64,000 nt of DNA, taken from NCBI GenBank assembly GCA_037481835.1, contig JBBFKW010000010.1, positions 1 through 64,000 on the forward strand. Reading direction: 5' to 3'. Under the pieces are notes generated by a model, which saw only the letters and a program-made list of their open reading frames with translations, had not been told where the DNA came from and did no database searches. A program made the position numbers and the translations under genes. Positions 1-64,000 of the stretch are shown piece after piece. The stretch comes from Desulfosoma sp. GTDB taxonomy: Bacteria; Desulfobacterota; Syntrophobacteria; Syntrophobacterales; DSM-9756. How positions within the stretch are numbered: position 1 is the stretch's first letter; each line of letters starts with the position of its first letter.

Positions 1-34
1 CCGTGGACCAGTTTGGGTGACACTCAGTGGACCA

Positions 35-1582
35 TTATCGGCCGAAAGATGACAGGGTCGCAAAGGCCGCCGCCACGAAAAGCACGGCGTCGCGCACGGC
101 GCTCACCTTCATGGATCCCGACCCGGACGGGCCGCCGGAACCGAAACACCCGCAGTTCACATCCAGACCGCGCAGGATGTTGAACACGAGGGCCGCCAGG
201 AAAATCCCCAAGAGGCCCGTTCCCAGCACCAGGGCTCCCGGAGCGTAAAAGCCGCTCATGAGGCACACCCCGATCAGCGCTTCGAGCCACGGAAGGCCCA
301 AGGCGACGGCGTTCACGGCCCAAGACGGCAGGACGTGATAGTTGTAGAGGGTCTGGGCAAAATCCAGGGGATCGAGGATTTTTTCATAGGCGGCGGCCAA
401 GAACACAAGACCCAGAACGATCCGCAAACCCATCAGGGCCGCCTGGGAAAAACGCCCTGAGGTCTTCTCGGAGCCGTCCCATGAAGGCGTCTCCTCCAGA
501 GCCTCCATGGGCGCCGCGCAGGCCCCGTTTCCGGCGCCCCCTTGGCAGGACATTTCGCACAACAGGGACCCGTTGCCGCACCATTGGGTTTCCAACTGGA
601 TGATGGGATGGTCGATCCCGTAACGACGCCGCAGGACCTCCTCGGCCAAGCGCCTTACCCGCTCCCCTTCGCTGAGCTTCTGGTCCGGGACGACCAGGTG
701 GCAGGAGAAGGCTATGCTGGAGGAACTCACCTGCCAGGCATGGAGATAATGGGCGTTCACCACGCCCGGGAGGGCTTCCAGGGTTTCTTTGACCCGGGTG
801 ATGTCCACATGGCGCGGGGCGGCGTTCAGGAGCACCGCCACGGCTTCTTGCAGCACGCCCCAGCAGTTCTTGAGGATAAAGGCGACGATGACCACCGAAA
901 GGAGGGGATCGAGCCATGTCCAGGGCCGGACCATGAGGACCGCCCCGGTGACGAGGACCGCCACGGAAGTGAGCAGATCCCCGACCATGTGCAGAAAAGC
1001 GCCGCGCACGTTGAGGTTGTGGGTCGCGTCCCGGTGCAGGAGAAGCGCCGAAAAGCCGTTACCCACAACGCCCACGGCCGCCAGGGCCATGACCCAGAGG
1101 CCGGAGACGTCCTGAGGGTGTCGGAAGCGCTCGACGGCCTCGTAAAGGATCACCGAGCAGGCGCCCACCAGGATGAGAACGTTCAGGAGGGCGGCAAGGA
1201 TTTCCACGCGCCGGAACCCGAAGGTATGGCGCGATGTGGCGCCGCGGCGCCCGATGCGCCACGCGCCGTAAGCGATGACAAGGGCTGCGAAGTCGCTGAA
1301 GTTGTGGACGGCATCGGAGAGCAAGGCCACGCTGTTGGCCAGGATGCCCCCGACGATTTGCGCCGCCGGAATGAGGAGATTGAGGCCCATGGTGATGAGC
1401 AGCCGCGCCCCGGAGACTTCGCCGGGCGACGGGGCGTGGCTGTGGAGCCCTCCCGCGGCGTGGGCGTGATCGTGCTCGTGGCCGTGGTCGTGGTGAGTGT
1501 CGTCACACCCGGAACAATGGTCCCACTCCCCATCGTGGGCACCCTCGGCTTGGGATTTGATAGGACGGATGTCGCCGGCCAT
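35..1582 (-). CDS. czcD: CDF family cation efflux transporter (CzcD-like) fused to a C-terminal MauE/DoxX membrane domain
   Basis: His-rich N-terminus, CDF motifs ALLSDAVHNFSD and NVRGAFLHMVGD, cytoplasmic domain; C-terminal DoxX/MauE with RGLDVNCGCFG. Start moved to ATG 1582 (GGAG upstream). Confidence 0.85.
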   Translation of the reverse strand: MAGDIRPIKSQAEGAHDGEWDHCSGCDDTHHDHGHEHDHAHAAGGLHSHAPSPGEVSGARLLITMGLNLLIPAAQIVGGILANSVALLSDAVHNFSDFAALVIAYGAWRIGRRGATSRHTFGFRRVEILAALLNVLILVGACSVILYEAVERFRHPQDVSGLWVMALAAVGVVGNGFSALLLHRDATHNLNVRGAFLHMVGDLLTSVAVLVTGAVLMVRPWTWLDPLLSVVIVAFILKNCWGVLQEAVAVLLNAAPRHVDITRVKETLEALPGVVNAHYLHAWQVSSSSIAFSCHLVVPDQKLSEGERVRRLAEEVLRRRYGIDHPIIQLETQWCGNGSLLCEMSCQGGAGNGACAAPMEALEETPSWDGSEKTSGRFSQAALMGLRIVLGLVFLAAAYEKILDPLDFAQTLYNYHVLPSWAVNAVALGLPWLEALIGVCLMSGFYAPGALVLGTGLLGIFLAALVFNILRGLDVNCGCFGSGGPSGSGSMKVSAVRDAVLFVAAAFATLSSFGR

Positions 1583-1622
1583 GAAAAAAGCTCCTGTTTT
1601 CACGAAAGGGTGGTGGCAGACC

Positions 1623-2126
1623 TTAGGGGCCCGATGCCGTGGGCAGGCCGTGTTCGACCCACACCGACCACCCGTTGGCCAAGACCTTCACCTGGTCGTA
1701 ACCCCGGGCCATTAAAGCGACAGCCAGTTCGGCGCTCAACGCACAGCCTTCCCCGTCGCAGTACGTCACGATGGGCGTCTCCTTGGGAATGTCCGCAAGG
1801 GCGGCGTCCGCCCGCTCTTCGAAAGACACCCACGGCAGATTCCTGGCCCCTTCGATGTGGCCCCGGGCGTAGGCTTCAGGACTTCGCGCATCCAGAAAGA
1901 CGGCCTCCTTCGTCAAGAAAAGGATCTGGGCTTCCTCCAAGGAAATTTCCAGATTCGACCCGTCTTCCGAGGTCCCCAGGGAGGCCGCCGACCAATCCCC
2001 CACCCACGGAATGCCGTCGGAACGAATCCCGTTGGACACCGCCGCCAAGACACAGGCCGCCGCCACCAGCACGGCCCCCTGCCGCACAGCCTCCCGCCAC
2101 GGACTCGTGACTCCCCGTCGGATCAT
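1623..2126 (-). CDS. Membrane-anchored rhodanese-like domain protein
   Basis: N-terminal hydrophobic helix; FLDARSPEAYARGHIEGA and active-loop YCDGEGC; start approximate. Confidence 0.8.
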   Translation of the reverse strand: MIRRGVTSPWREAVRQGAVLVAAACVLAAVSNGIRSDGIPWVGDWSAASLGTSEDGSNLEISLEEAQILFLTKEAVFLDARSPEAYARGHIEGARNLPWVSFEERADAALADIPKETPIVTYCDGEGCALSAELAVALMARGYDQVKVLANGWSVWVEHGLPTASGP

Positions 2127-2159
2127 CCTCCATGCCCCTTCCGCCGATCCAGCGGTTCG

Positions 2160-2314
2160 TGTTGGGGTTCGCTCTACCCGCCCCAACCTCCATCGGCCGG
2201 CCCCCAATCCATAAACTCGTAGGTTGGGGTGAGCGCAGCGAACCCCAACACCACCGGCCGGCCTCCGTCCATCAATAAGCTCGTAGGTTGGGGTGAGCGC
2301 AGCGAACCCCAACA
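2160..2314. repeat. Cluster of GTAG-type REP palindromes (two direct copies in ~64-bp tandem units plus one degenerate inverted copy)
   Basis: GTAGGTTGGGGTGAGCGCAGCGAACCCCAACA at 2219-2250 and 2283-2314; degenerate reverse copy 2160-2191. Confidence 0.85.
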
Positions 2315-2331
2315 CAAATCCCACACACCCC

Positions 2332-3615
2332 CTAGCGCATCTTGGCCTTCAGTTCGCTGAGCTCTCGCCGCATGGAGGCCACATCGTCCATGAGGCGGGC
2401 CACGGCCTCGTGGAGGTTCATGCCTTTGAGCCAATCTGCAAACCAATGGCGCGTGGCCAGGCAGATTTTAACGAGCATGAGCATGACCGGCACCTCGATC
2501 AGAACGCCCACGACGGTCGCCAAGGCCGCCCCCGAAGACAGCCCGAAGAGCAACGTGGCCGTGGCGATGGCCACTTCGAAGTGATTGGACGCGCCGATCA
2601 TGGCCGAGGGAGCGGCGTCTTCATAGTGCAGTTTCAGCACCTTGGCCAAGGCGTAGCCGATCCAGAAAATCAGATTGGTCTGGATGAACAAAGGGATGGC
2701 GATCCAAAGGATCGTCAAAGGATTGCCGATGATGACGTCCCCTTTAAAGGAAAACAAGAGAACCAGAGTGACCAGCAAGGCGATGATGGTCACGGGGGTG
2801 AGCACGTGGAGGAATTTTTCCTCGAACCACCGGACGCCCTTGGCGCGGATGATGAGTTTTCGCGAAAAGTAGCCGGCCACCAGGGGCAACGCCACGTAGA
2901 TCCCGATGGAAAGGACCAGGGCCTGCCACGGCACGGGAAGCCGCCCCACGCCGAGAAGGTAGCCGCCGAGGGGTCCGTAAAGGAACAGCATGGTGAGGCT
3001 GTTGATGGCCACCATGACCAGGGTGTGGCCGTCGTTTCCCCGGGCGAGGTAGCCCCACACCAAGACCATGGCCGTGCACGGGGCGATCCCTAAAAGGATG
3101 CACCCCGCCAGGTAGCTTCGCCACAGGGGCACCTGGAGCACCTTCATCCCTTCGTGGAGGACCACCGTGCCCACCCCGTGGGTCGCCCCTACGGGAAGGT
3201 TCAGCCCCAAGGGCATTTTCACGTAATCCACGGCGTCGGGGCCGATGAACCCCTTGAAGGCATAGCCCAAGAAAAACAGGGCGATGGCATACATGGTGAA
3301 CGGCTTGATGGCCCAGTTGACGAAAAGGGTAAGCCCCACGGGCTTGACGCTCTTTCCGGCCCTGAGGACTTCGCCGAAGTCGATCTTCACCATAATGGGG
3401 TACATCATGAAGAAAAGACAGACCGCGATGGGAATGGACACCACCGGAGCCTCATTGACGGTGATGGCCAAACCGTCCAGGTATCGGGCCACCCCGGGCG
3501 CCACCCGGCCGAGAAAAATGCCCGCCGCGATGCACAAGATGACCCACACGGAAAGATACTTTTCAAAAAAACTCAGCCCGCGCCCTTCCTTCCTTGCCTG
3601 CGCCTCTGCACCCAT
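2332..3615 (-). CDS. acr3: ACR3 family arsenite efflux transporter
   Basis: [57 protein letters not shown] motifs. Confidence 0.95.
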
Positions 3616-3649
3616 GACGTCGCCTCCCGTGTGCCGCCGACTTTAACGA

Positions 3650-3673
3650 CTACATTCCTCTAAAGCAATATAA
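3650..3673 (-). promoter_or_regulatory. Putative ArsR operator upstream of acr3
   Basis: Minus strand TATATT-N10-AATGTA, same as the box upstream of arsR (13383-13406). Confidence 0.6.
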
Positions 3674-3840
3674 TTTTTCCACCCGGCCCGCCTTCCCCAT
3701 TGCATCACCCAGGCGGGTGTCTTTGCCCCGAAGGACACAAGGTCACCTGCACATGGCTTCATTTTCATATAGGCACTTGGGCGCTCTGTCAAGGCCCCTC
3801 TGTGGGGCGAAAAATTTTGCCCGGGCGGGCGCCATGGGGC

Positions 3841-3876
3841 TTGACAAAATCCAATATATTGCTAGATAGAAATACA
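3841..3876 (+). promoter_or_regulatory. Putative sigma70 promoter with overlapping ArsR-type operator for the permease gene
   Basis: TTGACA at 3841 followed by TATATT-N10-AATACA (3855-3876). Confidence 0.55.
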
Positions 3877-3943
3877 AGCAAGCCGAGCCGAGCACGGCTC
3901 TTTGTGAACGACCGAAGCACCAATGAAGGAAGGAGGACGTCTC

Positions 3944-5323
3944 ATGGCACGCACGGAAGTGTCCCACACGGAGGTGAGTCTCGCGGAGGCTCAAGGGGTG
4001 GAAGAGGAAGAAGAAAGTCAGATTCAGTGGTCGGCCATCTGGAAACCGCTGAGTCTCATTGTGGGCAGTTTTCTCGTTCTATTCTGGCTGCCCATGGAAA
4101 GTGCCCGGTTCCGGGGGGCGATCCTGGAATCCCTGGCCTTGGCCAAGTGGTACGCCCAGGAACACGTGCTCTTGTGCCTGGTTCCCGCCTTTTTCATCGC
4201 CGGCGCCATTTCCTGTTTCGTCTCCCAGGCCGCCGTCATGAAATACCTGGGGGCCGGAGCCAAGAAGGTGCTCGCTTACGGAGTGGCCTCGGTTTCCGGA
4301 AGCATTCTGGCGGTCTGCTCGTGCACGGTGCTCCCTCTCTTTGCGGGGATTTGGAAACGCGGGGCGGGCCTGGGGCCGGCCATCGCCTTTTTGTATTCGG
4401 GGCCGGCCATTAACGTCTTGGCCATGGTGCTCACCGCCCGCATCCTGGGGCTTCCCCTGGGGATCGCCCGGGCCGTGGGAGCCGTGATGTTCAGCGTTGT
4501 CATCGGGCTCCTCATGCACCTCATCTTCCACAAGGAGGAACAGGCCAAGGCCGCGGCGGCCCTCCACATGCCCGTCCCTGAAGTGGAACGGCCGCTGTGG
4601 CAAAACGTCGTCTATTTTGCCAGCATGGTCGGCGTGCTCATTTTCGCCACCTGGGGAAAGTCCTCTTCTCCCGTGGGGTTCTGGAACGCGGTCTACACCA
4701 TCAAGTGGTACCTGTGCGGCGCCTTCGCCCTCTTTTTGGGCTTTCTTCTCGTGCAATGGTTTCGGGTCAAGGCCTTTAAGATCGTCCTTTCCGCCCTCGT
4801 CGTGGCGGCCCTCGCTTTCCTCTTCCCCCATGAGCCCTTGATCGCCTTTGGAACGGGGATCGTCCTTTTCGTCGTCTGCCTCACGACCACCCGAGGCGAG
4901 ACGGAAACGTGGTTCCTCGCCACGTGGGATTTCACCAAGCAGATCACGCCGCTCCTTTTCGGCGGCGTCCTTGTGGCGGGGCTGCTCCTCGGACGCCCCG
5001 ACGGTGCCGAGGGCCTCATCCCGTCCCGGTGGGTGAGCGGCCTTGTGGGGGGAAATTCCCTTGCGGCCAATTTCTTCGCCGCCGTGGTGGGGGCGTTCAT
5101 GTATTTCGCCACCTTGACGGAGGTGCCCATCCTCCAGGGTCTCCTTGGCGCCGGCATGGGCAAGGGACCGGCCCTGGCCCTGCTCCTTGCGGGGCCGGCC
5201 TTGAGCCTCCCCAACATGCTGGTCATCCGAAGCGTTCTCGGCACGTGGAAGACGGTCGTGTATGTGAGCCTCGTGGTCATCATGTCCACCATCGCCGGGT
5301 TGATCTTCGGCCACTACTTTTAA
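3944..5323 (+). CDS. DUF318/ArsP-like permease
   Basis: EHVLLCLVPAFFIAGAI, VCSCTVLPLF, YSGPAIN, MYFATLTEVPI, GPALSLPNM; GGAGG RBS before ATG 3944. Confidence 0.9.
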   Translation: MARTEVSHTEVSLAEAQGVEEEEESQIQWSAIWKPLSLIVGSFLVLFWLPMESARFRGAILESLALAKWYAQEHVLLCLVPAFFIAGAISCFVSQAAVMKYLGAGAKKVLAYGVASVSGSILAVCSCTVLPLFAGIWKRGAGLGPAIAFLYSGPAINVLAMVLTARILGLPLGIARAVGAVMFSVVIGLLMHLIFHKEEQAKAAAALHMPVPEVERPLWQNVVYFASMVGVLIFATWGKSSSPVGFWNAVYTIKWYLCGAFALFLGFLLVQWFRVKAFKIVLSALVVAALAFLFPHEPLIAFGTGIVLFVVCLTTTRGETETWFLATWDFTKQITPLLFGGVLVAGLLLGRPDGAEGLIPSRWVSGLVGGNSLAANFFAAVVGAFMYFATLTEVPILQGLLGAGMGKGPALALLLAGPALSLPNMLVIRSVLGTWKTVVYVSLVVIMSTIAGLIFGHYF

Positions 5324-5371
5324 TGACGGGCGAAACATTCCGGAAGGGCGCCCCCGGGACGGAGCACGTTC

Positions 5372-5630
5372 ATGAAAATCGCGGCCCTGCAGGAAAAGGC
5401 CCGAAGCTTTCGAGCTCGTGCCCGATAGGATCAACTTCAGCTACGGATGCTAGGGTTGTCGGGACGCCGAGGATATCGGCCCCGACGAATCCGTCCTCGG
5501 GTTCCCTTTCGCCCATTTCCATACCGTTTGTGATTATGTCGCGTATTTCAGCGAAAGGGCCATGGCGCGTTCCAGGGAAAAGAAGGCTTTGGCCCTTTTG
5601 GCCAAGAAAGGCGAAGGTTGTACAGGTTGA
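5372..5630 (+). pseudogene. Probable DUF169-family remnant (internally deleted, in-frame stop)
   Basis: Hand translation: INFSYGC*GCRDAEDIGPDESVLGFP...ARSREKKALALL; TAG at 5451-5453 inside a CxxC-like motif; upstream ATG 5372 is in another frame. Confidence 0.5.
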
Positions 5631-5662
5631 CGTGGACACGTGGGAGCGCAGGGAGCAAGGCC

Positions 5663-6013
5663 ATGGCACTGCCGGAAAAATTCGCTTTTTGGAAGGGAAT
5701 CCCTAGGGAAAAGATCCAATGGAATCCCCGAATCGATGAATCCAAGTGCACGGGCTGTGGGATGTGCGTCACCAGTTGCGGTCGGGAAGTTTTCAGCTAT
5801 GATCCCGAACGCAACAAGTCCGTGGTGGCGAATCCTCAGCACTGTTTGGTGGGCTGTATGTCCTGCAAGACCTGGTGTGTCTTCGACGCCATCGACTTCC
5901 CGGACCCAACCTCCGTCAAGAACCTGATCAAGGAGAGGAACCTTCTGCCCCTAGCCAAAAAGCAGCTCAGGGCCATGCTGGACGAAGGCCGGCTGCCCAA
6001 GCGGGCCGAATGA
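5663..6013 (+). CDS. 4Fe-4S dicluster ferredoxin-like protein
   Basis: CTGCGMCVTSC and CLVGCMSCKTWC; PREKIQWNPRID N-terminus. Confidence 0.85.
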   Translation: MALPEKFAFWKGIPREKIQWNPRIDESKCTGCGMCVTSCGREVFSYDPERNKSVVANPQHCLVGCMSCKTWCVFDAIDFPDPTSVKNLIKERNLLPLAKKQLRAMLDEGRLPKRAE

Positions 6014-6075
6014 ATCCCCTATCCATCCCGACAGAGCTTTGGGCACTTTGTGAAGGCCTTGGCGGGAAGAGGCTT

Positions 6076-6110
6076 TTTCTCCCGCCAAGGCGCAAAGGCG
6101 CCAAGAAAAA
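6076..6110 (+). repeat. Half-copy of the GxxExxY-associated repeat
   Basis: TTTCTCCCGCCAAGGCGCAAAGGCGCCAAGAAAAA matches the right arms at 8759-8793 and 9254-9283. Confidence 0.75.
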
Positions 6111-6207
6111 CCTCTTTTTTAGCATTTCTCAGGGCCGAGCCGGAACAGTGGGAAGGCTGGGATGTCGGATGTCCCGATCGTCTTGACGATGCGGCCAAAC
6201 CCAAGAC

Positions 6208-6513
6208 TTACAATTCGATTCCACTTTCCATGACTTCTCTGGCAATGGGGTTTGCCGAATGGAAATCCATTTCCCGGATGGGATGAGGTTCGATGCGCGT
6301 GTCGAACTTCCGCCGCAGTTTCATCAAATCCACTTGCATCTCGAAGGTATCGGCAACCGTCCCGACGATCACCGCAACATCAAGATCACTGTCTTCGTTG
6401 TCCGTTCCTTTGGCGTAGGACCCGAAAAGAATGACCTTTTTGACCTGAGGGATTGCCTTTTTCAAAAGGGTGGCGTAATTGACTACGGCTTCGGGAGGTT
6501 TTCTCTGAGCCAT
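6208..6513 (-). CDS. Minimal nucleotidyltransferase (MNT) antitoxin
   Basis: FGSYAKGTDNEDSDLD = GS-X10-DXD; overlaps the HEPN gene end. Confidence 0.85.
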   Translation of the reverse strand: MAQRKPPEAVVNYATLLKKAIPQVKKVILFGSYAKGTDNEDSDLDVAVIVGTVADTFEMQVDLMKLRRKFDTRIEPHPIREMDFHSANPIAREVMESGIEL

Positions 6514-6879
6514 GTTCTCATACCTCGAATTTCATCTATCCACTTCCTCGTAAAATCAAAGGTGCATTTCCGATGAAATTCCCTTTTGTAATCGTCATAG
6601 CGTGCACGGATATTGAAGGTGGAAATGGTGTCGAGAATATCCTTTTGGTTTTCGCTGAGATCTAAACCGGCTCTTTCCGCCAACCGCACGAGATCATGCA
6701 TGAGTGGTGGGTTGATTCCCACATTCTGAACGTAAAAAGCCTTCATAAGCTTTTCCAGGACAAGATGCCCGAAAAACAATGCCCAAACTGTAATCTCCCT
6801 TTTCAAAGAGATGCTCCATAGCACTATAATCCGTGTCCGAACTCTCGATCCAATATCGGAGGATTTCATGCTTGTCCAC
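6483..6879 (-). pseudogene. HEPN domain protein, frameshifted
   Basis: VDKHEILRYWIESSDTDY...KGDYS in one frame continues as WALFFGHLVLEKLMKA...HDLVRLA...ARYDDY in another; one extra T at ~6785-6787. Confidence 0.8.
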
Positions 6880-7157
6880 GCTGTCCTCGCGACTCTGCAT
6901 TGGTGGCATCGCCGATAGCGGGGAATTTGACAATGGTGAAAGCTTTCCCCCTTTTGGGCAACCTAACCAATACCAGACACGGAATCAACAATCCGATGTT
7001 TTGAGTATAGCGTTTAAGGTTCTCGGCGGCGGGACCGGTGTGGAACGGAATGCCGGTGGCGCAAGGTGAGGAGGGCGTTTTCGAAGGGGGTTCTGGCCCG
7101 GAGTTCGGGAAGAACCGCATCGGGCGGAATGGGGCCGAATCTTTGGCCGTAAACGCA

Positions 7158-7523
7158 TTAGCCAGGCGTCTCTTTGTCAGCCTGTGACAGGATGAGACCC
7201 ATCACATCCTCCAGGCAAGTCTGCGTTGAAGCTTCCGGCGCTTTCTGGCCACTGACATGCTTGTGATGGGGAAAGGTGCTGAGGTGTGTATGATGCGGCG
7301 CGTTATCCCAACCGATCTTCAGTTGATTCTCATTGTTGAGCCAGTAGTAACTGTAGCGTTTGAGCTCCTCCCCAGACCACTGCTCGGTGATCCGCACGTT
7401 GGAGCCGTCTTCGAGATATATGATGAGCCGCAGCGTCTCGCCGTCGAGCTCGAGAACGACGATGCGAGAGACCTGATCAGCGAACGCGGCCTGAATCTCA
7501 AGCAGCCGTTCAGTCGCCAACAT
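7158..7523 (-). CDS. DUF6516 (TumE-like) putative toxin
   Basis: RYSYYW...GWDNAPHH...FPHHKH motif. Confidence 0.75.
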   Translation of the reverse strand: MLATERLLEIQAAFADQVSRIVVLELDGETLRLIIYLEDGSNVRITEQWSGEELKRYSYYWLNNENQLKIGWDNAPHHTHLSTFPHHKHVSGQKAPEASTQTCLEDVMGLILSQADKETPG

Positions 7524-7860
7524 GGCTCACGCCTTTAAGACAAAGACCCTGAGCGGCGATTTTCTCCAGCGCGGCAATATCCCGGGTTACGGTTTCTAAG
7601 ACATCTTGCCAATGATGCCACATGATATAGTCCTCATGCATTTCAAAACCGGCATCGTCAGGTAATCCGGTTGCGTCAAGTTGAGCCAGCGTCGTGCCAT
7701 ACTTCTTTTCAAAAGCCTGTATTTTGCTCTGAGCCAGAAAATGCCGTTTTCTCAATCCGGAAAGCCTGACCGCAACGCCATAGCTGATAATCGCCTCACG
7801 CTCCATCCGAGGCAGTGAAAGAAAGGCCTGTTCCAACTGGGCTGTCATATCAATCGTCAT
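7510..7860 (-). CDS. Putative antitoxin partner of the DUF6516 protein
   Basis: FEKKYG...HEDYIMW motif; overlaps the toxin start. Confidence 0.65.
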   Translation of the reverse strand: MTIDMTAQLEQAFLSLPRMEREAIISYGVAVRLSGLRKRHFLAQSKIQAFEKKYGTTLAQLDATGLPDDAGFEMHEDYIMWHHWQDVLETVTRDIAALEKIAAQGLCLKGVSHVGD

Positions 7861-8137
7861 GGGTACACCTCTTGATCACATCCAGGGAGATATAGACCCC
7901 CACCTACTCTTTGTTCCGTCATGCCGCTCCTGCTGCGGATCGCGCCACACCCTGCCTGCTTTCGATAGTCGTCTGAGCCTTCGTCATGATACCTTGCAAC
8001 ACACGGAAACACAAAGTGGCCGACAGAGAACTGCGCCGGGTCCACGGTGATGCAGGTCAGCCGGCGCGTGCACTGGCCCCAGGGTGCCCCGGGTCTGAAC
8101 GCGATGTCCGGCAGATCGTCCAGAGCGGGGACGTCGG

Positions 8138-8352
8138 CTACAAATCCTCAGGTCGCAAGCCCGTTCGTCTGGCAACGCGCGCCAACATGCGCGGCTCGAT
8201 CTCCTCCCGATCATGAAACGCAAACACGTAATCCGGCCAGCCAGGGCGCGACAGCACCCTGTGTGAAGCATGTTGGCGCTTAATGGCCCACCCGAGATGC
8301 GCTGCAGCGCCCTCAGCAAATCGCTGGCCTTGATGGATGGCCAATCGCTCAT
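8138..8352 (-). pseudogene. hicA: HicA family toxin, frameshifted
   Basis: MSDWPSIKASDLLRALQRI then GWAIKRQHASHRVLSRPGWPDYVFAFHDREEI...TGLRPEDL in another frame; 2-bp (TC) duplication at ~8294-8297. Confidence 0.8.
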
Positions 8353-8558
8353 GCGAAGACAAACGTGAAGCTATCGAGTTTGTCGGAAGGTTGCTCGTTC
8401 TCCACCCAGTCCGCCAACACGCGTAAGGCCAGCGCCTTCGCTTTGGCAATGGCACGAGCCTCATCTTCGCCATAGGCCATGACGCCGGGAATGTCCAACA
8501 CCTCAGCAATCCAGCGCCCATCAGCTTCTTGTTCTACTTCGATCCTAAACTGCATCAT
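8349..8558 (-). CDS. hicB: HicB family antitoxin
   Basis: FRIEVEQEADGRWIAEVLDIPGVMAYG; ATGA overlap with hicA. Confidence 0.85.
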   Translation of the reverse strand: MMQFRIEVEQEADGRWIAEVLDIPGVMAYGEDEARAIAKAKALALRVLADWVENEQPSDKLDSFTFVFA

Positions 8559-8725
8559 CGTCTCCCTTTCGCCCGCGACGATGTGAGAAACGTGGACCTC
8601 ATGGCTCGGTTTGCATGTGCTCAATCATGCTCCGCGCCAGCGCAAAACATAAGCCTGCCTGAGCCTACTCTCCTACCGCCCGCACGCCCGCTCGCGGTCC
8701 GCCTGGGTCTTGGCCGTGCTGGTTT

Positions 8726-8788
8726 CTTTGCGCCTTGGCGCCTTTGCGTGAGCTTTTATTTCTCACGCCAAGACGCAAAGGCGCCAAG
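8726..8788. repeat. 63-bp imperfect hairpin downstream of the GxxExxY gene
   Basis: CTTTGCGCCTTGGCGCCTTTGCGTGAG-loop-CTCACGCCAAGACGCAAAGGCGCCAAG; arms built from 9-bp units. Confidence 0.85.
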
Positions 8789-8812
8789 AAAAAATCGCTT
8801 TCGCGCGAAAAC

Positions 8813-9205
8813 CTAAGTCTCCAGCCGGTTCACCCCTCGGAAAATTCCGTCTTTTAGGAGCACCGCCCCGAAGTTGATGAGGAGTCCCAGGCGCAGGTCC
8901 GCCAGCCGAAGGGAGGTGAGCAACTGCTTGTGGTGGACCGGCTGGACCCTCTCCACCGATTTCAGCTCCACGATCACCTTCTGTTCCACCACCAGGTCGG
9001 CTCGAAAGGCGTCAGCAAGCACCAGCTCGTCGTAGCGGATGGCGATGGGCACCTCACTTTGGACGGAAAGCCCGCGCTTTTTGAGCTCATGGGCCAAGAC
9101 GGCCTGGTAGACCGATTCCAAAAGGCCGGGGCCCAAAGCTCGGTGCACCTGCAGCGCGGCATCCACCACCACTTTGGCGATGTCGTTTTCGTGAAGTCCC
9201 CTCAT
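8813..9205 (-). CDS. GxxExxY protein (PD-(D/E)XK nuclease fold)
   Basis: LGPGLLESVY, RADLVV, IVELKSV, GLLINFG motifs. Confidence 0.92.
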   Translation of the reverse strand: MRGLHENDIAKVVVDAALQVHRALGPGLLESVYQAVLAHELKKRGLSVQSEVPIAIRYDELVLADAFRADLVVEQKVIVELKSVERVQPVHHKQLLTSLRLADLRLGLLINFGAVLLKDGIFRGVNRLET

Positions 9206-9220
9206 CCCCCAATTCTTTTC

Positions 9221-9283
9221 CTTTGCGCCTTTGCGTCTTTGCGTGAGATCTTATTTCTCACGCCAAGGCGCAAAGACGCAAAG
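9221..9283. repeat. 63-bp imperfect hairpin upstream of the GxxExxY gene (direct repeat of 8726-8788)
   Basis: CTTTGCGCCTTTGCGTCTTTGCGTGAG-loop-CTCACGCCAAGGCGCAAAGACGCAAAG. Confidence 0.85.
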
Positions 9284-9319
9284 AGAAAAACTCTTCAGGC
9301 GGTTCACCCCCTCCATGGC

Positions 9320-9865
9320 GTGACCGTCCCGGCGAAGGAGAAAAAAGCTCCTACGGAAGAAAAGAAGGCCACCGCGGAAGAAAGGAAAGCCGCTGGGGCT
9401 GAACGGGTGGTCGCTGCGACGGAAAAGAAGGCATCCGAGGGCCGTGATGCCCCGAAGGATGCGGCTCCGGAACCCATCGTCGTCTCTGTGGCTTCCACCG
9501 AAGAAAAAATCCGGGCCTTTGTGGACCGGTACTGCCGCACCTATGCGCGGAAAGACCTGGACGGATTCCTGGGGCTTTTCGCCGCGGACGCCCTGGAAAA
9601 CGGAAAACCCATACGCTCCCTTCGGCCGCAGTATGAAGAAAATTTCGCCCGGACCGACCAATTGGCCTTTCGCATCTCCGTCGATCGGTGGGTTTGGACC
9701 GCAGGGGACGTGACGGTCCACGGCCGGTTCGACCTCAGGGCCCGTTTTAAGGACCACCGCGGTGTTCACTCCCAAGGGACGGTGACCTTGGGTGTGCATC
9801 CGGATGGGGACTCCTTCCGGGTGACGTGTTTGAATTACGCGTTTGCGAGCGCCGAGGAGTTTTGA
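9320..9865 (+). pseudogene. Probably 5'-truncated protein: Lys/Glu/Ala-rich linker plus NTF2/SnoaL-like domain
   Basis: Begins in a low-complexity linker; IRAFVDRYCRTYARKDLDGFLGLFAADALENG is NTF2-like; no convincing RBS. Confidence 0.55.
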
Positions 9866-9976
9866 GGGGGACGGAGCGTCGGGGTGAGGCGGGGGGTATC
9901 TCCGCTGGTTTGGAAGGGCGAGCGGTGTGTGTATTGAGGTTGGCTTGGCCCACCCCAGTCTACAGCGGAGGTTGGC

Positions 9977-10399
9977 TCACAGGTCCAGGGTCTCCACGAA
10001 GGCTTTGATTTCGTCGCGGACACGGCGGTAGTGGGCCATGGCTTCTTCTTCGGTGGCGGCCCCGGCGGCCAGAACCGGCGGGTCATCGAAGGGGACGTGG
10101 AGCCTTTTCGTCGCGGCGGGGAAAAAGGGACAGGATTCCTGGGCGTGGCCGCACAAGGTGATGACGTAATGGTAGTCTTGGGCGGGAAGCTCATCCACCG
10201 ATTTAGAGCGCTGCCCGCCAAGATCGATTCCCACTTCCGCCATGGCTTTCACAGCGCGGGGGTCGAGCCCCTTGGGATCCACCCCCGCTGAAAAGGCTTC
10301 GTACCGGTCTCCTTTAAGGGCCCTAGTCCAGGCTTCCGCCATCTGGCTTCGGCACGAATTTCCCGTGCACAGAAACAGGATGCGTTTGCGTTCGGCCAC
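9977..10399 (-). CDS. arsC: Arsenate reductase (LMW-PTP/thioredoxin type)
   Basis: ILFLCTGNSCRSQMAE P-loop, ITLC...CPFFP, FDDP; GTG start with GGAG RBS. Confidence 0.93.
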   Translation of the reverse strand: MAERKRILFLCTGNSCRSQMAEAWTRALKGDRYEAFSAGVDPKGLDPRAVKAMAEVGIDLGGQRSKSVDELPAQDYHYVITLCGHAQESCPFFPAATKRLHVPFDDPPVLAAGAATEEEAMAHYRRVRDEIKAFVETLDL

Positions 10400-10425
10400 G
10401 GTGTTCTCCCCCCTTTTGCGCGGCC

Positions 10426-10950
10426 TCAGCCATTGAGGTCGAAGGGTTCGAGGTAGGCCCGGAGCGCCTGGAGCTGTTCCGGGCTGAGATGCGGGCAGTG
10501 TTCCGGGCCGCGGCCCCCTTCGGCCACCTGCACGGCAAAGACGGTGCACGTGGGGTAGCCGCAGTCCTTGCAGTTGGTCTTGGGCAGGTGCTTGAGGATC
10601 GTGAACACCTGGGGCTTCTTGAGCGGCTCGTACTTGGGGGTGATTTCGGAGCGCTTTTCCCAGATGCTGTTGATTTCATCGCGGAGCCACTGGAGGATCT
10701 TGTCCGCTTCTTCCGGTTCCTTTAAGGCGTTGATGGCGATTTCCCGAGGGTGGACTGTGATGAGCTTGCCGTGGGCCTTGAAGGTCACCGACGGCGGTTC
10801 CCGCGTGAACTGGGATCCTCCCAGCACCGCATTGAGGTACGGGATGACCTCCCCCACGTCCTGATCCAAGTGCGCAATGCAATGGAGCGACTGGAAGCTG
10901 GGGTTGCACTCGGGTCGGAAAATTTCCTTTCGGTAACTGCGAAGCAACAT
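10426..10950 (-). CDS. (Fe-S)-binding protein with C-terminal FeS domain
   Basis: LPKTNCKDCGYPTCTVFA...CP motif. Confidence 0.85.
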   Translation of the reverse strand: MLLRSYRKEIFRPECNPSFQSLHCIAHLDQDVGEVIPYLNAVLGGSQFTREPPSVTFKAHGKLITVHPREIAINALKEPEEADKILQWLRDEINSIWEKRSEITPKYEPLKKPQVFTILKHLPKTNCKDCGYPTCTVFAVQVAEGGRGPEHCPHLSPEQLQALRAYLEPFDLNG

Positions 10951-11078
10951 ACGGCACCTCCTTTGTCGGGGTACCTTCCAGGTCGAAACGGCCCCGTTGC
11001 GCCGGACCGAAATCGCCGCGTCCGCGGGGTCGTTTCGAAAGAGAACCCGTCACACGCACCTCGGGGAAAAGATCCGCA

Positions 11079-11504
11079 TCAGCTGCAGCACGCAGGCCCG
11101 GAAGGCGCGTCCGTGGGAAGGTCCTTGCAGGCTTCCTTCACGGCCGCTTTGACTTTTTCCAGGGTTTCCCGTTCAAGCTGAAAGTTTTTGTTCTTTTCGA
11201 TCCCCAGGTCGGTGAGGACCACGTAGGCCTTCAGGGGCACGTGGGCATGTTCCAAGATGGCCTTGGCGCATCCGACCTGGCAGCCGTCGATGGCCACCAT
11301 GGCGGGAACGTCCTTGGCCGACTGGACAAAGCCCGAAAGATGCCCTCCGATGCCCGCCAGGCAAAACATCTTGCCGAAGCCTTCCACGGTGAGTTCCACC
11401 GCCGCCTGGTTGGACAGTTGGCCCACGTTGGACCCGCCCGAACAGGCAAGGATCATGACGTTGCCGCGCGGGGCGGCCCCCACTTCGCAACATTGTTCAG
11501 CCAT
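11079..11504 (-). CDS. DGC-domain putative zinc-binding protein
   Basis: ACSGGSNVGQ, MFCLAGIG, AIDGCQVGCA. Confidence 0.9.
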   Translation of the reverse strand: MAEQCCEVGAAPRGNVMILACSGGSNVGQLSNQAAVELTVEGFGKMFCLAGIGGHLSGFVQSAKDVPAMVAIDGCQVGCAKAILEHAHVPLKAYVVLTDLGIEKNKNFQLERETLEKVKAAVKEACKDLPTDAPSGPACCS

Positions 11505-11529
11505 GTCGCTCTTCTCCTTTCGACGACGG

Positions 11530-11769
11530 TCACGACGCCGCCTTGATCCACGAGAGGACTTCCTCCTTTTTTGGAATCTTGCCCACGGATTTCACTTCTC
11601 CGTTGATGACGACGGCCGGGGTGCCGAAGACCCCGTAGCTCGCAATTTCCATGGCGTCGGTGACGTGGCCCACCGAAACCTGCAACCCGGCTTCCGCCAC
11701 GGCTTCTTTGACGATGGCTTCCGTCTGCTGGCACTTTTTGCATCCCGGTCCGAGCACCTTGATGTCCAT
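11530..11769 (-). CDS. Small thioredoxin-family protein (MTH895/ArsE-like)
   Basis: IKVLGPGCKKC...YGVFGTPAVVING. Confidence 0.9.
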   Translation of the reverse strand: MDIKVLGPGCKKCQQTEAIVKEAVAEAGLQVSVGHVTDAMEIASYGVFGTPAVVINGEVKSVGKIPKKEEVLSWIKAAS

Positions 11770-11811
11770 GTGAGTCCTCCTGAGTTGGTGAAGCTTGTTG
11801 ATCTTTTTGAC

Positions 11812-12481
11812 CCCCTCACCCTGCCCTCTCCCCCTAAAGGGGGAGAGGGTATCAGAAGGGGCTACCCTCCATTTTGGGGAAAGAACACATCCTGGGAGCC
11901 TCCCCTCTTAGGGAAAGAACACATCCTGGGAGCCTCCCCTCTTAGGGAAAGAGCACATCCGGGAGACCACCCCCTTTTAGGAAAAGAACGCATCTAGGGG
12001 GGGCAAACCCCTCTTCTCCCCTTCTGGGCCCAAGGAACATCAGGGAGTGGGCCCTTTTTTCCCTCTCCCCCCCTCTAGGCCCGAGGGTAACCTCAAGGAG
12101 TAAGCCCTTTTCTCCCTTCTCCCCCCCCTCTAGGCCCAGAGGGTATCGTCAGGGAGTGGGCCCTTTTTTCCCCCTCTCCCCCCTTTGGGGGGAGAGGGCA
12201 GGGTGAGGGGGGCAGCCGCTCTCGTGCTCCCTCACCCCCCTTTAGACGATAGGGGCAACACGCAGGGTCAAACCCTTCTTTTGCTTCTGCCCCCCTGGGG
12301 CCCAAGGGTATCGTCAAGGAGTCAGCCCTCTTTCCCCTCTCCCCTTCTGGGCCCGAGGGTAACCTCAAGGAGTAAGCCCTTTTCTCCCTTCTCCCCCCCT
12401 CTAGGCCCAGAGGGTAACGTCAGGGAGTGGGCCCTTTTTTCCCTCTCCCCCCTTTGGGGGGAGAGGGCAGGGTGAGGGGGG
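11812..12481. repeat. Composite repeat patch: CCCTCACCC..CTCTCCC..GGGAGAGGG palindromes plus 34-bp and ~52-bp tandem units
   Basis: Palindrome at 11812-11849 (+), 12172-12211 and 12441-12480 (-); GGGAAAGAACACATCCTGGGAGCCTCCCCTCTTA x2 exact plus 2 degenerate at 11877-11995; repeated GGCCC..AGGGTA..TCARGGAGT units at 12020-12440. Confidence 0.9.
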
Positions 12482-12499
12482 CAGCCGCGCGGCAGCCCC

Positions 12500-13009
12500 T
12501 CACGATGCTGCGCTCTTCAGCGCCTGCACCAAACGTTTCTTCAGCTCCGGCTTGGGGGGCACCCGGCCGGAAAAAAGGACCTGCCGCCCTACCACCAAGG
12601 CGGGCACCCCCAGGATCCCCATTTCCCCAATGGCGACGGGATCCCGCACGTGATCCACACTGACCGAAATTTTTTCCTCGTTGAGGATGTCCATCACTGC
12701 GCGTTCCAGGGCGTCGCACTGGGCGCAGCCCGGCCCGACCACGAGAACCGACATCTCTTGCGGCGGCTCGTCTTCCGTGACGGGTTCTCCGACAAAGCGC
12801 TGCCATTCCCGGTACAGGGCCTTTGCGTAATCGGCCCGAGCCCCGGAAGGAATGTAATTGTCCTTGGCGAGAAGCTGCAGGAGGCTCTCCTTGATTTCAT
12901 CGGGGGATCGGCCTGCCTTGGCGCAGAGGGCCGTCTCCTGGAGCGCCTCATCCAAACCCACCAGGCCCACCGTCTGGGTGCCGATGCGAAGCTGCCGGAC
13001 CGACTTCAT
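12500..13009 (-). CDS. Thioredoxin-family protein with N-terminal extension
   Basis: VVGPGCAQC...GILGVPALVV; ATGA overlap with arsR. Confidence 0.85.
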   Translation of the reverse strand: MKSVRQLRIGTQTVGLVGLDEALQETALCAKAGRSPDEIKESLLQLLAKDNYIPSGARADYAKALYREWQRFVGEPVTEDEPPQEMSVLVVGPGCAQCDALERAVMDILNEEKISVSVDHVRDPVAIGEMGILGVPALVVGRQVLFSGRVPPKPELKKRLVQALKSAAS

Positions 13010-13368
13010 GCCCCTCCTCCCGCCTGCCTGGAACAAATGGCCCCGCGATCCAATCGGGGGACCTTGTGCAAGACGGCCTGGATTTCAGGATCGTCATTCA
13101 GCCAGTGCTTGAGGCTCCCGAGAAGCATGGCCGCATAGGGGCTGCTCTGGCCGTCGGCGGGCCGGTAGTTGACCCACAGGCCGTCCTTTCGCTTTTCCAC
13201 GAGCCCTGCATCTTCCAGGATCTTAAGATGCTTGGATACGGTCGGCTGCGCCAGCCCGAGACCCGCTTGAATCTCGCAGACGCATAGTTCGCGGCGGTTG
13301 AGCATCTTCAAGATTTTCACCCGGTTGGGATCGGACAGAGCCTTCATGACCCGTATGAATTCCTTCAT
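13006..13368 (-). CDS. arsR: ArsR/SmtB transcriptional repressor
   Basis: KALSDPNRVKI, ELCVCEI box, SKHLKIL; GGAGG RBS. Confidence 0.93.
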   Translation of the reverse strand: MKEFIRVMKALSDPNRVKILKMLNRRELCVCEIQAGLGLAQPTVSKHLKILEDAGLVEKRKDGLWVNYRPADGQSSPYAAMLLGSLKHWLNDDPEIQAVLHKVPRLDRGAICSRQAGGGA

Positions 13369-13382
13369 GGCGCCTCCTACCG

Positions 13383-13426
13383 CTACATTGCGATATGGTA
13401 ATATAACATTCCATGTCGCCCGTCAA
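13383..13426 (-). promoter_or_regulatory. arsR promoter and putative operator
   Basis: TTGACG (13426-13421) upstream of TATATT-N10-AATGTA (13383-13406). Confidence 0.6.
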
Positions 13427-13515
13427 GCCCCTCGCCGCTGCGGCCGTTCCTGCAGCGTCGAAACACCGTGCAGGAGGATGCCGACCTGATCACGGCGCTT
13501 CCAAAAGGTCGCTCC

Positions 13516-16416
13516 TTACAGGAGCTGGGTGATGCGGAGCCGCTCGCTCAGGGGCTGCAGCGATTCCCAGGAGCCCAGAACCACCACCCGCCCCTTGTCC
13601 CGAAGGACTTCCAGGAATTGCCCGAAGGCCCGGAAATCGGCCGGCGTGGTCCCCAGGACCTCCTCGCGCATGCGTTGGCGCGCCTCGTCATCGTCTCCCG
13701 TAAGGCGCCGCACAAAGGACGTAAACCCCTTGGCATCCGGCAACAGATGCCGGTCCAGATCGCCGATGACACCAATAATGGCCTTGGTGAGTTCGTCTTC
13801 GTGGAGGCTGAGTGTTTTCAGGAAATCCGCGCATCGGTCGTAGGTCTCCAGGGTCTTTTCCACGTTGGGGTCCCTGTAGGAGACGAGGGCGAAGTCGCCG
13901 GAAAAGCGCTCCAGTTGGCTGAAAGCGCCGTAAGCGCCCCCCTGGACCCGCACGCGGTCCCACAGGTAGGCCGTGCGCAGGTAATGGCTCACCACGAGGG
14001 CCGATCCCCGAAACCGAAAGCCCGCCTCGCGTAGATCCGCCCCTTTGGCCACGTAGTTTACATGGACCGGGCTCGTAAAGCCTTCGTCGGCAGGCAGAGG
14101 ATCGGGCCGCCACGGGGCCGGAGGCACCGCACGACGGGGGACGCTCGACACCAAGGCTTGCACGGAACCGGCGGCTTTGTCCCAGGAAGGCCCATCCACG
14201 GTCACATTGACCCGAAGCCCCCGTGAGGTCAGGACGCAGCGGCGGACTTCTTCCAGATCCGCCACAACGCCGTCCCAGTCGGATTCCACCCGCTGGGCGA
14301 GTCTTCTCAGGAAAAAGAGGGATTCGATCCCCTTCATCTTTTCTTCGACCCAATGGGCCCGATGGAAACGCGCCTTGAGCCTTCTTGCGGCAAACCGGTG
14401 GCCTTCGGGAATGAGGTGCGCTTCTTTGCGGGCTTTGGATTCCAGAAGGATCTGGCGGAAACGGTCTCGCCGGTCCAGGCGAACCCCGGTGACCATATCC
14501 TGCAGGAGGGCGCAGAGGTCCGGCACTTGGCGGACGAGGGCCTTGCCCCGAAGGAAGAGCCACGCTCCGGGGGTTTCCCCGTCGGCGCACACGGCCGTGC
14601 TTGTCTGGACAAAAATGCCTCCGGTCTTTCGGCTGATGCGCTCATTGAGGGTGGCGTAATCTTCCTTGTCGGTGCCCATTTCCAGGAGGGCGCGGCCAAA
14701 AAGCGGCACGTAGCTTAAAAGGTCTGCGGGAACGCCCGAAAGGTCGAAGGCCAGGTCCAGGTAGAAGATGCCGTTGGTGAAAAGATCGTGGGTGAGCACG
14801 GGCACGCCGGCCAGGTGTTCTTCCTCGGCCGGAATCTTCTTGGTTTCCCGGTCCAGGTCTTCCAGGCGCAGCCGGGGGATGGCGGCCAGGGCTTCCGGGG
14901 GATCGGGCGTTTCCTGAAGTCGGCGAAGGGTTTCGGTTTCTTCCACGATCCGTTGGATGTCCTCACGGGACAGAGCGGCTTTCACGGCGGCCAAGGCCCG
15001 CGCTTCTTCCGCCTTGAGGCGCTCTTCCAGGGTCGTGTCCGGTTCCAGGAAGAGGGTCGCCCGATGGCGGTTCTCCACCCAGTACCGGGTCAGCAGACCT
15101 TCCAGGTAACGGTTTGCGGCCAGGGCTTTTTCCTTGACGGCGGCCAGAGGCTTTTCGAAGGCCACCAAGGCCAGGGGATCGCCGTCGTAGAGCCACGTGG
15201 AAAGGGCGCGCAGCATGAGGGCAAGGCCTCGGGGAAACTGGCCCGTATTGTTTTCGCGAAGACGAAATTCCACCGTGTTGAGGGCCGCTTCCACGGTTTC
15301 CCGGGGGATGCCCTTTTCGGCCAGGTCTTCCAAAACCCGGAGCACGAGCGCTTCCACCCGTTCCATGTTTTCCGGGGCGACGCCCTTGAGGCCCGTGGAA
15401 AACATCATCTGGCGCAGTTCCCCTTCGAGGCCCACACCCGATAGGTCTTCGCCCAGCCCCGATTCGATGAGGGCGCGCCGGAGGGGCGAGCCGGGCATGC
15501 CGAGCAGGATGTATTCCAGCACGTGGAGGGCCAGGTTCGTTTCGGCGGGTTCGGTGGGCGCGAGCAGCCAGTTGACCGTGACCATGGCCTTGGGAGGCTG
15601 ATCCTTGCCCACGGCGTAGGTCTTGGCGACGCGCCGGGGTTCGGGAAAGGGGCGCTGCAGGGCAATGGTGCTGTCCACCGGCAGGTGTCGAAAATCCTTG
15701 AGGACTTCCTGGAGAATCTGGAGGCGCTTTTGGGGATCATCGTCGCCGTAAAAGTAAAACCACGCGTTGGAAGGGTGATAGAAGGTCTCGTGAAAGGCTT
15801 TGAATTGTTCGTAGGTCAGGGAGGGGATCACCCGAGGGTCCCCGCCGGAATCCAACCCATAGGGGGTGTCCGGAAACAGGCTCTGTTGGCTGTATTCGAC
15901 GACGAGCCGGTCCGGGGAGGAATAGGCCCCGCGCATTTCGTTGTAGACGACCCCCTTGTAGGTCAAGGGATCGTCCGGGTTTTCCAGTTCGTAATGCCAG
16001 CCTTCCTGTTTGAAGATCCAGGGCGTGATCTTGGGATAAAAGACCGCGTCCAGATATACGTCGATGAGGTTGTAGAAATCCTGGTGGTTTTGGCTGGCCA
16101 CGGGGTAACAGGTCTTGTCCGGGTAAGTGAACGCGTTGAGAAAGGTTTGGAGCGAGCCTTTCAAAAGTTCCACGAAGGGTTCCTTGACAGGGTACTTGCG
16201 CGAGCCACAGAGGACGGAATGTTCCAGAATATGGGGAAGTCCCGTGGCATCCTTGGGCGGCGTTCGGAAGGTCACGCCGAAGACCTTGTTTTCGTCGTCG
16301 TTTTCCATGGAAAGGATCCGGGCCCCCGTCGGTTCATGGGAATAGATCTTGGCGAGAGTCTTGATCTCTTCGATGAACACTTCCCGATCCAGTCGAAAAT
16401 CGCCCCATTGCGACAT
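13516..16416 (-). CDS. M16C metallopeptidase (presequence protease/insulinase family)
   Basis: HILEHSVLCGSRKYPVKEPF (HXXEH), GVVYNEM, RVQGGAYG, SYRDPN. Confidence 0.95.
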   Translation of the reverse strand: MSQWGDFRLDREVFIEEIKTLAKIYSHEPTGARILSMENDDENKVFGVTFRTPPKDATGLPHILEHSVLCGSRKYPVKEPFVELLKGSLQTFLNAFTYPDKTCYPVASQNHQDFYNLIDVYLDAVFYPKITPWIFKQEGWHYELENPDDPLTYKGVVYNEMRGAYSSPDRLVVEYSQQSLFPDTPYGLDSGGDPRVIPSLTYEQFKAFHETFYHPSNAWFYFYGDDDPQKRLQILQEVLKDFRHLPVDSTIALQRPFPEPRRVAKTYAVGKDQPPKAMVTVNWLLAPTEPAETNLALHVLEYILLGMPGSPLRRALIESGLGEDLSGVGLEGELRQMMFSTGLKGVAPENMERVEALVLRVLEDLAEKGIPRETVEAALNTVEFRLRENNTGQFPRGLALMLRALSTWLYDGDPLALVAFEKPLAAVKEKALAANRYLEGLLTRYWVENRHRATLFLEPDTTLEERLKAEEARALAAVKAALSREDIQRIVEETETLRRLQETPDPPEALAAIPRLRLEDLDRETKKIPAEEEHLAGVPVLTHDLFTNGIFYLDLAFDLSGVPADLLSYVPLFGRALLEMGTDKEDYATLNERISRKTGGIFVQTSTAVCADGETPGAWLFLRGKALVRQVPDLCALLQDMVTGVRLDRRDRFRQILLESKARKEAHLIPEGHRFAARRLKARFHRAHWVEEKMKGIESLFFLRRLAQRVESDWDGVVADLEEVRRCVLTSRGLRVNVTVDGPSWDKAAGSVQALVSSVPRRAVPPAPWRPDPLPADEGFTSPVHVNYVAKGADLREAGFRFRGSALVVSHYLRTAYLWDRVRVQGGAYGAFSQLERFSGDFALVSYRDPNVEKTLETYDRCADFLKTLSLHEDELTKAIIGVIGDLDRHLLPDAKGFTSFVRRLTGDDDEARQRMREEVLGTTPADFRAFGQFLEVLRDKGRVVVLGSWESLQPLSERLRITQLL

Positions 16417-16607
16417 GGGAAAAACCTCCTCGTCGTGTCCGTGTCGTGCCTGTCAAAGTTGCACGGCGCCCGCACCGCCGGGCGCCGTTTGCGTGGGCCG
16501 CGTTTAACGGTTTAAGGCCGATAAGAACCGTGGTAAGGAAGGAAGGTACCCAGGGCGGGAGGCAAAGAAAAGGTTTTTTCTGGGGCGTGCGGTTCACTCT
16601 CTCATCC

Positions 16608-17618
16608 ATGCGGCGGCAGCGGGTCCGCCGCCGGGCTCTACAGCGGAGGCGCAAGGTGGGTCGGGGTGTTGCCTGGAACCTGAAGAAGACGTCCCTTTTG
16701 TGGGCGGCTGCGGCGGCTTTGGTCTGGATCGGCGGCGAAGCCCAAGGCGCCCGGGCCGCAGACCCTTTTTTCGGCGTGCGCAAGCTCTTGGAAGCGGAAG
16801 GATGCCCCCAGCCGTCGTTGGAGAGGGTCTTTTCCGACATGGGTCATCCTTTGTACGGGAACGTCGTCCTTTCCATGAAGATTCGCGAAAGCGCCCTCAA
16901 CTACGACGCCTTCCTGGAACCGGCGGTCTTGGCCCGAGCCCGGGATTTTTGGGACACCCATGAAGAAACCCTGCAGCGCATCAGTTCGACCTATGGGGTG
17001 GACCCTTCAATCATCGTGGCCGTCCTTTTGGTGGAAACCCGCCTGGGTCAAAACACCGGGTCGCACCCCGTGGCGACAACGCTCGCCACCTTCGCGCTCA
17101 TGCTGGACCCGGCCGAGCGCGATCGCGTCTGGCGGATGCTTACAGAAAACGACCGGGCTCGATGGACCAGAGCCCGCTTCGACGCCAAATTGCAGCAGCG
17201 GGCCTCCTGGGCTCTTGGGGAACTGAGGGCCCTTCTTGCGCTGGTCGATAAGGGCTACGCGGATGCCGCCCGCTGGCGCGGCTCCTACATGGCGGCCGTG
17301 GGGTGGCCCCAGTTCCTTCCTTCCAGCCTCCTTCACTACGGAGCGGACGGCGACGGCGACGGCTTCGTGGACCTCTATTCCCCGCCTGACGCCTTCGCCA
17401 GCGTGGCGCGATACCTCAAGGCCAACGGCTGGAAAAACGATGCACCATGGGAGCACCAGGAAAAGGTCATCCTCCGATACAACAACAGCCGCCCCTACGC
17501 GGGAACCATCTTGGAAGCCGCCCGCCGATTGCGAGAATCCCGGGCGGCCGCCCGAGGCCCGGCGCCGGAAGAAGACCCCGCAATGAAGGACCCCATCTCA
17601 CGGCAGCCCTCCTCGTAG
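16608..17618 (+). CDS. mltB: Lytic murein transglycosylase, MltB family (start uncertain)
   Basis: LLVETRLG catalytic Glu, GSYMAAVGWPQFLPSS, DGDGDGFVDL, YNNSRPY; signal-peptide-like segment near 16680. Confidence 0.85.
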   Translation: MRRQRVRRRALQRRRKVGRGVAWNLKKTSLLWAAAAALVWIGGEAQGARAADPFFGVRKLLEAEGCPQPSLERVFSDMGHPLYGNVVLSMKIRESALNYDAFLEPAVLARARDFWDTHEETLQRISSTYGVDPSIIVAVLLVETRLGQNTGSHPVATTLATFALMLDPAERDRVWRMLTENDRARWTRARFDAKLQQRASWALGELRALLALVDKGYADAARWRGSYMAAVGWPQFLPSSLLHYGADGDGDGFVDLYSPPDAFASVARYLKANGWKNDAPWEHQEKVILRYNNSRPYAGTILEAARRLRESRAAARGPAPEEDPAMKDPISRQPSS

Positions 17619-17829
17619 GCGGGACCAGACGTAGGTTGGGGTGAGCGCAGCGAACCCCAACAAAGCGGGAACCATCTTGGAAGCCGCCCGCCGATTGCGA
17701 GAATCCCGGGCGGCCGCCCGAGGCCCGGCGCCGGAAGAAGGCCCCGCGCTGAAGGCCCCCATCTCCCGGCAGCCTCCTCGTAGGCGGGACCAGACGTAGG
17801 TTGGGGTGAGCACAGCGAACCCCAACAAA
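17499..17829 (+). repeat. ~165-bp tandem duplication of the mltB 3' end plus a GTAG REP
   Basis: 17499-17664 and 17665-17829 nearly identical; each ends in a REP (17631-17662, 17796-17827). Confidence 0.92.
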
Positions 17830-17874
17830 AAACCCCTTGCCTATCCGTTGACTCCGTCATGGATAGGCAAGGGG
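17827..17874 (-). terminator. Intrinsic terminator for coaD
   Basis: 14-bp stem CCCCTTGCCTATCC / GGATAGGCAAGGGG with U-tract on the minus strand. Confidence 0.75.
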
Positions 17875-17876
17875 AT

Positions 17877-18380
17877 TTAATGGCGCGACCCTCCGCACAG
17901 GCGTTCGATCAATTTCTTTTCCACGACGTCGGGGACCAGCCCCTTGACGTCGCCGCCCGAGACGACCACTTCCTTGATGATTCGCGAACTGATGTAAATC
18001 CAACGCATGCCGGTCATGAGGTAGAGCGTTTCGATGTTGTTGTTCAGTTTGCGGTTCATGAGGGCCATCTGGAACTCGTATTCAAAGTCACTCACCGCCC
18101 GAAGGCCCCTCAAGATGGCGCGAGCCCCCACGCGATCCACGTAATTGACCAACAGACCGTCGAAGGTGTCCACGTCGATGCGGCTCGCCAGGGGATGCCC
18201 GACCAGGGAGCCGCGGATCATTTCCATCCGCTCTTCCAGGGAAAACAGGGGATTCTTGGCGGGATTGCTGGCAACGGCAATGATCACGCGATCGAAGATT
18301 TTCAGCGCCCGCTCGAGAAGATCCAGATGTCCGTTGGTGATGGGATCGAAAGAACCCGGATAGACCGCCAGCTTGTCCAT
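17877..18380 (-). CDS. coaD: Phosphopantetheine adenylyltransferase
   Basis: YPGSFDPITNGHLD, RGLRAVSDFEYE, ISSRIIKE. Confidence 0.97.
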   Translation of the reverse strand: MDKLAVYPGSFDPITNGHLDLLERALKIFDRVIIAVASNPAKNPLFSLEERMEMIRGSLVGHPLASRIDVDTFDGLLVNYVDRVGARAILRGLRAVSDFEYEFQMALMNRKLNNNIETLYLMTGMRWIYISSRIIKEVVVSGGDVKGLVPDVVEKKLIERLCGGSRH

Positions 18381-18471
18381 GCCCCCTCCTTGACGTCCTC
18401 CACGTTGTTTCCCAAAACTGTCCTGTCGACCCGAAAGGAAGGGAGGAACATAGCGCCTCGGCTTAAGAAAG

Positions 18472-18786
18472 TCAAAGACTAGACTTGTCGTCCAACGGGA
18501 CCACGGTGAGGGTCAAGGATCGCGCCTTCGTGATGCGGACCCGATCTCCCGGGGAGATACGGGCGTCACTTTGCGCCTTCCATCGTTCCCCCTGGACCAT
18601 GACCGTTCCCGCGCCGTTTTCCCATTCCAGCACACGCGCCGTCCTGCCCACAAGGGATTCAAGGCCCGTAAGGGCGGAGCGGCCGCGCATTTTCCATCGG
18701 AAAAGCACAGGCACAATCACGTGCTCGCACACTTCATAGGCCAAAACAGCGAAGACGATCCCCAAGAGGACCTGTTTCCCATCCAT
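18472..18786 (-). CDS. NfeD-family small membrane protein
   Basis: N-terminal TM then TGLESLVGRTARV...GTVMVQGERWKA OB-fold. Confidence 0.8.
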   Translation of the reverse strand: MDGKQVLLGIVFAVLAYEVCEHVIVPVLFRWKMRGRSALTGLESLVGRTARVLEWENGAGTVMVQGERWKAQSDARISPGDRVRITKARSLTLTVVPLDDKSSL

Positions 18787-18824
18787 GGTCGGCGTCGGCT
18801 CTCGAAGCCTGGTTCGGAACGTGT

Positions 18825-19394
18825 TCAATCCAAGGCCTGATGCCCCAAGAACAGCAGGAGGAAAACGGCGGCGACAACCATGGGATTCGTGTGCACCCAC
18901 CGGGCGGAAAGGAGCACGGGCTGGGGCAGCAGGCGAAATTTCATGGAAAACCCCATCAGGCCCACAAGAAAAAGAAGGAGCAGGGCCCATTCGGGAGCGT
19001 TCGTGGACCGGCACCACGAAAGCTTAAAGTGGATCAGGGCCGTCAGGATGGCCACGGAATTCAGAACGTAATGGGCGGGCATGAGATGCTTTTTAAACCA
19101 CGCGTACCATTCGGCCGCCCTTTTCTTGGACTCACCCGCCGTTTTTTTCAGAACGACGCGGCGAAGGAAGACCGTTCCCGCCACAGGGACATTCCCCACG
19201 GCAAACAGCCACGCCGCGGCCTGCCCCGTCCCTTCGTTCCCGTGGTCTTCACGGCGCCCCTTGGAAGCATGCTCCTGGAGTTCACCCAGGATCCCGTGGC
19301 CCGAACTCTTGCGGTGGTCGGCGTGGGCCGCGGAAAAAGCGCCCACCGCAATGAAGCACACCGCCAAAGCCCACATCCCGGCCCGATACCTCAT
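18825..19394 (-). CDS. Hypothetical membrane protein (signal peptide, His residues in TM helices)
   Basis: GGAGG RBS; His in successive helices (PAHY, LIHF, WVHT, LGHQ), possibly heme/metal ligands. Confidence 0.65.
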   Translation of the reverse strand: MRYRAGMWALAVCFIAVGAFSAAHADHRKSSGHGILGELQEHASKGRREDHGNEGTGQAAAWLFAVGNVPVAGTVFLRRVVLKKTAGESKKRAAEWYAWFKKHLMPAHYVLNSVAILTALIHFKLSWCRSTNAPEWALLLLFLVGLMGFSMKFRLLPQPVLLSARWVHTNPMVVAAVFLLLFLGHQALD

Positions 19395-19477
19395 CGTCGC
19401 CTCCATTTTCATAATATTTCCGGAAAATCGGTTCCCCACGGGCCCCGATCCGGGTTCCATGGGTAAAACGTGGAAAT

Positions 19478-20353
19478 CTACGCCTGGGATGGGGGAACGA
19501 AAAGAATGGGCAGGGTCACGTTTCGAGCGACGTGAAACGCCACGCTCCCCATGAGAATGCCGCCGAAAAACCCTCGTCCCTGCGTGCCCATGACCAGAAT
19601 GGAATAGTCGCCGCGCCGGGCTAGTTGCACAATTTCCTGTTTCGGGGCGCCGCTGAGCAGTTCGATGGCGACCTCCGTCGCCCCCAAGTCCCTGAGCCTT
19701 TGCTCCAGGCGCTTGAGACGCTCCCTGTCGATGCGGTTGTATTCCTCCAGCGCGCTCTGGCTTTCCCCGAGAAGGCGTCCCTTGTCCTGCACATGGCACA
19801 AACTCACCCGACGCCCTCCCCTTTTCACGATTTCTTCAACATAGCCGAAGGCGCGCTCCGCCGTATCGGAAAAATCCGTCGGATACAGGACGTGCCTTAG
19901 GGGATTGCATTGGATCTCTTCGCAAACCGTCCGCCCTTCAGCCAGAGCCATTTTGAGATGGAGCAGGAGCACCGGAAGAGTGGACGACTGGAGAACGGCG
20001 TTGGCCGTCCCTCCGAGAAAGAGTTCGGCCCACAGGCTTCGTCCTTGGGATCCCAGCACGATCAGGGAACACTGGGCATCGACGGCCTGACGAAGGATTT
20101 CGATGTGAGGCAGCCCCAGGCACATCTTCGCTTCCACGCGCAAGCCCTGGTTTTCGAGGAGCTTTGCTTGCCTTTCGATACTGTCTCGCGACAGCTCCAT
20201 GAGCTGGGGGCCGAGTGTCCCCACATCGCGAATGTTCAAGCAGTGAAGCAGCAGCGCCTCTTCCGCCCCCAACGCCTTCAATCCGCCTATGGTACAGACG
20301 ACCCTTTCCGATGCCTGACTGAGATCGGTCGCGACAAGCAGTTTCCGGAACAT
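19478..20353 (-). CDS. Universal stress protein (tandem USP domains)
   Basis: LLVATDLS...LIVLGSQGR and LYPTDFS...LVMGTQGRG...GSVA. Confidence 0.92.
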   Translation of the reverse strand: MFRKLLVATDLSQASERVVCTIGGLKALGAEEALLLHCLNIRDVGTLGPQLMELSRDSIERQAKLLENQGLRVEAKMCLGLPHIEILRQAVDAQCSLIVLGSQGRSLWAELFLGGTANAVLQSSTLPVLLLHLKMALAEGRTVCEEIQCNPLRHVLYPTDFSDTAERAFGYVEEIVKRGGRRVSLCHVQDKGRLLGESQSALEEYNRIDRERLKRLEQRLRDLGATEVAIELLSGAPKQEIVQLARRGDYSILVMGTQGRGFFGGILMGSVAFHVARNVTLPILFVPPSQA

Positions 20354-20415
20354 GGTCCCTTCCTCCTTCTTCTGCGGGTCATGATAGATCGGGTGGTGGC
20401 TTCACCATGGGGTTC

Positions 20416-20754
20416 TTAAGCCCCGGCCCGTTTCCCTGCGGCGCGCACCGCGGCCAGGTGAACCCTGTCCCGGCCGACCAGGGGATCGTCCCCGATCCCC
20501 TGGGTGATCCATTCCAGGAGCGGGCGCGGGAATTCCTCCGAAAGCCTGTAGTAGACCCACCGGCCTTCTTTTCGGGCTTTGACCAGGCGCGCCTTCTTGA
20601 GCACGTCCATGTGCCGGGAAACCGTCCCTGTGGCGAGGCCGAGCATGTCCTTGATTTCGCACACGCACAGCTCTTCGCCGTGCTCAGGGGCCATGACGGC
20701 ACGCAGGCGATTGGAGTCCGATAGGGCTTTAAGAACGGCGATGAGATCTTCCAT
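20416..20754 (-). CDS. ArsR/SmtB family regulator
   Basis: KALSDSNRLR, ELCVCEI, TVSRHM, GRWVYY. Confidence 0.9.
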   Translation of the reverse strand: MEDLIAVLKALSDSNRLRAVMAPEHGEELCVCEIKDMLGLATGTVSRHMDVLKKARLVKARKEGRWVYYRLSEEFPRPLLEWITQGIGDDPLVGRDRVHLAAVRAAGKRAGA

Positions 20755-20773
20755 CCTTCCGTGCTCCTCGTCA

Positions 20774-20795
20774 TTTAGCTAATTGTCGAAATTAG
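20774..20795 (-). promoter_or_regulatory. Putative operator for the second ArsR
   Basis: Imperfect palindrome ATTTCGACAATTAGCTAAAT just upstream of the RBS. Confidence 0.5.
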
Positions 20796-21043
20796 AGCAC
20801 GACCCTGACGCCTCGTCAACGGCAAAATCCCCGTGGGGCTCGGGACCGCGGGAGATGGCCCACACGGGACACGAGGCTCGCTGACACCTGCGGACGTGGA
20901 GGCATCGAGCTCTCAACACGCCGGAGCAGCCAGCCTCGAGGGTTCCAAGGGTGGGGCGAGGCCCGTCGGTGGGGGAGGCTGATCCCGCGAGGAGAGCCTT
21001 TGGAGGTGAGGAGCCGTGGGGGGGCGGCGCGGGGGCTCGGCGG

Positions 21044-21613
21044 TCACAAAGTCTCGGACGGCTCGCTCGGACGGCGGAAGAAGGTGACAGCGACGGTCCC
21101 GTATCGACGCCGATCCGCAATGTGCCAAGGCGGGCAAGGCTCAGGGACCGCGTCGTGTTCGTGGTGTTCGGCGATGACCAGGGCGCCCGCTGCGGCGACG
21201 GGTTCAAGGAGAGCAAGGGTCTTGCCCACCCATCCCTTGCCGTAGGGAGGATCCATGAAGATGAGGTCGAAGAGGCGGTTTTGGGAGGCGAGCCGGGAGA
21301 CGGCGGCGGTTACGCTCAGGGCCAGGATCTCCCCTTCCGGGGGCCGGATCCCGCAGCGCTCCAGGTTGGTTCGAAGGACGGCCACCGAAGGCCGGTGAAA
21401 GTCCACGAACACGGCGCAGACCGCTCCCCGACTGAGGGCTTCCAGGCCCAGAGCCCCCGTTCCGGCGAACAGGTCCAGGACGCGGCTCCCCACGACCCTT
21501 TCCCCGAGGATGCTGAAGACGGCTTCGCGCACCCGGTCCGCCGTCGGGCGGACGGCTCCCGACTTGGGCGCGGCCAATGTCCTTCCGCGAAAGCGTCCGG
21601 CGATGATACGCAC
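21044..21613 (-). CDS. rsmD: 16S rRNA (guanine(966)-N2)-methyltransferase
   Basis: MRIIAGRFRGR, RPTADRVREA, DLFAGTGALG, DPPY. Confidence 0.95.
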   Translation of the reverse strand: MRIIAGRFRGRTLAAPKSGAVRPTADRVREAVFSILGERVVGSRVLDLFAGTGALGLEALSRGAVCAVFVDFHRPSVAVLRTNLERCGIRPPEGEILALSVTAAVSRLASQNRLFDLIFMDPPYGKGWVGKTLALLEPVAAAGALVIAEHHEHDAVPEPCPPWHIADRRRYGTVAVTFFRRPSEPSETL

Positions 21614-22645
21614 TTAGAATCCGGGCACGCGCAGCAGGCCTTCCCGCGCCAGGATCTCCGCGATCTGGACGGCGTTGGTGGCGGCGCCTTTTCGGATGTT
21701 GTCGGCCACGATCCATAAAACCAGCCCGTTTTCCACGGAAATGTCCTTTCGGATACGGCCGACAAAGGTTTCGTCCCGGCCCGCCGCATCCAGCGGCATG
21801 GGGTAGCGGCTCAGAGCCGGCTCGTCCACCACCGTCACCCCTTCGGCCTTCCGGAGCAGCTCCCGGGCGTCCTCCACGCTCAAAGGCCGATGCGTTTCCA
21901 CAGCCACGGATTCGCTGTGGCCGTAATAGACCGGCACGCGCACCGTGGTGGCGCACACTTGGATGGTCGGGTCTTCGAAAATCTTACGGGTCTCGTTGAC
22001 CATCTTCATTTCTTCTTCGGTGTAGCCCGTATCGAGAAATGCGCCGATATGGGGCAGGCAATTGAAGGCGATCTGGTGGGGATAGACGGCTCTGGGGACG
22101 GGCTGCGACTGGACGATGGCCTGCACCTGCGCTTCAAGTTCGAAGACGGCTTTCTGGCCGGTGCCGGAGACGGCCTGGAACGTCGTGACCACGATCCGTT
22201 TAATTTTCGCCGCATCCTGAATGGGTTTCAGGGCGACCACCATCTGGATGGTGGAGCAATTGGGGTTGGCGATGATCCCCTTGTGTTCGCGCACGGCATG
22301 GGGGTTGACTTCCGGAACGACAAGGGGAATGTCGGGATCCATCCGAAAGGCGCTGGAATTGTCCACCACCACGCACCCCGCTTGAGCGGCAAGGGGCGCG
22401 AAACGGCGGCTCACCGCAGCCCCCGCTGAAAACAGGGCGAGCTGCACCCCTTCGAAGGACCGCTCGGTGAGCTCTTCCACCGTGATGACCTTGCCGCGAA
22501 ACGCCACCTTTTTCCCCACGGACCTGGCGGACGCCAAAGCCTTGAGGGAGGACACGGGAAAATTCCGTTCCTCCAACACCTTGATCATCATGGTTCCCAC
22601 GGCGCCCGTGGCGCCCACCACTGCAACTCGATACCCCTCGCTCAT
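21614..22645 (-). CDS. asd: Aspartate-semialdehyde dehydrogenase
   Basis: VGATGAVG, IIANPNCSTIQ, DNIRKGAATNAVQIAE. Confidence 0.97.
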   Translation of the reverse strand: MSEGYRVAVVGATGAVGTMMIKVLEERNFPVSSLKALASARSVGKKVAFRGKVITVEELTERSFEGVQLALFSAGAAVSRRFAPLAAQAGCVVVDNSSAFRMDPDIPLVVPEVNPHAVREHKGIIANPNCSTIQMVVALKPIQDAAKIKRIVVTTFQAVSGTGQKAVFELEAQVQAIVQSQPVPRAVYPHQIAFNCLPHIGAFLDTGYTEEEMKMVNETRKIFEDPTIQVCATTVRVPVYYGHSESVAVETHRPLSVEDARELLRKAEGVTVVDEPALSRYPMPLDAAGRDETFVGRIRKDISVENGLVLWIVADNIRKGAATNAVQIAEILAREGLLRVPGF

Positions 22646-22652
22646 GTTCTCT

Positions 22653-23198
22653 TCAGCTCCTCGATTCCAACCCATGTCGTTTTTTCACGTAGGCCATCAG
22701 CCCCCCGGAGCGCAGCAGCTCGATCATGAAAGGCGGCACGGGGGCCGCTCGATAGGATTTTCCGCGGGTGACGTTGGTGATTTGCCCTGTTTCCAGGCAC
22801 ACGGAAAAAGTGTCCCCTTCCTGCGCGTCCCGGACCGCTTCCGAGCACTCCAGGATGGGAAGTCCCATGTTGAAGGCATTTCGGTAGAAGATCCGAGCGA
22901 AATTCACGGCGATGACGCAGGCAACGCCGGCCGCCTTGATGGCGATGGGAGCGTGTTCCCGGGATGAGCCACAGCCGAAGTTCTTGCCCGCCAAGAGAAT
23001 ATCTCCGGCCCGGACCTTGGCTGGAAACTCGGGGTCCGCATCTTCCATGCAATGGCGGGCCAGTTCCTCGGGATCGGAAGTGTTCAGGTACCGCGCCGGA
23101 ATGATGGCGTCGGTGTCCACATCATCGCCGAAAATCCAGACGCGCCCGGTCAAAGTTGTCGCGCCGCCGCATGCCCTTGAGGCCGAAGATCCCGTCAT
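22653..23198 (-). CDS. leuD: 3-isopropylmalate dehydratase small subunit
   Basis: DVDTDAIIPARYL, NFGCGSSREHAP. Confidence 0.93.
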   Translation of the reverse strand: MTGSSASRACGGATTLTGRVWIFGDDVDTDAIIPARYLNTSDPEELARHCMEDADPEFPAKVRAGDILLAGKNFGCGSSREHAPIAIKAAGVACVIAVNFARIFYRNAFNMGLPILECSEAVRDAQEGDTFSVCLETGQITNVTRGKSYRAAPVPPFMIELLRSGGLMAYVKKRHGLESRS

Positions 23199-23203
23199 TC
23201 TCC

Positions 23204-23243
23204 CCCCTCACCCTGCCCTCTCCCCCCAAAGGGGGGAGAGGGG
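23204..23243 (+). repeat. CCCTCACCC-type palindromic repeat
   Basis: CCCCTCACCCTGCCCTCTCCCCCCAAAGGGGGGAGAGGG directly upstream of the leuD ATG. Confidence 0.85.
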
Positions 23244-23322
23244 AATAAGCCCAAAATGGGCCTCCCGTTCTCGCCAAGGGAGATTTTCCTTTCTCCTTCC
23301 GTGAACGGGCTGTTGGCATTTC

Positions 23323-23610
23323 CTCGAAACCGGGTTCTCGTCCCTGCCCTGCCTTCAAAGCGACGCCCGCCCGAAACCCGGTTTTTGCTCTTTTCCCTAA
23401 AGTGATGTCCGCTCGAAACCGGGTTGTTGTCGTTGCCTTCAAGGCGGCGCCCGTTCGAAGCTTCCTCTAAAGCGATGCCCGCGGACGGGGATAAACTCCG
23501 CCCCCCACAATGTGTCATCCCATCCGCAGGAGTCCCATCGGTGCGAATTCCATCCGTAAGAGTTTTATACGGAGGAGTTCCATCCCTAAGAGTCCCGTCC
23601 GGGGGAGCGG
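23323..23610. repeat. Degenerate tandem repeats between leuC and leuD
   Basis: ~42-47-bp units (AAAGCGRYGCCCGC-YCGAAACCSGGTT) at 23323-23485 and ~15/30-bp period units (CCATCC.YARGAGT) at 23518-23600. Confidence 0.6.
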
Positions 23611-23693
23611 GGTTGCCTGCGAGGGTCGCCGGCCGGGATACGCCCGGTTCCACCGTCAAAGACGGCCTGTGCAGGCTCTCGCGGCTCGGTCCC

Positions 23694-24956
23694 CTACCGG
23701 ACTTCGTCCGGGTGGGCGATGCGTCCCAAAACGGCCGATGCGGCCGCCACGGCCGGCGAACTCAGATAGACCTCGCTGTCCGGATGGCCCATACGGCCCA
23801 CAAAGTTTCGGTTCGTGGTGGCCACGGCCCTTTCCCCGGCGGCCAAAATGCCCATGTGACCGCCCAGGCACGGCCCGCACGTGGGAGTGCTCACCGCCGC
23901 TTCCGCATCGAGGAAGATCTGCAAGAGCCCCTCGTCCAGGGCTTGCCGATAGATCCTTTGGGTCGCCGGAATGACGAGGCAGCGCACGGACGAGTGGACC
24001 TTTCGGCCCTTGAGCACCGCCGCGGCTTCCCTGAGGTCTTCCAGCCGCCCGTTGGTGCAGCTGCCGATGACCACTTGGTCGATGGGGATGGCGGGAAGCT
24101 CCGTCACCGGTTTCACGTTTTCCGGAAGATGGGGCAGGGCCACCATGGGGTCCATGGCGGACACGTCCCATTCATGGATGACCTCGTAGCCGGCGTCCGC
24201 ATCGGAAGCGAAAAACCTGTAGGGCCTTTGGGCTCGACCCTGCACGTATTGTTTCGTGATTTCGTCGGGAGCGATGAGCCCCACCTTGGCGCCCGCTTCA
24301 ATGGCCATGTTGGCCATGGTCATGCGGTGGCTCATGGGCAGCTTTTCAATCACCGGGCCCGCGAATTCCATGGCCATGTACCGGGCGCCGTCCACGCCGA
24401 TCTGCCCGATGGTGTAAAGGATGAGATCCTTGCCGCCCACCCAGGGTTTCAGGCGCCCGTGGTAGACGAACTTCATGCTCGCCGGGACTTTGAACCACGT
24501 GGTGCCCGTGATCATGGCCGCTGCCAGATCGGTGCTCCCCACCCCGGTGGCGAAGGCCCCCAGAGCGCCGTAGGTGCACGTGTGACTGTCGGCTCCAATG
24601 ACCACATCGCCCGGCAGCACGAGGCCCAGTTCGGGAAGGAGGGCGTGTTCCACGCCCATGCGGCCCACTTCAAAGTAGTGCGGGATGCCGAATTCCCGCG
24701 CGAAGTCCCGGAGCATCTTCACCTGCATGGCGGAGGCGATGTCCTTGTTGGGCGTGAAGTGATCGGGGATCAGGGCCACTCTCTGAGGATCGAACACCTT
24801 TCGGGCGCCGGTTTCGCGGAAGGCCTTGATGGCGATGGGCGCCGTGATGTCGTTTCCGAAGCAAAAATCGACGCGCACCTCCAGCAGTTCGCCGGGTCGG
24901 ACCTCTGGGCGGTCCGTGTGCGCGGCGAGAATCTTTTCCGCAAGAGTCATGGGCAT
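23694..24956 (-). CDS. leuC: 3-isopropylmalate dehydratase large subunit
   Basis: GADSHTCTYG, IGSCTNGR, CGPCLGGH, TTNRNFVGRMG. Confidence 0.95.
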   Translation of the reverse strand: MPMTLAEKILAAHTDRPEVRPGELLEVRVDFCFGNDITAPIAIKAFRETGARKVFDPQRVALIPDHFTPNKDIASAMQVKMLRDFAREFGIPHYFEVGRMGVEHALLPELGLVLPGDVVIGADSHTCTYGALGAFATGVGSTDLAAAMITGTTWFKVPASMKFVYHGRLKPWVGGKDLILYTIGQIGVDGARYMAMEFAGPVIEKLPMSHRMTMANMAIEAGAKVGLIAPDEITKQYVQGRAQRPYRFFASDADAGYEVIHEWDVSAMDPMVALPHLPENVKPVTELPAIPIDQVVIGSCTNGRLEDLREAAAVLKGRKVHSSVRCLVIPATQRIYRQALDEGLLQIFLDAEAAVSTPTCGPCLGGHMGILAAGERAVATTNRNFVGRMGHPDSEVYLSSPAVAAASAVLGRIAHPDEVR

Positions 24957-24979
24957 GGAACGTTCCTTCCACTCGAGGT

Positions 24980-25816
24980 TCAGCCAGCCGAGGATCCGTT
25001 TTCCCGGGGGATTTCGTGAATGTTCTTTCCGTTTTCCGGCGTCTTGGGCCGCCTGACGGCCCGCACCACGTAGCGCACCGGCCCGGAAAGGACGTAAAGG
25101 GCGAAGATGATGAAGAGCATCACCGACGGCTTGGCCGCCACGACGGTGACCAGAAGCACCAGCACAAAGAGGACGGGAAGGGGCCGTCCCTTTACCACTT
25201 CCAGCTCTTTAAAGCTGTCAAAGGGAATGCTGCTCACCATGAGGAAACCCAAGACGTACGTCATGAGCAGGAAGACCACATGGACAGGGCTGAAATCGGG
25301 TCCTTTGATCTTCAAGAGAAACAGTACGGTGGTGGCCACCATGCAGGCTGCCCCGGGGATGGGCAATCCCGTGAAATACTTCTTGCTCCCCGTGCCCGTC
25401 TGCACGTTGAAACGGGCGAGCCTGAGGGCGCCGCAGGCGACGAACAGGAAGGCCGCAAGCCAGCCCAGCCGCCCGAAGGGCTTGAGGGCCCATAGGTACA
25501 TGAGCAGTCCCGGGCCGACGCCGAAAGCGACCAGATCCGCCAGGGAATCGTATTCCACGCCGAACCGGCTCGTGGCCTTGGTGAGGCGGGCCACTTTGCC
25601 GTCCAGAATGTCGAACATGCAAGAGAAGAGCACGGCGATGGCGGCCTTGTCGTAATGGCCGTTGATGCTGCTCACGATGCCGTAAAAGCCGCTGAACAAA
25701 TTGGCCGTGGTGAAAAGATTGGGGATCACGTAGGTCACCGGTCCGGTTTGGCCGTCCTCGGACCACCGTTTCTTTTTCCGCCTCTTGGAATAAAACCGGT
25801 TTACGGGATTCGACAT
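24980..25816 (-). CDS. pssA: CDP-diacylglycerol--serine O-phosphatidyltransferase
   Basis: IPNLFT, DILDGKVAR...FGVEYDSLADLVAFG, LRLARFN, FTGLPIP. Confidence 0.95.
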   Translation of the reverse strand: MSNPVNRFYSKRRKKKRWSEDGQTGPVTYVIPNLFTTANLFSGFYGIVSSINGHYDKAAIAVLFSCMFDILDGKVARLTKATSRFGVEYDSLADLVAFGVGPGLLMYLWALKPFGRLGWLAAFLFVACGALRLARFNVQTGTGSKKYFTGLPIPGAACMVATTVLFLLKIKGPDFSPVHVVFLLMTYVLGFLMVSSIPFDSFKELEVVKGRPLPVLFVLVLLVTVVAAKPSVMLFIIFALYVLSGPVRYVVRAVRRPKTPENGKNIHEIPRENGSSAG

Positions 25817-26493
25817 AGGATCGTCTCCCCGGCAAAGACCTTCTGCCCCTTGCGGACCAGCACTTCGCCTGTTGAAGGAATATAGACGTCGAGGCGGGAA
25901 CCGAATCGGATCATGCCGAAACGTTCCCCCCGCCGGAGGACATCCCCGACGGTGGGCCAAAAGACGATGCGGCGGGCGATGAGGCCCGCCACTTGGGTGA
26001 TCACAACGGAGGCCCCGGATTCCGTCTCAAGGCGGATCCAATTCTGTTCGTTTTCCAGGCTCGCCTTGTCCTTATCCGCCGCGAGGAATCTTCCCTTTTG
26101 ATAATACACATCCGAGATCCGCCCGTCCACAGGCGCCCGGTTCACGTGGACGTCGAAGACGTTCATGAAGATGCTGATCTTCCAGCACGGTTGCTGCGTG
26201 AACCGGGGTTCCAGCGTCCTTTCCACCACGATGATCCGGCCGTCGGCGGGAGAAACCACATCGCCGGGCCGGGCGTTGGACCATCGGACGGGATCTCGAA
26301 AGAAATGGACCATGAGGACGGTGGCGGCAGCCAGGGCGAGCGTGGGCACGGGCCAGCCGAGCAGGGCCGTCGTCACCGTGAGGAACACTCCCGTCAGCAC
26401 ATAAGGGAGCCCTTCCGAAATGAAGGGCACGTGGTTCCGAAGCCGCCGGAAATCGGGCGGCCTGGAAGCATCAGCATCAGGCATCACCTGCAC
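25801..26493 (-). CDS. psd: Phosphatidylserine decarboxylase proenzyme
   Basis: FFRDP, SPADG, IFMNVFDVHVNRAP, RFGSRLD cleavage motif. Confidence 0.95.
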   Translation of the reverse strand: MQVMPDADASRPPDFRRLRNHVPFISEGLPYVLTGVFLTVTTALLGWPVPTLALAAATVLMVHFFRDPVRWSNARPGDVVSPADGRIIVVERTLEPRFTQQPCWKISIFMNVFDVHVNRAPVDGRISDVYYQKGRFLAADKDKASLENEQNWIRLETESGASVVITQVAGLIARRIVFWPTVGDVLRRGERFGMIRFGSRLDVYIPSTGEVLVRKGQKVFAGETILCRIP

Positions 26494-26505
26494 ATCCCCC
26501 TTTTA

Positions 26506-27185
26506 CCCCCCTCACCCTGCCCTCTCCCCCCACAGGGGGGAGAGGGGAATCAAAGCCTCGACCCCACAGAGGGGAGAGGGGAATCAAACCATCTAGCCCC
26601 GGAGAAACCAGGCAGCAAACCCCTGGACCGCCGGGGGAAGCAGGGGCATCGAACCAACTACCCCAAGGGGAAACGGTCAACAAACCCCTGCTGGAGGCAG
26701 GGGCATCAAAGAAACTACCCCCAGGGGAGACAATGAACACCCCCCCAAGACGACAGCCCGTAGGTTGGGGTGAGCGAAGCGAACCCCAACCTACAGCGTG
26801 CCGCCCCCCCATACCCGTAGGTTGGGGTGAGCGAAGCGAACCCCAACGCCCCCCTCACCCTGCCCTCTCCCCCCACAGGGGGGAGAGGGGAACGAAATCC
26901 TCGATCCACAGGGGGGAGAGGGGAACCAAATCCTCGATCCCCAGGGGGAGATGGGAATCGAGTCCTCCACCCACAGGGGGGAGAGAAGAATCAAACCATC
27001 TAGCCCCTGACGAACCAGGCAGCAACCCCCTGGATCGCCGGAAGAGGCAGGGGCATCAAAGCGACCAGTCCCCAGCGAAGGCGGGCAGCAACCCCCGCCC
27101 CCGGGGGACATGGGCACCCCCTTTTTCGAGGCCCCTTGCCGTTGTCTTATATGCCCGCCCCCGGGGGACATGGGCACCCCCCCCG
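26506..27185. repeat. Composite repeat patch mixing both palindrome families and local tandem units
   Basis: CCCTCACCC palindromes 26508-26547, 26851-26890; GTAG REPs 26760-26794, 26817-26847; duplicated GAATCAAACCATCTAGCCCC..CCAGGCAGCAA block (26581, 26988); CCCGCCCCCGGGGGACATGGGCACCCC x2 (27094, 27154). Confidence 0.9.
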
Positions 27186-27230
27186 AACCCACACAGCCCC
27201 GTCACGGCCGGGACTCCGGGCCCGTCTTTT

Positions 27231-28232
27231 CTACGCAAATTCCTTGGCATCCAAAAACGGCATCATAGCGCGAAGGCGCTTGCCCACTTGTTCCACCAAA
27301 TGGGCCCGCTCCCGCTGCCGAATCGCTCGAAACATGGGGGTTCCCGCCTGGTTTTCCAAGATCCATTCGCGGGCGAAAGCCCCCGTTTGGATTTCCTGGA
27401 GAATTCTTTTCATCTCCCGGCGGGTTTCTTCCGTGATGATGCGTTTTCCGCGCGTGTAGTCGCCGTATTCGGCGGTATCGCTGATGGAATAGCGCATGTA
27501 GGAAAGCCCGCCTTGGTAAATGAGGTCCACGATGAGCTTGAGTTCGTGCATGCATTCAAAGAAGGCGATTTCCGGCTGATAGCCCGCCTCCACCAGGGTT
27601 TCAAAACCCGCCTTGATGAGTTCGGACACCCCGCCGCACAGGACGGCCTGTTCCCCGAAGAGGTCCGTTTCCGTCTCTTCCTGGAACGTGGTCTCCATGA
27701 CCCCGGCCCGCGTGGCGCCGATCCCTCGGGCGTAGGCGAGGGCCGTTTGGAGGGCTTGGCCGCTGGCGTCTTGGTGGACGGCCACCAAGGCCGGCACGCC
27801 GGCTCCCCGCACGTATTCGCTGCGCACCAGATGGCCCGGCCCCTTGGGCGCGACCATGACCACGTCCACGTCCTTGGGCGGCACAATTTGGCCGAAATGA
27901 ATGTTGAACCCATGGGAGAAAAGAAGCGTCTTGCCTCGGGTCATGAACGGCGCCACGTCCTCCCGATACAGCCGGGCCTGGATGTGGTCAGGGACCAGCA
28001 TCTGGACGACATCGGCTTTTTCCGCCGCTTCGCGGGCACTCACCGGCTGGAAGCCGTCCTCCACCGCCTTGTCGTAGTTTGGAGAGCCGGGCCTCTGGCC
28101 GACGATGACCTGGATGCCGCTATCGCGAAGATTTTGGGCCTGGGCGTGCCCCTGGCTGCCGTAGCCGATGACGGCCACCGTCTTTCCCTGAAGAAATTTT
28201 GCATCGGCATCCGCTTCGTAAAAAATCCGCAT
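27231..28232 (-). CDS. ilvC: Ketol-acid reductoisomerase
   Basis: [39 protein letters not shown]. Confidence 0.97.
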
Positions 28233-28254
28233 GGATTCTCCTCCTCATGAGAGA

Positions 28255-28761
28255 TCAGTGTTTCTTGGCACGCGCCAGCGCCGCCTTGCCCGTGCGGGCC
28301 ACTTCCACAATGCCGATCTGGCCCAAGAGTTCCAGGATCGCCTGGATCTTTCCGTCGTCTCCGGTCACCTCGATGGTGTAGAAATGCGGGCTTACATCCA
28401 CCACCTTGGCCCGGAAGATGTCGACGATCCGAAGGACTTCGGCTCGGGTCTGCTGTTCGGCCCGCACCTTGATCAAGGCCATTTCCCGCTCCACGAATTC
28501 CGTGTCGCGAAAGTCAAAGACCTTGATGACATTGATGAGTTTATTGAGCTGTTTGACGATCTGTTCCAGGATGTGCTGGTCTCCCGTGGTGACCAGGGTG
28601 ATGCGCGACAGACCGGGCTCGTTGGTTTCGGCCACCGTGAGGGATTCGATGTTGAACCCCCGGCCGCTGAAAAGCCCCGCCACGCGGGACAGCACCCCCG
28701 GCTGGTTTTCCACCAGCACGCCGATGGTATGTTTCGATCCGTTTGGTCTTGTCATGCTCAT
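28255..28761 (-). CDS. ilvN: Acetolactate synthase small subunit
   Basis: [28 protein letters not shown] domain; ATGA overlap with ilvB. Confidence 0.96.
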
Positions 28762-30476
28762 ACGAGTAGCATCTCCGAAATTTCTTTGCCCGCCGGCACC
28801 ATGGGATAAACGCCCTCTTCGGGATTGACCCAAAAATCCATCATCACGGGCCTTCGCGTGGAAAAGGCCTCGCGCAAGACCGGCTCCACTTCTTCGGGTT
28901 TCGTGGCCCGGAGCCCCACGGCGCCGTAGGCGTCGGCCAGTTTGACGAAATCCGGGGAGGCGTCCAAGCACGTGGCGCAGTAGTTCTTGTTGTAGAAAAG
29001 TTCCTGCCACTGGCGCACCATGCCCAGGAACCGGTTGTTCAAGATGGCGATTTTCACCGGCAGATCATGGCACACCGCCGTCATCATTTCCTGGATGTTC
29101 ATCTGGATGCTGCCGTCCCCGGCCACGTCGATCACCAGCCGATCGGGAAAGGCGGCCTGAGCGCCGATGGCCGCCGGAAGGCCGTAACCCATGGTGCCCA
29201 AACCTCCCGAGGTGAGCAGCGTGCGGGGTTTGGTGAAATGGAAGTACTGGGCGGTCCACATCTGGTTTTGGCCCACTTCCGTCGTGATAATGGCGTCTTC
29301 ACTGGCCAGTTCGAAAATTTTTTCCACCACGTACTGCGGCTTGATCCCGTCCCCTTCCTGCTTGTAGGCCAGCGGATAGGTTTCCCTCCACTGGCGGATC
29401 TGATCCAGCCATGGAAACCGCAGGTCGTCCAGGTTGTCGATGGGCTCCTTTTCCACAAGCTCATTGAGCCGCTGCAGGGCTTTTTTGCAATCCCCCACGA
29501 TGGGGATGTCCACCACGACATTCTTGCTGATGCTCGTCGGATCCACATCGATGTGGATGATTTTGGCCTTGGGGGCAAATCCCGAGATCTTGCCCGTGAC
29601 GCGGTCGTCGAACCGGGCCCCGATGGCAAAAAGGACGTCGCAGTTCTGGACGGCCATGTTGGCCCGAAACGTCCCGTGCATGCCGAGCATACCCAGCCAC
29701 AGCGGGTGCAGGACCCGCTCGCCGGTTTCCTTCTTGATGACGGCGGGAAAGCCTCCCAAGCCCATGAGTGTCGTTGTCACAGGGGCCTTGAGCCTTTCCG
29801 CAAGGCGCACCAATTCCTTGTGAGCGCTGGAGATGATGACGCCGCCTCCGGCGTAGAGCACAGGCCGTTTGGCGGTTTTGAGGAGCTCCCAGGCGCGATG
29901 GATCTGTCCCTGGTGGGGTTCCACCGTGGGCCGGTACCCGCGCAGGTGCACCGTCTTGGGATAGCGAAATTCCGTGGACGATTGGATCACGTCCTTGGGC
30001 AGGTCCACGAGAACCGGACCCGGCCGTCCCGTTCGCGCGAGATAAAAGGCTTCCCGAATGACGCGGGCCAGGTCGTTGACGTCTTTTACCAGGTAGTTGT
30101 GCTTGGTGCAGGGCCGCGTGATCCCCACAATGTCCACTTCCTGGAAGGCGTCGTTGCCGATGAGCGGCGTGGGCACCTGGCCGGTAAAGACGACCATGGG
30201 CACCGAATCCATGTAGGCCGTGGCGATCCCCGTGACCGTGTTCGTGGCCCCGGGGCCGGAAGTCACCAAGCACACCCCGACTTTTCCCGTGGCCCGAGCA
30301 TAGCCGTCGGCCATGTGCGCGGCCCCTTGTTCATGCCGCACCAGAATATGACGAATGGGATGGTTCGGCATCTCATGGTAGATGTCCAAAACCGCCCCGC
30401 CCGGAAAGCCGAAAATGACCTCCACACCTTCCTTTTTCAGGCATTCAAAAAAAATCTGGGCTCCTGTCAGTTTCAT
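28758..30476 (-). CDS. ilvB: Acetolactate synthase large subunit
   Basis: [22 protein letters not shown]...NN ThDP motif. Confidence 0.97.
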
Positions 30477-30595
30477 GGGCTTCCTCAAAAGACTTCCAAG
30501 GCTCCGGCCGCCTTGGGAGGGCGCCGGGTCCCCGCCGAGGGTTTGATGGTAGCTAACTCATTTTGTTTCTTCGCCTTTCCTTTCGGTGAAGGGTC

Positions 30596-30624
30596 ACTTT
30601 AGAGAAATTGCCCCCGGGTGTCAA
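30596..30624 (-). promoter_or_regulatory. Sigma70 promoter of the ilv operon
   Basis: TTGACA-N17-TAAAGT on the minus strand. Confidence 0.65.
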
Positions 30625-30708
30625 CGACCGCGCATTGACAAAACGTCACCGGTGTAAGATTTTTAACTGCCCTGACGGCGCCAAAAGGATTCCTTGAAGG
30701 ATACGGTC

Positions 30709-31185
30709 ATGAAAGTGCAGCCTCATTGTTCGGTGACCCTGAGCTACACCTTGAAACCTGAGGATGACGACCCTTTTCCGTTTCCCACGGGGCCTTTTCG
30801 CATGGAATGCCTGGTGGGCCACGGCCGGCTTCTCCCGCCTCTGGAACAGGCCATCCTGAGCAAGGACGAAGGGGAGGAGGTGGAAGTGGTCTTGAAGCCG
30901 GGTGAGTTCGTGGAAGACGCCCCATGCGGGCGGATCGTCCCGGTGCCCGTGGAGGCCATTGCCGAGGGAGGGCCGCATCCCGAAGGATCCATCCGGCACG
31001 TGATGGATGAGGCGCGGCGTTTACAGCCCTTTCGCGTCATCAAACAGGACGGGGCCGTCGTGTGGGCGGATTTCAGCCATCCTTTTTCGGGGCGGTCCTT
31101 CCGTTTCCGGATCCGGGTGGAAAAAGTCCGTTGGGCCACGCTGGAAGAAATCAAAAACGCCGCGCACGGCGCTGCGCCCCATTGA
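30709..31185 (+). CDS. FKBP-type peptidyl-prolyl isomerase, SlyD-like (divergent)
   Basis: VTLSYTL, LVGHGRLLPPLEQA, DFSHPFSGRSFRFRIRVEKVRWAT..EI. Confidence 0.75.
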   Translation: MKVQPHCSVTLSYTLKPEDDDPFPFPTGPFRMECLVGHGRLLPPLEQAILSKDEGEEVEVVLKPGEFVEDAPCGRIVPVPVEAIAEGGPHPEGSIRHVMDEARRLQPFRVIKQDGAVVWADFSHPFSGRSFRFRIRVEKVRWATLEEIKNAAHGAAPH

Positions 31186-31197
31186 GGCCTGGAAAGC

Positions 31198-31848
31198 ATG
31201 TTCATGGAGTCGAAGAAGGATCGGAAATCTGTGGAGCAATCCCCCCTCAAGGACGCCCTCGGCGCCGTTGCCCGCTTCTTTTTCGAAATGGGCATGCTCA
31301 AGCGCACGGCCCGTTCGGGATTCCAGTTCTTGGGTTCCGGGAAAGAATCGGTCGCGGACCATTCCTTTCGCGTGGCCGTTATCGGCTACGCCCTCGCGCG
31401 GCTCACCGGCCATCCCGACCCCTACAGGGTCGTGTGCCTGTGCCTGTTCCACGACATGGCGGAAGCACGCACGGGGGACATGAACTACGTGAACAAGCAG
31501 TACGTGACGGTCCATGAGGCCAAGGCCGTGCGAGACCTCACCAGCCCCCTTCCCTTCGGGGACGAACTGCGCGCCTTCATGGAAGAATACCGCGAAGGGA
31601 CGTCGGAAGCCGCCCGATTGGCCCACGATGCCGACCAGCTGGACCTCTTGCTGGAACTCAAGCAGCAGAAGGATTTGGGCAACGCCTACGCCACCGACTG
31701 GATCCGGTACGCCGTGGAACGCCTTCAGACCCCCGTTGGCCAGCGCACCGCCCGGGTCATCTTGGAAACGGATTCCGCCGCCTGGTGGTTCGACGGCCAC
31801 GACGATTGGTGGGCCAAACCCCACCCCGACCCTGCGCCCGACCGGTAA
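31198..31848 (+). CDS. HD-domain hydrolase (YfbR-like)
   Basis: LKRTARSG, ESVADHSFR, LFHDMAEARTGD, HDADQLD. Confidence 0.9.
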   Translation: MFMESKKDRKSVEQSPLKDALGAVARFFFEMGMLKRTARSGFQFLGSGKESVADHSFRVAVIGYALARLTGHPDPYRVVCLCLFHDMAEARTGDMNYVNKQYVTVHEAKAVRDLTSPLPFGDELRAFMEEYREGTSEAARLAHDADQLDLLLELKQQKDLGNAYATDWIRYAVERLQTPVGQRTARVILETDSAAWWFDGHDDWWAKPHPDPAPDR

Positions 31849-31985
31849 ATCCGTTGGGTTTGTCTGGAACCGCCCCCCTGCGAACCCAAGATCGCCCCAA
31901 AAAATGTCGGTTTAGATGAACGTCGCGCTCAGAGTGGACAAGCCGGAACTTTCATCGTTCGTTGTCTCGCAGGAGCCCGACCCGG

Positions 31986-32078
31986 GTTGGGGTTCGCTTC
32001 GCTCACCCCAACCTACGAGTTTATTCAAGGATGTAGGCCGGCGAATGTCGGTTCGGATGAGCGCAGCGAACCCCGACA
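31986..32078. repeat. GTAG REP pair (one intact reverse copy, one degenerate forward copy)
   Basis: GTTGGGGTTCGCTTCGCTCACCCCAACCTAC at 31986-32016; GTAG...GATGAGCGCAGCGAACCCCGACA at 32033-32078. Confidence 0.8.
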
Positions 32079-32299
32079 CCAAAGCTTCCCCCGTTCCCCC
32101 ATGGGCCTTCATGGATGAGCCATGAGCCCATTGATCGCATCTCCTTTTCCCCGTGCCCGCCGGGCGTTCATGGGTTATGGGCAGTGGATCTGACCCGCGG
32201 CTCATTGGGGGGACGTCCATTGGACGTTCGGGGCTTTTTCGCAACGGTCGGCGCCGGAGGCGGTGTGTTGGTCGAGGAGGTTGTCCGAGAACACCCCTA

Positions 32300-32493
32300 A
32301 GCGTCACTCCCGCATTCCCGAACACCTTCAGATCCGCTTCGTCATCGCCCTTGGAAAGCCCGCGGAAACGGTGGTCCTGGAAGAGCTTCCTCCCAACGGC
32401 GACATCCGCTACTGGCGCGATGGCCTAGGCCGCCACCACGTGCCCAAGCGCTCCCTGACGGAGCTCATCGTGGATATGGCACAACATATTTGA
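32300..32493 (+). pseudogene. C-terminal remnant of a nitroreductase-family gene
   Basis: IPEHLQIRFVIALGKPAETVVLEE...DIRYWRDGLGRHHVPKRSLTELI without an intact N-terminus. Confidence 0.7.
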
Positions 32494-32559
32494 GAGGGAT
32501 ATTATGCTACGCTCGGTACGAAGTCCATCCACCGGTCAGGCCTTGGAAGGGGGAAGCGC

Positions 32560-32970
32560 GTGGATGTGGTGGATCGCATTGCCGAGGCCGTGAGACCCCT
32601 GGCGGAAAGGACGCCGGAGGTGACGGCGGTTTACGTCTTCGGGTCCACGGCCACCGGCCGGGCCACGGATAAGAGCGATGTGGATCTGGCCGTTTTGCTC
32701 CATCCCGACCCGGGACCGGACTTCGACCTGCTGGGCTTCGGGGTGGAGGCGGAGAAGGTCCTGGGGAAATCCGTGGACGTGGTGGTGCTCAACCGCGCCG
32801 GAGAGCACCTGAAATACCTGGTTCGCCGGGACGGGATCCTCATCTACGATCGGGATCCCCAGGCGCGCGGGCGGTTCGATAGGTGGAGCCGAAAGGCCTA
32901 CCAGGACTTTCTCCACTACCACCGGCGCTACGTCAAAAAGATGAAGGAGCAACTCCGCCGTGGTCGATGA
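32560..32970 (+). CDS. mntA: MntA-type nucleotidyltransferase antitoxin
   Basis: FGSTATGRATDKSDVD = GS-X10-DXD. Confidence 0.88.
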   Translation: MDVVDRIAEAVRPLAERTPEVTAVYVFGSTATGRATDKSDVDLAVLLHPDPGPDFDLLGFGVEAEKVLGKSVDVVVLNRAGEHLKYLVRRDGILIYDRDPQARGRFDRWSRKAYQDFLHYHRRYVKKMKEQLRRGR

Positions 32971-33400
32971 AGTCCTGATCCAGCGCATGTGTTCGGACAT
33001 CCGAACCAACGTGCAACTGCTCAAGGATGCGGTCGATATCACCTGGGACGTCTATTGCCGGGATCCCCGCTCCCGCAGGTTTGTGGAAAGAACGCTGCAC
33101 ATTCTTGTGGAGGCGTGCATCGATATCGCCCACCACATCATATCGGACGAGGGCTTCGAGGAACCGGGGTCGTGCAGCGAGGCGTTTCAAATTCTGGCCG
33201 ACCACGGCGTTCTGCCGAGGGATGAGGTGGCCGTTTATGAGCGAATGGCCCGATTTCGGAACCTCATTGTCCATTACTACGAAGAGGTCGACGATGCGGT
33301 GGTCTATGGGGTTTTCCGGAACCACCTGGAAGACTTCGAGCGCTACGTCAAGCACGTCTTGAACTTCGTGGAAACTGCACGATCAAGCCGGCATCGGTGA
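32960..33400 (+). CDS. hepT: HepT (DUF86) HEPN RNase toxin
   Basis: ER.L...EACIDIA and RNLIVHYY (RX4HXY); overlaps mntA. Confidence 0.9.
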   Translation: MVDEVLIQRMCSDIRTNVQLLKDAVDITWDVYCRDPRSRRFVERTLHILVEACIDIAHHIISDEGFEEPGSCSEAFQILADHGVLPRDEVAVYERMARFRNLIVHYYEEVDDAVVYGVFRNHLEDFERYVKHVLNFVETARSSRHR

Positions 33401-33406
33401 AAACGG

Positions 33407-33920
33407 ATAGGGGTAGGGACGGTGCATGGGTTTGCGCCGCTCCTCCGTCCGAACCGTGCGAGCGGATCTCCCGCACACGGCTCTCCGGTCGGGGGTTTTA
33501 CCTCATGAGGACTGGAGGAGAGCCCGATGAGCCTCTTCAAGGCCGTAGAGCCCATGGTCCCGAAAGAAACGATTGGGCGGGCGATTGCGGTCCCAGCCCC
33601 GACTGATCCCCCGGCGCTTGCTCCGCTTGCGAAGGATGGATCGCAAGCGGCGGCGAACCCGCCGTCAATGGCTGGAAAGGTCCAGTGGAGCACCATGGAA
33701 ATCCCGCCCTCATGGTAATGTCGATCGAGTGAAAGTAGACATTGGACGGCAAGGGGCTGATCACCGCCCCTCGAGGAGCCCCCGTTTCAGGACTCCCATG
33801 GGCCAGACCCTCCACGATGTCTTCCTTGAGGAAGGCCTCGACCAGGGCCAGAACCCCGCCATCTCCAATGGATGTGCGCACTTCGTCCATGAGCCGAGCA
33901 TGAGGGATGCTGTCGAATCG
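33407..33920 (-). mobile_element. Degenerate group II intron: RT/maturase fragments plus RNA domains V-VI
   Basis: Minus strand: FDSIPHARLM (RT3), GAPRGAVISPLPSNVYFHSID (RT4), RRRLRSILRKR...FFRDHGLY (X domain); DV GAGAGCCGTGTGCGGGAGATCCGCTCGCACGGTTCGG; DVI ending CCCTACCCTAT at 33407. Confidence 0.9.
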
Positions 33921-34069
33921 GAAAGAATCGAGTTCTCAGACAGCCTCCTAGGGCGGGCGAGACGCCTCCGCTCCCGGGATTAAGTCGTTCTCGGACAAGC
34001 TTTTGGTATGGGTTGCAGGGGTCTGAAGGCGGCAGAGCTCCAAGGCGGGTTCGGTGGGGGGAGGAGGTG

Positions 34070-34101
34070 TGTTGGGGTTCGCTTCGCTCACCCCAACCTA
34101 C
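34070..34101 (-). repeat. GTAG REP copy
   Basis: TGTTGGGGTTCGCTTCGCTCACCCCAACCTAC. Confidence 0.85.
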
Positions 34102-34156
34102 ATTTGTGGCAAAAGGTGGGAGGACATGTGTGGCGCTGTTGTTTTCTGAGGGAGCT

Positions 34157-34522
34157 TCAGGTCTTCTTCTTGGGTTTGCGGTCCAGAAGGGAAACCACCT
34201 TGGCGGGGGCCCCGCCGGAACCCTTGGGGGAGGGTGCCGCTTGGCCCTCGTTGGATTCCTCCTCTTCGCCGGGAGCCGCAACCTCCTCGGCCGGCGCTTC
34301 CACCTTGACCAGGCGCATGGGATGCCCGCCCATGGTGAATTCTTCGCCGTTGATGTAGGCTTCCCGCAAGATCCAGGTAACCGTAATCAGTGGAACCTGC
34401 AGGACGAGCATCTTGACCTGCAACCACTGCGGCTTGGGGTCCGGGGATATTTTTTCGATGCGAGCGAAAAATGCCGGCTTGCCTTCGATGTGCACCAAGA
34501 CGAGATCGCCTTCTTTCGTCAT
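34157..34522 (-). CDS. Hypothetical protein
   Basis: Protein-like ORF (EGDLVLVHIEGKPAFFARIE...YINGEEFTMGG) with AGGAG RBS; function unknown. Confidence 0.75.
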   Translation of the reverse strand: MTKEGDLVLVHIEGKPAFFARIEKISPDPKPQWLQVKMLVLQVPLITVTWILREAYINGEEFTMGGHPMRLVKVEAPAEEVAAPGEEEESNEGQAAPSPKGSGGAPAKVVSLLDRKPKKKT

Positions 34523-34554
34523 CTGTCTTGTTCGCTCCTTTTGAGCCCCCATTG

Positions 34555-35493
34555 TCATCCCGACAGGTTCTTGTCCGCGTGCGCCTGATCGATTCGGTCC
34601 GCCAGGCAGCGGATCTTTTCACCTGCACGGAGCCCCTCCACCCATTCCAGGGGGAGGGCCTCAAAGCCGTGGTGCGCCCCCAGCACCATGCCGACGAGGA
34701 GGCCTCGGCCCGCCGAGTCCCCCCCGGCCATGACGTTTTGGATAAGGCCTTCGCGCAGGTCTTCGGCGTATCTGGCAATGAGATGCGCGACGGACGGAAA
34801 GGCCCCGTCCACCGCACAGCTTTGCCCGAAGTCCAAAATCGCGGCCTCCGTTTCCATGGATGCGCTCTCCAGGCCGTGGCGCACCCAGGACACCAGGGAA
34901 TCCGGGAGGGGCATCTCGTGGAGCACCGATTGCAGGGCGTCCGCCGGATGCTTTCCCGAGAGAACTTCCAGGGTCACGCGGGAGAAATAAACCGCCGCTT
35001 CTATAACCATGGGGTCGTTGTGGGTCATGGCGGTCTGAGCCCGCGCGGCCGTGAGGCAGCCTTCGGGTTCGCCTCTGTAAGCGTAGAGGACGGGGGCTGC
35101 CCGTCCTGCGCCCGCGAGATCCGTGGAGGAAGAGCCCGAGGTCTCGGGGCCGTGGCCTTCGGCGAACCGCTGGAGCGTCGCCTTGGTGGCCTTGTCCACA
35201 TAACCCCGGTAATCCGTGAAAAGCCGGCGCCATCGCGAGGCGAAATCCGAAAGGTGGAAGCGCCCGCCGTTTTCGGCCAAGGATTCCAGGAGGACGAGCA
35301 TCTGATCGCCGTAATGGGTGAAATCTCCAGCCGCCTTGCCGGGATGGTAGGAATCCGGCGCCGGCGCAAGGTAATGGTCCACGCGTCCGAATCGTTTTCG
35401 GATCATCGCAGGATCATAAATCCAATGGGCCCCCAGGGCCAAAGCATCGGCGGCGAAAGCCGCCCAGAGCATTCCACGAGCCTTATCGTCCAT
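34555..35493 (-). CDS. ADP-ribosylglycohydrolase family protein
   Basis: AADALALGAHW, FTHYGDQ, MTHN, AGGDSAGRG. Confidence 0.88.
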   Translation of the reverse strand: MDDKARGMLWAAFAADALALGAHWIYDPAMIRKRFGRVDHYLAPAPDSYHPGKAAGDFTHYGDQMLVLLESLAENGGRFHLSDFASRWRRLFTDYRGYVDKATKATLQRFAEGHGPETSGSSSTDLAGAGRAAPVLYAYRGEPEGCLTAARAQTAMTHNDPMVIEAAVYFSRVTLEVLSGKHPADALQSVLHEMPLPDSLVSWVRHGLESASMETEAAILDFGQSCAVDGAFPSVAHLIARYAEDLREGLIQNVMAGGDSAGRGLLVGMVLGAHHGFEALPLEWVEGLRAGEKIRCLADRIDQAHADKNLSG

Positions 35494-35663
35494 GCCTCAT
35501 CCTCTCCGGGAACTTTTTTCCCGATCCGTTCCGGCCTTTCATCCTCGAACCGATGCCTTTCCCCCCCGATTCAGGGGATCCATAAAACCATCAAAGCATT
35601 TCGAGAGGCTCCAGGTCAATGGCGAAGCCGTGACGGTGAAACCCTTCGGGGCGGACCAATTTC

Positions 35664-37364
35664 TCAGGCGCCGTGCATGCTCAGGATTTGGCGGCAGCAC
35701 CGGTTGTGGTAGGTGACGTCCAAGCCGTAGCGGGACTGAAGGCCGTCGTCCATGAGAAAACGCGGTGTGGGCAGGTCTTGCACCACGCAGCCTTGGTGGA
35801 GCACCACGGTGCGGTCGGTGAGGGCCGAGACGAAGCAGATATCGTGGCTGATGAGAATGAGCGTCGTCGGTAAATCATCCAGGAGGCCCAGGAGGCGCTC
35901 TTCGTTTTCGGGATCCAGATTGGCCGTGGGTTCGTCCAGGATGAGCACCCGGGGTTCCATGGCGAGCACCGCCGCCAGGGACAGCCTCTTGCGTTCCCCG
36001 GCGCTCAGGTGATGAGGGACGCGTTCCGCCATGCCGTCCAAACCCACCCGTGACAAGGCTTCGTGGACTCGGCGGCTCAATTGCGGCTCCCTGAACCCCA
36101 GGTGTTTCAAGCCGAAGGCCACCTCGTCGAAGCAGCTGGCACAAACCATCTGGTCCATGGAATCCTGGAAAACAATCCCCACGGAACGCCAAAGCTCCTT
36201 GCGCATCCGCCCACGGACGGCTTCCCCCCCGAATCGATAAACACCGCGCCCTGTTCGAATGCCCACCAGCACCGAGGCCAAGGTGGATTTGCCCGCGCCG
36301 TTTTCCCCGAGCAGTGCGATGCGTTCCCCGTCTTCCATGTGCAAAGAAACCCTTCGAAGGCCCCATGTCCCGTCGGGATAGCGATAGGAATAGTCTTCCA
36401 AGGCGATGAGAGGAGACCGGGTTCGTTGCCGGATCCGATGGGACACCGGGTTTGCCTCCGGGCGCGCAGGGGGTTGGGCCCCATGGTCCGATGGGATCGA
36501 CTCCGTCCTCTGGAGGCGGGATTTTTCCCGAGGGATTTTGGAAACCGCTTCGGGGTCGGAATGGCCGTGGGAGGCGGCGCCGTGGGGTCCCGAGCAGCAG
36601 TGGAAGCGAAAGGTGAAATCCAGCCCATGTTCTCTCAGGGACGGCCGATGGGCGATGAGCGCTTGGAAGTCCGTGTCGTGGTGCACGGCGCCGCGGTGCA
36701 GCACCACGGCCCTATGGCACAGGCCATAGAGGAACATGAGGTCGTGGCTGATGCACAGGAGCGTCCCGGAAAACCGGTCCAAAACGTCCAGGAGTCTTTC
36801 CGCGTTTCTGGAATCCAGGTTGGCCGTGGGCTCATCGAGAATGAGAACGGACGGGCGGCGTGCGAGGATGGCGGCCAAAGCGGCCCGTTTCCGCTGGCCG
36901 TAACTCAGATGGTGGGGGGCCTTGGCTCCATGGGCGCCAAGGCCCACGAGGTCCAGCATCTCGGAGACGATGGCCGAGGCCTCCTCCGGGGAAGCCCCGT
37001 CGTTCAGCGGCCCGAAGACCACATCGTCCACAACGCGGTTGCAAAACAGGTGATCGTCCGGATCCTGAAAAAGAATGCCTACCTGTTTTCGAAGACCGCT
37101 CAGGGCTTCCTTGCCGATTGGGCGGCCGTCGAAAATCACCCGCCCGCGGGAGGGGCTGATCAGGCCGCAGAGGACCTTGGCCAAGGTGGTCTTGCCGGAT
37201 CCGTTTTGGCCGACGAGCGCGATCTTTTCCCCGTGAGCAATGCTCAAAGAGACGCCGCGCAGGGCTTCCTTGCCGTCGGGGTACGTGTAGGACACATCAT
37301 CGAGATGAAAGAGGACGGCTTGCGAAGGACTTCTCGCGGCAATCGGCGTCGCCTGCCAATGCAT
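35664..37364 (-). CDS. cbiO: ECF transporter ATPase with two ABC domains (CbiO-like)
   Basis: Two Walker A (GQNGSGKT, GENGAGKS), LSYGQ/LSAGE signatures, ILDEPTANLD x2. Confidence 0.9.
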   Translation of the reverse strand: MHWQATPIAARSPSQAVLFHLDDVSYTYPDGKEALRGVSLSIAHGEKIALVGQNGSGKTTLAKVLCGLISPSRGRVIFDGRPIGKEALSGLRKQVGILFQDPDDHLFCNRVVDDVVFGPLNDGASPEEASAIVSEMLDLVGLGAHGAKAPHHLSYGQRKRAALAAILARRPSVLILDEPTANLDSRNAERLLDVLDRFSGTLLCISHDLMFLYGLCHRAVVLHRGAVHHDTDFQALIAHRPSLREHGLDFTFRFHCCSGPHGAASHGHSDPEAVSKIPREKSRLQRTESIPSDHGAQPPARPEANPVSHRIRQRTRSPLIALEDYSYRYPDGTWGLRRVSLHMEDGERIALLGENGAGKSTLASVLVGIRTGRGVYRFGGEAVRGRMRKELWRSVGIVFQDSMDQMVCASCFDEVAFGLKHLGFREPQLSRRVHEALSRVGLDGMAERVPHHLSAGERKRLSLAAVLAMEPRVLILDEPTANLDPENEERLLGLLDDLPTTLILISHDICFVSALTDRTVVLHQGCVVQDLPTPRFLMDDGLQSRYGLDVTYHNRCCRQILSMHGA

Positions 37365-37376
37365 GAAAGACCTCTC

Positions 37377-38327
37377 TTAAAAGATGAAAAGCCGCTCCGA
37401 AACGGCCCCCTGCCACCGATCGAGGGCGAACAGGGCAAGGGCCGTCCCCACCCACAGGGAGGCCCAGACCCAATCCCGACGTGATGCGCAAAACCGCACG
37501 GTGGAGGGAAAGACCCCCGCATAACCCCGGCACAACATGGCTTCATAGACCCTCTGGGTCCTCTCCATGCTGCGCACGAAGAGCATCCCCAGGAAACAGC
37601 CCAGGTGCCCCAGAGTATCCCAGCCGCTTCGGCTGCGAAAGCCCCGCACCGTCATCCCCACCCACATGCGGTGCATCTCATGGCGAAACACGAACACGTA
37701 CCGATACATGAGCAGGATCATCTGGCACATGACAACGGGGACCCCGAGCCTTTGCACGGCGGCCATGGTCACCGAAAAGGGGGCCGTTTTCAGCAAGGGT
37801 TCCATGAGCACGGCGACGATGACGGCTTTGGCGCAAATGCGGGCGGCCAGGACGCCCCCCCGGGCATTGAACTGCACAAACGGGACGCCTTCAAGGACGA
37901 TCCGCCGGTCCCCTTCATGGAAGGGAACGGTCAAGGGCATGATGAGAAGAAGCATCAGGAGAAAGCCGCTCATGGCCGAAAGGCGCCGCGCCGCTGCTCT
38001 CAAGGGCGTTCCGGCGACGGCGAGGGATCCTGCGGCGACGGCCAAGCCCAGGCCCAGCCCGAACCCATGGTTCAAGGACACGACGATGAAGGAAAAAAAG
38101 ACGAGGGAGAGGATTTTGAACCGTGGGTCCCAGCGATGAAAAAAGGAGGAGCCGGAGCCGACGACATCCAGTTCCGGCACGGAAGCGTCGGCATCCGATG
38201 CGCCCGGATCCTCGGCGTCTGCGTTGCCATCTTTTTCGGAGCCGCCCAAAAACCAGGCCGATGCCACCGCCGCCGCCGCGCCCAAGGCCAGGGCCGCGGC
38301 CCACCAGGGGACCACGGTCACGTTCAC
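37377..38327 (-). CDS. cbiQ: ECF transmembrane component (CbiQ/NikQ)
   Basis: SFFHRWDPRFKI, YRYVFVF, RGF, YEAMLCRGY; GTGA overlap with cbiM. Confidence 0.88.
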   Translation of the reverse strand: MNVTVVPWWAAALALGAAAAVASAWFLGGSEKDGNADAEDPGASDADASVPELDVVGSGSSFFHRWDPRFKILSLVFFSFIVVSLNHGFGLGLGLAVAAGSLAVAGTPLRAAARRLSAMSGFLLMLLLIMPLTVPFHEGDRRIVLEGVPFVQFNARGGVLAARICAKAVIVAVLMEPLLKTAPFSVTMAAVQRLGVPVVMCQMILLMYRYVFVFRHEMHRMWVGMTVRGFRSRSGWDTLGHLGCFLGMLFVRSMERTQRVYEAMLCRGYAGVFPSTVRFCASRRDWVWASLWVGTALALFALDRWQGAVSERLFIF

Positions 38328-38941
38328 GCGCTGGGCCTCCTCACCGGGTTCCGGAGCAATTCGGGCTTCACCTTCTGGAGAAAGGAGACCACGAAGGCCG
38401 AAATCACCCCTTCGAGGACGAGCACCGGCGCGTGGGCGGCCACGGCGATCTTGGCAACCCCGAAAAAGTCTTCTCCGCCCGTGGCCAAGAGCCCGGCAAG
38501 GATCAAGGCGGCGAGCGCCACGGCCGCCGCCGAGGCCGAAGCGGCCGCCACGACCGTCCCGGTGGCGCTGTGAGCGCCCATGCGGCGAAACAGCCAGGCG
38601 GCAAACCATGCCGGCAGGCCCATCATGAGGCCGTTGGCGCCAAGGGCCGTGAGGCCCCCGAACTGGAAGAGGAAGGCTTGGAGGACCAGCCCCAGAAAGA
38701 TGGAGAGAAAGGCGCTCCAGCCCGTAAGGATTCCCACGAGCCCCGGAAGAAGCAGGTGCACGCTCGTGGGCCCCAGGGGCACGTGAATGAGGGAAGCGAC
38801 AAAAAAGGCGGAGGTCATGACGGCGATCTTGGGGAGGTCTTCCCCGTCCGTTTTCTTGATGCTGAGGGCAAGACAGAGGCCCGAGGCCGCAAAGGATCCC
38901 ACGGCCACCGCCGTGGGCAACACCCCGTCGGAAAGATGCAT
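38324..38941 (-). CDS. cbiM: Co/Ni ECF substrate component (CbiM/NikM)
   Basis: N-terminal MHLSDG metal-binding motif, SLIHVPLGPTSVHL, GGLTALGAN. Confidence 0.93.
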   Translation of the reverse strand: MHLSDGVLPTAVAVGSFAASGLCLALSIKKTDGEDLPKIAVMTSAFFVASLIHVPLGPTSVHLLLPGLVGILTGWSAFLSIFLGLVLQAFLFQFGGLTALGANGLMMGLPAWFAAWLFRRMGAHSATGTVVAAASASAAAVALAALILAGLLATGGEDFFGVAKIAVAAHAPVLVLEGVISAFVVSFLQKVKPELLRNPVRRPSA

Positions 38942-38965
38942 GATGCGAAACCCTTCCTCGTTGGG

Positions 38966-39331
38966 TTAGGAGCCCGTATGCTGCCGGTGCCGATTGCGTG
39001 CGTGCAGGTAGAAGGCTATGCCGAAAACACCCAAAATGTAGCCGATCCCCCCCACGATGTCTTTCAAGTCCGGCTCGTTCAGGGCGACCTTCAGGGCGGC
39101 AATTTCCCTTTTGACGGCGCGCAACTCCTGAGCCATTTCCCGCTGCTGGGCCTGGATCGCTTCGAGGATCCGAACCGCCTCGCCGGTCCCTTTTTCCGCG
39201 TCCGCGCCGCCGGCCGAGGCTACGGCTTCATGGGCTTTGGGCGGCGCCGTCCCAGGCTCCGCCGCCAACACCGGCCCCCCTGCAAGGCCGGCGCACATCA
39301 AGAACATGGCGAGCACAAGGCGAACCTTCAT
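38966..39331 (-). CDS. Accessory Ni/Co transport membrane protein (CbiL/NikL C-terminal-like)
   Basis: Signal peptide, coiled coil, DIVGGIGYILGVFG TM helix. Confidence 0.7.
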   Translation of the reverse strand: MKVRLVLAMFLMCAGLAGGPVLAAEPGTAPPKAHEAVASAGGADAEKGTGEAVRILEAIQAQQREMAQELRAVKREIAALKVALNEPDLKDIVGGIGYILGVFGIAFYLHARNRHRQHTGS

Positions 39332-39342
39332 GGCGGAGCCCC

Positions 39343-39696
39343 TCACAGATCGCTCTTTTTCAGCGTGGCCACAGCCCGGTGTCCCATGGAAGCATTCACT
39401 TCGATGGTCAAATCCGTTTTCTCGGAAGGCGCGGGAAATTGGGCGCGCCCTTCCTTGTCGGTGGTTCCCTCGAAGATTTTGGCCCCCTTCGGGTCGGTGA
39501 CGCTCACCGTCCCCTGGACCACCGGAGAACCATCGGGAAAATAGCTTTCCACGAAAACGGTCCCCCCTTCCGCATAAGCGAAGACGTTCACCTTATGGGC
39601 CCAGGCCCCAACGGAAGGAAAACACGCCACAAAGACCCCCAAGACAACCGCCGAGACAGCCTTCCAAAAGAAAATTCCAGACTTTGTAGCCATCAT
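39343..39696 (-). CDS. Accessory periplasmic Ni/Co transport protein (CbiL/NikK N-terminal-like)
   Basis: Signal peptide ending AWA-HKVNVFAYAEG; YFPDG; GTTDKEG; MGHRA. Confidence 0.75.
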   Translation of the reverse strand: MMATKSGIFFWKAVSAVVLGVFVACFPSVGAWAHKVNVFAYAEGGTVFVESYFPDGSPVVQGTVSVTDPKGAKIFEGTTDKEGRAQFPAPSEKTDLTIEVNASMGHRAVATLKKSDL

Positions 39697-39719
39697 CGCC
39701 CCTTCTCCTTCGTCCAGGA

Positions 39720-39856
39720 AACAAAAGGCCGAACGTCTCCTCTAGACGTCGGCCTTCGTGACCGCCCTACCCAGGGTTGGCTTTCAGCCCGAAAATGCGC
39801 GCTTCAGCGCCCATTCATGACAACCGCACCATAATCCCCTCGGCGAGCGCCGTCAA
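39720..39856 (-). promoter_or_regulatory. Promoter and structured leader with intrinsic terminator (candidate riboswitch/attenuator) of the cbi/nik operon
   Basis: TTGACG-N17-TATGGT (39856-39828); three small hairpins in 39821-39757; terminator AAGGCCGACGTCT-AGAGG-AGACGTTCGGCCTTTT (39756-39723). Confidence 0.65.
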
Positions 39857-39944
39857 GCCGGTTCAAAACCATCCAGCGGCTCCAGGCGATCGGATATTTT
39901 TGATCCAGACCCCTGGATCCCCTGCCCCTCAACGTCCGCCTTTA

Positions 39945-41021
39945 ATGCCCATCGCGGCCCGTTGCGGAAAAAATCGCGGCACGCCCCTTAGCGCTCAGAC
40001 CCAGGATTCACCCCTTCCCACCGTAGCCGTGGTCAGCCCCAAACCGGCCCAACCGGCCTCCCCCCTTCTCAGCGCAGAAGTCAAGCCGGTCCAGGAAGCG
40101 CCCATCTATGCCCGGGCCAATGGGTACCTCAAGCGCCGGTATGTGGACATGGGCGATGCGGTCCATGAAGGGCAACTTCTGGCGGAAATCGATGCGCCCG
40201 AATTGCTCCAGGAACTGCAGCGGGCTCGAGCCCAGCTCGCCCAGGCTGAGGCCGCTTTGGAACTGGCCCGAGTCACCGCGCAGCGTTGGGCCGAGCTCGT
40301 AAAAACCGCCAGCGTCAGCGAGCAGGAAAACGCGGAAAAACAAGCGGACCACCGGTTGAAGAAAGCCAATGCGGCGGCGGCCCGAGCAGAAGTGCAGCGC
40401 CTGGAGCAGATGGTGTCCTACACTCGGATCACTGCCCCCTTCCCCGGGGTCATCGCGAGCCGAAATGTGGATGTGGGGGATTTGATCGTCGCCGGGGCCG
40501 CCAAGGCCCTCTTCCGGCTCGCCCAAACCCAACGCTTGACTGTTTCCGTCCAGGTGCCCCAGCACATGGCTCGGGACATCCGGGTCGGGCAGGAGGCTGA
40601 AATGACTGTTGCGGAACTCCGCGGCCGGACCTTCCATCCTCGCGTGGTGCGTACGGCGGGCGTCATCGCCGCGGATTCCCGCACGTTCTTGGTGGAACTG
40701 GAACTGGACAATCCCGGCGGTGAGGTGCTGGCCGGGAGCTACGCCCAGGTTTTGTTCAAGGAAGCGGGCGCGCCGCCCGCCTTGACCCTTCCGACCCGGG
40801 CAGTGCTTTTTCGACCTGAAGGAGCCCGAGTTGCCGTTTTCGGAGAGCTGGGCGTTGTGGAGCTTCGCGCCGTGACCCTGGGCCGGGACTTCGGCCAAAC
40901 GATGGAGATTTTGAGCGGCCTCAACGCCACGGACCGGGTCGTCGCCAATCCTCCCGATTTCCTGGAAGCCGGCGTCAAGGTGCGTGCAGCCACGGCGGAC
41001 GATAAGGAGAAAAGCCGATGA
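39945..41021 (+). CDS. Efflux periplasmic adaptor (MFP), apparently lacking its N-terminal anchor
   Basis: IYARANGYL...DMGDAV..GQLLAEID lipoyl motif, ITAPFPG; no TM helix before the conserved core. Confidence 0.75.
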   Translation: MPIAARCGKNRGTPLSAQTQDSPLPTVAVVSPKPAQPASPLLSAEVKPVQEAPIYARANGYLKRRYVDMGDAVHEGQLLAEIDAPELLQELQRARAQLAQAEAALELARVTAQRWAELVKTASVSEQENAEKQADHRLKKANAAAARAEVQRLEQMVSYTRITAPFPGVIASRNVDVGDLIVAGAAKALFRLAQTQRLTVSVQVPQHMARDIRVGQEAEMTVAELRGRTFHPRVVRTAGVIAADSRTFLVELELDNPGGEVLAGSYAQVLFKEAGAPPALTLPTRAVLFRPEGARVAVFGELGVVELRAVTLGRDFGQTMEILSGLNATDRVVANPPDFLEAGVKVRAATADDKEKSR

Positions 41022-42553
41022 AGAGTCTTGTGGAGGGCGGCGAACGGTCGCGGGCGAAACGGTTTTTGGGGATTTTCTGGGCGGGGCTGAGCGCCGTGAT
41101 CCTCATGGGCGGCTGCACCGTGGGACCCAACTATCGACGACCCGAAGCCACGGCGGTCCCCCAGGCTTACAGCAGAATCCCAGAGGGGTGGAAGATGGCC
41201 GAGCCCCAAGCGCATCTGCCCAAAGGGCGGTGGTGGGAAATTTTTGGAGATTCCGAGCTGAACCGGCTGGAAAACCAAGCCCAGGCCGCCAATCAGAACC
41301 TCAAAGCCGCCTACGCCCGTTTCGCCCAAGCGCGCGCCGTCGCGGACGCGGCCCGATCCGGCCTGTTCCCCCGCCTGGGGGCTTCCTTTCAGGCCCTGGA
41401 ACAGCACGACTCGGAAAACCGCCCCGTCGGCGGAAAGCGGGGGCAAACCTACGATGTTTTCACTGTGCCCTTTGATCTGAGCTACGAAGTGGACTTATGG
41501 GGGCGGGTTCGCCGCTCCGCGGAATCCGCCTCCGCCCAGGCGGAAGCCTTCGCTGATGACGCCGAAGCCGTCAAATTGTCCATCCAGGCGGAAGCGGCCG
41601 CCGACTACTTCACGATCCGGACGCTGGACGCCGACAGGGCTCTGCTTCTTTCCACGATCGACGTGTACCAAAAGTCATTGGAACTGGTCCGCAACCGCCG
41701 CTCGGGCGGCGTAGCCTCCGACTTGGACGTCGCCCAGGCGGAAACCGTTTTGAAAACCGCAAGGGCCCAGGTTTCAGACAACGCCCTGCAAAGGGCCAAG
41801 TTCGAAACGGCCTTGGCCGTACTCCTGGGACAAAACCCGTCCCTTTTCCACCTGGTCGAGGCGCCCTTGGATCTGGGGCCTCCCGTCGCCCCCGACCCGG
41901 GACTGCCCAGTGCCCTTCTGGAACGCCGTCCCGACATCGCCGCTTCGGAACGGCGCATGGCCGCCGCCAACGCCCAGATCGGCACGGCCACGGCCGCTTT
42001 TTTCCCCACGATCAAATTGGGCCTAACCACCGGGTTCTGGAGCGGGGCTTTGGGGTCCGATAGGGACCTGAGCACCTTATTCGAAAAATCCAGTCAGTTT
42101 TGGATCGTCAATCCCGCCCTGATCCTTCCCGTCATTCAAGGAGGCCAGCTGAGCGCCAACCTCCGGCAGGCCAAGGCGGCCTATGAAGAAGCCGTGGCTC
42201 GGTATCGGCAGACGGTCCTGGCGGCTTTTGCGGAGGTGGAAAGCAGCCTGGCGGCGGTGCACCACTTGGCCCGGCAATATGACGACCTGCGGGACGCCCT
42301 GGTGTCGGCCCGCACGCAGCTGGATGTGGCCCATCATCGGTATGTGGCCGGCCTGGTGACGTATCTGCAGGTGGCGACGGCCCAAAACACGTCTTTGGGA
42401 ATCGAGCGCTCCGCCTTGCGCCTGCGAGGCCAGCAGCTGGTGGCCACGGTGGGATTGATCAAGGCGTTGGGCGCAGGGTGGGAGTCCCCTTCGTCCGTTC
42501 CCCCGAAGCAAAACGACGGACAATTTCAGCCACAGGACCCGAACGATCACTGA
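41018..42553 (+). CDS. NodT/OprM-family outer membrane efflux lipoprotein
   Basis: Lipobox LMGGC-TVGPNY.RP, YEVDLWGRVRR, PSALLERRPDIAASE, KALGAGW. Confidence 0.92.
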   Translation: MKSLVEGGERSRAKRFLGIFWAGLSAVILMGGCTVGPNYRRPEATAVPQAYSRIPEGWKMAEPQAHLPKGRWWEIFGDSELNRLENQAQAANQNLKAAYARFAQARAVADAARSGLFPRLGASFQALEQHDSENRPVGGKRGQTYDVFTVPFDLSYEVDLWGRVRRSAESASAQAEAFADDAEAVKLSIQAEAAADYFTIRTLDADRALLLSTIDVYQKSLELVRNRRSGGVASDLDVAQAETVLKTARAQVSDNALQRAKFETALAVLLGQNPSLFHLVEAPLDLGPPVAPDPGLPSALLERRPDIAASERRMAAANAQIGTATAAFFPTIKLGLTTGFWSGALGSDRDLSTLFEKSSQFWIVNPALILPVIQGGQLSANLRQAKAAYEEAVARYRQTVLAAFAEVESSLAAVHHLARQYDDLRDALVSARTQLDVAHHRYVAGLVTYLQVATAQNTSLGIERSALRLRGQQLVATVGLIKALGAGWESPSSVPPKQNDGQFQPQDPNDH

Positions 42554-42830
42554 GCACCCGGACGCCGCGCCTTTCCAGCAGGACCCGAGCCCGTTCCTCG
42601 ATGGCTCCGCACACGAAGACTTGCACGCCCAGGGCCAACACCTTTTCCAGCTTCTGCTGCACGGGCTGTTCCGCCACGTCGAGAGGCATGCGAAGGCGCA
42701 CACGGCCCTTGTGGAAGACGCACAGGAGGATTTCCCGCGCCGTGGCGAAATGGGGCGCGATATCGGACCCGAAGCTGGGGATGGCCACCTTGAGGAAACC
42801 CTGTTGGGAGGGTGTCGTCGTCTCGGGCAT
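42459..42830 (-). CDS. NifB/NifX-family Fe-Mo cofactor-binding domain protein
   Basis: KVAIPSFGSDIAPHF, GVQVFVCGAI. Confidence 0.75.
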   Translation of the reverse strand: MPETTTPSQQGFLKVAIPSFGSDIAPHFATAREILLCVFHKGRVRLRMPLDVAEQPVQQKLEKVLALGVQVFVCGAIEERARVLLERRGVRVLSDRSGPVAEIVRRFASGERTKGTPTLRPTP

Positions 42831-42842
42831 GGAGCCCTCCGG

Positions 42843-44225
42843 TTATGAGATGCCGTAGCGCTTCATCTTGCGCCACAGCGTCGCTCGGCTGATGCCCAGT
42901 TCACGAGCCGCTTCCACGCGATTGCCGTGGACCTTGCGCAGCACCCAGCGGATGGTGCGTTCTTCGGACGAGGCCAAAAGGGAGGCCTCGGGCCGTTCCC
43001 GGCGCCGGCTTCGCACTTTGCCCACCACATCCATGGGCAAATGCTTCACTTCAATGACAGGGCCGGAACACAGGACGCACGCATGTTCGATGATGTTTTC
43101 CAGTTCGCGCACGTTCCCGGGAAAGTCATAGTTCATCAGCAGACTCAAGGCCGGTTCGGAAATCTCGCGGATGTTTTTCCCGCACACGGCATTGTATTTT
43201 TTCAGCATGTGGCGGGCCAGCAAAGGGATGTCTTCCCGGCGCTCCGCCAGCGTGGGCAGCCGGATGCCGATGACATTCAGCCGGTAGAAGAGGTCGCCTC
43301 GAAAGGCGCCTTCCTCAACCTTGCGCTCTAGGTCCACGTTGCTGGCCGCCACAATGCGCACATCGGCGGACACGGGTTCCGTCGCGCCCAATGGGACGAA
43401 AACCCGTTCTTCCAAGAATCGCAGGAGCTTCACCTGGAGCGCGCCGGACATGCACCCCACTTCGTCGAGAAAGAGCGTGCCGCCGGCTGCGGTCTGCAAC
43501 CGCCCCGGCTTGTCTTTCTTGGCATCCGTAAAGGCCCCCTTGCGATAGCCGAAAAGCTCGGATTCCAACAGAGGGTCCGGGATGGCCCCGCAGTTGAGCT
43601 TCACGAAGGGACCGTCGCGGCGGGGGCTGAGCTGGTGGATGATGCGGGCGAGCATACTCTTGCCCGTGCCGCTTTCCCCCTGGATCAAGACCGTGCTGGG
43701 GCTTTCGGCCACCACCGGAAGAAGCTCGAGAATTTCCTGCATGAGCGGGTTCTTGCTGACGACCTCGCCGAAGTGGTAGGAATCGTGGAGGACCTTGCGC
43801 AAGTCCTCCTCCACGCTGCAATCCCGCACCACTTCCACCGCCGCCACGACCCGCCCCTGCGCATCCTTAATGGGGGAGACCGAAACGCACACGGGTACTT
43901 CCCGGTGATCCCGGGTGACGATCCGCGCCGGTCGATCCCGAACCCCCTCCCCGCTCTGAAAGACGACGTCCAAAGGGCATTGGGTCTGGCACAGGTTGGA
44001 ACGCAAGATGTCATAACAGGTTCGGCCCAGGGCCTCGTCCACACGAAAACCCGTGAGGCGTTCCGCCGCATGATTAAAGAACCCTTCAATGCGCCGATCC
44101 CGACCCACCACGAAGACTCCGTCACCGATACTGTTCATGATCAAACAGCAGGTGTGCCCGTTTTCCGTCACGCCGCAGAGGGACGGGGCCCCTGCGGGCA
44201 AGCCCTCTTCATCCCGTCCGTTCAT
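42843..44225 (-). CDS. PAS-domain sigma54-dependent Fis-family activator
   Basis: PAS with C-x6-C-x3-CP, GESGTGKS, ESELFG..KGAFTDA, FPGNVREL, Fis HTH. Confidence 0.93.
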   Translation of the reverse strand: MNGRDEEGLPAGAPSLCGVTENGHTCCLIMNSIGDGVFVVGRDRRIEGFFNHAAERLTGFRVDEALGRTCYDILRSNLCQTQCPLDVVFQSGEGVRDRPARIVTRDHREVPVCVSVSPIKDAQGRVVAAVEVVRDCSVEEDLRKVLHDSYHFGEVVSKNPLMQEILELLPVVAESPSTVLIQGESGTGKSMLARIIHQLSPRRDGPFVKLNCGAIPDPLLESELFGYRKGAFTDAKKDKPGRLQTAAGGTLFLDEVGCMSGALQVKLLRFLEERVFVPLGATEPVSADVRIVAASNVDLERKVEEGAFRGDLFYRLNVIGIRLPTLAERREDIPLLARHMLKKYNAVCGKNIREISEPALSLLMNYDFPGNVRELENIIEHACVLCSGPVIEVKHLPMDVVGKVRSRRRERPEASLLASSEERTIRWVLRKVHGNRVEAARELGISRATLWRKMKRYGIS

Positions 44226-44272
44226 GACATGCCGCCTTCTTTGCTTGGGATGTTCGAAGACGTTCCGCTCCT

Positions 44273-46300
44273 TCAGGCGCCGTCCCGGGCGAGAAGGGCG
44301 GCCCCCAAGGCACCGATGATCTGCGGCTCCGGGGCCGTGGCAATGCGCCCTCCCAAGCGGCGTTCCAAGGCCTTGACGACCCCGGCGTTCTTGGCCACCC
44401 CCCCGGTCATGGCCACCACGGGCCGACGCCCGACCTTTTTCAGCAAGGCCGCGGTCCTTTCCGCCACACTCTCGCAAATGCCCCGGCAGATGGCCTCCAC
44501 CGGGTGCCCTTCCGCAATGTGGGACACCACCTCGCTTTCCGCAAAGACGGAACAGACCGAACTGATGGGCACGGCTCGAGACGCCCCGGCGCCCAAATCA
44601 CTCAAATCCTCGATGTCCATCTCCAGGGCTCGAGCCATGAGTTCCAGGAACCGGCCGGTTCCCGCGGCGCACTTGTCGTTCATGAGGAAGTTTTCCACCT
44701 CGCCCTTGTCGTTGACCGCAATGGCCTTGGTGTCCTGTCCCCCGATATCGATGATGGTGCGCACGTCGGGAAACAGATGCCACATGCCCCGCGCATGGCA
44801 CGTGATCTCGGTTATCTGCTCGTCGGCGAAATCCACCACTTTGCGGCCGTAACCCGTCGCCACGCACCGGCGCACGGACCCGTAGCGTCGGCTCACCTCA
44901 TGGAGGAACCCCTCAAGGGATGCCGCCGCCCGGCGGGCGCTGGCGCCGGTGGCGTTCATGACATGGGCCACCATGCGCCCCTGCGAGTCCACCACAACGG
45001 CCTTGGCCGTCATGGAGCCGATGTCGATCCCGGCAAAAAGCCCGTCGGACGATAGGCTCGTTTTCCGAACCTTTCCCGAACGCCTCTTCAAGAGTTCCAC
45101 GAAACCCTCCAATCGCGTCCGCGTCGGCCCTTCCGCATAACTGCGGCTGTCGATGCAATCCCCGTCAAGATCCAGGAACGGAACGCCGAACCGTTCCAGG
45201 AGTTCCGCCACAGCCCGGACGCCGCCCTGGCCCTGACGGCATCCCCAATGGGAAAAATGGACCACCCCGTCGGGCCTGGCCGAGCGCACCATGCATTCCA
45301 CCATGCGCAGCCGCCTGTCCACGGGCCCCAGCCCGGGATTCTGGAGCATCTTGACCGCCAGGCTCTCGTAAGGACGCTGCGGGTCCAAGGGATCCCAGAA
45401 GACGTGGGTGAGCTCATCCAACACGGGCCACAGGTTGAGCGTCCGTTCCATGAAGGGGACAAAATTCCCCTTGAAGTAGGGAAAGGTCAAGAGCCACACA
45501 AGTCGGAACCCGACACGGCCGGTATTCCCCTGGAGCGACGCCCGATGGATCTCTTCAGCAAGGTATTCCAAGAGCCGCGGCAGCTGCGGCAGACCGAGCA
45601 TGAGTTGCGCCTGGATCAAGGCCGTGCTCACGTCCTTTCCGCACACGCCGGCCGGCGCCGCCGCTCGCAACTGGTTCAGCCGAACCATGACGTCCCGGGC
45701 GGCGTTGCTGAAGCCGAAAACGCGTTCCCAGTCGTCCCGGCCGAGCTTTTTTCCGCTCAACGCCGACAAAACCGCGTCCGCACCCTCGATCTGCCGTTCC
45801 AGATAGACTCGGGCCTCGGGGGTATCCTCCTGGGGAACATCCAGGACGATGAAAGGAACCCCCAGACGCGCCGCCACTTCTTCCAAGGCCTTGCACTGGG
45901 TGTCGCACAGATGGGTCGTGGCCGCCACCGCGTCCAACGAGGGCAGGTACCCTTTCAAGAAGGCGGCCATGGCGGCCCGGTGAAAAGTGCAGCTTTCCAC
46001 GGGGAAGCCTTCCCCGTCCACGACGCCGAGGGCGTTTTTTTCAAGCCCCGTGGAAGCCAAGGCCGACGCCACGAACTCACCGAACATGGGCGTCATGCCG
46101 TGGGCGTGAAGCATTTCCACGGGAAAGAAAAAGCCCGCCAGCACCGTAGGTTTCTTTTTCGAATACAACGCGGCCAGAAGACGCAGGGTTTCATAGTGCA
46201 GGGCATCGAGAGCGGAACTCCCGGTGATAGCCCTCAGTTTTTCCACGGTGAGCAAACCTCTGGCCGCCAGCGGCATCAAGAAACGCTCAGCGTCCCGCAT
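44273..46300 (-). CDS. 2-hydroxyacyl-CoA dehydratase subunit fused to a BadF/BadG-type ASKHA activase
   Basis: N: ESCTFH, HLCD, HWGCRQ, DGDC..TRLEGF; C: GIDIGSMTAK, TGYGR, EITCHA, DIGGQDTK, MNDKCAAGTGRF. Confidence 0.9.
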   Translation of the reverse strand: MRDAERFLMPLAARGLLTVEKLRAITGSSALDALHYETLRLLAALYSKKKPTVLAGFFFPVEMLHAHGMTPMFGEFVASALASTGLEKNALGVVDGEGFPVESCTFHRAAMAAFLKGYLPSLDAVAATTHLCDTQCKALEEVAARLGVPFIVLDVPQEDTPEARVYLERQIEGADAVLSALSGKKLGRDDWERVFGFSNAARDVMVRLNQLRAAAPAGVCGKDVSTALIQAQLMLGLPQLPRLLEYLAEEIHRASLQGNTGRVGFRLVWLLTFPYFKGNFVPFMERTLNLWPVLDELTHVFWDPLDPQRPYESLAVKMLQNPGLGPVDRRLRMVECMVRSARPDGVVHFSHWGCRQGQGGVRAVAELLERFGVPFLDLDGDCIDSRSYAEGPTRTRLEGFVELLKRRSGKVRKTSLSSDGLFAGIDIGSMTAKAVVVDSQGRMVAHVMNATGASARRAAASLEGFLHEVSRRYGSVRRCVATGYGRKVVDFADEQITEITCHARGMWHLFPDVRTIIDIGGQDTKAIAVNDKGEVENFLMNDKCAAGTGRFLELMARALEMDIEDLSDLGAGASRAVPISSVCSVFAESEVVSHIAEGHPVEAICRGICESVAERTAALLKKVGRRPVVAMTGGVAKNAGVVKALERRLGGRIATAPEPQIIGALGAALLARDGA

Positions 46301-47438
46301 GAGTTTCCTTCCCCGCCCCCGTTGCCGGATCTCCTCGCGCATGGATCATTTCCACAAAGGCCTGCACCCGGGTTTCCATCTGCCCCCATGAAGCCGCCGA
46401 TCCGTCCCGTTCCACATGCAAAAACGGGATGTTTTCCTGCTCCATCACGGCGCTCAGGCGCGGGAGGCGCCATCGCACCATGTCGCAAAACTTCAGAGTC
46501 GGAAAAACGACCCCGTCCGCCTGGGTTCTTCGGACCACGGCCCGGATGTGCTCAACAAAACCCATGGCCTCAACGCGCCGGGCACAGGGCGCGCGGTTTA
46601 GATACCGGCGTGCCACGGCCCGCAGCGGATCCCCGGTTTCCGAGGTGAGCGTATCGAAATGGCGTGTGCCGGTGCACAGCGTATCGGCCACGACCCGGGT
46701 CCCGCACGATTCCACGAGTCGAACGAGCATGGGCGCATCCGCCGCGCATCCCCCCAGGACAAGGCGGGGCGGCGTCCCGGATTCGTCCCAGGATTCGTCT
46801 TCGCGATTTTCCTCGGAGGCGCACAGCGCGGCGCTTTCGGCAAGAAAACGCTTCTTGTCATCCACGAAAGCCTTGACCAGCCAGTGCGCGTAGTCGGTCC
46901 CGGAAATCCGCGGTTTCGGCAAGGATCGCACCGCGTCCAGCGCCCGCACCCTGCGGCGCGTTTCGTTCAGGATCGCCACCCCATGGCGAAGATCGGCCTC
47001 CGTCATGGGCCGCCCTGAAAGTCCCTCCAGGTACGCCGCCAGCCTTCTCAGAACGTCCACCCAGTAGCTTTCCGCCGCCGGCCCGGTGGCGAAGGGAAAA
47101 TCGAGCCGATACACGGGCGGCGCCTTGACGTGACGCTCCCACACGTCCGCAAGGCGCCTCATGGCATCACAGGAGTTCACCACCACGACGGCCGCCATGT
47201 GCCGGAAGGCGCCCGTGAGGGCGGCTTGGAGCACCCCGTGGACATAGGCGCAAAAGGTGGTGGGCAACACCGCTTCGGATTCTTCCCCTCGCGCTTCAAA
47301 ACCATAGAGGCGCTGCGGGAGAAAGCCGGCTGCAAGGAGAAGCTCTTCCGGCGTCGCCGAGCAGAGCCACCCCACCACAGGAGCGGTTCGAGAATCATGG
47401 GATTGGAAGACGTGACCGTGCCACAAATGGTTTTTCAT
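46287..47438 (-). CDS. 2-hydroxyacyl-CoA dehydratase family subunit (HgdB/FldC-like)
   Basis: VGWLCSATPEELL, FCAYV, NSCDAMRR, LCTG.R, KFCD, TRVQAFVEMI. Confidence 0.88.
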   Translation of the reverse strand: MKNHLWHGHVFQSHDSRTAPVVGWLCSATPEELLLAAGFLPQRLYGFEARGEESEAVLPTTFCAYVHGVLQAALTGAFRHMAAVVVVNSCDAMRRLADVWERHVKAPPVYRLDFPFATGPAAESYWVDVLRRLAAYLEGLSGRPMTEADLRHGVAILNETRRRVRALDAVRSLPKPRISGTDYAHWLVKAFVDDKKRFLAESAALCASEENREDESWDESGTPPRLVLGGCAADAPMLVRLVESCGTRVVADTLCTGTRHFDTLTSETGDPLRAVARRYLNRAPCARRVEAMGFVEHIRAVVRRTQADGVVFPTLKFCDMVRWRLPRLSAVMEQENIPFLHVERDGSAASWGQMETRVQAFVEMIHARGDPATGAGKETHAGR

Positions 47439-47569
47439 TGGCTATTTACGAAGCGTCCCTCTGATCCGATCCATGCAGTTCGACCCACGCCGCCACCACT
47501 CTGCGATAGGTTTCCGAAACGTTGTCATCGTCAGTCAAAATCCCTGCCAGTCGCAGCTGAGAGGCCGCC

Positions 47570-48547
47570 TCATCGAACACCATGGGCCGTGCCCTCCTGC
47601 CAGCCCCCTTTCTCGGCGCTTAAGGTTCGCAATCCCCGCAGGTAGGCCACATACGCCTTTCGGAGGAAAGGCCCAAAGCGCTTGGAAAGGGGGCGCTTCC
47701 CGTGTCGCGTATAATCTTTCAAAGCCCGGAGGATCGCCCCATCGCTCCAGCCGAGCCGCAGCCCCCTCAGCACCCGGTCCACCAGTTCGTACGGCCCGAG
47801 GAAATGTTCGTCGCGAACCCCGCCGAAACCCGGCGACGGGCTTTGCTCGATGATGTCCCGGGGCAGCCTGAGAAAACGGGCGAGACGCCGCACTTCTCCC
47901 TTGTCCAGATCCGCCAGTGGAGCCCAGTGACCGAAACGGGCGTCGTCGACGCCGCCTTCCACGAAATAGCCCAGTTCCCGTTCCGTTCGGTTGGCGCAGT
48001 TGACAATGGCCGCCCCCCGTCTGGCCGCGATGGTTTCCAGCACCGCCTTTCGCACCCGGTGGGCCGTGAGGAGCCGCTCGTAATGCCGCCGCATCCACGA
48101 AGAGTTCGGGGACCCCTTCACCCGAAGGACCAAGGCCCAGAGCACAGGCTTGGGGGCCAGTCGAGCAAGGAGCTGCAGCCCGAACTGCGTCGTCCAATAG
48201 GGAGGGAGCCTCAGAGGCTTTTCCCGATCGGCCGCCTCGGCCGTGATATCCACGGTGATGAGTTCCGCCCCGAGTCCCTCATAAAAACGCGGATGATAGT
48301 GTTCGCCCCGCACGCGCCCATCGATCATTTGCACCGCCAGAGTCGGAACTCCACAGGCCGTGCACAGGGCCGCGCACGTTGCGCTGTCCACTCCGCCGCT
48401 TGCCCCCAAGGCCACGGCCCCAAAAGGTCCCCGGAAAACCCCCTCGCGGATCTTCCGGCACCAGCAAGCCACAAAAGCCGCTTCCCACAGCCGCCCGCCC
48501 GCCTCGACGGCCGGCCCCTCCCCCCACACCGCCTCATCCCGCCTCAT
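47570..48547 (-). CDS. NadE-like N-type ATP pyrophosphatase (divergent NAD synthetase family)
   Basis: SGGVDS PP-loop, NRTERELGYF, PLADLDKGEVRRLA, PSPG; no glutaminase domain. Confidence 0.75.
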   Translation of the reverse strand: MRRDEAVWGEGPAVEAGGRLWEAAFVACWCRKIREGVFRGPFGAVALGASGGVDSATCAALCTACGVPTLAVQMIDGRVRGEHYHPRFYEGLGAELITVDITAEAADREKPLRLPPYWTTQFGLQLLARLAPKPVLWALVLRVKGSPNSSWMRRHYERLLTAHRVRKAVLETIAARRGAAIVNCANRTERELGYFVEGGVDDARFGHWAPLADLDKGEVRRLARFLRLPRDIIEQSPSPGFGGVRDEHFLGPYELVDRVLRGLRLGWSDGAILRALKDYTRHGKRPLSKRFGPFLRKAYVAYLRGLRTLSAEKGGWQEGTAHGVR

Positions 48548-49982
48548 AAAGCCTGACCTCGCGCTCCCACACCGGGTCCAGAAGCTCCTCCAGGCGACGG
48601 TCGTAATCCATGAAACACCTCATGTAATCCGCATCCTCGGCGGCCCGGCCCGCTTCCGCGTTGATGGGCCGAGCGGCGCTCGCCTCGATGATGGCATGGG
48701 CCACAGCGTGATGATCCCGGATGGGGCACGGCAGAAACAGATTGCGCACCCGTTCGGGAGGCTGATTGTAGCCGTATTGCGCCTGCCAGCACCGAATGCC
48801 CAGGAACAGCGGAGACTTCAAGGCATCCGACAGGCTCCGGCCCTTGGCGTAGAGGTCATAGACATTGTCCGTATGGTACGGGAAGAAGACGCACGGGGCG
48901 ATGTTTCCGTGCCAATCCACATGAAGGTAGCCGCCGGCACGGCCCGCCGCGATGCACCCCAAAGAAAGCACCCCACCGTTCCAGAAGTCCACATAAAAGT
49001 AACCTCTTTTTTCAAGGATTTGAAGCTCCCGTTCCAGCATCCACAGCCTCTGCTCGGGAGTCACCAGCAGGTCGAAGGAAGCATCACGGCCGATGGGCAT
49101 GTACTGAAAGATCCAGCCGTACGCAGCCCCTTGCTCTTCAAAGTAGAAGTCGAGAAACCGGTCCGAAAGGATCCGTTCGGCATTGTGACGGGTGGCCGTC
49201 ACGGAAATCCCGAACGGAACCCCCGCTTGCCGCAGACACTTCATGGCGTGCAGGATCCTTCGATGGGTCCCCGAACCGCGCCGGGCGTCCGTGTCTTCTT
49301 CGAATCCCTCCACGGAAATGGCGGGCGTCAGATTGGCCGCCTCGGCCATGCGCTGCGCCAAGGCTTCGCCGATGAGGGTCCCGTTGGTGAACACCAGAAA
49401 ATAGTTGTCGGCGTTCTCGGCGATCATATCGAGGAGATCCCAGCCGGCGCTGCGGTAGAGAAAGGGTTCGCCTCCAGAAATGACCGTAAAATGCGATCCC
49501 CATGCGTCCGTCTTCTCCCGAAGGAGGCGTCGGAAGACGGCGGCGTCCAAAGAGGCCGCCTGGTGCGAACGGTCCCCGGCGTAACAGCCCAGGCAGCGCA
49601 GGTTGCAGTTTTCGGTGGGGCTCACCACGATGAAACTCGGCGGGTCAAACCCGTAAACGGCGGCGAAGGCCCGGATCTTTTCCGTGTCGGCCAAAACGAA
49701 TTTGTCCACGAAGGTGTCCGCCAGGCTCTTGAGCGGCCCGTCGCCGATAAAGCCGCGTTGGGCGCCGCGGGCCCCGGCGTAAAGAAGGTTTTTCATGGCC
49801 TGGAAGCGCAACCGCTGCACCTGGCGGGGCCGGCACTCGGGGTTTTCCACAACGAGGTAATCGTAAAGGGCTTTTTCCAGTTGCTTCAGGGTGGGGTTGC
49901 GCAGCAGATTGTTCTTGAGCCCGAAGGCCAAGAGGCTTCTCTTGAGCTTCTCTCGAAAACTTCCTTTGGAAGCCGTCTTCAT
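48534..49982 (-). CDS. Radical SAM protein with SPASM/twitch-like C-terminus
   Basis: CNLRCLGC, SGGEP, FTNGTL, GCIAAG...YLHVDWHGNIAPCVF, PCP. Confidence 0.92.
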   Translation of the reverse strand: MKTASKGSFREKLKRSLLAFGLKNNLLRNPTLKQLEKALYDYLVVENPECRPRQVQRLRFQAMKNLLYAGARGAQRGFIGDGPLKSLADTFVDKFVLADTEKIRAFAAVYGFDPPSFIVVSPTENCNLRCLGCYAGDRSHQAASLDAAVFRRLLREKTDAWGSHFTVISGGEPFLYRSAGWDLLDMIAENADNYFLVFTNGTLIGEALAQRMAEAANLTPAISVEGFEEDTDARRGSGTHRRILHAMKCLRQAGVPFGISVTATRHNAERILSDRFLDFYFEEQGAAYGWIFQYMPIGRDASFDLLVTPEQRLWMLERELQILEKRGYFYVDFWNGGVLSLGCIAAGRAGGYLHVDWHGNIAPCVFFPYHTDNVYDLYAKGRSLSDALKSPLFLGIRCWQAQYGYNQPPERVRNLFLPCPIRDHHAVAHAIIEASAARPINAEAGRAAEDADYMRCFMDYDRRLEELLDPVWEREVRLYEAG

Positions 49983-50054
49983 GGCAGTTCCTCCTTTCTC
50001 GTTTCAGAGGCCCTGAGGGCGTGCCCACGGCGGGACGGGAAAACCCGCGCCCAT

Positions 50055-50100
50055 GCTTCATTCTGAAACTGTTTCATCGTAAGCGTTTCACATGTGAAAC
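50055..50100. promoter_or_regulatory. Clustered GTTTCA/TGAAAC palindromic sites (putative activator binding)
   Basis: TGAAAC-T-GTTTCA (50064-50076) and GTTTCA-CATG-TGAAAC (50085-50100). Confidence 0.55.
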
Positions 50101-50286
50101 AGATCGTGCCTCTTCCCTTTCAAACGCCGGGGCGTCGGGGACCTTGGCGGCTGGAGGCTCTCTCTTTTCCGATGGGAATCGGGACGCCCCTTAAGGGAAA
50201 AACGGTTGCATCTTCCCGGCGGGGGCTCTATAAGGAATGCAAGTGAATGGGCGCTGCCACGGCCGTTTCCGCGAGGGTCCGACTCT

Positions 50287-51819
50287 ATGACGGGAAACGA
50301 AAATCTTCCCCCGCCTTCCATGCTCTCCGCTTTTTACGCCGCCGTTCCCGACGCGGTGATGTTTGTCGACCCCCAAGGAAGCATCGTCCATGCCAACCCC
50401 GCGGCATGCCGCCTCGTGGGCTACGCCCTGGAAGACCTGCAGCGTTCCCAGGTGGATTTGCTGTTTCGCCCTCAGGATGTGTCACGGCTCCTTGGGGAAG
50501 CCCCCAAACATGACAAGGGCTCGGGCGGCTGCGGCGAATACCGCCTCAGGCGCTCCGACGGGACCGTGCTGTGGGTGGAGGTGCTCGCCTTCGCCTTTCC
50601 GCCCGAGTATCAGGGCCTGATGGGCTGGGTGGTCAAGGACATCACGGCCCGCAAAGAAGTGGAAGCGGATATCGCCACCCGGACAAAGCTGGAAGCCGTT
50701 TCCACCTTGGCCGGCGGCATCGCCCACGACTGGAACAACATCTTGTCCATCATCCTGGGAAACCTGGACCTGGCCCAAACCCGGTGCCCCCCTGAAGATC
50801 CCATGGCGGCCATGTTGCAAAGCGCCCACCGGGCGGCCATGGAAGCCCGGGAGCTGGTCTTCAAGTTTTTGTGTTTCGCCCGAAGCGCCGTACAGGAAGT
50901 GACCACCGTCCATGCCGGTTCTCTCGCGGAAGAGGCCTGCCGGGCGACCTTGTCCGGAAAACCCGTCACCGGCCAGGTGGCCTTCGAAAACGGGGTTTGG
51001 AGCCTCAAAGGAGACCCCCAACTGTTGCGGACCGTTTTGGTCAACATCCTGGAAAACGCCCGAACCGCCAGCCCCGTAGGCGGCCGCATCCAGGTGAGGC
51101 TCCAAAACGTCCAGATCGGCCCCCAGGATGCCTTGTGTCGCTATGTCAAACCCGGATCCTATGTTCGTTTCGACATCCAAGACGAAGGCCCCGGCATCCC
51201 GGCGGACATTCTGGAACGCGTCTTCGATCCCTATTTTTCCACCAAGCCGCGCGGCACCCAAAAGGGCATGGGCATGGGGCTTTCGGTGGCCTGGGGCATC
51301 GTGCAGAGCCATGGCGGCCACATCGCCATCGCTTCTCCGGAACAGGGGGGCACGACGGTCACGGTCTACCTCCCGGCGGTTTCTGAATCCCGGTCACTGA
51401 AGGCGGCTCTCGCCGAAATGGAAGGGCCGCTTCGCGCCAAGATCCTGGTCATGGACGACGAGCCCATGCTGCGCCAGCTGGCCGAAGCCGTCATGGAGCA
51501 TCTGGGATACGAGTGCGAGACGGCGCGCCACGGCAAGGAAGCCGTGGCCAAGTACAAGGAGGCCATGGACAAGGGAGAACCCTTCGACATGGTGATCCTG
51601 GACCTCACGGTCAAAGGCGGCATGGGGGGCATCCCCACCATGGCCCAGCTCCTCACCATTGATCCCCACGTCAAGGCCGTGATTTACACGGGCTATTCGG
51701 CGGATCCCATTCTCGAAAATTATCGCCTTTACGGTTTTCAGGGAGCTCTTCCCAAGCCTTACGCCATCAAGGATATGGCGGACATGATCCGGCGCGTGGT
51801 TGGAAAAAGGGAACACTAA
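50287..51819 (+). CDS. Hybrid PAS histidine kinase-response regulator
   Basis: PAS, H-box GGIAHDWNN, DEGPGI, FDPYFSTK, GMGL, receiver ILVMDDE...LD. Confidence 0.93.
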   Translation: MTGNENLPPPSMLSAFYAAVPDAVMFVDPQGSIVHANPAACRLVGYALEDLQRSQVDLLFRPQDVSRLLGEAPKHDKGSGGCGEYRLRRSDGTVLWVEVLAFAFPPEYQGLMGWVVKDITARKEVEADIATRTKLEAVSTLAGGIAHDWNNILSIILGNLDLAQTRCPPEDPMAAMLQSAHRAAMEARELVFKFLCFARSAVQEVTTVHAGSLAEEACRATLSGKPVTGQVAFENGVWSLKGDPQLLRTVLVNILENARTASPVGGRIQVRLQNVQIGPQDALCRYVKPGSYVRFDIQDEGPGIPADILERVFDPYFSTKPRGTQKGMGMGLSVAWGIVQSHGGHIAIASPEQGGTTVTVYLPAVSESRSLKAALAEMEGPLRAKILVMDDEPMLRQLAEAVMEHLGYECETARHGKEAVAKYKEAMDKGEPFDMVILDLTVKGGMGGIPTMAQLLTIDPHVKAVIYTGYSADPILENYRLYGFQGALPKPYAIKDMADMIRRVVGKREH

Positions 51820-51912
51820 AAAAAGCGGGGCCTGGGGGGCTCCGGCAGGCGGCGTGTTCCCGACGGCCCCACATGGCCCCAGCCCGTGTGGGAACGATCG
51901 CTGTAGACCGCT

Positions 51913-53238
51913 TCAGACGGTGCGGCGTCCCATTTCCTGCGCGATGTCTTGAATCGCCCCTTGGATCTTGCTCAGGGCCCCCAGCCTTTCCTTGGCCCTT
52001 TCTAGATACGGCAAGGCGTCCGGGTTTTTGTGTCGTCCCAGGGCCTGGGCCGTCCAGTTGACGACGTAAGGGTTTTCGTGCTCGCTCATGCGGGCGAGGA
52101 TCCCAAAGCTCTGCTCCGTCGGGACGGCACCGAGCACCATGATAAGACCTATTTTCAGTTCATCGAAGGCCGTATTTTCAAAAAGTGCCTTTTCAATGAC
52201 CGGCACAGCCGCCTCGCCCATCTCTTCCAGGTATTTCAGGCACATCTGGGAAAAATAGGGAAAGCGGAACATGGACAGTTCCGCGAGGAGCCGCGCCGTC
52301 TCCGGGTGCCCGGAAGCGTTGAGGAGTTCCGGGACAAAGAGGCTCGCCCACGAAAAGTTGTAGCACAGGGGCAGAAGATACGGGACCGCCGCCGGTCCTT
52401 CCCCGAGGATTTCGTGCAACACGGGCGCCAGAGCCTTTCGGCGCGCCTCGATGCCTTCCTGGTCTTTTTGAGGGAACCGCTTGCGATCGTTGGCCGCTTT
52501 GAGTTTGGCGGCACGGCGCGCCGCCGGGGACGTGGCGTCTGAGGGAAATTCCTTGGCGTAGGTTCGGGCGCGCTGAGCGATCCAAAACTTCTCCAACCAC
52601 GTGCTCGGCGAATAGAAATGGACCAGCTGGGTCCGTTCCAGCCCTTCCCGTTTGTGGTAGCCGTTTTCCTGGAAGAAATCCTTTTCTTCCACCGCCACCT
52701 GGTAACGGGTGCGGGCTCGGTAAAAAGCGGCGTCGTAGTCTCCCTGGCCCAGGCACGCGGACACCACGATATCGTGCAGCCGGTCGTCTTCCGGAAATTT
52801 TTCCAAGAGCGTTTCGGCACGCGTGCGGGCCTTGGCGTAGGCCTCTTCCATCAGGGCCTGGAATCCCTTGTTGACTTCCTCCTGCAACTTTTCCCTCTGG
52901 TGCATGCGTTCCTCGAGCTTTTGCAGCTCGTCTTTGGGCAGGGCCTTACGGGCTTCTTCGTGGTGGGCCATGCAGCACTTCTTGTATTTTTTTCCCGACC
53001 CACACGGGCAGGGATCGTTTCGGCCCACTTTGCGCACGATCAGCTCATCGGCCAAGGCCATTTGGCGGCGGGACATCTTGTAGTCCTCGATGAGCTTGTC
53101 CAGATCCTGTTCCCGTAGGCCGTAACGGGCGCAGACCGTTTCCCGGCTCACGCCTTGAAAAACGTCATAGACGGGCTGCCACGGGTTAGGCGGCGGGGTC
53201 AGGGGTTTTTGGGGCGCGGATGAGGGCGTATGGGTCAT
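51913..53238 (-). CDS. SEC-C motif protein with helical (TPR/HEAT-like) repeats
   Basis: [19 protein letters not shown]-terminal HEAT-like segments. Confidence 0.85.
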
Positions 53239-53307
53239 ACAAAGGGTCCTTTCACGAAACGACGGTCAACGGAAAATTCCTTCGGGGCCGAAAGCACGGC
53301 ATCTCTA

Positions 53308-53865
53308 TCATCCTGAAACGGTTCTGTCAAAATCGGCCTGGGCGGTATAGAGGTTCACGAGGCGCGCGGCAAGTTCTTCGGGCGACGCGGTGTCGGCGTC
53401 CAATACAACGCGCGCCGACGCTTCATACCATGGGCTCCTTCGAGCAAGCACTTCGGCCGCTTCGGCGACGACATCCCCCCCGGTCAAGGACGGCCTCGAG
53501 GGGGCGGTTTTTTCGTCGGAGGCCAGGCGCCGGCACAGGATTTCCGGGGCGCAGCGGACCCACGCGGTGAAAAAGGATTGCTGGAGCACCCTTCGGTTTT
53601 CTTCCCGTTCCACGACGCCGCCTCCCGTGGCCACGACGATTTTGTCGTCTCGGGACAGGTCGGCCAACAGGCGGGCTTCCCTGTCACGGAAGCTTTCCCA
53701 GCCGAACCGGTCGACCCACGCCGCGATGGAAAGCCCCAAGGACGCCGAAAGGACCTCGTCCATGTCCACGAAGCGCCATCCCAAGGCACGGGCGACGAGC
53801 GGCCCGAGGGTGCTTTTCCCCGAAGCGCGAAACCCGATCACGGCGATTCGTCTTGGCACAGGCAC
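53308..53865 (-). CDS. aroK: Shikimate kinase
   Basis: GFRASGKSTLG, FVDMD, FRDRE, ATGGG, RPSL. Confidence 0.9.
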   Translation of the reverse strand: MPVPRRIAVIGFRASGKSTLGPLVARALGWRFVDMDEVLSASLGLSIAAWVDRFGWESFRDREARLLADLSRDDKIVVATGGGVVEREENRRVLQQSFFTAWVRCAPEILCRRLASDEKTAPSRPSLTGGDVVAEAAEVLARRSPWYEASARVVLDADTASPEELAARLVNLYTAQADFDRTVSG

Positions 53866-54042
53866 AATCCGCTCCTGCGAATAGAAATTCCTCTCCCCGG
53901 CCTCATACGATGTTTTTCGGGCTTAGACAAGCTTTCCCGGAGGCTTCGTCGTCCACAAAACATTAGGCGGACCGGGCGGCGCCGGGGTAATCTCGGACGG
54001 CGGAAAAAAGGCATGCGACGGATGAAGGAAAGGAGCCCGCTT

Positions 54043-54528
54043 ATGATGAAAAAAGTTTTGGTCCTCCACGGGGTCAATCTCAACATGTTCGGCCGGCGCG
54101 ACGCCCGCCACTATGGGACCTGGACGCTGGCGGACATCGACCGGGAACTGGCCGCCCTGGGTCGGGATTTGGGCGTTTACGTCGAAACCTTCCAAACCAA
54201 TAGGGAAGGCGACATGGTGGAACGCATCCACAGGGCGCTGGACGACGGCACGCAGGCCGTCGTCATCAATGCGGGAGCCTGGACCCATTACAGCTACGCC
54301 CTGAGAGACGCCCTGGAAATGCTTCCCCTGCCGGTGGTGGAAGTCCACATGTCCCATATTGACGCCCGCGACGCGTTTCGGCGCCGCTCGGTCTTGGCCC
54401 CCGTGGTCGCCGGCCGGATCTCGGGCTTCGGCATCCACAGCTACCTTCTAGGCCTTCGGGCGGCCGTCGCCCTCATGGACGCCGCCACCCCGCCCACGGC
54501 CCAAAAACCCGCCGAAGATTCACACTGA
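54043..54528 (+). CDS. aroQ: Type II 3-dehydroquinate dehydratase
   Basis: LHGVNLNMFG.R..HYG, INAGAWTHYSYALRDA, EVHMS. Confidence 0.93.
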   Translation: MMKKVLVLHGVNLNMFGRRDARHYGTWTLADIDRELAALGRDLGVYVETFQTNREGDMVERIHRALDDGTQAVVINAGAWTHYSYALRDALEMLPLPVVEVHMSHIDARDAFRRRSVLAPVVAGRISGFGIHSYLLGLRAAVALMDAATPPTAQKPAEDSH

Positions 54529-54618
54529 CTCCTTCGGGCCGAAAGAGGGTCGCACGAACCAACAACGCCTTAAGCATTGGTATTGACATCTTCACACCCA
54601 GCACAAAGGCTAAAATCC

Positions 54619-55794
54619 GTGAGCGAAAAGGGCAATGGGGCGGCTTTCCGGTTTGTGATGGTTTTGGGGGTGGTGAGCCTCTTGGCGGACATGACCTACG
54701 AGGCGGCTCGGAGCATCACCGGGCCGTACCTTGGGATCCTCGGCGCAAGCGCTTCCGTCGTGGGGGTGGTGGCCGGCATGGGGGAACTCATCGGCTACGG
54801 CATGCGCCTCGTCTCCGGCATCGTGAGCGACCGCACGCAGCGCTACTGGGCCGTCACCATGACGGGCTACGCCGTGAATCTTCTCGCCGTTCCGGCCTTG
54901 GCCTTGGCGGGCCGGTGGGAAGTCGCCGCAGTGCTCATCATGGCCGAACGTCTCGGAAAAGCCATCCGCACACCGGCTCGAGACGCCCTGCTTTCTCATG
55001 CCGCCCACAGTGTGGGTCGGGGATGGGCATTCGGCCTTCACGAAGCCATGGATCAAATCGGCGCCATGACGGGCCCGATGATCGTCGCCGCCGTCCTCGC
55101 CTGGAAGGGTCGTTACGAATACGGGTTTGCCGTGCTCGCCGTTCCTGCGGTGTTGGCGTTGGGGGCTCTGGCTTTGGCACGCTCTTTTTACCCTGTGCCC
55201 CGAGACCTCGAGCCTTCCTTCCCCATGGGCAACGCACGCGGCCTTCAGGGAACGTTCCGGCTCTACCTTGCGGCCGTGGCCTTCGTCGCCCTGGGGTTTG
55301 CGGACTATCCCCTGGCGGCCCTCCACATGAAGACCGCGGGCGTCCTTCCCGACACGTGGATCCCTCTGATCTACGCCGGCGCCATGGGCGTGGACGCTGT
55401 GGCCGCCCTCGTTTTCGGGAGGCTTTATGACAAGAAAGGGTTTTCCGTCCTTCCGGCCATGATCGCAGTGTCTGCGTGGAGCGCTCCCCTGGTCTTCTTG
55501 GCCGGCCGGGGGGCGCTCGTTGTGGGCATGGTTTTGTGGGGCGTGGGCATGGGCGCTCAGGAATCCATCATTCGCGCGGTGGTCGCGGACATTGTGCCAC
55601 GTAACCGGCGGGCCACAGGATATGGGATATTCAATACGGGCTTCGGGATCGCCTGGTTTGCCGGCAGCGCCCTCATGGGATTCCTCTACGACCGATCTTT
55701 ACTCGCTCTGGCCGTCTTTTCCACGGCGTCCCAGTTGGGGGCCCTGCCCCTCCTCATGGCGGTTGGAAAGCGCCTTCGTTCCCCTGCGCCTTGA
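54619..55794 (+). CDS. MFS transporter
   Basis: VSLLADMTYE, SGIVSDR, GKAIRTPARDAL, GRLYDK; ~12 TM helices. Confidence 0.9.
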   Translation: MSEKGNGAAFRFVMVLGVVSLLADMTYEAARSITGPYLGILGASASVVGVVAGMGELIGYGMRLVSGIVSDRTQRYWAVTMTGYAVNLLAVPALALAGRWEVAAVLIMAERLGKAIRTPARDALLSHAAHSVGRGWAFGLHEAMDQIGAMTGPMIVAAVLAWKGRYEYGFAVLAVPAVLALGALALARSFYPVPRDLEPSFPMGNARGLQGTFRLYLAAVAFVALGFADYPLAALHMKTAGVLPDTWIPLIYAGAMGVDAVAALVFGRLYDKKGFSVLPAMIAVSAWSAPLVFLAGRGALVVGMVLWGVGMGAQESIIRAVVADIVPRNRRATGYGIFNTGFGIAWFAGSALMGFLYDRSLLALAVFSTASQLGALPLLMAVGKRLRSPAP

Positions 55795-55884
55795 CGAGGA
55801 CTCTTCTGTTCGGCTAGGAAAGGTTCCGAAGAAAACAACGGAAAAAGCCTCCTTTCCGACCCTGGCCTCGCTTAAGGACCGCGC

Positions 55885-56622
55885 GTGCGACGGGACGCCC
55901 TTTCCCCCGATAATCCCCTACTGCGGCCCCTGCCCTCCTGGGGGGCGTCTGTTCTGTGCGCTTTGCATCAAACCTGTCGTTTCCGCGTTCTCGGCCATCC
56001 CCACCTTCAGGCGGTCCTGGACGGGCCGCGCCCCGGCCTCTTGGCCATTTGGCATTTCGCCTTTCCATCGGTAATCTCTTATTTCCGGCATCTCAACGCT
56101 GTGATCATGGTCAGCCGGTCCCGGGACGGGGAGTGGGCTGCTCGGCTGGTGCACGCCTTAGGCTTTCAAACCGTTCGAGGATCGTCCCATCGAGGGGGGG
56201 CCGAGGCCTTGCGGGCCATGTTTCGCCTCGTCCGAAAAGGCTACCCGGCGGGGCTCGTCGCCGACGGATCCCAGGGGCCCGCACTGGTCGCTCAGAAAGG
56301 CATCGTGTGGCTCGCCGCGGCCGCTCAATTGCCCCTGGTCCCGCTCAGCCTGGCCGCCGACCGCGCGTGGCGCCTGCCCAGCTGGGACCGAACCCTTATT
56401 CCCAAGCCCTTTTCCCGAATCATCTTCGCCGCCGGAGAGCCGATTCATGTGCCTCGCCCGTGCGCCGAAGACGATTTGGAACTTCATCGCGGCGTTCTGG
56501 AAACCCGCCTGAACGCGTTGACGGAGCTCGCCCGGAAAAGCCTGGCACAGCCCGCATCGGCGCATGGCTGGATCCGGGGCGGAGGATGGGTGGAAACTTT
56601 TCGAGGCGCCAAAACCAGGTGA
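55885..56622 (+). CDS. DUF374 lysophospholipid acyltransferase family protein (start uncertain)
   Basis: AIWH, SRSRDGE, VRGSS.RGG, DGSQGP, SWDR..PKPFS. Confidence 0.85.
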   Translation: MRRDALSPDNPLLRPLPSWGASVLCALHQTCRFRVLGHPHLQAVLDGPRPGLLAIWHFAFPSVISYFRHLNAVIMVSRSRDGEWAARLVHALGFQTVRGSSHRGGAEALRAMFRLVRKGYPAGLVADGSQGPALVAQKGIVWLAAAAQLPLVPLSLAADRAWRLPSWDRTLIPKPFSRIIFAAGEPIHVPRPCAEDDLELHRGVLETRLNALTELARKSLAQPASAHGWIRGGGWVETFRGAKTR

Positions 56623-56650
56623 GGCCGACCTCAGGGAGAAAGGAGACCCC

Positions 56651-57646
56651 ATGATTCGAAGCGCCGTCGTCGGCATCGGCAGTTATGTTCCCCCCAAAGT
56701 CGTCACCAACGACGATCTCTCCCGGCTGATGACCACAAGCGACGAATGGATCCAGACCCGAACGGGCATCCGAGAACGCCGCTTCGCCGAAGAAGGGGTG
56801 AAATGCTCGGACCTGGCTCTGGAAGCCTGCCGGAAAGCCCTTTCGGATGCAGGCATGACGGCCGAGGACCTGGACTTTCTCATCTTCGCCACCCTCAGCC
56901 CCGACCATCATTTTCCCGGAACCGGCTGCTACCTCCAACCCAAGCTGGGCACGGGACCCATTGGATGCCTGGACGTGCGCAACCAATGCACAGGCTTCCT
57001 CTATTCGCTCACGGTTGCCGACGCCTTGATCCGTGCCGGCGTTTACAGGAACATCCTCGTGGTCGGTGCCGAAGTGCACAGCAGCGCTCTGGATTTTTCC
57101 GACCGGGGCCGTGACGTGGCCGTCTTGTTCGGGGACGGAGCCGCCGCCGTGGTTTTGAGCCCTTCGGCCGATCCCGATCGCGGCGTGCTCTACACAGAAC
57201 TCCACGCCGACGGCCGGTTCGCCAGGGCCCTGTGTCTGGACATCTGGGATATTTCGAGAAAGCCTTACCTTACGCCGGAGACGGCGGCAACCCAGGACAT
57301 CTGGCCCCAAATGGACGGCAAGACGGTGTTCAAACACGCCGTCACCCGGTTGAGTGAGGCGATCCAGCACACGCTGGCCGTGAATGGGGTTTCGGCCGAG
57401 GACATTAAATACGTCATTCCCCATCAGGCCAACATGCGCATCAACCAGATGGTGGCTCAGAAGTTGGGGTTTCCCGAAGAAAAATTTCTCCACAACATGC
57501 AGCGCTACGGCAACACCACGGCAGCCAGCATCCCTTTGTTGCTGGACGAGGCGCACCGCACCGGCATGATCCAAAAAGGGGACCTTGTGCTCCTGGCGGC
57601 CTTCGGGTCGGGATTTACGTGGGGCACGGCCTTGATGCGATGGTAA
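56651..57646 (+). CDS. fabH: Beta-ketoacyl-ACP synthase III
   Basis: TSDEWIQTRTGIRERR, NQCTGF (Cys), LFGDGA, PHQAN, YGNTTAASIP. Confidence 0.93.
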   Translation: MIRSAVVGIGSYVPPKVVTNDDLSRLMTTSDEWIQTRTGIRERRFAEEGVKCSDLALEACRKALSDAGMTAEDLDFLIFATLSPDHHFPGTGCYLQPKLGTGPIGCLDVRNQCTGFLYSLTVADALIRAGVYRNILVVGAEVHSSALDFSDRGRDVAVLFGDGAAAVVLSPSADPDRGVLYTELHADGRFARALCLDIWDISRKPYLTPETAATQDIWPQMDGKTVFKHAVTRLSEAIQHTLAVNGVSAEDIKYVIPHQANMRINQMVAQKLGFPEEKFLHNMQRYGNTTAASIPLLLDEAHRTGMIQKGDLVLLAAFGSGFTWGTALMRW

Positions 57647-57653
57647 GGCGGGG

Positions 57654-57760
57654 GTGTCGGGGAGAGCGAAGCGAACCCCGACCAACATTTAAAAAAAGCC
57701 TGGCGCGGAAATCCGAGCGTGCCTGGGGCGTTGGGGTTCGCTGCGCTCACCCCAACCTAC
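57654..57760. repeat. Inverted pair of GTAG REPs between fabH and the PPDK-like gene
   Basis: GTCGGGGAGAGCGAAGCGAACCCCGAC (~57657-57682) and GTTGGGGTTCGCTGCGCTCACCCCAACCTAC (57730-57760). Confidence 0.8.
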
Positions 57761-57781
57761 GCGTGGCCGCATGGGGCTGCG

Positions 57782-60664
57782 TCAGGCGGGAGCCTCTTCG
57801 GGACATGGAGCGGGATCCCCTCCGATACCCAGGAACTCCTTGAGGCTTGAAACCACGTGGCGCAGCCGGCGGGGTTCGATCCAGACCCCCACGGCGGCAA
57901 TGACCGAGTGGCGCCGGTACGGGTCCACTTCGAACTGCCACGGCCGGACGGCCCCTTCAATCCCTTTGCTCTTGAGGAAGATTTCAAAGTCGCGAACCTT
58001 CCGGCACAGTTTTTCGTACTCATCCCGGCCGTAGACCACACCGTCGAATTCCCCGAAGGAGCACCGGCCGAAGGCGATGATGTATCCCGGTTCCGCGCCG
58101 GGGTTCCCGCCCGCCTTCTCCCGCATGATGCGCAATTCGGGATAGGGGGCGAAAACCGGGTCCACATGATAAAGGTCCACGAAGTCCCCTTCGGGCACGG
58201 CGCTTTGCAAGGTCATGGGGCAGCCGTGCTTGGTCTGATCGAGAAAAGTTCTGAGATACCGGCACACCACGTCGAAGTCTTCATCGGGCACGGCCAACCC
58301 GATGCTCACGATGCGGGCGTGCCCTTGGCCCAAAGGCGGCTCCCCCTGGATGATGCGCAGGCGCTCCGTGAGCCGTGGGTTGATCTGCTTGAGGTAAGAT
58401 AGGAAATTGCGGGCGAGGATTTCCTTTTCCGCGTATTTCATGAGCCCAGGATTGATTTGGATACTGTCCAAATCCTGATCGTATTCGAAGTTGCTGGCAA
58501 AGATAAGGTAATAATAATGGGGCACGCGCATGAGGTGAAACCCCTCGGCTTCGAACTCTTTGACCACGCTCATGGTGCGGTTCTTGATAAAAATATCCCG
58601 GATGACGTCGCTTTCGCCTTCCCCCCGTTCTTTGGCTTTTTCCACCATGATTTCGTGAACCCAGTGGGTGCGCCATGTGGTGCATAGCATGAGGGCCCTG
58701 AGGATTTTCAGCACCTCTTCGCCCAGGCGATGGCCGCGGTAGACCAAGGGCGGTCCCAGGTCGAACTGGTCCACGTTGACGTCTTTCAAAGCCAGGGTGC
58801 GTTCCCGGTCCTTTTCGGGGATGTAGATGAGGTACGTGGCGAAGGCGTGCATGAGTTCCTTTTCGGACACGGTCCGGTCCCCTTCCTTGAGGCGCGTTTC
58901 CAACCTCTGGTAATGGGCGAGTTCCAGTTCCATCTGGTAATGGACGTCCAGCAAGGTTTCGTAGTCCAGCTCATGGTAGCCGGCCCGATCGAACTGGTCC
59001 CGAAGGTATTCCCAATCCACATAGAGTTTCTTGCGGATTTTACGATCCACCAGAAAATCCTGGGATTGCGTGAACCCCACAATGCCCCGTTCCCCATCCA
59101 CGAACACTTCGCGGCCCATGAAGGCGGCCAGGGTGCATTCCGGGTTGAGTTCAATGCGGTCCTCGTCCACGAGCACCAAGGGTCGGCCGTGGACGTCCGT
59201 CACGTTGATGAGGTAGGGTTTGCTGTAGGCCACGGCCGAGACGGCCTCATGGCCCGTGACGTTGCCGTCGCAGCGGATGATCCCGCGCACGTTGGGGTGA
59301 TTGACCGCTAGATCCGTTTCTCCGTAGGGCCTCTTGCGCAGCATGATCACGGCGCGGCCCTGGCGAGCCAGCTCCAGGGCCTCTTCCGTTCCGAACACCA
59401 AGACGCCGCGGTCCGCCGTGTCCGTGATGGGCTCCCCCACGGCAAGGACCTCATAGTCGCAAAAACCCTCTCTGAGCATCTTTTCCGGCTGTTCCAGGGC
59501 CGTGTTGATGATGAGGGAGGCCATCTGGATGGTGGTTTTCCCTTCATCCACAAGATCCCACATGGCCCGGGCCGTCGCGGAAAAGGTCATTCGCAGCGGG
59601 CGGCGTTGGAGGATGTAGAGCTTTCGGTCCTCCACGGTAAATTCCACGTCGAGGGGCCTTTTGGCCCGCGCTTCCAGCCGGTCCCGAACGGTCATGAGCA
59701 GTTCGAAGATGTCGGGAAAGCGCACTTCCAGGTCCTTGGTGTGCAGGAGTTCCTTTCGCAGCTTCCCCGAGACGATCTTGTCGCATTGCACCTTGGGTGC
59801 CCATTCGATAACGGGCGCAGCCGCGCCGGTTCTCGGATTTCGCGTAAACAGGACCCCGCCCAAACACCCGTGCTCGTCCCGGTTGCCGAAAACCATGGTC
59901 TGGACAATGACCGCCGTCCCCATATCGTCCGGGACTTTGGGACTGCGGCTCAGCCGGGCCTCCACCGCCGTTTCCGCCATCCACGAATGGAACACGCTTT
60001 CAATGGCCGCCCGCAGTTGTTTGAGAGGGTCCGATTCCATGCGAGCCGGACTCCCTTCGGGCGCGGCGCGGAGGAGCACCTTTTTGTAGGCATCGATCAG
60101 GGGAAAGAGTTCATCCACGGGAACGGAGCCTTCGTCCCCCACATGAAACTTCTGCAGGACTTCGTAGAAATGCTCATAAGGAATCCCCAGCACCACTTCG
60201 CCGTACATGCGAATGGCTTCCAGGTAAGTCCCCAAAAGGAACCCCTCGTCTTCGCCCGCCTCGATCAAGGCGGTCACGATTTCGTCGTTCAAGCCCACGT
60301 TGAGGATCGTGCTGATGGCTCCGGGAAGGGACACGGGCGCGCCGCCCCTCACAGCGACAATCAGGGGCATGCGGCCGCCGGTATCGCCATAGCGGCGCCC
60401 CACGCGCCGTTCCAGATCGGCAAGAGCCACGGTGACGGCGGCGAACAAGCCCTCGGGAAGCGAGCCGCCGTTGTCGCGGAAGGCTTTCCAGGCGTCGGTG
60501 GTCAAAATGAAGCCGTCCGGGACAGAGATCCGATGTTCCATGCCGGGAAAATCGGACCTCAAATTCTGGAAATCCTCCACCAACTTGGCCCCCTTGGCTC
60601 CCAGCTTGTCGATTTGGGAAGGGTCCGCCTTTTCGAAGGAAATCACCATGGCATCGTAGGGCAT
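57782..60664 (-). CDS. PPDK-like protein: ATP-grasp + phospho-His domains with an unrelated C-terminal region
   Basis: LGAKG, VPDGFILTT, VRGGA..SLPG..TILNVG, QTMVFGN, FTRNPRTG, DVEFT..LYILQ.R, GNVTGHEAV; no PEP/pyruvate TIM-barrel motifs seen. Confidence 0.8.
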   Translation of the reverse strand: MPYDAMVISFEKADPSQIDKLGAKGAKLVEDFQNLRSDFPGMEHRISVPDGFILTTDAWKAFRDNGGSLPEGLFAAVTVALADLERRVGRRYGDTGGRMPLIVAVRGGAPVSLPGAISTILNVGLNDEIVTALIEAGEDEGFLLGTYLEAIRMYGEVVLGIPYEHFYEVLQKFHVGDEGSVPVDELFPLIDAYKKVLLRAAPEGSPARMESDPLKQLRAAIESVFHSWMAETAVEARLSRSPKVPDDMGTAVIVQTMVFGNRDEHGCLGGVLFTRNPRTGAAAPVIEWAPKVQCDKIVSGKLRKELLHTKDLEVRFPDIFELLMTVRDRLEARAKRPLDVEFTVEDRKLYILQRRPLRMTFSATARAMWDLVDEGKTTIQMASLIINTALEQPEKMLREGFCDYEVLAVGEPITDTADRGVLVFGTEEALELARQGRAVIMLRKRPYGETDLAVNHPNVRGIIRCDGNVTGHEAVSAVAYSKPYLINVTDVHGRPLVLVDEDRIELNPECTLAAFMGREVFVDGERGIVGFTQSQDFLVDRKIRKKLYVDWEYLRDQFDRAGYHELDYETLLDVHYQMELELAHYQRLETRLKEGDRTVSEKELMHAFATYLIYIPEKDRERTLALKDVNVDQFDLGPPLVYRGHRLGEEVLKILRALMLCTTWRTHWVHEIMVEKAKERGEGESDVIRDIFIKNRTMSVVKEFEAEGFHLMRVPHYYYLIFASNFEYDQDLDSIQINPGLMKYAEKEILARNFLSYLKQINPRLTERLRIIQGEPPLGQGHARIVSIGLAVPDEDFDVVCRYLRTFLDQTKHGCPMTLQSAVPEGDFVDLYHVDPVFAPYPELRIMREKAGGNPGAEPGYIIAFGRCSFGEFDGVVYGRDEYEKLCRKVRDFEIFLKSKGIEGAVRPWQFEVDPYRRHSVIAAVGVWIEPRRLRHVVSSLKEFLGIGGDPAPCPEEAPA

Positions 60665-60815
60665 GGACGGCTCCTCACGGCTGCGGGTGCACGGAATCAA
60701 AGCCGGCGCCGCATATGGGAAAAGCGGGATTGGTCTTCATTTGATGCCATAGCTGTGCTACAAAAAAAAGGAATGTGAATTTTTTCGATTATGCGCGCGC
60801 TCACAAGCCGGAATC

Positions 60816-61715
60816 ATGAAACGGGAAGACGTCCATCGCATCCTCTATACCCTGCGCTTCTACCATGTGACGCTGTCCTTGGAAATCGACCGAGACCGTT
60901 GCATCCGCTGCGACTTATGCTCTCTGGCCTGCCCTCGCCAGGCCTTGCGCATCGATGCGGATGAGCGCGGCCTGGAGATCCACCTGGACCATGAGCGATG
61001 CGTCTTTTGCGAAGTCTGTGCATACGTCTGCCCTGTTGCCGCCATTGCTTTGCAATACGAAGACCATTCCAAGGAAATCTTGCGTCGATCGGGCGGCCTT
61101 CCGCCCATTCCGGAAAAACTCCGGGTGGACGTGGAGCGCTGCCCCCACCGGTGCGAACTCCTGGAATTCGAGCAAGACCACTGGTGCCGGCAGCAGCGCC
61201 GCCTCGTGGAGAACCGCGAAACCGAATGTCCCAAGTATTGTTTCCGCTGCGTGCAGAACTGCCCTCGCGGGGTCTACCGGGAAACCCCCGAGGGGACCTC
61301 GCCCGATCCCGCGCCCTGTCTTCGGTGCGAGCACTGCCAGGAAACGTGCCCTTACGGGTCCATCCGGGTGAGCCCCCTTTTTCGAGGCCGAGTGGTCCTG
61401 GATCCCGACCGATGCCCCAGCGACTGCGCTCTATGCATGGAGGTCTGTCCCGTTAAGGTGATCGAGCGGCGCGACGGCCGGGTCACCCTCATTCGGGATT
61501 CCTGCGCCTTGTGCGGCGCCTGCGCCAGCGTATGCGATCAAGACGCCGTGCGAGTCGTCCGGGAGGCGGTGCTTGTGCCCGAAGCCGACACGTGCGCCCT
61601 GTGGGATCGCATCCGGGAGGCCCTGACGGAAGGCCTGGGCCGTGACGGACCCGTTGTGACGGCGGCCCCCGAACCGTCGTCTTCCCGGGGTGTGCAGGCA
61701 GGGCATCAGCCATGA
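60816..61715 (+). CDS. Polyferredoxin (multiple 4Fe-4S motifs)
   Basis: About six CxxCxxCxxxC(P)-type motifs. Confidence 0.88.
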   Translation: MKREDVHRILYTLRFYHVTLSLEIDRDRCIRCDLCSLACPRQALRIDADERGLEIHLDHERCVFCEVCAYVCPVAAIALQYEDHSKEILRRSGGLPPIPEKLRVDVERCPHRCELLEFEQDHWCRQQRRLVENRETECPKYCFRCVQNCPRGVYRETPEGTSPDPAPCLRCEHCQETCPYGSIRVSPLFRGRVVLDPDRCPSDCALCMEVCPVKVIERRDGRVTLIRDSCALCGACASVCDQDAVRVVREAVLVPEADTCALWDRIREALTEGLGRDGPVVTAAPEPSSSRGVQAGHQP

Positions 61716-63805
61716 GCGGCATCGGGGTCTATATTTGCCATTGCGGCCAAAACATCGCCGGGGTCATCGATGTAGAGGCCTTGCGCCGGCAGGTGGCCCG
61801 GTGCAGTGACGCGGCGGTCGTCAAAACCAACGTGTTTTGCTGTTCCGAGCCGGGCCAGAAGGAGATTCAGGCGGACATCGCGGAGCACCGCCTGGAACGG
61901 ATCCTTGTTGCGGCGTGTTCCCCCCGGCTTCACGAAGTGACCTTTCGGCGCACCATATCCCAAGCCGGCCTCAATCCCTATCTGCTGGAGATGGCCAACA
62001 TCCGGGAACAGTGTTCCTGGGTCCATCATGGGATGGAGGCTCAGGACAAGGCCCTTGATCTCATCCTCATGGGGTTGGCGCGCCTGGCCCGGCTGGTGCC
62101 GCTCCAAGACCGCGTCGTTCCCGTAACCCGCCGGGCTTTGGTCGTCGGAGGCGGCGTAGGCGGCTTGAGCGCGGCTCTGGAACTGGCCGATTGCGGGGTC
62201 CCCGTCGTCTTGGTGGAAAAGAGCGCCCGTCTCGGCGGGCAGGCTCTGCGATGGAACATTGCCGTTCCCGAAGTGGATCCCCTGTCGTGTTTCGTGCGGC
62301 CTTTGATCACACGGGCGCACCTTCACCCCCGCATTCACGTCCTGGAAGGGGCCACGCTGGAAGACGTGCAGGGTTACGTGGGCCGTTTTTCGGCATCCAT
62401 TCACACCCCGGCGGGTCCGTGCACGGAAGAGGCCGGCGCCCTGGTGGTGGCCACCGGCTTTGAACCGTACACGCCGGAGCTTTCCCGGTATCCCTTCGCC
62501 GCCCTGCCCCAGGTCATGACGTCGGTCCAATTGGAAGAGATCTTCGCAAAAGACGGCCGAAACCGGCACGGCATTCCTTCGGCCTTGGAAGGAGTCCGCA
62601 CCGTCGCCTTCCTCCAGTGCGTCGGCTCACGTCTCGACGACGAATACCCCCATTGTTCGCGCATCTGCTGCGCCGTCACATTGAAGCAGGCTCTGGCCCT
62701 TCGGGCTCTCGGCATGGAGGTTCGGGTTTTTCATCGGGATATCCGCCTTTATGACAAAAACCACGAAGAAGCACTCTACGGGCGAGCGCGCCGCGAGGGC
62801 GTTCAATTCCACAGGGGAGTGCTCAACGCCGTGGAACCCGATGCCGCAGGCGGGTTGATCCTTCATTGGCATGAGGAATTTCTCCAGGAAGACTTCCGCT
62901 TTCCGGTGGACCGGCTGATCTGCGCCGTGGGGCTCCGCCCCCGCTCTGATGCCGAATCCCTTCGACGGGTCCTGCGTCTTGCGGCAAGCCAGGACGGCTT
63001 CCTTCTGGAAGCCCACCCCAAGCTCCACCCGCTGGAATCGGCCGTGGAAGGAGTCTTCCTTGCGGGATCGTGCCAAGGGCCGAAAGACGTCCGGGAAACG
63101 GTGGCCGCATCCGTCGGGGCCGCCGCCAAGGCCTACCAATTGCTGTGCAGGGATGTCCTGCAGCTGGACGGCATGATCGCCGTCATCGACCGGGACCGTT
63201 GTGTGGGCTGCGGCACGTGTGTGGTCGAATGCCCGTATCAGGCCATCGCCCTTCAAGAAGAGGAAGACGGCGCACTCAAAGCCCACGTGGAAACAGCGGC
63301 CTGCAAAGGCTGCGGCGTGTGCGCCGGAGGATGCCCCACGGAAGCCGCCGATCATCTGGGCTATCCTCTCGATGCGCTCAAGGCCATGGTCGATGCGGCC
63401 CTTGCGGACCGTGCCCGGGAGAAGATCGTGGCTTTCTGTTGCCATTGGTGCGCCTATGCGGGAGCCGACGCGGCAGGAGTGTCCCGCATCCCTTATCCGG
63501 CCAATGTGCGCATTGTGCGGGTCCCGTGTTCCGGCCGCATCGGCCCCCGATTGGTGCTCCACGCATTCAAGAAGGGCGCCGGCCGCGTCATGGTCGCCGG
63601 GTGCCATCCGCCGGGGGACTGCCACTACATTTCGGGGAATCTGCGGTTCGAAAGTCGCGTCCCTCGCATTCGAAAGCTTCTTTCCAGGAAGGGATTCGAT
63701 CCGGACCGGTTTTCGTATCATTGGATCTCAGCGACGGAAGGCCCTCAGTTTCAGCAGATCGTGCGCCGATTGGCCGAAGCGCTGGAAGCCGAGATCCACT
63801 CATGA
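61712..63805 (+). CDS. hdrA: Heterodisulfide reductase subunit A-like flavoprotein fused to an MvhD domain
   Basis: IGVYICHCG, ACSPRLHE, NIREQCSWVH, GGGVGG, QCVGSR..CSRICC, GSCQGPKD, two ferredoxin motifs; C-terminal FCCHWCAYAGAD...PCSGR...GDCHY. Confidence 0.92.
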   Translation: MSGIGVYICHCGQNIAGVIDVEALRRQVARCSDAAVVKTNVFCCSEPGQKEIQADIAEHRLERILVAACSPRLHEVTFRRTISQAGLNPYLLEMANIREQCSWVHHGMEAQDKALDLILMGLARLARLVPLQDRVVPVTRRALVVGGGVGGLSAALELADCGVPVVLVEKSARLGGQALRWNIAVPEVDPLSCFVRPLITRAHLHPRIHVLEGATLEDVQGYVGRFSASIHTPAGPCTEEAGALVVATGFEPYTPELSRYPFAALPQVMTSVQLEEIFAKDGRNRHGIPSALEGVRTVAFLQCVGSRLDDEYPHCSRICCAVTLKQALALRALGMEVRVFHRDIRLYDKNHEEALYGRARREGVQFHRGVLNAVEPDAAGGLILHWHEEFLQEDFRFPVDRLICAVGLRPRSDAESLRRVLRLAASQDGFLLEAHPKLHPLESAVEGVFLAGSCQGPKDVRETVAASVGAAAKAYQLLCRDVLQLDGMIAVIDRDRCVGCGTCVVECPYQAIALQEEEDGALKAHVETAACKGCGVCAGGCPTEAADHLGYPLDALKAMVDAALADRAREKIVAFCCHWCAYAGADAAGVSRIPYPANVRIVRVPCSGRIGPRLVLHAFKKGAGRVMVAGCHPPGDCHYISGNLRFESRVPRIRKLLSRKGFDPDRFSYHWISATEGPQFQQIVRRLAEALEAEIHS

Positions 63806-64000
63806 CGGCGGGTTGATAAGAAAGAAGGCTTGGAGTGAATCCGAATCGGCGAGAATGGGTTTGGGCCGGCTGCAGGAGCCGATTTGGCCGCGATCCCCAT
63901 CGCCGGCATGTGGAGCAATGACGAACCGAGAAAGCCATCCCCCGACGCGCGGCGCGCGCGTCCTCCTGTGCCGCTGTCCTGAAAGGCACTCCCGGCAGGA

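Follow-up and report, generated by a model that had tools for sequence, protein, structure and literature searches.

The leader RNA in front of the nikL-cbiM-cbiQ-cbiO operon in the analysed stretch of Desulfosoma sp. DNA (64,000 nucleotides, referred to here as the window) is, as judged from comparative sequence analysis, a copy of a widespread and uncatalogued RNA leader family, which is absent from Rfam 15 and from the literature searched. This family probably consists of transcription attenuators that govern a regulon for the acquisition of nickel, possibly also of cobalt, and whose read-through would need a factor locking a conserved mini-hairpin (H3). The initial annotation had described a single candidate metal-responsive switch ahead of this operon; the motif is real and more general than was seen there, and appears to represent a new attenuator-leader family for nickel/cobalt acquisition.

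The leader is encoded on the minus strand and its elements are listed in Table 1. The promoter proposed in the initial annotation was borne out: it is a sigma-70-like site with 9 of 12 consensus matches and the only promoter-like site in the 1 kb region at 39300-40300 (mean of 0.2 in shuffled sequences), and it places the predicted transcript start at about 39821. In most related leaders a TTGAC box, judged by eye, lies 100-130 nt upstream of H3. The strong intrinsic terminator that had been claimed ahead of the first start codon was also found, the end of its U tract lying 22 nt from the ATG at 39696; a simple terminator scan missed it because the stem contains a bulged U. As read from the sequence, the 5′ arm of this terminator, AAGGCC, is the 3′ half of H3. 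As is expected of an attenuator, a G+C-rich hairpin with a U tract lies between promoter and start codon, and a conserved alternative structure, H3, excludes the terminator. The fold of the whole leader was moderately better than that of shuffled sequences (z = -2.35). A four-codon ORF (AUG AAU GGG CGC UGA) in the window leader was considered as a leader peptide and dropped, since inspection by eye revealed no counterpart in the relatives.

Three short hairpins had been described in this leader, and all of them are present in the sequence and fold as described. However, the third one, CCCU-GGGU-AGGG, is missing from the genus's other leaders and lies outside the conserved motif. The second hairpin (H2), which is weak in the window, forms better in the three remaining genus genomes (UUGGGCUGAAGCCCAA) and was predicted de novo by RNAalifold from the four leaders of the genus. 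The most conserved element of the leader, GGUCACGAAGGCC, which forms H3, had been overlooked; the segment UCACGA, to which a different pairing had been assigned, is part of it.

Table 1. Coordinates of the leader elements, the operon and neighbouring or related loci (window positions unless another locus is named; leader structures and promoter are predictions)
Feature	Position	Strand	Remarks
Promoter	39856-39828	-	-35 TTGACG 39856-39851, 17-nt spacer, -10 TATGGT 39833-39828
H1 (partner hairpin)	39815-39794	-	AAUG-G-GCGC-UGAA-GCGC-G-CAUU; core 39810-39799; -10.4 kcal/mol
H2 (second GAA-loop hairpin)	39790-39779	-	GGGC-UGAA(A)-GCC; weak, -2.9 kcal/mol as GGCU-GAA-AGCC
Third hairpin of the initial annotation	39776-39765	-	CCCU-GGGU-AGGG; -4.5 kcal/mol
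H3 (mini-hairpin)	39763-39751	-	GGUC-ACGAA-GGCC; -3.1 kcal/mol
Intrinsic terminator	stem 39756-39727, U tract 39726-39719	-	U tract UUUUGUUU; -21.5 kcal/mol
nikL, N-terminal half	39343-39696	-	117 aa, signal peptide; NF058648 profile positions 2-96
nikL, C-terminal half	38966-39346	-	126 aa; NF058648 profile positions 114-180
cbiM/nikM	38324-38941	-	Pfam; only CbiM in the genome
cbiQ	within 37377-38609	-	Pfam
cbiO, double ATPase	35664-37364	-	Pfam
ADP-ribosylglycohydrolase family gene	34555-35493	-	directly after cbiO
Group II intron domain RF00029	33407-33485	-	44.8 bits; ~1 kb downstream of the cbiO operon region
Membrane-fusion protein (HlyD_D23/CusB-like), then outer-membrane efflux protein (OEP)	39777-42553	+	divergent from the nik leader
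Sigma-54 activator with PAS domain	42843-44477	-	after the HlyD_D23/OEP pair
Split nikL of a second genus genome	L003:1119-1851
DUF3842 and 63-aa cooT	G000:C9:22821-23420 (L107:8821-9433)	-	overlap of 8 nt
Cobalamin riboswitch before TonB receptor-binding protein-FecCD-ATPase operon	G000:C9:25696-30837 (L107 ~11700-16001)
Two motif copies facing apart (L341/L346)	G488:C95:7881-8197		MAG labelled Nitrospirae; ~200 nt between copies

For the comparison of leaders, homologues of the first gene of the operon were gathered from 60 relatives. An extra DUF4198 (NikK-type) gene opens the operon in two of the order's three families, and there the conserved block precedes that gene. The leaders of the relatives could not be aligned except for this one block, GGYCA(C/U/A)GAAGGYC, which is followed by a terminator. 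The comparison with orthologous leaders that had been proposed as a check on the annotation turned out positive, as orthologous and also non-orthologous leaders share one motif with covarying stems. The family consensus of H3 is GGYC-AYGAA-GGYC with the loop A(C/U/A)GAA, and it is near-invariant across families and phyla. At positions 3 and 12 of H3 the 90 instances carry UC (33), CC (31), CU (25) and UU (1), a distribution that departs from independence (Fisher p 8e-6, not corrected for kinship), and the near-absence of UU fits the avoidance of tandem wobble pairs in a short stem. Rare variants, such as GACC...GGUC and GGCC...GGCU, also remain paired. As the exchanges are limited to G-C/G-U and single A-U cases, they support the pairing of H3 without proving it. 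An A is found five bases upstream of H3 in 41 of 56 leaders.

The second element, almost always present, is a partner hairpin (H1), in which the stem sequence is free and the loop C-(N)NGAA-G is conserved (C-UGAA-G in the window). Hairpins of this class were found upstream of H3 in 51 of 84 instances, compared with 8 in the reversed control and 1-7 in shuffled sequences. An independent set of 83 loci, which had been selected only by H3 and the terminator, gave 67 versus 15 reversed and 5-16 shuffled. The spacing between the partner hairpin and H3 is 39-137 nt, with a median of 57. Among the 46 seed leaders the H1 loops are UGAA (17), AUGAA (8), AGAA (6), AGGAA (4), CGAA (3) and others (8), and the partner loop of many families, CC-A(C/U/A)GAA-GG, is identical to that of H3. 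Some leaders, including those of the window's genus, carry two upstream partners. A GAA hairpin inside the terminator loop was detected in 30 of the 83 instances (12 reversed, 0-5 shuffled), and some leaders without an upstream partner, such as those of the Anaerolineae type, carry one at this position. In 83 model-aligned hits H1 was paired at 98.2% with double changes at all six of its pairs, H3 was paired at 100%, and the covariation score was 0.585 versus 0.223 in shuffled and at most 0.202 in slid alignments; these figures are an upper bound because the seed H1 hairpins were chosen for pairing and the alignment was fitted to the model, and the leaders counted are kin rather than independent. 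Generic NGAA-loop hairpins with at least 5 pairs showed no genome-wide enrichment (794 vs. 683 with the reversed loop), thus the loop alone does not define the motif, and it is the combination that is specific.

The distribution of the motif was followed with the pattern GGYCAHGAAGGYC-N6-36-TTTTT, using the reversed pattern, counted by hand, as control. It matched 58 of the 96 genomes of the order versus 25 of 96 for the control, and 126 of the 401 genomes of the phylum sample versus about 58. The background of this pattern is sizeable, since the reversed control matches about a quarter of the order's genomes and, in the loci collected for this comparison, 36 of 126 pattern hits fall in long open frames. 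A covariance model (R1), built on 21 leaders, detected the motif in 46 of the 96 genomes of the order at E<=0.01. Two platform classes could be distinguished. In platform 1, which occurs in the window and in most nik operons, the terminator begins at the GGCC of the block, while in platform 2 a long terminator uses the whole block as its 5′ arm and has CUUCGUGGCC as its 3′ arm, followed by a U run. Scanning the named genome records for the second form yielded at least 122 loci, most of them, among the matches listed, from Thermodesulfobacteriota; again among the matches listed, some copies lie in MAGs labelled Bacillota, Anaerolineae and Nitrospirae, two of which hold two or three copies each. 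Desulfosarcina variabilis and Desulfoferrobacter suflitae are among the named carriers. In one MAG labelled Nitrospirae two copies face apart (Table 1), which suggests a divergent pair of regulated operons. Four copies with class-1 terminators (L060, the second copy of L075, L076 and L133) are followed within ~250 nt by IS630-like transposase genes carrying HTH_29/HTH_32, one of them with DDE_3. Either an insertion parted these leaders from their operons or the element travels with the leader.

The absence of a match to known metal- or B12-sensing RNAs, as stated in the initial annotation, held for the whole set. In the window, cmscan against Rfam 15 gave nothing on the leader at the gathering score, the only hit being the group II intron fragment elsewhere, and the 39600-40000 region had no match up to E = 10. 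In 17 related loci no match was found on the leader at E <= 1, the lone hit being mir-320 (E 0.16) elsewhere in L008, and a further 16 related loci likewise gave no leader match. Thus, no Rfam family fits the window leader or the 33 related loci, in line with the annotated view that the RNA is undescribed. The motif was also not described in the literature searched on riboswitches with nickel, NikK/ECF, TonB or CbiM, and the article text of two ncRNA discovery papers (PMC11109978, PMC8632094) makes no mention of nickel, cobalt or TonB.

Several known systems share single properties with this leader. The NiCo (czcD) riboswitch is likewise a leader RNA tied to Ni/Co homeostasis that works through a terminator; however, according to the part of PMC11672702 used here, it is a four-way junction that turns on exporters at high metal, whereas the leader has neither a junction nor an exporter behind it, and the RF02683 model matched neither the window leader (E<=10) nor the 33 related loci (E<=1). 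Cobalamin riboswitches control similar genes in many bacteria (TonB receptor, BtuFCD-type ABC and CbiM-type transporters), but the window leader is half their size, lacks a B12 box and matched neither RF00174 nor its variants. As a positive control, the cobalamin model found five copies elsewhere in the window's genome (63-125 bits), preceding cbiC, cbiK, cobT, a radical-SAM gene and a TonB receptor-BtuFCD-like operon. Therefore, B12 control is present in this organism and is separate from the leader.

In architecture, the closest likeness is to guanidine-II (mini-ykkC) RNAs, which consist of two small hairpins with free stems, conserved ACGR terminal loops and a highly variable linker. In these RNAs, as in guanidine-IV (mepA) and HMP-PP (thiS) riboswitches, the 3′ hairpin extends into the expression platform, and ligand binding turns expression on. 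The family described here shares with guanidine-II, as generally described, the two free-stem hairpins, the conserved loops, the variable linker and the 3′ hairpin in the expression platform, and it resembles guanidine-IV and HMP-PP (the latter in part as its abstract presents it) as a terminator-embedded design. It differs from guanidine-II in that its loops are (N)NGAA rather than ACGR, the H3 stem is invariant, the partner may sit in the terminator loop and the genes serve metal uptake instead of guanidine export; the H1 loops of the 46 seed leaders and the H3 loop do not follow the ACGR scheme, and no Rfam model of guanidine-II, guanidine-IV or HMP-PP matched the window leader or the 33 related loci. 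ANTAR sites are made up of two hairpins with hexaloops (A1/G4) and short linkers, the second hairpin overlapping a terminator, and a protein stabilises the antiterminated state. Together with lambda boxB-N they resemble our leaders in the way these may work, with small tandem hairpins that would be read through their loops and an antiterminated state that a protein would stabilise. However, the loops here are of 4-5 nt ending in GAA, so that only the terminator overlap is in common with ANTAR targets, and boxB acts processively, without terminator overlap.

The genes behind the motif point to nickel acquisition. Pfam analysis was carried out on 48 of the 85 downstream ORFs, leaving aside those already identified as NikL-type, near-duplicates and short ORFs. 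Plug domains were found in 8, CbiM in 4, transposase-like domains in 4, DUF4198 in 3 and CbiA/MinD-like proteins of ~260 aa (CooC-like ATPases) in 3; SBP_bac_5, FecCD, Peripla_BP_2, a tetrapyrrole methylase fusion and DUF3786 occurred twice each, ten families once each (ExbB, DUF3842, DUF3450, FmdE and Fe-only hydrogenase among them), and 6 ORFs had no family. Behind the second-form copies in named records, 69 of 72 ORFs were analysed in the same way, and among the matches listed there were 18 Plug (TonB-dependent receptor) proteins, 10 CbiM, some with PDGLE or DUF4198, three each of DUF4198, FecCD, DUF6802 and outer-membrane channel-like proteins, two each of FmdE and DUF3842, and single SBP_bac_5, Peripla_BP_2, DUF3786, YHS, ChlI-like and GNAT proteins, while 19 had no Pfam family. 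No exporter family was found in either set, that is, among the 117 downstream ORFs scanned (for the second form, among the matches listed). The ECF systems behind the motif are of the Nik type, with NikL, NikK or a fused NikN-like PDGLE domain, and comparative work assigned such systems to nickel (as given in the part of PMC2667541 used here). One downstream substrate-binding protein matches NikA best, below the curated cut-off.

This gene content matches that of NikR regulons, with nik ECF transporters, a NikA-type binding protein, TonB/ExbBD, TonB-dependent receptors and Fe-only hydrogenase. The predicted NikR regulon of Desulfovibrio desulfuricans comprises nikKMLQO and Fe-only hydrogenase, as far as the relevant part of PMC545781 goes, and titles in the reference list of PMC11247825 connect Helicobacter NikR with TonB/ExbBD and outer-membrane receptors. 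NikR, however, acts on DNA operators, whereas the signal shared here is in the transcript and overlaps the terminator. Of the order's 96 genomes, only 2 gave a NikR_C match, and the window's genome gave none; one of the two lacks the motif by both the pattern and covariance searches and the other has NikR and the motif. Some downstream genes, namely the tetrapyrrole methylase fusion, the ChlI-like chelatase and DUF3786, point to cobalt/corrinoids over nickel. Because of these targets, and because a B12-producing genome has a single CbiM, cobalt or both metals may be involved.

Three copies of the motif occur in the window's genome. The first precedes nikL-cbiM-cbiQ-cbiO, the second precedes exbB-exbD-tonB-DUF3842-cooT, and the third, which scores just 18.4 bits (E 0.28) and was accepted by eye, lies directly after cooT, before fecCD-ABC ATPase-periplasmic binding protein-two TonB-dependent receptors. 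A canonical cobalamin riboswitch operon with a TonB receptor, a binding protein, FecCD and an ATPase is situated immediately upstream of the motif-controlled exbBD-tonB operon and the second FecCD-type operon, so two parallel uptake systems stand in tandem under two different RNA leaders. In the window, NikL is divided into an ORF for a secreted N-terminal domain and one for a C-terminal membrane part, and since a second genome of the genus has the same arrangement, the split appears to be a conserved one and not the result of a frameshift. The ADP-ribosylglycohydrolase family gene, next after cbiO and in the same orientation, may be cotranscribed with it; a group II intron domain lies farther downstream. 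On the other side of the leader, the divergent HlyD_D23/CusB-like and OEP genes may form a system for metal efflux that stands back to back with the operon for uptake, and they are followed by a sigma-54 activator gene. DUF3842 and cooT overlap, and this pair recurs across the order and often adjoins copies of the leader motif. DUF3842 is very conserved, with an invariant GQGGGIG loop; its small, Rossmann-like model gave only weak PDB matches and the Atlas search returned only its own family. It was considered as a trans factor and set aside, as its presence in 93 of the 96 genomes makes it uninformative.

The overlap with the terminator suggests how the leader could work. H3 and the complete terminator exclude each other because the 3′ half of H3 is the base of the terminator stem, and the exclusion applies to platform 2 as well. 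For a plain helix the sequence could vary freely, therefore the invariance of H3 must stem from its mini-hairpin state. With -3.1 kcal/mol against -21.5 kcal/mol for the terminator, H3 cannot hold alone, therefore something must recognise it; and since the only other conserved feature is a partner with a similar loop, H3 may be read as an antiterminator that becomes locked to the partner loop. In the proposed scheme, the RNA would start at about 39821 and fold one or two free-stem hairpins with C-(N)NGAA-G loops (H1, H2), after which H3 (GGUC-ACGAA-GGCC) would form in competition with the terminator stem. Termination would be the default state, and a factor recognising the GAA loops would lock H3 to the partner hairpin, resulting in read-through. 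Because all targets are uptake machinery or nickel-sparing enzymes, the switch would be ON at nickel shortage. The anatomy makes read-through the specifically recognised state, whereas a plain OFF switch ahead of uptake genes, thrown by bound metal, would require the opposite sign. It counts against the scheme that a ligand-stabilised ON state is the reverse of the response expected of a metal-sensing switch in front of such genes. As the effector, a small ligand or ion acting directly on the RNA, as in a guanidine-II-like riboswitch, is ranked slightly above an RNA-binding protein, the two being about as likely.

The multi-way junction proposed in the initial annotation, closed by UCAUGA/UCACGA pairing, could bind Ni2+ or Co2+ and favour the terminator. 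Such an OFF switch would suit uptake genes. Both segments are present in the window leader and, by eye, a 4-5 bp complement close to the 5′ end was seen in three further genus leaders. However, the helix contains an A-C mismatch and appears neither in the minimum-energy fold nor in the consensus fold of the four genus leaders. In 56 related leaders an upstream complement to the 5′ half of H3, which could have formed such a closing helix or an anti-antiterminator, averaged 4.52 nt versus 4.32 in shuffles, that is, chance level, and several of the matches in this search were the -35 box. With no conserved closing helix in these leaders and the non-conserved CCCU-GGGU-AGGG hairpin among its arms, the junction could not be upheld; moreover, in platform 2 H3 is the 5′ arm of the terminator, and sequestering the 5′ half of H3 would oppose termination. 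We regard this alternative as highly improbable. Hardly more probable is that the leader senses nothing and is a constitutive partial terminator, a stability or processing element, or a small-RNA target that spread by descent or mobility. The short conserved core and the four copies beside IS630-like transposase genes would agree with this, but a plain terminator needs neither an invariant 13-mer nor a free-stem partner with a conserved loop, and the tie to one functional gene class across several phyla argues for regulation. The copies differ in everything outside the motif; being alike in the motif only, they are not explained by recent mobility.

Protein-dependent antitermination deserves more weight than either of these, although it is still a rather unlikely explanation. 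A dimeric or multimeric RNA-binding protein, active at low nickel, would bind the GAA loops of H3 and its partner and block the terminator; the best candidate is a small nickel-binding protein of the CooT family, whose apo form would bind the RNA and whose Ni-bound form would release it. The ON state being the recognised state suits an apo-protein activator under starvation, and the tolerance in the arrangement of partner hairpins (one, two or three of them, before or after H3, with spacings of 39-137 nt) is typical of protein sites. In the window's genome the 63-aa cooT ends ~20 nt before a motif copy (called copy 2 in this comparison). A hand comparison of the order's 96 genomes gave 17 in which no more than 8 kb separate a motif hit from a cooT gene, and this gene often forms a pair with DUF3842. 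The 63-aa ORF belongs to the CooT family as judged by profile, Cys2 and fold (PF10133, E 4.4e-24; PDB 6fan, E 2e-11; TM of the model to 6fan 0.89), Cys2 being kept and MCEANAY invariant in 12 sequences. According to the part of a preprint used here (bioRxiv 10.64898/2026.03.10.710785), Cys2 of CooT is a nickel ligand and the protein is treated as a homodimer. On the other hand, two motif-bearing genomes, G010 (complete to 100%, with three clear copies) and G012 (complete to 97%), gave no CooT hit, CooT occurs in 90 of the 96 genomes of the order and so does not track the motif, and no regulatory role is required to explain why nickel-uptake operons encode a nickel chaperone. The RNA-binding, 'Sm-like' character attributed to CooT in the literature was not confirmed by the structure search with the CooT model, only CooT structures being returned below E 0.001, with RimM-like barrels as the next, weak matches. 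In the phylum sample CooT was found in 244 of 401 genomes and, by hand comparison, in about 99 of about 125 pattern-positive genomes, and many of the CooT-negative, pattern-positive genomes probably represent chance pattern hits.

Hydrogenases, CO dehydrogenase/acetyl-CoA synthase and related enzymes of anaerobes, among them sulfate reducers and syntrophs, depend on nickel. In an order that is nearly without NikR (2 of 96 genomes), a shared leader RNA would define the nickel-uptake regulon, and many transporters and receptors that are now 'unassigned' would receive a substrate. For RNA biology, the gain would be a minimal riboswitch of new architecture or else a new pair of RNA and protein for antitermination. 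The motif itself is short and abundant, and in vitro tests of it are easy. We put forward tentatively, as a possibility we would not yet expect to hold, that the leader may be the first RNA-level sensor for nickel acquisition, either as a new two-hairpin riboswitch class, in which the GAA loops would enclose a ligand that signals nickel shortage, or as the RNA target of CooT. In the latter case, a supposed nickel chaperone would be a nickel-dependent antitermination factor, and CooT would replace NikR in Thermodesulfobacteriota and other anaerobes.
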